The notes beneath the pieces were generated by a model that had not been told where the DNA came from, did no database searches, and was given only the letters and a program-made list of their open reading frames with translations. Below, one piece after another: positions 1 to 64,000 of a stretch of 64,000 nt of DNA (position 1 is the stretch's first letter; the number at the start of each line of letters is the position of its first letter). The stretch is from Octopus vulgaris (lineage: Eukaryota). Made by a program: the position numbers and the translations under genes. The stretch is from contig OX597837.1 of NCBI GenBank assembly GCA_951406725.2, forward strand, positions 6,758,001 through 6,822,000. The letters run 5' to 3'.

Positions 1-116
1 AGCAGCAGCAGCAGCAACAGAAGCAGCAACACCGGCAGCAGCAACACCGGCAGCAGCAGTGGTGTCATCACACTAGTGGTTGTGGACATTATCATCCACG
101 TGATCCACGGCAATGT

Positions 117-155
<39 letters not shown>

Positions 156-470
156 CGACGACGACGACGATGATGATGATGATGATGATGATGACGACGA
201 CGACGACGACGATGATGATGATGATGATGATGATGATGATAATAATGATGATGACGATGATGGTCATGATAATGATAATTATAATGACGTATATGATGAT
301 GATGATGATGATAATGACGACGCCGACGCTACTGCTGATGGTGATGATGATTATGCTGACGATGATGACTATGAAGTTGATGGTGATAAATACGATGACG
401 GTGGTGATGGTGTAGATGGTGATGACGCTAATGGCGATCACGATGATAACCACGATGATCATGATAAAAG
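1..470. repeat. (CAG)n then (GAT/GAC)n trinucleotide microsatellite
   Basis: Direct reading; gives the poly-D/poly-M/poly-I ORFs in the track. Confidence 0.95.
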
Positions 471-691
471 AACAGAAAAATTATTTGGATAATAGCAGTT
501 ATTGATATGGGGGAGTGGGGTGAGGCGATAATGGAGGCGACGGAGGAGGGATTCGGAAAATGTCGCTAAACACTGTCATTAATGAAATAAGTACTTTTTG
601 TGAAATAATAGTGTTTATAGGGGAAATATGAAAATTATAAAATTATCTTTAATGGACAAAATTGAAAGAGACACTGAACGACATAGACGAT

Positions 692-1290
<599 letters not shown>

Positions 1291-1439
1291 GGGCAGAGGA
1301 AGAGTAGTTTTAGTGGAAGAAATAGTTATATACTTATTTTGACATATATAAAAGTATCTTTCTCTCTCCCTCTCTCTCTCTCTCCCTCTCTCTCTCTCTC
1401 CCTATATCTCGCTATATATATATGTTCTTCTATTTTAGC

Positions 1440-1739
1440 ATTTTTTGTTTCAGTAATTTGACTATGACCATGCCGGAGCTCTACCTTTAGTACTTATTCT
1501 ATCGGGGTTTTTTTGCGGGATCGCTCAGTTACGGCGCCGTAAACACACCAACATCGGTTGTCAAGCGATGGTGGAGGAACAAACACAGACACAAATGCAT
1601 ACATCCAAACACATATACGTATATGTGGTCGGCCCGAGGCTAAAAAAGAAGACACTTGCCGAAGGTGCCACGCAGTGGGACTGAACCGGAACAGTGTAGC
1701 TAGGAAGCAAGCTACAAAACATACAGCCATTCCGGCGCC
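1440..1739 (-). mobile_element. tRNA-derived SINE family A, degenerate and internally deleted copy
   Basis: Reverse complement matches the head (..ggttcagtcccactgcgtggcacctt..) and tail (..agcatggcc..gtcaaatgactgaaac) of the fuller copies at 8198 and 53219. Confidence 0.8.
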
Positions 1740-1802
1740 TTGACATATATATTAAATATTTGTATATGATATATATATATGAAATGTATACATGTATATA
1801 TG

Positions 1803-1850
<48 letters not shown>

Positions 1851-2092
1851 CACACTCTCATATATGTATGTGTTTGTGTGCATATACTTATGTATGTATA
1901 TAACCAAAAAACGCTCACTCACATTACAGAAACATACACACAACCTCATGTATGTATAAATGCTCAAGCGTTTGGGATGTGTATACACACACGCACATGG
2001 ACATGTACCGTGTGTGTGAGCGTGCTCGAACACACATATTGCATGCGCAATGCCAAGCGTTAACAACGCACAAAAAAATCTAAGAGAAATAA

Positions 2093-2269
<177 letters not shown>

Positions 2270-2270
2270 G

Positions 2271-2301
<31 letters not shown>

Positions 2302-2660
2302 CATGCTTATTTCCTTTACCTACACACCATTCCTGGCCCTTTCCTCGCGTGAAAACCCATTTAGAAGCCTTTTATTCTTTGATCCATTTCGTTTTCAAGA
2401 GAACTTCAAAGGTTTCTTTATATCCGTCTTAAGGTGAACTTATTTCGCATAGAAAGATAAGAAGGACATTGGGAAAATCTGAAGAGAAACTGCGAAAATG
2501 AAGAGTAAGGAGAAATGATTGCGAAAGAAACCGCATCGATTTAAATGTTCATTATTTAATGTGAAATACCATTATTTATTAGTGGTATTATTATGTGTTA
2601 TTCTCGGCGATTTGTTACAGTGTGCAATTGATTCGTACCAGCGCGTGAGTGCGTGTATAA

Positions 2661-2699
<39 letters not shown>

Positions 2700-2793
2700 A
2701 GTCATCGCCACCATCATCATCATGATCATTCACCATTATCACCATCTTCCCCATCATCATCAACATCATCATTATTACCATTATTATTATTAT

Positions 2794-3435
2794 GAGTGGC
2801 TGTGTGGTAAGTAGTGTAGCTTGCTTAACGGCCACATGGTTGCGGGTTCAGCAAAGGTCCTACGCTGGTGTAGGACGCCTTTCCTTCGGGTTAAACATTG
2901 CATTTAGCAATATATTCATTTTAACTCTCACCTGTATGATAATCATTGTCAATTTTTAATCGTAAAACTGCTACACCCCTTTATGTTTTTTCCCTCCTTG
3001 TCCGATCCCTCTATACATTGCCTTAAGGCAAATATTATGAAATAAAGTAGCTTGCTTAACAAGCACATGGATCCTGGTTCAGTCCCAATGCGTGTCAATA
3101 TGGTCAATTGTTTTCTACTATAGCTTCGGGCCGATCAAAGCCTTGTGAGAGGATTTGGCAGACGGAAACTGAAAGAAGCCCGTCGTATAAATATATATAT
3201 GTATGTGTGTGTATGTGTCTGTGTATGTTTGTGTGTCTGTATTTGCTCCAGCAACATAGTTTGACAACCAATGCTGGTGTATTTACGTCCTTTAATTTGG
3301 TGGTTCAACAAAAGAGACCGATAGAATTAGTACTAGGCGTACAAAGAATAAGTCCTGGGGTCGATTTGCTCGACCAGAGGCGGTGCTCCGGCATGGCCGC
3401 GGTCAAATGACTGAAACAAATAAAACAATAAAAGA
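2794..3435 (+). mobile_element. SINE family A copy interrupted by an insertion in its tRNA-like head
   Basis: Head gagtggctgtgtggtaagtag at 2794; resumes as gtagcttgcttaac at 3047; tail ggcggtgctccggcatggccgcggtcaaatgactgaaac at about 3380-3418. Confidence 0.85.
2852..3046 (+). mobile_element. 5'-truncated 3' end of a non-LTR retroelement related to 57181-59410, inserted in a SINE A head
   Basis: Ends tgccttaaggcaaatattatgaaataaa|gtagc versus tgcctttatggcaaatgttttgaaataaa|gtagc at 59382-59415; about 36 bp of target sequence is imperfectly duplicated on both sides. Confidence 0.7.
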
Positions 3436-3479
<44 letters not shown>

Positions 3480-3875
3480 ATATATGTGGGCGTGCATGTT
3501 TATATTTGCAGTAATCTATCTTTAAAAGATATGAAATTACAAAAATGTTTGTCAACGCTTTGACAATCACCAAAATGGTTAATGCAGTGAAACGGAGTCA
3601 TAATAGGTCCAGTTTACGCTTTGATTGTTGCATTGTCGAAACCTAACCCCGTCTCCCAATTTTACACTCATTCTTCGCATGTCTTTATAGGATATGTTTC
3701 AATGCATTTAGTGCCATTTTCTATAGATTCTCATTAAAAACACCAACCACATTACTTCCCGTAATGTGATTGGCGTATTAATATATATATGTATATATAC
3801 ATATATATATATATTTTATATATTTATATATATATGTATATATACATATATATATATATTTTATATATTTATATA

Positions 3876-3917
<42 letters not shown>

Positions 3918-4194
3918 GCATATGAGCGTGTGTGTCTGTCTGTCTCTGTGTGTGTGCATGTGTGAGTGTGCCTGTCTGTGTATATGTATAAAAACATCAA
4001 ACGCTTGTATGTTTATGAAAGCGAATTTCTGTTCCATTTTTCTTGGGTTTTTTTCATGAAAGAAGGGAATTTGTCATAAATAATTATCCATACACATATA
4101 TGAGACCAAATATACACGGATATTCAGAGACTCTCTCTCTCACACACACATGCACACACAGAAACACATACACATATACACATGCGCATATATA

Positions 4195-4254
<60 letters not shown>

Positions 4255-4310
4255 CATGCATATATATGTATTCGTGTGTGTACATATACGTTAATATCAT
4301 TATATCTTTA

Positions 4311-4351
<41 letters not shown>

Positions 4352-5258
4352 GTGTGTATATATATATATGTATATATATATATAGACATACATATATATA
4401 TATATACATACACATACATGAACACATACACACGCACATACATACATACATACATACATACATACATACATACATACATACATACATACAAGCATCCGTC
4501 TACAGAAAATATGGTTTTTCCACAAACACTTCACTTATAGAATATTTTTCGTTGAAACCATCATCTACCGACAGCCTTCTGTATCGTAAACAACACTAAA
4601 CAATTTGTTTTTACTGCCACTTTCATTTTAGCTCCATAGAAATAAAAATGAAAGACTGTCTCGTGTAGTTTTAATAACAATTGGCAATGAGGGAGATTTG
4701 CTTCCGCCGAAAATAAAGAGAAAATATATTATTTGTCACACAGTCCGACGCATTGACAAGTTACATAGTCATACACATCCCTTATACGCATATATTTGCA
4801 GAAACATTTTTTTGGTTTTTGGTATGTTTGAGTAGATGTGTCATGGTATTGTGTCATGTGCATATATATACTTCCCTAAATCAACTGGCGCTTAATTTCT
4901 CTATGAGAAATTTTGCTGTCTGGATCAGGTGATATTAAGCATACGAGTTTATTTATTTATTTATTTATTTTGTTAAATTGCATTTGTGTGTGCGCGTCCA
5001 TATTTCTGTTATGTTTTCGCCTAGACATAATGAGATTAATAACCAGTTGTTAGAACTCAGTATATTTATGCTTTATAGCAAAGAATCAGGCGAGTATAGG
5101 GTGTGATATTAAATGAAATAAATGACAACAGCACAGGAACGATGCAATATCATCCATTACTCAGGAGATTTTTCTTGTGCTCACGTGTTATCTTATTGCT
5201 TCGTCGGAACCATTTGAATTAATTTCTTATTTTTCATTGCTGTTAAGTAATATACATG

Positions 5259-5496
<238 letters not shown>

Positions 5497-5500
5497 AAAA

Positions 5501-5721
5501 TACATAAAGAGGCTTCCAACAAGGAAAGACTTGTGCTAGAAAGAGCAGTAGAAAACTCAAACCACTAATTAAGGATAAATTCTCGAAAGGAATGAAAATT
5601 TACTGTCTGCTAAACGTTTTTAATTTTCATTCCTTTCGAGAATTTATCCTTAATTAGTGGTTTGAGTTTTCTACTGCTCTTTCTAGCACAAGGCTTTCCT
5701 ATTTGGAAGCCTCTTGATGTA
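5501..5721. repeat. Long inverted repeat (about 100-bp arms, 21-nt spacer)
   Basis: 5501-5600 is the reverse complement of 5622-5721 with about 4 mismatches, all in the outer 30 bp. Confidence 0.95.
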
Positions 5722-5809
5722 TCTCTATGTGAATAATATATAGTCTAATGACTAATTCGTTTTGTGCTTGGCCACTGATAATAATATTTTCTTATTACCC
5801 TATTGTTAT

Positions 5810-5851
<42 letters not shown>

Positions 5852-5855
<4 letters not shown>

Positions 5856-6934
5856 ACGAGGGGGGACCTCCGATTCGAACTGTTACGGAATCCCTCACAC
5901 AGGCCCGACTCGATCAGCGAATAAGCTACGGAAACTCGGAGAGGAGAGATAGATACAACAACAACAACAGCAGGAGCACGAAGAGATACAAAGAGGCAAG
6001 GCACAACTGGCTTACATTTAACAACTAGTTTATATGACAATCAATTGTTACAACATCAAATACATATCAGGTACATTTAAAAGAGGACATGCAAGTAACA
6101 ACTCATCAACTCAATACATCATACAGGTATACCACAGAACAAAGCATTCAAACATGCAGATACAATATAACCGTCCGGTAACAACACATCAAGTTCGATA
6201 CATCAGCATTTCAAGAGTACACGTCCGAAGACACAGTTCTATTTCAAAACACATCAACAAGTCATATACAGTTCGAAGGACATTAAAGGCCTAACAGTTC
6301 AATGTTCATTATACAATGTTCAAATCACAACACTGTACACAATGTCTTTACACAATTCACATTGTTCATCAAATTCCTTTTTACTGTCTCATTTCTTTTC
6401 ACTGTTCAATACATCAATTCTTTTTTCCTTCTTTTTCTTCACATATCAATACACAATTCACGTACGTTACATTAGCCAACGCCTCATATTGTACCTCATC
6501 TCTCTCAGTACTGCTAGCTCCAACTTGCCAAACTCTTGCCCCGAATTCCCAAATCCTCGCTTCTAAAATACCAACTGCTCGCTTTGACGACCAAAATCCG
6601 ACTGTTCCTTTATCACCACTCTCAATCTGTCTCTGCACTGCTAATATCCTCTCTCTCTGCTCTCAGCCCTATCTGCCTATCTTTATCGGCGCTGCTGCTG
6701 TCACCCTCTCTCCTAGTTCTCAGATTCCTTACTCTGTCTTTCTCACTACTTTCTTCTTCCTCTTCATCACTGTCACTAGATTCTTCCTTACTCTAAGGGG
6801 TGTTTAGAACGAACTCTAGTTCACCCGAAAGGGGTCGCAGGTCTACCCAGAACCGATTAATCCACCTGAATCTGACAGGACGATGGGTTTATCCCAAAAG
6901 TAGGTCACAGTCAACTGTCCTTAAGCTGAACCAT

Positions 6935-6938
<4 letters not shown>
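5852..6938. mobile_element. Solo LTR (Gypsy-like) inserted in (TA)n
   Basis: Termini TGTTA...TAACA, ATAT on both sides (compatible with a 4-bp TSD, though ambiguous in TA repeat), no coding capacity, about 1.09 kb. Confidence 0.7.
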
Positions 6939-6975
<37 letters not shown>

Positions 6976-6978
<3 letters not shown>

Positions 6979-7196
6979 AGAATTCACAACGAAAAGCAAA
7001 ACACGAAGACAGGTGGTGCAGACAACAAACAGATGTATTAGTATAACGCTCGAGAAGTGAAAAAGTCTTTAACATTTCGAACCTACGCTCTTCCACAGAA
7101 AGGACCACAGAGACAAACAAGGAGAGAAAATAAAGAGAGAAAATTAAAGAAGAAAAAATAAAGAATGTGTAGTGGCTAGCGATCTATCATGGCGAA

Positions 7197-7199
<3 letters not shown>
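6976..7199 (-). mobile_element. Penelope pLTR-like fragment carrying a minimal hammerhead-like motif
   Basis: Homologous to 18150-18325; minus strand 7067-7102 reads cttt-CTGTGGA-A-GAGC-GTAG-GTTC-GAAA-TG-TT-aaag; flanked by (TA)n. Confidence 0.6.
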
Positions 7200-7258
<59 letters not shown>

Positions 7259-7373
7259 TGAGAGACAGACAGACAGACAGACAGATAGACAGACATACAG
7301 AATGTGAGTGAGGAATATATATATATATAAATAGAAAGATAGATGCATACTTATATACACATACACGTATGTA

Positions 7374-7418
<45 letters not shown>

Positions 7419-7471
7419 CTGTGCGAGAGAAAGAGAGAGAATATGTCAGAATATAAGACGGAAAATAAGTC

Positions 7472-7800
7472 AGAGGGTGTCTAATAAAGCTTCCGGCAAT
7501 GGTAAACAGCAGAACATGTACTCTCAGTTGAAATCAATTCTTTAAAGAAGTTTCTTGCAATTTACTTTGACATCTAGTCTCCAGCCAACCTTTTTTGATG
7601 ATTATTTAATTAAAATTTGGCTTTCTCAGTGTGCTTTCACTAGAAACCCATCTTCTTGGGGCCACCAATATCTGTTGTTGAAGGTTTAATAATATTAACT
7701 GCGTAAAATCTGTTAGACCCGATATCGAATATTCTTTACAAAAGTAGTTACAGGAAGCGTAACCTCTGTCTCTCGTAGAGTATGGAATTGAATTTTTCAG
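7472..7800 (-). mobile_element. Possible very old Tc1/mariner remnant
   Basis: agagggtgtctaataaagc resembles a Tc1/mariner TIR; translation PYS..ASCNYF weakly resembles YSPDLAPCDYF. Confidence 0.25.
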
Positions 7801-7977
7801 ACTCATCTTTCTATTTTCATTGAAAAAATTCGAACTCCCAACTGGTTAAATAAATGATTTTAATCTAATGTATATGTCACATTCTGAAAGATTGTCATTA
7901 TATAAGATAAACATTTATTTGCTCTTTATATGTAAAACTACTTCTTCTTTTTTTAAAACAATATATATACATATATA

Positions 7978-8195
7978 AGGTTGTGGGATGGTAGAATCAT
8001 TGGTCTACGTTGGTCGAAATGCTCGACGGCATTTTGTCCGTATTTACGTTCTGTGTTCAAATTCTGCCGCGGCTAGCCTTACCTTTCATCCTCTCGGGGG
8101 TCGATAAAATAAGTACCTGTTGAGCATTTGGGATCGGTAGAATCGTCTTACACCCGTCCTCGCCGAAATTGCTGGCTTCGGACCAAATTTGAAAA
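7978..8195 (+). mobile_element. tRNA-derived SINE family B, degenerate
   Basis: ttacgttctgtgttcaaattctgccg..tttcatcctctcggggtcgataaaataagtacc matches copies at 19971-20513 and 23455-23635. Confidence 0.75.
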
Positions 8196-8197
8196 CA

Positions 8198-8573
8198 GGA
8201 GTGGCTGTGTGGTGATTAGCTTGCTTACCAACCACATGGTTCAGTCCCACTGCGTGACACCTTGGGCAAGTGTCTTCTATTATAGCCTGGGGCCAACAAA
8301 AGGCTTGTGAATGGATTTGGTAGACGGAAACTGAAAGAAGCCCGTCGTATATATGTATATTTATGTGTGTGTGTTTCTGTGTCTGTTTCACCCCCCAACA
8401 TCGCTTGACAACCAATGCTGGTGTGTTTACGTCTCCGTAACCTAGCAGTTCGTCAAAAGAGACCGATGGAATAAGTACTAGGCTTACAAAGAATAAGTCC
8501 TGGCGTCGATTTGCTCGACTAAAGGCGGTGCTCCAACATGGCCCCAGTCACATAACTAAAACAAGTAAAAAAG
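8198..8573 (+). mobile_element. SINE family A, near full length (tRNA-like head, CORE-like ccttgggcaagt, internal TA/TG microsatellite, CR1-like tail)
   Basis: Many homologous copies in this window; A/B-box-like head; 3' end shared with the CR1-group LINE. Confidence 0.9.
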
Positions 8574-8633
8574 TATATATGATTTATTATTTATTATTTA
8601 ATTGAACGTGGCGCATCCATTTCCAAGTTAGTT

Positions 8634-8687
<54 letters not shown>

Positions 8688-8757
8688 TAAATTTATATTT
8701 CAATAATGAAAGACTAAATTACACCATTTAGAAAGATTGCATATTATAGAAAGATTA

Positions 8758-8832
<75 letters not shown>

Positions 8833-8899
8833 TTTGTGAACTTTGATTTAGTATTTCTAAATTGAATTTTTTCCTGTAAGTTTGGAATAATATTCCCTT

Positions 8900-8949
<50 letters not shown>

Positions 8950-9251
8950 AAAAAGTGCAAGCCATTATCAAATAGACACTATCATGAAAGCCATTGACTT
9001 TCATATGAATATATAATCTCCCCCGCGTTGGTACCAGTGTGTTAAGTCTGAGGTGCTACAAACTTATGCTATTCACCGGAGTATCATGTAAAGCGTGATT
9101 TACAATGGCGTCTTTAGTGATTCTGTCAAGGCCTTCTTCAACTGCAGTTTGCTTTAAGCAAAACATGAAAGTATCGGTAAATTGTAAAAGTTTGTTCAAA
9201 ATCAGATTACATTAGAATGTTAGAATGTTTATTGGTATATATACATACATA

Positions 9252-9331
<80 letters not shown>

Positions 9332-9478
9332 GGTGTGTATATATACATATATATATACATACATATATATTTATATACATATATACATACATCCATACAT
9401 ATATATATGTATACATAAATATATATATATATATACATATATACATATATATATGTATGTATATATATATTTATTTAC

Positions 9479-9519
<41 letters not shown>

Positions 9520-10277
9520 TGCATGTGCATTTGTGTATACGTATATGTACATGTGTGGGTGGGTGTATGGAAAGAGTGTTTTTAAAGAAAGAGAGGGGCG
9601 AGAAGGGGTGATGCATGAGTTACAATGTGAGATTTCGGAAAGGAGAAAGCCAGAGAAAAGAAAAAAAAATAGAAACGAACAGAAAAGAATGAAAGAATGG
9701 AAGAATAAACGAATAAATGAAAAGAAAAAAAGAAAATGAACATCAAGGACAGAGATATATTTGAAAGAAAGAATGAATGGAATGAAAGAATTTGAAAAAC
9801 GAAAGTGAAAGTAAAATGGCCAGTGACGGGAAATGTTTGCTTGAGAAAGAAAGAAAGTAAAAAAGAGGGGGAGAGAGAGAAAGGGTGAGACTGAGTAGAA
9901 AGTTACAGCAAAAAGAGGGGAGGATGAGGGAGTACTAAGGGAGAGATTGAGAGGAAGAGAGCCAAAGAAGAAACACTGAGAGATAAAGTGGGAAAGAAGG
10001 GACAAGAATTCGACAATTGAGGAAAATTTCTTTTTCAGTCGGCATCAATTTTATCTGAGATGAAAGGTAGAATTATCAAAAGCGAAATTGGCGAAAAATA
10101 TTGCAAGTCACGTGGTAGTTTCCTTTCTTTTTGGCAAAATTAAGAAATGGCGTAGTTTTCGGTTATTCAATTTCTTGGCGAAATATCTTTGGCACGCAAA
10201 CCCTTTTTATGTTGTTTTTATTTTGTTTTGGTTTTGCAGTTTTATACGGTTCTACCATTTTGTATCATGTTCCACCC

Positions 10278-11010
10278 TCATCAGAATAGTCATCATCATT
10301 ATCATCATCATCGTCATCGTCGTCGTCATCGTTGTTATTGTTGTTTTTGTAGTTGTTGTTGTTGTTGTAAACATAACCATCATTGCTATCATCGACATCG
10401 TCGTTTTCGTCGTATTTTTCGGCATCATTATCATCATAATCAACACCAGCAGCGGAAGGATCATCATCATCATGATCATTATCATCATAATCATCATCAT
10501 CATCATCCTAATCATCATCATCATCATCATTACCATCATTATCCTCCTCCTCCTCCTCCTCATCATCATCATCACTGTCACCAACACCGACACCAACATC
10601 ACCCCTATTATCATCATCATCATCATCATCATCATCACTATCATCATCGTCCCACCACCATCATCATCATCATCATCACCACCATCATTATCCTCCTCCT
10701 CAATCATCATCATCAGCATCATCACCACCATCACTCCAACCCCAACACCGCCACTCACCACCACGATCGTCATCATCATCATCTTCATCATCCTCCTCGT
10801 CGTCGTCATTGTCGCCATCATCATTGTCAGTGCTATCATCATCATCACCACCAGCATCATCATCAACGCCCTCATCATCATCATCATCCTAATCCTCATC
10901 ACCACCATCATTATTCTCCTCCTCAATCATCATCATCAGCCTCATCATCATCATCATCATCATCGTCATCAGCATCATCATAATCGTCGTCGTCGTCATC
11001 ATCATCATCG
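10278..11010. repeat. Degenerate (CAT/CAC/CGT)n low-complexity tract
   Basis: Direct reading; source of the poly-H/poly-I ORFs. Confidence 0.9.
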
Positions 11011-11458
11011 ATATTACTGTTTAATTACATTCTTATATTTGCCGTCGGTATTTATGGCCGTTGCCTTATCTTCTTTTTTATTGTGTTCCTCTTGATACCG
11101 CGTATCTTTTATTGTTACTTTTTGTAGCCGTCGTTGTTGCTGTTCTTCTTGTCGTCGTCGTTGTTGCTGTTGTTGTTGTTGTTCTGCTCAGAGTCAACTT
11201 TAACGAAACAGTCCTTTAAATTTGCAGCATTGCAACTGCGACTTTCATATTTACCGGTTGAATATTATCCTATCGCACTTGAGTGGAAATTTATTTCATC
11301 GACCGCTCCGAAAGGATAAAAGGATAAGTTCACATCGACAGACTTTGAGATCACAACGTGAAAAGACCCGTATGAAATGCCGCTAAGCATTTTGTCCGAC
11401 GAGCTAACAATTCTGCTTGCTCATCCCCTTGCTCAATATATATATATATGTATATATA

Positions 11459-11533
<75 letters not shown>

Positions 11534-11649
11534 TATATTAAATTAGAGATAAAACCACTATTAGGCAAATCAAACAATGAAAAACATAAGCCAATACATA
11601 AAATTAATTTAATTTATATTATTTTAAATATATATCAAAAGTATTAAAA

Positions 11650-11709
<60 letters not shown>

Positions 11710-11734
11710 ATATATGCCAAATTAAATGGATTTT

Positions 11735-11909
11735 AATTAAATGAAGCCCCGAGACAGAGTCAGCAGAGGTTCGCCATTACCTTCAGTCGGAACCGCATGG
11801 CGCTTAGGTATTTCGCTCATAAACACACACATCGCCCGGTCTGAGATTCGAACCCGCAATTCCTTGACCGCGAGTCCGCTGCTCTAACAACTAAGCCATG
11901 AGCCTCCAC
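11735..11909 (-). mobile_element. tRNA(Arg)-like SINE family (head plus partial body)
   Basis: Minus strand gtggaggctcatggcttagttgttagagcagcggactcgcggtc..gggttcgaatctcagaccgg, homologous to 49205-49515. Confidence 0.8.
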
Positions 11910-12057
11910 TAAAATAAGTATACAGTACAGTAATGTTTCGACTTCGCGGATTTTCACCTATCGCGGGGGTTTTGGAACGTTACATCCGCGATATTCGAGG
12001 GATAATTGTATTACCTGTTTTTGGTGTGTCCTGTTTTTATAGATATGAAGGTTTGTT

Positions 12058-12325
12058 ATGGCTGAAGGTGCTCGCCTCACGATCGAGGTCGTTTTCCGGC
12101 GGAGCGTTGTGTCCTTGAGCAAGACACTCTATTTCACGTTGCTCCATTCCACTCAGCTGGCAAAAATTAGTAATACTCGTATTTCAAAAGACCACCCTTA
12201 TCATATTTCGTATCACGTTGAATCTCTCTGGGAACTACGTTAATAGTACGCATGTCTGTGAAGAACTCAGCCACGAGCAGGCCCCACTGGAACACTCGTC
12301 GTCGTAACCGACGGAGGGCCACTTT
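12058..12325 (+). mobile_element. tRNA-derived SINE family C
   Basis: gttgtgtccttgagcaagacact..tttcacgttgctcca central domain also at 60960; tail homologous to 25330-25450 on the minus strand. Confidence 0.7.
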
Positions 12326-13365
12326 ATTTTTAACGCATCCAGTGATCGAGTAGAAGCTCCCATCTTGACTCCCTTTTGTTGCTCCCGTTTTGACTGCTGT
12401 AGTTACTCCTGGTAGTGATGGTCACGGAAATAATGGTGGCGGGATTACTACTGATAACATTGATAGTGGTGGCGGTGTGGTAGTACTGATTGTAGAGTTA
12501 GTAGTATTATTGGTGGTGGTGGTGGTGGTGGTGGTAGTAGTAAAGGTAGTGGTCGTGGTTGAGTTGTAGAGAGGATGTTGATGGTTGGAATAGTGGTGAT
12601 AGTGGAATGTGTCACGGTGGTAATGGTGTGGTGGTGGTGGTAATTATAGTGGTAGTGTTTGGTGGTGGTGGCGGTGTTGGTGGTAGTTGTGGTGATGGTA
12701 ATTATAGTGGTGGTGTTTGTTGTTGTAGTTGTTGTTGATGGTGGTGGTGGTAGTTGTGGAGATGATGTTAAAAGTGGCGGTAGCGTTGGTGGTGGTCGTG
12801 TGGAGCGTAGCAATGATAGTAGAGGTGATGTTAGTGTTGGTGGTTGTAAGAAATGGGGCGGGCCTGTTATTGTCATTGTTTTTTGTTGTACTCTTAAAAC
12901 AATTTAGAAAATGGGAAATATCTGAAAAAAAAATCAATTTCTGAATTTTTTGAAATGTTTTAAACAATAAGATATGAAATAACAATAAAAAACAATTTGA
13001 AATTATATATTAAATGCCATAAAAAAATAAGGAATTTATTTTGTACAAACGCGTGGATACACACACATATATCTAATACAGAGAGACAATAGCACATTAT
13101 ACACACACACACACACATATATATATATACATATATGTACAAGAACAACCGCATACACATACAAACACGCATATATATATATATATATATACGCATATAT
13201 ACATTCATGCATATTTGTCCGTGTGCGTATGTGTGTGCTGCGTGTATGTGTGTGTGTGTGTGTGTGTACTTACATTCTGAAGAATTATAACAATACGGCT
13301 GTGACCTCCAAAAACACAAATTTCCTGTAAATTGTAACGTCAGTGACAATGTAAAAAATCTACAA

Positions 13366-13404
<39 letters not shown>

Positions 13405-13543
13405 TATATGTATGTGTATATATATATATATATATATATTTGTGTGCGTGTGTATACGCATACACATAGACACACATAGACTCACGTCTATGTATATATG
13501 CGTATATATATATACACATATATATATATATATAAATGTATGC

Positions 13544-13587
<44 letters not shown>

Positions 13588-13640
13588 GCATACATTTATA
13601 TATATATACATAGACGTGTATATATGTGTGTGTGGGTTTC

Positions 13641-13850
13641 TTTAAAACTAAACTGGATCTCTTCTTGTCGGGGGTCCCAGATGAACCTACCTCACGACAG
13701 GAGACGCAGATGCGGGCAGCAGCATTAAACTCCCTTGTTGATCAAGTGCCACGTATCAGCGGTGGATTCACATATAAATGTAGCTCATACAGCGATGGTG
13801 CCACAGCATGGCCGCGACCTTCGGGCTAAAACATTTTTAAGGATTTAAGG
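13641..13850 (+). mobile_element. 3' end of CR1-group LINE
   Basis: Encodes FKTKLDLFLSGVPDEPTSRQE, nearly identical to the C-terminus of the LINE at 28158-29245. Confidence 0.85.
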
Positions 13851-13866
13851 ATATATATAAATATAT

Positions 13867-13973
<107 letters not shown>

Positions 13974-14137
13974 ATAGGATTAGCTCGTATACGAGTAGGT
14001 ATATATTTGTAAAAAATGAAGTTCGAAAATGCTGCTGTATTATACAATTTTTAATTTTTATATATACATTATAACATGTTTCAGTTCCTGAAATGAACCT
14101 TATCAAAAAAAGTTATATATAAAAAAAGAGACAGCTC

Positions 14138-15712
14138 ATGCCGTCAAACACAAGAAATTCATTTATAAAAGCTGAAACTCACCGCCTCAGCAATTTCTTA
14201 GACACACTTCTTAAACCTTTCCTAAAACACATCAAAAGCTACGTAAGAGACGATATAGATATGCTCAACCACCTCCCTAAAACAGTCAATGAGAAAACCC
14301 TTCTAGTATCATTCGACGTAGTTAATCTTTATTCTAACATCCCTCACAACCTAGGAATAGAAGCAATCACCTTCTGGCTGAATAACTACCCCTTTGAACT
14401 CCCAACTCGCATAAACAAAGACCTTATAATAGAAGGACTTAGATTCATTTTAGAGAACAATTATTTTATTTTTGACAATGATTTCTACAGGCAAAGATCG
14501 GGAACAGCGATGGGCACGCGTACTGCACCATCTTTTGCCAACCTAGTGATGGGATACCTCGAGAAAATACTATACCGGATGACACTCGAGAAATATGGAA
14601 ACACCTTCGCCACCTATATCCATAACAACTGGAAAAGATACCTCGATGACTGTTTCATCATCTGGGACAAAGGCATAGAGAAACTTGAGGAATTTAAAAT
14701 TCTATTAAATGGAATAAATGACAATATACAATTCACGATGGACCACAACGAAAAAGAATTACCATTTTTAGACATCCTCATTAAGAAAACCGGCAACAAA
14801 ATAGAGACAGATATCTACTATAAACCGACAGACTCTAAACAGTACCTACCCTTTGATTCATGCCACCCACGACACACTAGAATGAATATCCCTTTTTGTT
14901 TAGCTAGAAGGATTTGCACCATAATATCAGACACAAACACCCGACACACACGTCTCCAGGAACTTAGAACCACACTCACAAATAGAAACTATCCACAGCC
15001 CCTAATAGACAGTGCAATCCAACGGGTACTTAAATTAAGTATAGAAGACCTGAGACAAACAAAACCAAAAAAGAAAGAACAATTAAAAACCCTTCCCTAC
15101 ATCTCTACACACAACCCACTCAACAATGAGGCCTTCAACACCATACTACAAAGCACAGCCCTACTAAAGGGAGGCCCAAAGATGAACCGGATCCTCGAAA
15201 CACACACCATCATTAAAAGTAAACGGCAACCAAAATCCTTGAAAAGGATTCTAACCCAAGCTACACTGCACTCAACATCAACCACAAAACCAGCAGTTAG
15301 AAAATGTGGAAGGCCCAACTGCGGAATCTGTGTCATCTTGAAAGAAGGATCAGAATTTATACTGGAACAAGGCCACCAGTTCACCATTAGAACAAACTTC
15401 ACCTGCGCATCAGAAAACTTAATTTACGTCATAACATGCGCAGGCTGCAATAGGCAGTATATAGGCCATACAAAAAATAGCTTACGTAACAGGATGGCGG
15501 TGCATAAATCACAAATTAGAAAGCCTGATTACCGCAAAATACCGGTCAGCGGACACATAGATAGATGTGCTGGAAATGTAAATCCGAAATTTACAACTAA
15601 CCCGCTCTATAAATTCAGTGACAACGCAACCTTCACACAACGCCAAAATAAAGAACTATATTTCATTAAAAAATTTAGACCAAGTTTAAACACCCTGGGC
15701 CAGGAATACTAA
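14138..15712 (+). CDS. Penelope-like reverse transcriptase + GIY-YIG endonuclease (N-terminally truncated; first ~10 codons come from the inverted pLTR)
   Basis: Motifs VSFDV, GTAMG, YLDD, LPFLD, YYKPT; linker CGRPNCGIC (Neptune-type Cys motif); LIYVITC..C..QYIG; no internal stops over 524 aa. Confidence 0.92.
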   Translation: MPSNTRNSFIKAETHRLSNFLDTLLKPFLKHIKSYVRDDIDMLNHLPKTVNEKTLLVSFDVVNLYSNIPHNLGIEAITFWLNNYPFELPTRINKDLIIEGLRFILENNYFIFDNDFYRQRSGTAMGTRTAPSFANLVMGYLEKILYRMTLEKYGNTFATYIHNNWKRYLDDCFIIWDKGIEKLEEFKILLNGINDNIQFTMDHNEKELPFLDILIKKTGNKIETDIYYKPTDSKQYLPFDSCHPRHTRMNIPFCLARRICTIISDTNTRHTRLQELRTTLTNRNYPQPLIDSAIQRVLKLSIEDLRQTKPKKKEQLKTLPYISTHNPLNNEAFNTILQSTALLKGGPKMNRILETHTIIKSKRQPKSLKRILTQATLHSTSTTKPAVRKCGRPNCGICVILKEGSEFILEQGHQFTIRTNFTCASENLIYVITCAGCNRQYIGHTKNSLRNRMAVHKSQIRKPDYRKIPVSGHIDRCAGNVNPKFTTNPLYKFSDNATFTQRQNKELYFIKKFRPSLNTLGQEY

Positions 15713-15880
15713 AACAAAAGATAAGTCCTCCGAAAAGGAGAACCAAATTTCACCACGGCCGCTACTTCAAACAGACACTCACTCTGACGGAAATATGCCT
15801 TAGTAAAAAAGGAAAAAAATTCTTTCGTGCAAATCTGACCCTGATACATACGATACAGCTAAGGGTCAGACCCGATTCTG

Positions 15881-16311
15881 ATTGGTCAACAAGTTGATGA
15901 CGTCTAGCTCTGCTAGAATGGACAGGATACAAACAGGGGACAGTCATTAGTCAGAATATTGATGACGTCCTTTTCTGCTTGAATAGTCACCTAACAAGTA
16001 CAGACAGGGGGCAGATCTAATGTAGCTATAAGTCGTGATTGGGCAGAATCTGGATGACGTCCCGCTATGCTTGACTAACGAAGCGACTGGTCAAGACAGG
16101 AAACAAACAAGAGGGAGTTATAATGCAGCGATTGGTCAAAATAATGATGACGTCCCGTTCCACTTGATTAAAGCCACCTAACGAAACGATTGGTCAAAAC
16201 ATTGATGACGTCACGCTACGCCTAACAGGCATTATAAAACCGAGCATTTCAAAAAACTCACTAGAACCACCCAGCGAACTTCCACCATGGGTCATCACAA
16301 TTGCTTAAGGT
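15881..16311 (+). promoter_or_regulatory. Putative pLTR Pol II promoter: five ATTGG-N9-TGATGACGTC modules, TATA box, Kozak ATG and splice donor
   Basis: Modules start 15881, 15946, 16038, 16131, 16189 (two have one mismatch); TATAAAA 16233-16239; CCACCATGG with ATG at 16287; AAG|GTAAAA at 16310. Confidence 0.6.
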
Positions 16312-16561
16312 AAAAATGAATTCCTCGCTCTTTCCGAAACATCAATCTTCTGTATTGACCGCTTTCCACCACTTTGATCTGTTTTTTGTATTGAATACGT
16401 ATCGCCACCGTGGGCCACTGCATCGAACACTTTCAACATATACTTCAAACTATATATCAACTATACATGAACTATATATCAACTATACATGAACTCTAAG
16501 ATGTCTGACTCCGTTGTGTATTATAAATGAATTTCTTGTGTTTGACGGCATGAGCTGTCTC

Positions 16562-16632
16562 TTTTTATATATAACTTTTTTTGATAAGGTTCATTTCAGG
16601 AACTGAAACATGTTATAATGTATATATAAAAA
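16562..16632 (+). ncRNA. Minimal type I hammerhead-like motif in pLTR (U3-A8 core variant)
   Basis: TTGATAA-GGTTC-atttcag-GAACT-GAAA-CATG-TT with flanking tttttatata/tatataaaaa helix; same core in the inverted copy. Confidence 0.6.
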
Positions 16633-16739
16633 TTAAAAATTGTATAATACAGCAGCATTTTCGAACTTCATTTTTTACAAATATATATATATATATATTT
16701 ATGTATATTCATATATATATATATACATATATATATATG

Positions 16740-16793
<54 letters not shown>

Positions 16794-16824
16794 CATATAT
16801 ATATATGTATATATATATATATGA

Positions 16825-16868
<44 letters not shown>

Positions 16869-16939
16869 GTATGTAAACATATATACCTGCGTATATATAT
16901 TCATACATATACCCGCAAATATGCCTACATACGAAGAAA

Positions 16940-17960
16940 ATGCTAGTAAAAAGGAAAACTATGAGGAGAAACATGAAAGATCACAAATTCCTCTTCATCG
17001 CTTATTCCTTTCCCTGCAAAACGATCAGACAACTTCTAGGAAATGACTTGGAGAATTCTGGACGGAAGAAGCTGAAGCAGACTGCAGATGAAAGACAAGA
17101 GTATAAGATACAGGGAAGAGTTGGTTCACTAAAGGTCAGAGGTGACAGCGTCGAAGATCAAGAATCTATTCTCTGTGACGGGCAAATGGGAGATGGAAGA
17201 AGTATGTAATGCCTTTTACACCAATCTTTTTTAAAATTAGCTCTTCAATATCCTCCCAAAGAACCTGAGGGACCTGCATGGTGTAGATGCGGATGTCTTT
17301 AAAGTAGGACTGGACCTCTTCCTGTCAGGTGTCCCGGATGAACCAACTTCACGGCAGGAGGTGCAGATGAGGGCAGCTGCATCGAACTCTCTCATGCATC
17401 AGATGGCGTTTGCTAAAAAGCATCCGTGAGGTAAAATCGTGTAGCAAACCAAATGGCGGTGCCCCAGCATGGCCACAGCTCATTAGCTGAAACTGGAAAA
17501 ATCAAATCAAAATCAAAATCAAGGTCGATCCTCCACTGTCATAAATTTTGGAAGAGGTACCACATACCCTGGTCAGTGAAATTGAAAATGCTGTCAAGCT
17601 GATGAAAGCAGGTAAAGCTCCGTAAAAATAGGGCTCAGCAATAGAGAAGTGAAGGCTCGGAGGTGAAAAGCTGTGGAAAATCGTTGTTTTACATTTCAGT
17701 CGCTATCTGAGGGAGAGTTAAAATCTCCTTGCTTTGGAAAAGGTCGAGCATCATCTTCATTCATAAGAAGGGTGACAAAGAAGGTTTAAGAATTTATCAG
17801 CTCATATACTTACACTATAAGTTGTTTACAAAGATAATAGTCGTTGAGCAACCGAAGGAGGAGGCATGTTTCCGTAATATCTATAAGATAGATCACATAT
17901 TTACCCTAACACAGCTAAATGAAGAGAATAAGGACTGGATGGAAGGTGTTTACTTTAATA
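16940..17960 (+). pseudogene. Degenerate RTE-clade LINE RT fragment, interrupted by a CR1 3' end
   Basis: Translates SEIENAVKLMKAGKAP and WKRSSIIFIHKKGDK..YKLFTKII..EQPKEEACFR..DHIFTL (RT N-terminal region) with stops and deletions. Confidence 0.75.
17238..17522 (+). mobile_element. 3' end of CR1-group LINE with (AAAATC)n-like tail
   Basis: Matches the reverse complement of 28173-28435. Confidence 0.88.
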
Positions 17961-18067
17961 AAGGATATACTCAAGGCGGCGAGTTGGCAGAAACGTTAAC
18001 ACTCCCGGCAAAATGTTTAGCGGTATTTCGTCTGTCTTTACGTTCGATATCCTGTTCCCAAATAGGA

Positions 18068-18099
<32 letters not shown>

Positions 18100-18119
18100 A
18101 TATATATATATATATATAA

Positions 18120-18320
18120 TCATTCACCATGATTGATCACTAAACCTTTTTTTTTATTTTCTCTCCTTGTTTATTTCTGCGTTCCTTTCTATCGAAGAGC
18201 GTAGGCTCGAAACGTAAAAGACTTTCTCACTTGCCGAGCTTTAAACTAACACATCTGTTTGTTGTTTACACGCCCGTCTTGTGTTTTGTTTATTTTATTT
18301 ATTTAATTATTTGTAAATTC

Positions 18321-18370
<50 letters not shown>

Positions 18371-18376
18371 TACATA

Positions 18377-18457
<81 letters not shown>

Positions 18458-18589
18458 TCATCTTATTACTTTCTGTAGAGGAGCATAGGCTCGAAGTCTA
18501 AAACCTAAAACACTCTTCCATTTTCCCGAACATCAAACTATTACACATGCTTGTTTTTCCTACACTTCTCTTCATCCTATAAATTTGAA

Positions 18590-18590
<1 letters not shown>
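18120..18590 (+). mobile_element. Two Penelope pLTR-like fragments with hammerhead-like motifs, separated by microsatellite
   Basis: cttt-CTATCGA-A-GAGC-GTAG-GCTC-GAAA-CG-TA-aaag (18185-18220) and cttt-CTGTAGA-G-GAGC-ATAG-GCTC-GAAG (18469-18496). Confidence 0.6.
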
Positions 18591-18672
<82 letters not shown>

Positions 18673-18998
18673 GTTCTATAAAACTGACTTTGTGTTGCTA
18701 ACATTCAACAAGCCATATTACTTAACTCGTGCTGAAGAGTAGCAACGCAAAGCTCACAGAACACCGAGTATAAAATCTGGTTTTATTGCTGTTATTAATA
18801 TTGCATGCTTCCCAAGGTATTAACTAATTATTCTTCATGTTCATGTATGTATATATACACGCACGCGCACATACATACGCACATACTTATATACATGCAT
18901 GCATAAACACTCGCACACACAAACACATACGCATATATTTGTGTGTATGCGTATGCGTATGCGTGTATGTATATATATAGTGATAGTTACGTAGGCAA

Positions 18999-19120
<122 letters not shown>

Positions 19121-19136
19121 TTGATAGATACATAGC

Positions 19137-19184
<48 letters not shown>

Positions 19185-19190
19185 CGGATG

Positions 19191-19303
<113 letters not shown>

Positions 19304-19784
19304 ACTGGTAAAGATACGCACACAGATATTTATAATGCTGAACGCAAGACAATAGATATAACCGCTATTCAAGTATTGAGCTTATAAAATCGATTATGAA
19401 TAAATTCCATAACTGCGTTCATAAAACGTGCCAGTCCAAGCATCGAGTAAGTTTTCATAATCATTGTTAAGTGATCCACAAACTCTTCTTTCACCTTTCA
19501 CATTTCACAACTCTAAAAACCCTATTTTCGTCTCCTATAAGAGCCTGGAAAGTACAAATATTCGCAAGAAAAATCAATAAATCTTTTATCGATCTATAAG
19601 TGGTTATCTCCAGGTAGCTCTTCCGTGAATTGTTAGTATGCAAGATTGCCAGAATTGTTAGGAAACGTTGGTCGAAATGCTTTGCTTTATTTCTTCCAGT
19701 TCTTTACGTTTCTCGGTTCAAATACTACTGAAGGTTACTTTACTTTTCATTCCTTCAGGGTCGAGAAAATAAAAGGACGTGTCA

Positions 19785-19960
19785 AGGCACAGGCGTCGCT
19801 GTGTGGTAAGAAGCTTGCTTACCAACCACATGGTTCCGGGTTCAGTCCCACTGCGTGGCACCTTGGGCAAGTGTCTTCTACTATAACCTCGGGCCGCCCA
19901 AAGCCTTGTGAGTGGATTTAGTAGACGGAAACTATAAGAAGCCCGTCGTATATATGTATG
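19785..19960 (+). mobile_element. SINE family A, 5' half (preceded by a SINE B remnant at about 19640-19775)
   Basis: Homology to other copies in the window. Confidence 0.85.
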
Positions 19961-19970
19961 TATATAGTAG

Positions 19971-20513
19971 CGGCAGACGAAATACCTTTCTTTACTACCC
20001 ACAAGGGGAAAAACACAGAGAGGACAAACAAGGACAGGCAAACGGATTAAGTCGATTATATTGTTCCCAGTGCGTAACTGGTACTTAATTTATCGACCCC
20101 GAAAGGATGAAAGGCAAAGTCGACCTCGATGGAATTTTAACTCAGAACGTAACGGCAGATGAAATACCTATTTCTTTACTACCCACAAGGGGCTAAACAT
20201 AGAGAGGACAAACAAAGACAGACAAACGGATTAAGTCGATTACATCGGCCCCAGTGCGTAACTGGTACTTATTTAATCGACGCCGAAAGGATTAAAGGCA
20301 AAGTCGACCTCGGCGGAATTTGAACTCAGAACGTAACGGCAGACGAAATACCTATTTCTTTACTACCCACAAGGGGCTAAACATAGAGAGGACAAACAAA
20401 GACAGACAAACGGATTAAGTCGATTACATTGGCCCCAGTGCGTAACTGGTACTTATTTAAATATCATTTAAAACTTTCGCCCGGCATGCTAACGATTCTG
20501 CCAGTTCGCCGCC
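19971..20513 (-). mobile_element. SINE family B with body tandemly repeated (about 183-bp units, 2.7 copies)
   Basis: cggcaga(c/t)gaaatacc recurs at 19971, 20153 and 20337; tRNA-like head ggcggcgaactggcagaatcgttagc at 20490-20513. Confidence 0.88.
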
Positions 20514-20745
20514 TTATAAATTAAATACGTGATTGTATCGTACTGCTGTTATCGAACGACACAGTCTTGACTTCTAAAACCTTTAATATGCGTTGAAGTA
20601 TATCATAGTTGCATAACGGAATCTGGTGTCCCTACGATCAATTAATAGGTTTGTTTATCCCCGCTCTGGATTCTACATCGGCTATTGTGTAATTGTGCAA
20701 ACACCAGCTCTTTATTCATATAAATTTAACCATTTCAATAAACAG

Positions 20746-20804
20746 TATGGAAAGTATGCCCTACGAACCTCCTGTCGAGTCAGATTACGGCTCCTTTCGC
20801 AAAG
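20746..20804 (+). CDS. Candidate short host-gene exon (MESMPYEPPVESDYGSFRK)
   Basis: aacag| acceptor, AAG|gtaatt donor, GC-richer non-repetitive 59 bp; protein not recognised. Confidence 0.3.
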
Positions 20805-21134
20805 GTAATTTGCTTTTCGCATGCGATGAAGCGATGACAGAAACTCAGATTTTGGGTTTACAAATTTTACTTTTTTTCTAAACACACTGCGAAACTATAA
20901 ATGTAAAAATAAGAAAGAAAAAATTGCTGAATGTTGAGGAAAGAAAAAAAGCATGAACAGAGTCGGGTTTTTCAATATATTTCTGAAACAAAAGAAGCTT
21001 GTCATCTATGTGTGAGTGTGTGTGAGTATGTGTGTGTGTGAGTGTGTGTGTTTGTGCGTGTGTAACAGTAGGTGAACAGCTAGGTAGATAGACATACATA
21101 TGTATATATATAAGTATATATATATGTATATATG

Positions 21135-21196
<62 letters not shown>

Positions 21197-21358
21197 GATA
21201 TTAAACATACTTGCAAACTTATGTAAATACATATATATATATGTATGTATATGTGTTCATATATATATATATATATAAAACATACATGGAATCCTATATA
21301 ATATCTACATGTATATATATTCGTATATAAATATATGCACACACACTCACACAGACAC

Positions 21359-21411
<53 letters not shown>

Positions 21412-21799
21412 TGTATGTATGTATGTATGTATAGATTTATGTATATATACACACACACACGTACACATATACATACATAGGTGTGTGGAAATGAACGTGT
21501 GCAGCGAACCATGCGGACCTATAAATAATAATCTTCAAAATATTTTTCTTTCACTATATAGTACTTTATAATCTAATTTTATTGTTTGCTAATAAATAAA
21601 CGAATAAGTAAATAAACAAATCCCAAGCGAATCGACGCGACATTGTGTACAGCGATTCCTGCGTAATAATAGTAAGTTAACTTTAATAGATCAACTGGCG
21701 TGGTTTTATGTTTTGTTCTGCTCAAAATAGAACTTACCCTTGATACTAAAACAATCTAGAAAAAAAAGCAACAGATTTCTAGTACCGCTACACGTATGT

Positions 21800-21872
<73 letters not shown>

Positions 21873-22004
21873 AAAATAGTAAAGAGTGAAAAAACGACAG
21901 AAGGCTTAAATGTTAAAAAATATATATATTTGTGTCAAAATGTCTGGAGAATATTGGAAAAAATTTTTTCCTTTCCTTAAAATGACATAATTTTAAAATT
22001 TTTA

Positions 22005-22044
22005 AAGAAGTTACTGGTTTCGCGTGTAGCTTTTCAAATTTCTT
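22005..22044 (-). ncRNA. Minimal hammerhead-like motif (U3-A8 variant) within a (TA)n-flanked fragment at 21871-22155
   Basis: Minus strand aagaaat-TTGAAAA-GC-tacac-GC-GAAA-CCAG-TA-acttctt; helix I pairs 6 of 7. Confidence 0.55.
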
Positions 22045-22152
22045 GTGACGTTATGTTTATATTGCATGGAGTTATCGTTGTGTTTATTTTCAGGAGATTT
22101 CTAAATAAGGGGAGGTAGTGAGTGATTTCTTCCGGTGTAAGGGAGATAATCG

Positions 22153-22217
<65 letters not shown>

Positions 22218-22274
22218 CGGAGATGTACTTGCATAGCAAGTGATTTGATCTGAGATCGTGTGCTGAAACGAAAA

Positions 22275-22480
22275 CGATTGCAGCGTGGATGGTGTTTGTA
22301 AGCCATTTAAGAAACAAGCAAAAGCCGTTCGATTCACTTCAAAAAGTTTAATTTGTCAAAATATTTTCGTCGCTATAAGACCGGGACCTGTTCACTGAAA
22401 AAAATCCGTGCTGCGAAGTGAGTCGAACGGCTTTTGTGTGTTTCTTAAATAGCTTACAAACACCTTCCACGCTGCAATTG

Positions 22481-22482
<2 letters not shown>
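22275..22482. mobile_element. Fold-back element (about 66-bp arms) with a hammerhead-like motif (G3-C8 variant) in the spacer
   Basis: 22275-22340 is inverted to 22415-22482; minus strand 22352-22402 reads tttttca-GTGAACA-G-GTCCC..GCGAC-GAAA-ATAT-TT-tgacaaa. Confidence 0.65.
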
Positions 22483-22528
<46 letters not shown>

Positions 22529-22646
22529 ATATATGTATGTATATGTATACATATATATATATATACATACATATATATATATATGAATATATATACATAT
22601 ATGTATGTATATGTATACATATATGTATACTTATATATATACATAT

Positions 22647-22699
<53 letters not shown>

Positions 22700-22710
22700 G
22701 AATATTATTA

Positions 22711-22765
<55 letters not shown>

Positions 22766-22814
22766 CATGATCATCATCATTATTATTATCATTATCATTA
22801 TTATTATTATTATT

Positions 22815-23368
22815 GAGTGAGAGAGCAGTTCATGCCATCAAAGTGACACTGGGGTAAAATATACGAAGCCCAATATACCCATCATGACTACCCGTCTGAT
22901 AAAGGTACACCAGGCACATGCATCACAACCATATGTGCGCGACATGGTGATCTCATATCAAGATAAACAGCACATGACCTTGCAGGTGGGGCCCAGTTAG
23001 AATTTTCTTCAGATCGAGTAACCCATCCCGCTCAAAAGGTCCCTAAATGAGGGTTGTTTAAGGACGTTGAACGAAACACCCATGTTTCCAGAGGTGAATT
23101 ATCCAAACCTCCAAGAATCCCTCTCAACACATGGCTATGATGCTCCCCCACTACTTCTGCTCGTGGTCAGAGATGCACATATCGTCAGCCACTAAGGGAC
23201 ATGCTCAACTGGTTAAGGTCAAACAACTGACAAGCAAATCTGTGGTATTGAGCAGAATATTTGATGTAGCCCATCTTTTATACCAAGACAAAACAATGTA
23301 CATGATAACACTTCCAATCAGTTAAGATCAGAAGCCATGAGAGCCACTGCCTGGTACTGCATCAGGGC

Positions 23369-23372
<4 letters not shown>
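22815..23372. mobile_element. Non-coding ~560-bp interspersed element embedded in (TTA)n on both sides
   Basis: Sharp boundaries with (TTA)n at both ends, no ORF; class uncertain (possibly Dong/R4-derived). Confidence 0.55.
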
Positions 23373-23434
<62 letters not shown>

Positions 23435-23454
23435 CATTATACTTCCGAAAGCCA

Positions 23455-23635
23455 CAAGCTGGCAGAATTGTTACCAGAATCGTTAGCTAAATGCTTAGTG
23501 GCATTTCGTTCGTCTTTACGTTCTGATATCAAATTCCACCGAGTCTATTATAGATTCAGTACCAGTTGCGTACTGCGATCGATCTAATCGACTGCCCCCC
23601 CCCCGCCAACTCCCCCAAAATTTCCGGCCTTGTGA
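23455..23635 (+). mobile_element. SINE family B, degenerate
   Basis: gctggcagaat..aatgcttagtggcatttcg..ttacgttctga..caaattccaccgag homology. Confidence 0.7.
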
Positions 23636-24053
23636 ACTAATCTAGAAAAGAGTTTCTAAGCGGCCGGCCATCTTTCTGCTAATTCTTGAAATCTTAAATT
23701 TGAATTCAACAGCGTTTGTAGACAGAATAAATTTATTCTGAACTTATTTCTCTCTATCATTAAATATTACATCCGAAGTTTGTAAGTAATTTGGCAAATA
23801 GTTCTCTTGTTATAAACAACCAGCTTGCTGTCTGTGGAATGTCTGTGCAGTTCTTTAAGCTCAATAAATAACTTCACCGATCTATTGACTTTTAAGTTCT
23901 GTTCTCGTTCTTCTCACCAATTCTGATTCTTTCGTCATTCATCCCGCCACCGCGACTCATAGGAGGCAAACTACCTAACTTCAGGTAATTAATTACATTC
24001 TGCCGTTCCACATACATACATACATACATGCATGTAAGTATACACACACACAC

Positions 24054-24128
<75 letters not shown>

Positions 24129-24158
24129 TATTTTTGTATATATATGTATACTTATATT

Positions 24159-24189
<31 letters not shown>

Positions 24190-24221
24190 ATATGCATATA
24201 GAAGTATGTATATATAAAAAA

Positions 24222-24264
<43 letters not shown>

Positions 24265-25538
24265 TATATATATATATTTGTATGTATGTATATATATATA
24301 TGCATATGTACACATTAATATATGTATGTATATATATGCATATGTACACATTAAGATTTGTATGTATATATATATATATATGTATATATATGTATATATA
24401 TATGTATATGTCTACATACACACACAAACATATATTTGAGTGTGTATATGTGTGTGTGAGAGATGTGTGTGTGTGTGAGATGTGTGTGTGCGTGTGTGGG
24501 TGAGTGTGTGCGTGTGTATGTATTTATGTACCCATGTATGTACATAAACATACGCATATATGCAGGTCAGTATTTAGTTTGCGATATGGACATAATAGCC
24601 TCAGGAGATAAGCAGTCTCGATCATTTTCTAGTTCAGAGATCGTGCAAGAATTGGCTCTTAATATCTGGCCGATCATGCTGAGAGACTCATAAGCTATGT
24701 TGTATGTCAGGAAAAGAAAAAAATATATATATATATTAACAGAAATAGAATTCTTCGTTCGTTCTTGCCTTGAAACTATTTAATGGTTTTCACAATACTG
24801 TAAACGGTAAGGAGAAACGTAAAGGAGAAATTCTTAACAAATTTACACCTGACATTATAAACGTGTGGATATATATATATATATATATATATATATCGTA
24901 TAGAATGCATAAGATACTTATGTGTATACATACATATATATATATATGCATGTATAAAATATAGAATGCATAATATACAATATGTGTGTGTATGTATTGA
25001 CAGCTTGACTCCGTTATTCATGGTTTCGTTGCTAATGGGCGCATAGGACGCGTCCATATCATAATAAGAAGCGAGAAAGAGAGCAGGGGCATCAAACTCT
25101 CTCATTCACCAAATGTCAACTGTGAAAGACGATTAATGAAGTGGTAGGAGCAGAAGTTCGTGGTGCCCCAGACGGGCCACGGCCTTCGAATTGGAATTAG
25201 TAAAAGAATAAAAGAGTATATATATATATATACTTATGGATATACATGTATGAACAGACACACGCACACACATATAAACAGAAAGACAGACACACCCATA
25301 CGCATACACACATATATATATGTATATATTGCACTCCGTCGCTTACGACGATGCGGGTTCCAGTTGATACGGTGAAAGGAACAGCTTGTTTGTGAAATTA
25401 ACGTGCAAATGGCTGAGTACTCCACAGACACGCATACTGTTCTTCTCAGGGAGCTATATTAACAGTTAATGTGGTTTTTAGAGTCAAGTTTTGACTGCTA
25501 TTTCAGCGTGGAGGTATCCCTTAGATACCTAAATTATA

Positions 25539-25569
<31 letters not shown>

Positions 25570-25834
25570 GGATCTTTTCAGTTTGAAGGCCAGATTTTCC
25601 TAGTTAACTAAACAATTTGAAATTTCGTATACTGGTAGAATGTGTCAAAAGAAAACATAATTGTAAACCAAAATGAAAACGGAATTGTAATTTCTAAGTT
25701 TAACGTTGTTTAATAATTCGAATTTTAACCAATGGTATTCTTTCTTTCGACCTCATATTATTTACTGCCTCTCAAAATATTGTTACTGTGATGTAAACAG
25801 CTATTTTGTGACGTAGTTAACGTAAACATGTAAA
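25570..25834 (+). repeat. Left 265-bp terminal inverted repeat (pairs with 43566-43830)
   Basis: Starts GGATCTTTTCAGTTTGAAGG immediately after (TA)n; 4 mismatches to the reverse complement of 43566-43830. Confidence 0.93.
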
Positions 25835-26032
25835 CAGACCTACAGATTCGTTTGTAACGTAAACATCCGTTCATCGTAAATAGCTAAATTTGCTTGGCAT
25901 CGTACACAGCTTTTTCAGTTCCCTAGAATTATATTTGAAAGAAAATAAAAATAAAAAAGATTCATACGCATAAATATCCATCCTTAGAAATCAGAAAATG
26001 AGTGTTTAAATTATTTTCCATTGTTTGCATTG

Positions 26033-26066
<34 letters not shown>

Positions 26067-40974: not shown

Positions 40975-41269
40975 TATATATATATATATAACATAAGGGG
41001 CATCAGCCATCTGAATGTGGCTAGGGACAGGGCGGGGTGGTGTTGGTGTTACTGATGCATTTAGCCCCAGGCGATCATCGACGTCACCAGGAGGGCTGAC
41101 ACCCTCTCGGTGTCCTCTAGCCTGCAAAGGGAGATCATTCCCCGAAGATACGGATACTACATACGGACCAGGTTTCGAGGTAACTAAACACTTTTTGTAA
41201 CTAAACACTTTCAACATTCGGACACTAACCCTAACCCTAACCCTAATGTGTCATATAAAACATATTTTA

Positions 41270-41470
41270 CTTTTAATGTTACTCTTGACCACGGCCATGC
41301 TGGAGCATCGCCTTTAATCGAGCAACTAGACCCCGGGACTTATTCTTTTTGTAAGCCCAGTACTTATTCTATCGGTCTCTTTTGCCGAACCGCTAAGTAA
41401 CGGGGACATAAATACACCAGCATCGGTTGTCAAGCAATGCTAGGGGGACAAACACAGACACACAAACACG

Positions 41471-41505
<35 letters not shown>

Positions 41506-41630
41506 GACGGGCTTCTTTCAGTTTCCGTCTACCAAATCCACTCACAAGGCTTTGGTTGGCCCGAGGTTATAGTAGAAGACACTTGCCCAAGGTGCCAGAC
41601 AGTGGGACTGAACCCGGAATCAGCCACTCC
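41270..41630 (-). mobile_element. SINE family A
   Basis: Reverse complement matches head, internal microsatellite and tail; small deletion in the head. Confidence 0.88.
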
Positions 41631-42100
41631 AATATTTTTTTAACATCTGACCTGTAAAACTTAATATTCCTCTAAATATTTTATAAGTCATCATACTATT
41701 TTTATCTTAGAAAAACAATGACCGAAGGAGTGAGAAGATTAGATTATTCATGAAGCGTCTTCATAAAAACAAAAACACAGAACTCCTTTGGCATCTTAAA
41801 TAAATACAATATAAATTCCAATAAAAGTAAAAAGACCGGTTTTCTTTGACCAACTTTACTGACGTCAGCATTTGAATGGATTGCTACAGGGGTGTTTACA
41901 ACTCTGTTTTATTACGATTAACTCATTTTATTGGGCCCTGAAAGATAAGACAAAAACCAGCCGAGCAGGATTTGAAATGATTATTGTAAAATAATGCAAA
42001 TGTCGGCTTACCTATACATGTGTGCCCCTACCCGACCGACTTTGTTGCCTCACAACTTCCAGAAAAATGTAAATTTTTTTAATGAAATTTTCAAAAAATA

Positions 42101-42614
42101 CCGTTAATCCTCGAGTATAGTCTGCCCTTGAGTATAATACGCAGGGGATTTTTAGGGGGCTGTACCTCTGGAAAATCTAAACCTTGTGTATAATACGCAC
42201 CCCCTCTCTAACTTAAGTCAAAGAGGTCTGTATAACGTCCTTGGTTTCTAAAAATGTATACGGTAACGTCCTTTATTATTATTATTGTATATATAACATA
42301 ATGCAAACATGTAGCTTTTTGTGCATTTTGTTTGCAGAAAATAAAGAAATAACAGTAATAACGTTTAATAAATGTTGCTTATTGCAAGTTATGGATGATT
42401 CTTTTATGACTTCATTGCTTTCAGGCTTAGCTTAAGGTATTTTCGAGCCCGACATCACAAAATGCCTCTGAATAAACATTGCCTGACAGCAAATAGAGAC
42501 TTGGACATTGCTTAGAAAATAATTTCCATTTTTAACCTCATATATAGTACGCACTAGGGATTTTGACCTTTAAATTTTGGGAAAATAATGCGGATTATAC
42601 TTGAGGATTTATGG
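42101..42614. mobile_element. pogo/Tc1-type MITE with TA target duplication, nested in another repeat (about 42020-43135)
   Basis: TA|CCGTTAATCCTCGAGTATAGTCTGC ... GCGGATTATACTTGAGGATTTATGG|TA imperfect TIRs. Confidence 0.75.
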
Positions 42615-43215
42615 TATGTTTTAGATGGTTTATATTCCGCTTATGTAGGAATTTAATATTTAAAAAAATTCTGTGGTTAGGAAGAGAGGTTTCGGGAAAT
42701 TCACATGAGTTGACTTTGTTTCCTCATAACTTGGGTATTTTTTTATGAAATTTGCTACAAATACTTTTCAGAATGTATATATTCAGATTATATTGGAATT
42801 TGATGTCAAAAGGAAAATAGTGCACACATCACAATTTCTTTCGAAATCTCAAGTTTCATTTTGTACATATATATGATATCCATTAGTACATATGTGCATA
42901 AAAGCCCACCATTTTTGTATTTTCTTTTGTCATATTAAAACCCCAGCGTTTTCGATAGCCGCTTATGAAAAAGTGAAAGTCTTTCTTCGGCAATTTCTTG
43001 ATTTCAGCAACTATTTTCGGAAAAAAATGTTTGCCCCCTACCCCTCCACCTCCAATTTCTTCATGTCTCGCTTGTTTCCGTAACACTAATCCTAAATCCC
43101 AACCCTAACCCTAAAACCCAAAACCTAACCCTAACGGCAGTGGATGATGATGATAATGATGATGATAGTAGTAGTAGCATTGATTATGTTAGGATGTCTC
43201 ATGGATGGTAGCGTT

Positions 43216-43253
<38 letters not shown>

Positions 43254-43565
43254 GATCAAAACAGTTTGATTCAAATTCTGTGGTTCTTATATATTCATAC
43301 ATACATATACATGTAGAAGTATATAACATATATATATTGTATGTAAACATCTTTTATATATATATAATGTATGCATCTATAATACACACACATTATAAAT
43401 ATATACACATATATGCATATGCATTAGAATATGTGTGTATAGGTGTATATATATATATGCATATGTTTGTATACATGTGTGTGTAGCTATTTAGGATCTA
43501 CACAAATTTTATATATACTCCAAGAAGTTTATGATAAGCGGAGATGTTTACATTTTAGTTAGCTA

Positions 43566-43828
43566 TTTACATGTTTACGTTAACTACGTCACAAGATAGC
43601 TGTTTACGTCACAGTAACAATATTTTGAGAGGCAGTAAATGATATGAGGTCGAAAGAAAGAATACCATTGGTTAAAATTCGAATTATTAAACAACGTTAA
43701 ACTTAGAAATTACAATTCCGTTTTCATTTTGGTTTACAATTATGTTTTCTTTTGACACATTCTACCAGTATACGAAGTTTCAAATTGTTTAGTTAACTAG
43801 GAAAATCTGGCCTTCAAACTGAAAAGAT

Positions 43829-43830
<2 letters not shown>
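43566..43830 (-). repeat. Right 265-bp terminal inverted repeat (pairs with 25570-25834)
   Basis: Ends CCTTCAAACTGAAAAGATCC followed by (TA)n. Confidence 0.93.
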
Positions 43831-43888
<58 letters not shown>

Positions 43889-44313
43889 TGTATGTATGTA
43901 TAAAGCAAAATGCATCGTCACTTTTGTTTCCCTGTGTTCCGTTTGTGTTATCGTAAAGCAAGGGCTCAACACAAAACGCCCAGAAAGTATTATCGTCAGA
44001 ACGTAGTTATCTCCCCTATTATAAGGCAATCTAAAACTTGGTGACCGGCAACAAACCCAAATGTACGAATATAAATGTTTGAACTGTATAAATGACATAC
44101 AATTATATGTGCATTTATAATATATACTTGATTATATCAATAATTGGGAAATTTATATAAGTTTTTATATAGATTATAAGCAGGTGGAAATCCTCCCCTA
44201 TTTTAGTAGACCGAGAATGGTGAATTTGGGAGGGCCTTTTTTATTGTTGCATGTGTAATAATATATAAATCAATATGAGAAACTTTAGGCTTTGAAATTC
44301 AGTTCTATTTGTA

Positions 44314-44548
44314 CATGGTTTTCAAAAAGTCTTGGCGCAGTAAATATTTAATAGTTTTCGGGCGATTTTTGATCATTAATCCTTTACTTGCTCCCTAGAA
44401 AAAAAAAAGTCTGGTGGTGTTAAATCATGTGATCTTGTGATAAAAATCCATTTGAAATTATCCGTTCACCGAGAAACTCTTGAAGTAGCCCCATGGTGAT
44501 ACGCAGGATGAAACAAATTCACTGCGGAGAGACTTTTTGAACACCCTG
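44314..44548 (-). mobile_element. Internally deleted Tc1/mariner element
   Basis: TA-flanked imperfect TIRs (catggttttcaaaaagtct / agactttttgaacaccctg); minus strand 44401-44436 encodes RSHDLTPPDFF, like the SPDLxPxDF transposase motif. Confidence 0.75.
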
Positions 44549-45255
44549 TATATTTTCTTCCTCGCTGGTCTTAATAGAATGTTTAATATCTGCTGGACAA
44601 TACATTATATTTCTTTATCCCAACAAATTACATTGGGTTTGTTATGTTAATATTTCGCAGACATTTTAGTGGGAACAAGCGATCAATATGCCTTGTGTTT
44701 AAACTTGTGTAAGCACAGCACACAAGAGGTATTGTCTATATTCATTCCGTAATATTATATATTGTTTTAGCAGCAACATCATGTCACAACCTGAGATATT
44801 ATTTTAACCACATATTACAGAAGATGCTGATCGCATCCATTATATCCAAAGAATTGCAATACAACTATTTGTTTTAATCTCATTTTTATTTTTCCATCTT
44901 GGAATTTAGGGACTCGGTTGTCTGTCTCGTTCAGAAGGTAATTTGTATATCTGCTCTAGAAGGAGATTAAACATATGTTATATCGATGTAACATGTAATA
45001 AAAGCAATACGAGTCCAAGTAAAAATATATCTCTTGTCGTATCAACAGCGCCAAATTTTGGAGTAAGACACGCATTGCCGTTTATTTACAGTTAATTCCT
45101 AAAGTTTACGCTGGGATAAGAAGTAGTATCAAAAATTTTCCCGGGCTAGTTTTGTTTAATAAACAAAAAGAAAAACTTATTTTTTAAAGTTTTAACATCA
45201 TTTTCTACGAAATGGTAACCTTGCGCAGCCATACACCGGTCTCAGCGTTGTATAA

Positions 45256-45386
<131 letters not shown>

Positions 45387-46528
45387 ATGATAGATAGATA
45401 GATGTAGATATATTGATGTGTATACGTTTCTTCGAGTTTTAGGAAATAATATATGATTAAACACATACACACGCACATGCATATATATGCACACATACAT
45501 AATTCCATTCATCCATCCATACACACATGTATACATACATACGTACGTACGTACGTACGTACGTACCTACGTACGTGCATACTTTAATGCGTGTCTTTTC
45601 TAGAAAATACATACAAATATACAATAAATTTCTGTCGAAAAGGGCTTCATCAGAAAAATAATAGAAAGAAACAAAGAAAGAAAGAAGGAAAGAAAGTAAG
45701 AAACAAGGAAAGAAAGGAAGAAGGAAAGAAAGAAAGAAAGAAAGAAAGAAAGAAGGGAAGAAAAAGGAAGAAGGAAAGAAGGATTGAAACAAAAATTGAA
45801 AGAAAGAAAGATAGAAAGAAAGAAGGGAAGAAAGGAAAAGAAAGAAAAAAAGGAAAGAAATGAAAGGACGGAAGTAGGTAGAATGAATGAATGATTGAGC
45901 AAAAGAAGAAATGAAACGCAGAAAAAAAAAAAAGCTAAAATGGCTGCTGAGAATTGCAATTACTTGTCTTATTACGCGGAGATACGTGAGAAGCCTCCAT
46001 CTTTGTTTAAAGAAGACACTAGCTTTTATACGTAATAAGTTTTATTGAGATTAGAGTAAATATTATTATTCAGACATCGCCAAAAAGATTAATAAACGCA
46101 CAAATAAAAAGCAATGGATGATCTGCATTTCTGTTCATTTCTAATCTATTTAAAATCATTTAAAATCATTTAATGTACCCCATGTTTACGGTTAAATGTA
46201 AATAAGAGAAGAAAAAAAATCCCAACATAACTTACACGATTGTTAGTGAACGTGCATACGTGAATTTTAAATGAACGAGAATGTTGATTATCCAATCGGT
46301 AATAATACCCGTAAAATTATCTCTGCTTTCACAATAAGTGCTGCTACATGTAAGCATTTGTGAGGGTCATTTAAACTAGCATCGAAATGATAAATTCAAT
46401 CCGTGTATTAGTGAGGTCTGTAAGCATTTATATCATATTCTTCTCATTTATATTCTCAGGTTTAATATCCTCTGTTTTTTTTATGTGATATTCGTTGTGT
46501 TGTTTTATTTAATTATATTCAATTAATA

Positions 46529-46740
46529 GGCGCAAGCGTGGCTGTGTGGTAAGAAACTTGCTTCCCAAACCCATGCTTCCTGGGTTCAGTCCCTCTGCGT
46601 GGCACCTTGAGCAATTGACTTCTGCAATAACCCAGGGCCGACTAAAGCCTTGTGAGAGGATTTGGTAGACGGAAACTGAAAGAAGCCCGTCGTATATGTA
46701 TGTGTGTGTATGTCTGTGCGTGTGTTTCTATGCTCGTCCC
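46529..46740 (+). mobile_element. SINE family A, 5' half
   Basis: Homology to other copies. Confidence 0.85.
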
Positions 46741-47358
46741 TCACAAACGATGCTGTAAAAATATTCCTCGCACTTATCGTTGCGTTGTTGCCTTTACTGA
46801 ACTCATAAAGCAAAATATACCGAATATACTCCTTTGTTACTTTTATTATAGCTTTGAGAAAGTAACTGTTAAAATCGAATTGCACTCTTCAAAACTTGCA
46901 CTAAGGATAAGCACAAGGTAATATTACTACCTGCTTTTATAGCAAGTTCATGCAGGTAGTTTATTCTTTCACCCTCCACCTTTTAGTTTATGCAACTGAA
47001 AAAACCGCATTATTTATGGGATGACATATATGTAGGTGAGTGTGTATATGTATGTATATATATATATTCATGATCCATTTTATGAATATATATATATTTA
47101 TATGTATAAATCATTACATTTTGTCAGAATCAGTCACACACATATATATGTGTGTGTGTGTGTTTACACACATATCTGCATACACACACATACATGCGTA
47201 GATACATATATAGCTATATATGTATGTACATACAAGTATACAGCCATGCATACATATATACATATATTCATACATACATACAAGCACACATTCATACTTA
47301 CATACATGCATCCACGCATGCGAACATACATATATACAAGCATAGATACATCCATGAT

Positions 47359-47397
<39 letters not shown>

Positions 47398-47913
47398 GTA
47401 CGCACATGCATACATATATACATATACATATACATAGATACATTGATAAACATTTGCATACGTACATTTATTCACACATGTGTATCCAGGGATGCATATA
47501 CACATCCATATATAGGAATACATATATATACAGCCATACATACATGCACGCATACATATATGTGTAAACACACTCATACATACATACATACGTACATACA
47601 TACATATACCTACGCACATCAATATATCAACTTGTCTATCCAAATCTTATTGGAATAGAATCGAATCGCATAATTGCTGATCTGAAATTTCGACATCCGA
47701 TTCTTGGAACGAAATCAATGATAGATTCGTATTAGTTCTATAACATTTATCTTGTTACCCCAATTGACCTTAACCCAGGCATATAACTTCTGCAACCCAC
47801 ACACCCTTAATAAGAGGCGCCTGTCGAAGTGGATGCTCATAATGATACATACACTCATACATCAATATGAACCTATATACATATACATGCACACGCACAC
47901 ACATATATATATA

Positions 47914-47954
<41 letters not shown>

Positions 47955-48094
47955 ATATGTATGTAAATGTATATATGTTTATATATAGACATATATATGT
48001 ATACATATATATATATATATACACACACATATAAAGATATATATATGCATATACATACATATATGGGTGTATATGCGCATATATATATATATAT

Positions 48095-48131
<37 letters not shown>

Positions 48132-48284
48132 GAGATAGAGAGAGAGATAGATAGAGGGATAGACAGATAGATAGATGTAGTATACATACGTATGTATAGC
48201 GTGTATATGTATGTATATACATATATACATATATATATATATATATCATATATATATCATATATATATATTATTACTACTACTG

Positions 48285-48323
<39 letters not shown>

Positions 48324-48837
48324 TAAGTATTATTACCTTTATCAGTCACGTGACCACTTTTTCATGCTTGCATAGTTCAGTCGGAATTTATTGAGGCAGA
48401 TTTTTTTTATGGCTGGATTTGTTTCCTATCATCAACCCTTGCTTTTTAATTACACAGTAAGATTTTCTCATGAACATCTTCGTTGTTTGTATATAACCAT
48501 CACGTAATGTGTAGACAGTTGCACACACAAACTCGCACAGACACATCCGACCCCACATTCAGTCACCCATGAAGCTCGCCATTGTAGCCATAATTATTTC
48601 TAATGAGAAGTAATATATATCATTCCTTCGCTGATATATAGTATCTTTAAATGGTTATTAGTAGAAAGACAACCACACCTTAAAAAATAACGAATACTGC
48701 TGGAGCTTTCTCGCGAATAGAAAACCATCTGGTGTAACCCTACAAATGTGACATTGACCATTGAAATAGGGAACAAATGTCATGCGTTGTTGGGGACGTC
48801 AGCTGCCCAACGAAATTCAGTACGTCGTTTGACGCAT

Positions 48838-49149
48838 TGTTGTTGTCTGTTCCATCTCGAGCCATGCATGGCTCATAAGGGCCGGTTTCCCGGTTTCCTT
48901 GGCGTATAGGTTCCCCACCTGGACAGGACGCCGGTTCGTCGCAAGTGACCTGCAAGATGCAGGAGGAAAGAGTGAGAGAGAGTTGGAGCGAAAGAGTACA
49001 ACAGGTATCGCCACCACCCCCTGCCGGAGCTTCGTGAAGCTTTAGGTGTTTTCGGTCAATAAACACACACAACGCCCGGTCTGGGAATCGAAACTGCGAT
49101 CCTCCAAACGCGAGTCCGCTGCCCTAACAATTGGGCCATTGCACCTCCA
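48838..49149 (-). mobile_element. tRNA(Arg)-like SINE, full length
   Basis: Head ggaggtgcaatggcccaattgttagggcagcggactcg..gtttcgattcccagacc; tail ggctcgagatggaac and (AAC)n. Confidence 0.88.
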
Positions 49150-49204
49150 CTGACGTTGCTGTTGTGGTTTTTGTGGCTGTTGTCTTTCAATTCCTGATTA
49201 GTTC

Positions 49205-49515
49205 TGTTTGTTTGTTGTTTGTTCCTTCTCGAGCCATGCCTGGCTCATAAGGGCCGGTTTCCCGGTTTCTTGGCGTATAGGTTCTCCACCTAGACAGGAC
49301 GCCGGTTTGTGGCAGGTGAGCTACAAGATGCAGGAGGAAAGAGTGAGAGAAAATTGTTGCGAAAGAGTCAGCAAACGTTCGCCATTACCTTCTGCCGGAG
49401 CCGCGTGGAGCTTGGGTGTTTCGCTCATAAACACACACATCGCTCGGTCTGAGATTCGAACCCACGATCCCTCGACCACGAGTTCGATACTCTAACCACT
49501 AGGCCATGTGCCTCA
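49205..49515 (-). mobile_element. tRNA(Arg)-like SINE, full length (second subfamily); a further tail fragment follows at 49520-49600
   Basis: Head gaggcacatggcctagtggttagag..gggttcgaatctcagacc; body homologous to 48838-49149. Confidence 0.88.
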
Positions 49516-49709
49516 ACAAATAAATGCGCCCTTTTTTAAAGCCTAGCCAGGCTCATGGGCCCGGCTTCCTGGTTTTTATGGCGTATGTGTTCCCCAGCTG
49601 TTGGTGTGTATTTGCACAACGAATATATATATATATATATATATGCAGAGAAAGAGTTTAAGATAGAGACATACAAGCAGATAGACAGACAAATAGACAG
49701 ACAGATAGT

Positions 49710-49796
<87 letters not shown>

Positions 49797-50401
49797 ATGG
49801 AGATCAATTTGTCAATGCGTCTGTCCAAATCTAATTTGAATCGAATCGAATCGAATTATATAATTGCTGATCTGAAAATTCAGTATCGATTCTTCGAAAA
49901 TATTCAATACTAGATTGCTATTAGTCCTCTTACGTTTAAATCCTTTACCCCTGCCAAGCCCTACATCACTCATATACCTTCTGCAGCCACACACACCTTT
50001 ATTGATTAACCATAGTCGCATCGATGTTTACATATGGTGGGAGAGTGATGTGTGAGCGTGTGTGTGTATAGTCATATAAGCATATAAGTGTGTGTGTGTG
50101 CGTGTGTGTGTGTGTGTGTGCGTGTGTATGTATGTGTGTGTGTAAATATATATCTTAGTGGATGGTAGTAGAGTTTTTAAGGCGTCGGACACAATGTTTT
50201 ACGCTCATCGTTCCGACTCTTGCGCTCTGAGTTCGAATTGCTCCATCGTTAGATTAATCTGCCCTTTCGCTCTTCAGGAGTTTGCACATCATTTTGCAAC
50301 ACGATACACACACACGCAAACACAGAGACACACACCAACACACACACATGCATATATGTATATATATGTATATATACATATATATGTGTGTGTATGTGTG
50401 C

Positions 50402-50555
<154 letters not shown>

Positions 50556-50646
50556 TCATACGTAGTGGTTTAATAAATTATGTGATTGGGTATTATCTGG
50601 TAGTTGATTATTGATTAAGATGTATTTCCCCATTTTCTTATTTTGC

Positions 50647-50694
<48 letters not shown>

Positions 50695-50802
50695 ATAAAG
50701 AAGTAAACACATAAATGTGAAACGAGGTGGAAAAAAGAGTATTCAAATACCAGAGGTAAAGTAATATGTTTTATTTAAAAGCAGCAGGAATTTAACAAAA
50801 GC

Positions 50803-50838
50803 TGTTACTCAGAGTTTCACGTTCCCGTTCGTCGGACA
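50803..50838 (-). ncRNA. Minimal hammerhead-like motif in a pLTR-like fragment
   Basis: Minus strand tgt-CCGACGA-ACG-ggaa-CGT-GAAA-CTC-t-GAG-TA-aca; U4 replaced by C. Confidence 0.5.
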
Positions 50839-51853
50839 TATGCTTGTGATGAAAGAACTGGAACAAGAAAAAAAAACACGAGAATAACAATGTTTTACAA
50901 AATTGCTATTAGTTTTACGCTTGAAGAGAAAGGAAAAAGGAAAGAGTCTTTCGCGTTTTCGGATATTGAGAAACAGGAAAAGAAAGGGAGACGGAAAGAA
51001 GGAAAAAAACGCATAAAAGCCGTAGAGAAAGGTGCAGAGCGTGGTCGTAATGAGGTGGAGCGGGAGGAGGTGAGCTTTATTCCTCCTCTCGGTGTTCTAT
51101 ACTAGGAACTTTCTATTAACTGCAAAATCTATCCTCCAAGACTACGTTTGAAATAATGGTAATTTTTGCCGACAAATGATATGCTATTGTTTTCTTCTGA
51201 ATCCGATCAAAACTTCTTCTGACATACAAATATGTTTGGTGTTTCCTGTTGTAAACCGATTTCTTCTTTTTTTTATATATATATATATATAATTTATTGT
51301 TTCGTTTATCTTAATCTCTCAAAGAATAAAAAAAAAAAATGACAGAATCGGAAGAACGATTTGTAGTTTCCGCATAGAAATATTATATATGGATGTGTGA
51401 CTGTAATTGCATGAATGTACGTATTTGTCCATACTTCACAAGATTCATGTGCTTGTGTGTGTGCGTGGGTGTGTGCTTATATATGCATATATATAGATAT
51501 ATATACAGAGAGAGAGAGTGAGAGAGAGGATGTGGATTGGTGTGTGTATGACTAAATGTATTTTCTATGCTTCCACATGCGTAGCTTAACATGGATATAC
51601 GTATATAGGCAAGTATTCATCTATGCACACATCTACATATGTATATATCTATATATAAGTAACATCCATACATGTATATACGGGTTTATCTATATTCAGA
51701 GGGACCGATATATCGAGAGATTATAGTTTTATAAATACATACATACATATATAGACTGAAAGACAGATGGATATAGACTGGTCAATAAATAGATAGATAG
51801 AGAGAGAGAGTGAGAGAGAGAGAGAGAGAGAGATGATAAGTAGATAGATAGAT

Positions 51854-51884
<31 letters not shown>

Positions 51885-52034
51885 CTGATAGATAAATAGA
51901 TAGACAGATGATAGATAATTAGATAGATAGGATAGGTATACATTTTTGCGGGTGCCAGTAAGCATGTACGGTGTGTATTTATGCACGAGCACACATGCAC
52001 ACAGATACATACAAACATATATATATATATATAC

Positions 52035-52076
<42 letters not shown>

Positions 52077-52844
52077 AGAAGAAAGAGAGGGAGAATAATG
52101 CGGCCGTTGATTCTTATTAAGGGTATGTCAACTGCAAATGTTATACGCTTCGGTGAGGGTCAGTGGGGTAAGAAGTTAAAAGTAATAGGACTAATATCAA
52201 TCCATTATTGATTTTGTTCGAAGAATCAATGCCGGAATTTGAGATCAGCAATTATATGAATCGATTCGATTCGAACGAGATGTTGGACAGACAAATTGAT
52301 ATATAGATGTGCGTATGTGCGTACCACCGTACACACACATGTATGTACGTATATATATGTATGTATATATACATGTATGTATGTATGTATGTATGTATGT
52401 GTTATGAATGTATTACGTATGTATTATGTATGTATGTATGTATGTATGTATGTATTATGTATGTATGTATGTATGTATGTATGTATGTATGTATGTATGT
52501 ATGTACGTTTGTTCGATGGATGCATCTACGCATGTACGTGCGTATATAAATGTATAGATTCGTATGTATATCAACGTATGCGTTTTATGATTGCATTTAT
52601 ATAAGCTTCCGCGCATAAATACATATGTACCTCTCCACTAGGATTTGTATGTACAAACGTAGAAACAGGCAGGCGTATAACATGTGTGTGCGCATGCGTA
52701 TAAGTTTGTGTGTGTATGAGTGAGTGAGTGAGTGAGTGTGAGTGTGCATGCGTAATTACATACATATATATACACATGCGTAGAGTATGTGTATAAATAT
52801 GTGCATGTATATATATGCACAAGTATATATATATATATATATAT

Positions 52845-53120
52845 GGAGGGGCAATGGCCCTGTGGTTAGGGCAGCGAACTCGCCGTCGTAGGATCACGGT
52901 TTCGATTCCCAGACCGGACGTTGTGTGTGTTTATTGAGTGAAAACAGCAGGGGGTGGTGGCGACCCCTGTTGTACTCTTTCGACACAACTTTCTCTCACT
53001 TTCTTTTCCTGTTTCCTGAGTAACGGTGCGATGGACTGGCGACCAGTCCAGCTGGGAGGAACACATACGCAAAAGAAACCGAGAAACCGGGCCCATGAGC
53101 CTGGTTATGCATGAAAAGGG
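52845..53120 (+). mobile_element. tRNA(Arg)-like SINE
   Basis: ggaggggcaatggccctgtggttagggcagcgaactcg..gtttcgattcccagacc. Confidence 0.85.
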
Positions 53121-53218
53121 CTACGTTTATCGTTTTTCATATATTTATATTTATATATGTATGTATGTATTTGAACGTGTTATAAAACTCCCGTGTTCTG
53201 TTTTCATATATATATATA

Positions 53219-53373
53219 GGAGTGGCTGTGTGGTAAATAGCTTGCTTACCAACCACATGGTTCCGAGTTCAGTCCCACTGCGTGGCACCTTGGGCAAGTG
53301 TCTTCTACTATTGCCTCCGGCCGACCAAACCCTTGGGGTGAATTTGGTAGACGGAAACTGAAAGAAGCCTGTC

Positions 53374-53427
<54 letters not shown>

Positions 53428-53645
53428 TGTGTGTGCGTGTGTGTGTGTGTGTTTGTGTGTCTGTGTCCTCCCAACATCGCTTGACAACCGATGCTGGTGT
53501 GTTCATGTCCCCGTAACTTAGCGGTTCGGCCAAAAAGACCGATAGTATAAGTACTAGGCTTACAAAGTCCTGGGGTCGATTTGCTCGACTAAAGGCGGTG
53601 CTCCAGCATGGCCGCAGTCAAATGACTGAAACAAGTAAAAGAGTG
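53219..53645 (+). mobile_element. SINE family A, near full length
   Basis: Head, internal TA/TG repeat and CR1-like tail all present. Confidence 0.9.
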
Positions 53646-54610
53646 TATATATACTCGCATGTTTGTATAAGAATTTTGGCTATTTCTTGTAAAAGGTTCT
53701 CCTTATCTTTTTCATGTGAATAAATAAGCATACTTTTGTTCCTGTCTATGTAAATGTTGCGGTCGTAACGAGCTAAGCGATGCTAATCTACAAAATTCTG
53801 ATAGACAGTCTCGAAGACACAGGAAAAAGGAATTGGTCTTAAAATCAATATCCGGAAGACGTGCATGTTGATAGCAGATGAGTCAATTAAGAAGAAGACA
53901 TTTTGGTAGAAATTCAGGATATCGCGTTACTTCCTGTCCGCAACTATTTAAGCACATGACGGAATGATGGATTGCTTGAAGATAAAGTTAGGGAGATATG
54001 GGAGAAATGAAATGAAAGGAAGAGAGAGAGAGAGGATGAGAAAGATGGAGTGAGAGAATTTATGAAGAATGGTTATTATGTAAAGCGTATGTTGTTTAAT
54101 ATATGGAAGTAACACAGACTAACATTCTACATTGGATTAAGGCTTTTATATCTGCTTGGTTAGGACATTGGCGGTATGTGTGATGGTGGGCAGAGGGAGC
54201 AGTTTTCCGTACGATAATGAAACGATGTTTATGGAGATTTCTTCGTTTTTGAGGAATTAGAAATTGGAAAGAATTTTGGCATTAGATAGTAAGACTGTGT
54301 AAGAAGGGAAATAAGATACTGCGGTGTGGTTTCTAAGAAATATGGGTCGAGAGATAAATAGATAGATAGATAGACATACATGCATACATACATACATACA
54401 TACAGACAGACAGACAGACAGACAGGCAGGCAGGCAGATAAATAGGCAGACAGTGAGACAGATAAACAGAAAGATAGAGAGAGAGATAGATACATTATTT
54501 ACATTATTTACATTTGACTGATATTTCTCCTCATCTTGTTTGTCGTTAACACAACGTTGTCATTCCTAAGGTATTTTTCGATGTTATTATTATTGTGGTG
54601 GTTGTTGTGC

Positions 54611-54679
<69 letters not shown>

Positions 54680-54680
<1 letters not shown>

Positions 54681-55084
54681 GCCATCCATACAGTTCACAA
54701 TGGGAAAAGAAAAAGACAATCAACTAGCTTTCCTGAACGTATTAGTAACACGCACACAGTATGGATTCAGGACATCCGTATACCGCAAGCCGACCTTCAC
54801 TGGACGATACTTCAACTTCAAAACCCACCATCCATACATGTAGTGGTCATTCAAATAGCTCTTTTGTCTTAATAACGGTCAATCACACAGTAATTTCCCT
54901 TTGTTTAACGGTCATTTTTATAGCGTTTTTTTCCGATGGCCGGATAACTGAAGAGATGGCGGCGTGTATTTCCACCTCGGCATCCGAAACTCGGAGTTTT
55001 ATCATGGCTACCAAATAATTGTCACATATTACATTTACAGATAAATTCCTCTTTTTCATTCTGTTCTTGTCTTACCATTTCTAT

Positions 55085-55086
<2 letters not shown>
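54680..55086 (+). mobile_element. Penelope-like remnant: RT C-terminal fragment joined to pLTR
   Basis: PSIQFTMGKEKDNQLAFLNVLV..TSVYRKPTFTGRYFNFKTHHP aligns with the IQFTM..LPFLD..YYKPT..HP region of the PLE at 14138. Confidence 0.8.
54943..55003 (+). ncRNA. Type I hammerhead ribozyme motif with canonical core
   Basis: gataa-CTGAAGA-[imperfect stem II gatg..catcc]-GAAA-CTC-g-GAG-TT-ttatc. Confidence 0.7.
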
Positions 55087-55148
<62 letters not shown>

Positions 55149-55456
55149 GTATGTATGTATATATACTTATATATGTATATGTATACACACACACATGTAT
55201 GTTTAAATATGTATGTATGTATATATGTATGCATGCGTTAGAACCATTGCTAACGTGTGTGTGAGTGTTTATGCCTCAGGTCGGGGGTAGAAAAACATTA
55301 TATAAATGAGAGGGATAAAATTAGAAAAAGATTAAACCTTCACGCCAACATACATAAATCCACCCATACATACATACACAATTATACATGTGAATAGACT
55401 TATACGTAAACACACACATATATATAAATATATAAGTATATACATACATACATGCA

Positions 55457-55508
<52 letters not shown>

Positions 55509-55583
55509 TATTTAGGCATACGAATCAATATATGTACGTATGTAAATCGGCGTGAGTAAATGTAAGTACACATATAGCTAGCT

Positions 55584-55654
<71 letters not shown>

Positions 55655-55669
55655 GAGAGAGAGAGAGAG

Positions 55670-55736
<67 letters not shown>

Positions 55737-56200
55737 GGCCAACAAACAGACACATTAATAAGCAGAAAGACAAATTGAAAAGCGTACAAAAAGACAGACG
55801 ACACACACACACAGACATTTCGAGAAAGAGAAAGAAAGTTAGAAAGTAACTAGTCTTTTAATCTAGAATATAAACTAGAATTCTAAAAGTCAGTTTAATT
55901 GAAACTATTAATCAAGCATAATATTGCTTATAGCCTTCAGCAATTCGATGGCACCAAGTGTAATTTCGGTGGCCAGACAAACTATTCTTCATGCCGATTC
56001 GAACAAATAATTAGCATATTCTTATGTTACTGTAGAAACGGTTTCTCGAATGTAAAACGTTGCCTTTTCCCATTTTCATGCTATCAAGTTTTATTTAACT
56101 GTCAGCCATGTTGTATTCAATTTGTATGTATGTATATGAATTTGTGGTATCTGTCTATCTTTCTATCTGCATATGTGTGTGTGTGTGTGTACATATATAC

Positions 56201-56313
<113 letters not shown>

Positions 56314-56323
56314 CAGATAAATT

Positions 56324-56354
<31 letters not shown>

Positions 56355-56355
56355 C

Positions 56356-56460
<105 letters not shown>

Positions 56461-56465
56461 ATAAG

Positions 56466-56515
<50 letters not shown>

Positions 56516-56569
56516 TGTATGTATGTATGTATGTATGTATGTATGTATGTATGTGTATGTATGTGTGTG

Positions 56570-56765
56570 TGTCCCCAACATCGCTTGACAACCGATACTG
56601 GTATGTTTACGTCCCCGTAACGTAGCGGATCGGCAAAAGAGATCATAGAATAAGTACTAGGCTTACAAAGAATAAGTCCTGGGGGTCGATGTGCTCGACT
56701 AAAGGTGGTGCTCCAGCATGGCCGCAGTCAAAATGACTGAAACAAGTTAAAAGAATAAAAGAATA
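56570..56765 (+). mobile_element. SINE family A, 3' half
   Basis: Homology to tails of other copies. Confidence 0.85.
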
Positions 56766-57180
56766 TAAGAATATATGAATGCGAAAGAGATACTTTAATA
56801 ACTGTAAACCTACTTTTGGACCGCCCTGTACATACATACATATGTGTATGTATGCATGTATGTATGTATATATGTATGTATATATGTATGTGTGCATCTG
56901 TTTTCATATTAAACTGGAAAGAAAGTTTTGCTGCATTTCTGACATAATTGCTTTGAGGATGCCTTTTCCAAAACTTACAGTGAAATAAACTAAAATTTTA
57001 CTTTTAAATGGATTTTTTCTTCCTTCTTTGCGGATTACTTTTATATTTTAGTGATTAAATTCGCATCGATTTTAACCTTTTAAAGTGAGTTGAAATCAAA
57101 CCCGTATGAAACGTTGCATATTCTATGAATTCTAAAAAAGGTTTTACAGCAGGCGCAGGAGTGGCTGTGTGGTAAGTAGC

Positions 57181-59410
57181 ATGCTAACAGTTGCTTCTGC
57201 GCATGTGCGAGTCAGTGTTGTTTGGCACTGAAGCGGTGAAGACGTGCTATTGAAGCCGTCTTGAATTGAAAACTTTGGAAGCCCCATGTAAGGTAAGATT
57301 CTGTTTTTGGGTCCAGTGGGAGTTTTTGTTGAGAATTGTTTTTTACAGGCAGGAAGTCCTACTGGATTCAGAATTCTGATTCTGCCGACATGTGGCAAAT
57401 ATATTTTTCTCGCTGAGAAAATTTTTGGGGGCGTATCCGTCTTCGATAAATTGAGTAAATATTTTTCTCACGTAATTGTGAGAATTGTATTGTGCTGTGA
57501 AGAACTTTTATGAATTGTGAAAACTACTACTTCGCAAGAAAATTATAAAAATAAGCCACTATTGGATTACCTTTCGGACCCATTTTTGTGGAGGTTGTGT
57601 TGCAGTTGCGGCGTTCCAGGTTCAACCCAGGCCGGGAGTACCGCAAGGCCAGAATATTTTTGCTGTGTTTTTTCTGTTTATTAACTTTCTTTTGAACTTC
57701 ATTTAACCCCCCTTTTGTTTTTTTCTTTATTGCGACTTTCCGTTGATTTCTTCCCCTTTGTTGTGCTTTCTCCTTTTTGTTTTTTCAAAAATCTATCAAA
57801 TTTTATTTGAACTTTTGAACTTTTTTCTTCCTGCTTTTTGAGTTTAATTTGAATATATTTTAAAAAAAACATGGCAATGAAAAATAACAAAATTTTGGAG
57901 TGGGAAATCATACCACCTAAAAAGTGGTTAAAAGACCGTGAAGATAGGACGGTGGTGTTGAGAACCTACTCCAAGGCACTCGACACCATCGCCTTATTCG
58001 AAAAGACGGCAATTGAGGAGGAGTTGGAAGAGTATTTGCCAACAATTAAATTCATTTCCAGGGGTGTCAAATATGCAACGGTGTGGTTGCTATTTGACAC
58101 CCCTGAAGAGGCTTGCAAATTTGCTAGCAAACCCCTGGTGGGTAGGGAAATCTTATTCCTGCCCACGTACAAAAAAAAGAAATTGATGAAAGCTTGGATA
58201 TGCGGATTGCCACCCGACATAGAACCCGAGTGGATAGAGGAGACTATCCGCCGGGGTCTGGGTGACAGCGAAACTAAGCTCCTCAATGTAAAAGTTCTTC
58301 CTGCGGCTGCTTGGGTTGGGTCAAAAGCAATTTTGACCCTGTGGACCCAATCAGCCAATCTGGTTCTTCCAGATTTTTTGAAAATGGCCGGGTGCAGGTA
58401 CCCGGTGATGCTTGAGGGTGCCCCCCCTAAGTGTCATCGATGCTTGGAGTCCGGCCACATAAAGAAGAACTGTCCTCGGGAACAAAATAGGATCCCGGAA
58501 CAGTTAAGTAAAACCCCTCTAGAAGAGGGAACGATAACGGCCGAGAAAGCAGAGGACTCCTCAAACAGAGGCCGAAAGAGGAAGGTGAGCAACAATGGGT
58601 GCTCACCAAAGGATAATAGGGATGAGGAGAGGAAGGCGAATCTTCCAGCCACGGAGGAGACGCACCCTCCCTCAGTTGAAAAGGGAAAAAAAGAAAAAGA
58701 GGAAGAAAAACGGGACATTACCGGCTGCCAGTGTAGCACCGGAATGTCCCGGAACTACGTCGGTTGGGGTTGTGCCACCGACAAGAGAAGGAATACCGTT
58801 GGCGGGAACTGTGCCGCCAACGAAAGAACTGAACGTATTGGTCCTCTTCTATAGAGGAGGAGAAATTGAAAAAGTGATGGAAGAGCACTACAAGGGAGCA
58901 CCTTTAGCCTTCACACAGGACCCCGAATGGCCTCCGCAGGTAGCTGTGGAGGCCGTGACGTTCGACGTGACGCTTGGGCTAAAGGAGCTCAATGAAGATT
59001 ATAACTTGGTCCCGGGCGACGCGAACTCGGAACTTGATTACGTTCTGAGGGAGGCGTGGTTGATGGTGGAGGGCGCGGGCACAAGCTATTTCGAGGACGA
59101 TATGTATTATTAGTAATGGACTTAAGTCCAAAAATTGGAAAATTGTAAGAGGATTAATACCTCGTTTTGTATTAATAATGGACTGCTAAGTCCAAAAATT
59201 GGAAAAATTGTAAGAGGTTTAATACCTCGTTTTGTGTTTATCTTTAAAAAGAACAATGTTTTAGAGAAGCAAAAGTCGGCGGGCGCTTTTTGTCTTCTCC
59301 CATCCTTATCATCTTTCTTTCATTATCATTCACCTCATTAATGTCCTCGTCCAGCCCGCAAAGCTAACTTAATCTGTGTACTGCCTTTATGGCAAATGTT
59401 TTGAAATAAA
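57181..59410 (+). mobile_element. ORF1-only (HAL1-like) non-autonomous Tx1/L1-clade retroelement inserted in a SINE head
   Basis: TSD AAGTAGC; Inr/DPE-like TCAGT..AGACGTG at 57212-57246; ORF1 with zinc knuckle; no ORF2; ends at AATAAA. Confidence 0.85.
57871..59113 (+). CDS. ORF1 gag-like protein with CCHC knuckle; C-terminal part probably continues in another frame (58595-59113) after a frameshift in an A-rich run
   Basis: CHRCLESGHIKKNC; EILFLPTYKK..ICGLPPDI..WI..LPD..PVMLEGAPPKC aligns with EIIMVPYYKN..IRNVPPDM..WI..LPD..YVMAEGKKPRC of ORF1 at 32461-34212. Confidence 0.8.
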
Positions 59411-60119
59411 GTAGCTTGTTTACCAACCACATGGTTCTGGGTTCAGTCCCACTGCGTGGCACCTTGGGCAAGTGTCTTCTACTATAGCCCCGGGCCGACC
59501 AAAGCCTTGTGAGTGGACTTGGTAGACGGAAACTGAAAGAAGCCCGTCGTATATATGTATATATATGTATGTATATATGTATGTTTATATGTCTGTGTTT
59601 GTCCCCCACCCCTAGCATTGCTTGACAACCGATGCTGGTGTGTTTATGTCCCCGTCACCTAGCGTTTCGGCAAAAGAGACCGATAGAATAAGTACTGGGC
59701 TTACAAAGAATAAGTCCCGGGGTCGAGATGCTCGATTAAAGGCGGTGCTCCAGCATAGCCGCAGTCAAATGACTGAAACAAGTAAAAGAGTAAAAGAGTA
59801 ATGGAAACTGCAAGAAATATTCGTTCCCTCTAGAGAAATTAAAATGTTGAGTGTCCGGACATGTCAACGAAATTTTGGCCAGAGTCGCACGAGAATTATC
59901 TATTTCTGTCGCAGATTTCTGACGATCTGGTCGACCAAATTCTATCAAGCATATTTATGTTTTAAGCTTAGTATTTACTCTATAGGTCTCTTTTCCCGAA
60001 CCGCTAAGTTACGGGAACGTTAACACACCGATACCGTTTGTCAAGCGGTACTGGGGACAGACACAGATACAATGATGCACATAGATAAATACACCACATA
60101 CGACGCAAACACACACACA

Positions 60120-60333
60120 CACTGGATCTCTTCCTGTCAGGTGTCCCAGATGAACCAACTTCACGGCAGGAGGTGCAGATGAGGGCAGCTGCATCGAACT
60201 CCCTCATGCACCAAATGACAATTGCTAAAAAGCATTCGTGAAGTAAAATTATGTAGCAACACCAAATGGCGGTGCCCCAGCATGGCCACAGCTCGTGAGC
60301 TGGAACTAGATAAAATAAAATAAAATAAATAAA
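60120..60333 (+). mobile_element. 3' end of CR1-group LINE with (TAAAA)n tail, abutting a SINE A fragment (59985-60110, minus)
   Basis: Matches 17310-17500 and the reverse complement of 28173-28365. Confidence 0.88.
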
Positions 60334-60884
60334 ACACATACACGCATACATTTGTGTGAAAGCATACTTAAAGAAAATTCCACGCAAACTGCGCAGGATT
60401 TTGTAAAACATTTCAATTAGAGTAGTCTGATTGTTCAGTACCCCGTTTAATCCGGATGAATTTCCAGGGGAATTTGAATATCCAGTAGCCGCCTGACTAG
60501 TTCACTGTATGAACACGGGTGGTGTTGCGCGTCCTGTAGATTTACGTGCGTTAATTACACTGCTTTTGTAATACGTTAATTTTGAGAGAATCTTTGCTTA
60601 TTTAGTTTGTTACCCTTAACACACACATACACACACAGTTACGTAAAGCTTGAGTAAATATCTAGTAGTATGCCGATTAAAGCACTTTCACTGTCTACGG
60701 TTACCTGATGTCATCTACAGTATTGATATAAGCGTTTTGCTGAACCTACCTACATAATTCCTCAGTGTTCGTCGAATATATATCAAACAGGAGAAACAGG
60801 AAATGGAATTCACGAGGTTCTTTATTAATCACGATGGATCGATGCAAGATATGTTGAAACGATCGTTATCATTAATGAAGAATC

Positions 60885-61110
60885 TCGTGGCTTAGTGGTT
60901 AGAATGTTAGATTCATGATCGTAAGATTGCGGTTTCGACTCCCGGACCGAGCGATGCATTGTGTTTCTGAACAAAACACTACATTTCACGTTACTCCAGC
61001 CCCCTCAGATAACGATGAGTAATCCTGCAACGTATTGGCCTTCCGCTCAGGTTGCGGGGGGGGGGGGGTCCTATATGCCTCGAAGACTTGGAAACCGGCT
61101 GTATGGGTCC
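60885..61110 (+). mobile_element. tRNA-derived SINE, family C-like head
   Basis: gtggcttagtggttaga (A box), gtttcgactccc (B box), central domain as at 12105. Confidence 0.7.
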
Positions 61111-61211
61111 ATATTACATGTGAGTTTGTGTGTGTGTTTGTGTGTATGTATATATTTTTTTTCGGTGCGGTGGATTTTTAGACGTGTATTACAATCCTGT
61201 AAATAACTATA

Positions 61212-61490
61212 ATGGTATTTTTTCATATAAGCTAAAAGCTTATGGCGATCACCGTGCAATGAGAAGGACAATAGTCTAATAAAAGAACATATAAGCCCTC
61301 GACAGAAAAAAAAGAAGGCTTTCCTTTTCGCGTGGAACTCGAACCCACAACCCTTTGTTAACGCAAGTGTTTTACCTAAGATAAGCCATCATTTATTCTG
61401 TCGAGGGCTTATATACCCCTTTATTAGACTACTTTTCTTAGTCATTGCACGGTCATCGTCATAAGCTTTAAGCTTATATAAAAATACCAT
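61212..61490. mobile_element. Fold-back/MITE-like element with about 110-bp arms enclosing a tRNA-like core
   Basis: 61212-61321 is inverted to 61383-61490; minus-strand core has an A-box-like tggcttatcttagg and a T-arm gtggg-TTCGAGT-tccac. Confidence 0.7.
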
Positions 61491-61499
61491 ATTTATATA

Positions 61500-61549
<50 letters not shown>

Positions 61550-61783
61550 GCTTCTTCTCTGCGGAAGATGGAGAATGTTATTACATTTGGAGTTTACTTA
61601 TCTCATTGCTGTTAAGATACTTTCCATGTATAATTCAATCGGTCTTTTCTCAAGAGTTTCTGATTTTTTTAAGTAGCACCATTATATTATGCATCATACA
61701 TACATATATATATATATAGACACACACGTAAGTATATACATATATATATACATATATGGATAGATATATAGATATATAGATAT

Positions 61784-61941
<158 letters not shown>

Positions 61942-62205
61942 CATATATGTATATATAGTTCTTTGTGAGTGGACCGGATGCACAGGTAATAGGCACATAT
62001 CTAATTTGTATGTTCTGTTGGAGTGTTTCTTTAATTTCCGTTCCACCTTTCACATGGAGGCAGCCATTTCTTCATCAAATTTAATTTATTTTGAATTGCT
62101 TATTGAGCCATCTCGTGATTAGTGCCTCGTTTTGAGGATGAATTAATGTGTCTATGTGAAGCATATTTCTGTCTGTTGTCTCCCACCTCTTTCTCTCTCC
62201 CTCCT

Positions 62206-62246
<41 letters not shown>

Positions 62247-62258
62247 GCATATATATAA

Positions 62259-62311
<53 letters not shown>

Positions 62312-62337
62312 CACACACATATATATGTATGTTTATA

Positions 62338-62378
<41 letters not shown>

Positions 62379-62489
62379 ATATATAACAATACATATATAT
62401 ATATATATCCCCATACATAGGTAGTCACACATACACAGACACAGACACACACACGCACACACACAAACATATATGAATTTATGTATTTG

Positions 62490-62533
<44 letters not shown>

Positions 62534-63294
62534 TATATATATATGAACATATAAATTTATATATATATATATGTGTGTGTGTGTGTTTATGTGAATGTAT
62601 GCATAAATATACATATATATGTATATATGTGTGTGTAAGAGAGAGAAGTTTGTTGTGTGTGTGTGTGCATGATTGTATGTGTATTTGTGTGTGTGCGTGT
62701 GTTTGTAAGCTTGTGTGTTTGCCTCTACATATACATCTATATCATGATTACCGCATCGAAATGACACAGGAAATTAAAAGTATGTCATACGCATGCGTGC
62801 ATGTTTGTGTGTGCGTAATTGTTTGTATGTGTGTGCATGCAAGTGTGTATATAAATCTGTGTGTGCACGCTCGCAAGCTTGTGTATATATGAAACTAAGC
62901 TTACACAAATAATATATTAATATCATTAATATGCATCTATGTTCGTGGGCGTGTTTATTTTAATGTATGCGAGATGGTTCTGTCTTCTTCTGTCCTTTCC
63001 TTTTCGCCATCTCTAAGTTACTTTGCACGGAAAATCTATTTTCCATATATTTCTGCAATATTGGCTTCCATTTTTGTGCTAGGAAGTTGAGAAAAACTGC
63101 TTTCAAACGCATTTCTTTTTGGCCCTTAATTACTGCATTCAAATTCCACCGTGGTTAAGCTTGTCTTAACTGAGAACCTAACAAAACCTTAGGTCGATTG
63201 GCATCACGTAAAAGCCACATTTGAAAAGTTGCTTCTCTTGTACAAAAATAAGAAGCCATTGTATATATATATATATATAGGTATAAGCACGGAA

Positions 63295-63441
63295 TTTCCG
63301 TCTACCAAATCCACTCACAAGGCTTTGGTCGGCCCAAGGCTATAGTAGAAGACACTTGCCCAAAGTTCCACGCAGTGAGACTGAACCCGGAACCATGTGG
63401 TTGGTAAGTAAGCTACTTACCACACAGCCACTACTGCGCCT
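63295..63441 (-). mobile_element. SINE family A, 5' half (uninterrupted head)
   Basis: Minus strand ggcgcagtagtggctgtgtggtaagtagcttacttacc. Confidence 0.88.
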
Positions 63442-63952
63442 ATTTGTATATATATATATATACGCACAAATGTCTGCGTATTTATCTATCTACCTATGTA
63501 TATATATATATATATATATACAAAATTAAGAGGAATGACCACTAAAGTGGATACCTCATATGCTAAACATAGGCGTCAAATCTCCCATTACTACGCCAAC
63601 ATGTAAAATGCCAACATACAAAACGAAAAATTTCTGCAATACGCCAACATGCAAAACGCCAACACGTAAAAAAGAGCAAATGAAAATATACGAAATAAAA
63701 AACGGTTACCTACGTACCAATGGTTTCACTTGTTAATATCTACGATTGCAAACTCGCAGACATCTGCAAGACCGTCTGCGTAGTCTGTCGCTTACAAAAC
63801 ACAATTTCCAGAACAAGATACAGAACGCTCAACCGAAATCGAATATGTATAAAGTTCTACAAATTATATTTGGGTATATCTTTCAAATGTCTTCCCTTTG
63901 GCGCGCTATGGCCGGAAATTACTCTGCATTCATAAATAACATATATTTATAT

Positions 63953-64000
63953 TGCGGTGCCCCAGCATGGCCACAGCTCGTGAGCTGAAACTAGATAAAA
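63953..64000 (+). mobile_element. Extreme 3' end of CR1-group LINE
   Basis: gcggtgccccagcatggccacagctcgtgagctgaaactagataaaa. Confidence 0.8.

Follow-up and report, generated by a model that had tools for sequence, protein, structure and literature searches.

An ORF1-only retrotransposon lineage at one fixed nucleotide of an abundant tRNA-like SINE in Octopus vulgaris, likely mobilised by a Tx1-like LINE of the same site

The window, a 64,000-nucleotide stretch of the Octopus vulgaris genome to which all positions refer, contains a SINE whose head is split by a 2.2-kb retroelement; all features lie on the forward strand. As the original prediction stated, the SINE head is found upstream and the SINE body downstream of the element, with AAGTAGC at 57174–57180 and again at 59409–59415. 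The 5′ part of the target head (57152–57173) features an A-box-like motif at 57162–57172 and is followed by the left copy of the target repeat (57174–57188), the distal half of which tracks the element lineage and not the target. The right copy (59409–59423) opens the remaining SINE sequence (59409–59800), which also includes a B-box-like motif (59440–59450), a microsatellite and a tail that bears no relation to the 3′ end of the LINE. The duplicated target had been read as seven nucleotides long; AAGTAGC is present on both sides, but the repeat really measures about 15 bp, and its left and right copies differ by three mismatches.

Members of the young family carry 5′ UTRs of three interchangeable types, one of which is present in the element (57189–57870). 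This 5′ UTR contains a GCGCATG-type palindrome (57199–57209), which we take to be NRF1-like, an Inr-like TCAGT at 57212 and a DPE-like AGACG at 57240. The last two motifs had been noticed earlier; they are located about 25–55 nt inside the 5′ end of the element and hence cannot alone account for full-length copies. ORF1 (57871–59113) encodes a CCHC knuckle at 58429–58476, the sole Pfam match in the element, which scores below the curated cut-off (E 0.0055). The expectation of a single zinc-knuckle ORF1 with neither reverse transcriptase nor endonuclease is confirmed, with no match between the window element and the ORF2 of the autonomous helper described below (best E 0.69). The frame itself needs correction, as a frameshift in an A-run near 58690 divides ORF1 of the window copy into frames of 327 aa and 172 aa. 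This ORF1 is 65% identical to a named relative from Octopus sinensis. A tandem duplication of about 65 bp (59108–59241) opens the 3′ UTR, which further comprises a motif complementary to the target top strand (59361–59370, with a one-base bulge in this young family) and a terminal hairpin with a 4-bp stem and a 5-nt loop (59382–59394), common to the autonomous helper. The element ends, as had been described, at AATAAA (59405–59410) with no poly(A), and the last two A also belong to the target.

A second filled site is located at 2794–3440 and consists of a SINE head, a diverged duplication of about 40 bp, a 3′ UTR remnant and a SINE body. The insert that ends at 3046 abuts the same SINE nucleotide, as had been noted; its family required correction, because the remnant of about 190 bp (about 2858–3046) is not of the ORF1-only kind and belongs to a 5′-truncated copy of an older, ORF2-bearing helper type.

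The search for further copies was conducted with the 3′ 300 bp of the element; 40 of 2311 candidates were scored and 30 loci were fetched. All of these nearest copies, the window copy included, end at the same SINE-head nucleotide, and poly(A) is absent in 30/30. The SINE head lies upstream in all 20 longer loci. Substitutions separate 33 copies from the window copy by 0.85–3.3%, and the exact junction of the young family was found 193 times in the genome, which means that there are at least 193 young copies. A looser 3′ terminal pattern matched 924 times in the genome, compared with 5 times for its reversed form used as a control, and is thus not due to chance. It runs straight into G[A/T]AGC of the SINE target in 732 cases, and the exact 5-nt flank is missing in the other 192. 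Tabulation of the downstream flanks, proposed in the original prediction, showed that they are not heterogeneous: the SINE target follows 121 of 125 distinct termini among the fetched loci. In the Kojima study, a non-LTR element is considered target-specific when more than 20% of its flanks are one repeat (PMC4494074); here, the flanks are dominated by one repeat at one position (30/30, 121/125, 732/924). In the older family, specificity looks weaker or more decayed: of 25 loci, just 16 continue into the SINE, five run from an intact end into unrelated DNA, and four either lack the end or are of another family. Exact filled sites number 609 against 68,385 exact empty ones (about 0.9%).

The predicted APE-RT partner with the same terminus and the same SINE target was found among loci sampled through the 3′ terminal pattern. 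This element, L107, occupies the same site, is 5.45 kb long and encodes an ORF1 of 467 aa and an ORF2 of 1133 aa. Domains of ORF2 were recognised as Exo_endo_phos (PF03372, E 5e-12), RVT_1 (PF00078, E 1e-27) and zf-RVT (PF13966, E 1e-8), the catalytic motifs were located, and the order is an N-terminal APE, RT and a C-terminal zinc motif. Among 150 listed matches to the helper-type endonuclease, about 70 show an identity of 97% or more, and 14 fall within open frames of at least 1133 aa. A genome-wide RVT_1 scan listed at least 150 RT matches, and the counts given here leave these aside. Older ORF2 families, represented by 20 endonuclease loci, several of them with no readable end, have endonucleases 73–89% identical, and the same site is used wherever the end was resolved (L191, L193, L194, L203, L205, L207 and L210). 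In an ORF2 tree of 30 rows, with midpoint rooting for drawing only, the nine C-terminal rows of SINE-targeting ORF2s form one clade with 100/99 support, and lineages with other flanks lie beside it. The best solved relative of the helper ORF2 is human L1 ORF2 (E 8e-67), ahead of R2 (E 6e-20), which places the helper in the L1 group only; its ORF2 architecture and targeting suggest the designation Tx1-like. The ORF1 CCHC knuckle scores just below the cut-off, ORF1 shows a feature similarity of 0.90–0.93 to CCHC and ZCCHC3-type RNA-binding clusters, and its single-sequence fold is unusable (pLDDT 38). The SINE body gave no match to the helper, so the SINE is not evidently a passenger of the helper.

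Sister lineages target (TATC)n or another sequence, and a (TATC)n-associated sister family is present in the window. Contigs from runs only guessed to be RNA span 30, 30, 30 and 28 of 30 bins of the helper, showing neither transcription nor transcript ends. With the element as query, contigs from runs under four organism codes spanned 21–30 of 30 bins, in a search swamped by the SINE.

The element of the window is best interpreted as one member of an ORF1-only retrotransposon lineage that has persisted for long, resides at one fixed nucleotide of an abundant tRNA-like SINE head and probably owes its mobility to a Tx1-like LINE of the same site, acting in trans. We estimate the probability of this interpretation at about 0.85.

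The 5′ junctions distinguish full-length from truncated copies. The full target repeat comprises about 15–16 bp. Of 14 informative full-length copies with a T at the diagnostic position of the right repeat, 13 show the A of the lineage in the left one, and identical left and right 15-mers occur in only 1/17 informative copies. Another subfamily has a one-base-deleted left repeat in nine of 12 copies and in none of the 12 right repeats. In L035, a true target duplication is followed by a second, donor-type target copy. Of the 11 copies with truncation, three (L152, L122 and L058) show the same private variants on the two sides of the insert, two others have duplications of only 6–7 bp, and the left and right repeats disagree at the diagnostic base in L057 and L165 (2/11). 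In R2 elements, target sequence carried on the RNA results in uniform 5′ junctions and can strengthen specificity. By analogy, the octopus RNA may start in the left target copy and join through homology, and target sequence on the RNA and uniform 5′ junctions would then be common to both systems. R2 differs in that its endonuclease is restriction-like and its host gene is of the Pol I type, whereas the octopus system uses an APE and a dispersed SINE. R2 is co-transcribed with its rRNA target (PMC4494074).

The sequence RGACG starts exactly 29 nt from the first base of the repeat in 10 copies with six spacer types, which are identical to one another at only 1–9 of 12 positions. It starts at 27 and 30 nt in two further copies and is absent from that spacing range in six other older full-length copies. 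The usual DPE spacing is +28 to +32. In young lineages, RGACG is found at 58–59 (36/39 and 10/10), at 67–69 (the subfamily of the window copy) or at 20–21. These spacings suggest that many lineages may obtain their initiator from the target and that young lineages may have gained a unit of about 30 nt resembling a decayed target (10–11 of 16 matches).

At the 3′ end, the terminal hairpin TGCC-loop-GGCA is found with many loop sequences. Copies L281 and L286 feature a CGCC/GGCG form, representing a compensatory outer pair, and the stem is broken in some single copies. The complementary motif covaries with the target. In 137 junctions, an A-type motif accompanies the AAGTAG target 120 times and a T-type motif accompanies AAGAAG five times; one junction is discordant and 11 have no motif. 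One young family supplies 78 of the 120 concordant A-type rows, and the T-type motif occurs in two lineages only, its five junctions being four ORF1-only-type ends and the ORF2-bearing L163. The predicted pairing of motif and target was surpassed by just 2–6 of 300 shuffles in five representatives, but was no better than many shuffles in the window copy (64/300), L194 (30/300) and L282 (26/300). The AAGAAG target is found in 0/100 listed junctions of the young family vs. 20 of the 100 first-listed empty sites, all within the first 3 Mb of C1, where the remainder were 32 TAAC, 41 TTAC and 7 T-TTCC. Overwriting of the downstream flank by donor RNA was not detected (8/48 vs. 3/29, p 0.52).

The mechanism that we favour would begin with a Pol II transcript starting at or close to the left copy of the target, so that the RNA's 5′ end carries target sequence. 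The element would make its own ORF1 protein and recruit the helper ORF2 through the common 3′ hairpin and terminus. As judged from L1-group biology, the helper APE would nick the bottom strand of the SINE and prime reverse transcription at the fixed 3′ junction, with no poly(A) tract. The 3′ UTR motif may pair with the target, either on the displaced DNA strand or in the RNA's own target copy, and so help to choose the SINE variant; the covariation is a feature of the sequences, and this function is what we infer from it. Full-length cDNA would join by means of the donor's target copy, giving the lineage-typed left repeats seen in the junctions, and truncated cDNA would give the ordinary 7–16 bp duplications also seen there. 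Each insertion separates the A and B boxes of the SINE and regenerates the target, and nested and tandem insertions are indeed present. Cleavage, trans-mobilisation and the transcript ends are deduced here from sequence comparison.

The strongest competitor to this interpretation is targeting by protein only, in which the helper endonuclease reads the SINE, as for Tx1L, while the complementary motif and the 5′ target copy are by-products or serve RNA folding or 3′ processing only. It departs from the favoured mechanism solely at the motif-pairing step, and its probability approaches, without reaching, an even chance. According to Kojima 2015, target choice is set mainly by the endonuclease (PMC4494074). 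In addition, the young family is strictly specific despite its bulged motif, and the (TATC)n-associated sister family has no such motif in its last 130 nt. On the other hand, the motif base switches with the target variant both in an ORF1-only and in an ORF2-bearing lineage, and the motif lies at different distances (45–49 vs. about 80 nt) in otherwise unrelated UTRs.

A more far-reaching extension of the favoured mechanism is that the SINE may be used in three ways, as a place to land, as the half of a split promoter that contributes the initiator, and as the pairing partner of a guide-like 3′ UTR motif. This proposal is tentative, and we consider it possible but rather less probable than its negation. 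Under it, the split promoter would be completed by the DPE-like motif of the element 29 nt downstream, and the guide-like motif would have changed its base in step with SINE subfamily turnover. If true, target choice in an L1-group element would be partly RNA-guided and partly reprogrammable; an old ORF1-only parasite would ride along, and SINE, LINE and half-LINE would co-evolve at one nucleotide.

The ORF1-only lineage has a long history and evolves under purifying selection. One ORF1 frame of 412–414 aa with the usual C-terminus is kept in 12 of 30 close copies. In 13 pairs of ORF1-only copies compared against L090, of which L139 is affected by a frameshift, dN/dS of ORF1 amounts to 0.13–0.31, and dS between ORF1-only subfamilies reaches about 1.7 or more. 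The element and the helper share only the last ~40 nt, hairpin included; their ORF1s are only 28% identical, so the assignment of the helper family draws on the common end, target and age. It might be supposed that the element arose recently from the autonomous LINE by internal deletion and that its ORF1 is passive. Target and terminus are the same as in that LINE, this ORF1 type is fused to the 3′ end of an old helper in one chimera (L064), and the full ORF1 frame is missing in 18 of the 30 close copies. This is nevertheless very unlikely, in view of the low ORF1 identity to the helper, the high dS and low dN/dS between ORF1-only subfamilies, and the finding of this ORF1 type in none of the 15 older endonuclease loci (of 20) with detectable ORF1.

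The SINE fits the tRNA-derived type, with a tRNA-like head, A and B boxes and a high copy number. OK, OR1 and OR2 are named SINE families of octopus. Among 27 distinct tRNA sequences, which cover about six isotypes, the head aligns best to tRNA-Lys(TTT), with z of about 5–6, and it is not called as tRNA by ARAGORN or Rfam. The tRNA-like head, together with the use of tRNA genes by other target-specific elements (PMC4640811), might suggest a tRNA gene as the real target and the SINE as a look-alike bystander. We consider this equally improbable as an origin by deletion: none of the 27 sampled tRNA sequences, of about six isotypes only, contains the target 15-mer within 4 mismatches, the flanks run on into the SINE body, and the target variants follow the SINE subfamilies.

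The insertions arose separately. Fourteen copies that are 5′-truncated at 43–1650 nt (L056, L057, L058, L062, L066, L068, L113, L117, L122, L146, L152, L154, L160 and L165) retain the SINE head upstream, and retention of the head over so many lengths shows that these are separate insertions and not one amplified composite. In L033, L095, L122 and L152, a private variant of the target recurs on each side of the insert, and several SINE subfamilies serve as the target. Some copies are nested inside the regenerated target of another copy: the 3′ flank of L110, L120 and L159 is the start of another element and not the SINE body, and L126, L131 and L156 have the 3′ end of another element upstream. 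An ancestral composite, raised in the original prediction as a possible source of the pattern and amplified as one SINE-plus-element unit by SINE hitchhiking, transduction or duplication, would suit the very uniform 5′ junctions of full-length copies and the preference of the young family for one SINE variant (46 TAAC vs. 24 TTAC), but the truncated and nested copies already contradict it, as do the private variants, the several SINE subfamilies and the nine ORF2 rows of differing ages at the same site, and it can be practically discarded.

Several known systems resemble parts of this arrangement. Mutsu and Dewa are sequence-specific Tx1 families. The targets of these two, and of Keno, Kibi and Koshi, are host RNA genes or microsatellites, whereas the octopus target is a mobile SINE. 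Keno, Kibi and Koshi are likewise described as sequence-specific Tx1 families, and the (TATC)n-associated sister family of octopus resembles Kibi and Koshi (PMC4494074). A close likeness in that paper is Tx1L, which inserts in Tx1D of Xenopus, together with crocodilian Tx1-Mar, Tx1-8_Crp, Tx1-4_AMi and Tx1-9_AMi: these are APE-RT elements at a fixed site in another transposon, they form tandem insertions around a regenerated target duplication, and a non-autonomous passenger, SINEU-3, shares the target, as the octopus passenger does (PMC4494074). These elements insert into DNA transposons or LTR elements, whereas the octopus target is a tRNA-like SINE entered between its A and B boxes; moreover, the octopus passenger differs from SINEU-3 in being a protein-coding ORF1-only lineage without poly(A), and specificity in the octopus young family is near complete.

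HAL1 is a mammalian-type L1 derivative with a poly(A) tail. It is a non-autonomous half-L1 that has ORF1 only and needs an L1-group partner (PMC5753468). The octopus element likewise has ORF1 and no ORF2, and its ORF1 is homologous to that of the partner and selected, but it inserts sequence-specifically, has a Tx1-like partner and lacks a poly(A) tail. It is HAL1-like in its working but not HAL1 proper, being from octopus and having no poly(A) in any of 30 copies. Among telomeric Jockey elements, HeT-A and others that have ORF1 only form lineages that last and diversify alongside ORF2 donors of restricted site, and the octopus lineage is similarly long-lived beside site-restricted ORF2 elements; HeT-A differs in belonging to the Jockey clade and occupying chromosome ends, with no endonuclease-defined internal target (PMC13534243).

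A SINE-targeting Tx1 element was not found in the literature searched; these families may nevertheless be present in Repbase, Dfam, subscription papers or supplements, in particular in the repeat library that accompanies PMC13282606. The portions seen of PMC4640811, PMC5035012, PMC8869645, PMC9004415 and PMC3531059 mention no SINE target. The 2026 octopus repeat annotation reports 13 active L1-Tx1 families, and the words "target" and "nested" are absent from its main text, as available (PMC13282606).

To the known kinds, a target-specific Tx1-like LINE and a HAL1-like passenger, the octopus system adds a SINE target and testable hints of RNA-assisted recognition. The usual relation of LINE and SINE is reversed here, as the LINE exploits the SINE and the insertions split its promoter boxes; octopus repeat annotation must hence count split SINEs as insertions. 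The covarying motif offers a direct swap test of the role of RNA in targeting, which is relevant to site-specific gene insertion tools. The 68,385 exact empty sites, with about 1% filled, together with intact helpers and several dated lineages, constitute a natural series that bears on how APE retrotransposons acquire and change sequence specificity.

A Tx1-like element lying on the minus strand at positions 30460-34480 of the window is sister to the helper, the autonomous SINE-targeting LINE L107. It encodes an ORF1 of 583 aa and an internally deleted ORF2, the C-terminal part of which is 61% identical to the helper in a sequence comparison, and its 3' hairpin is related to the helper-type hairpin. 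The window copy is flanked by TATC repeats at both ends, and (TATC)n follows each of 25 copies (25/25). Judged by sequence, this is a putative microsatellite-targeting family adjoining the SINE-targeting clade. A third ORF2 lineage related to the helper is represented by the genomic loci L195, L200 and L196, with an endonuclease identity of 64-66%. The 3' flank is common to L195 and L200; that of L196 departs after six bases.

The young ORF1-only family combines one body with three unrelated 5' ends of ~350 bp each (loci L031-L050 and L126-L145). One of these types starts like the 5' end of an older helper (L193, L194), and locus L039 carries two types in tandem. Inverted or hairpin-like layouts were observed at loci L125, L115 and L099, where a short element end lies between oppositely oriented SINE heads.

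Upstream of the match in locus L065 is a different SINE, whose tail is similar to the pyrimidine-rich 3' end of the helper, a resemblance suggesting a Tx1-mobilised SINE. Elsewhere in the window, a 524-aa ORF at 14138-15712 (plus strand) matches RT and GIY-YIG and is assigned to a predicted Penelope-like element, and ORFs resembling a Helitron replication protein and a PIF1-type helicase were recognised by eye at 35691-39937 (minus strand).

Outside the octopus, ORF2 relatives with 29% identity were found in Patella caerulea (the P0040 cluster). The cluster's 11 members have neighbouring locus tags, which suggests that the copies are arrayed in tandem at one particular target.
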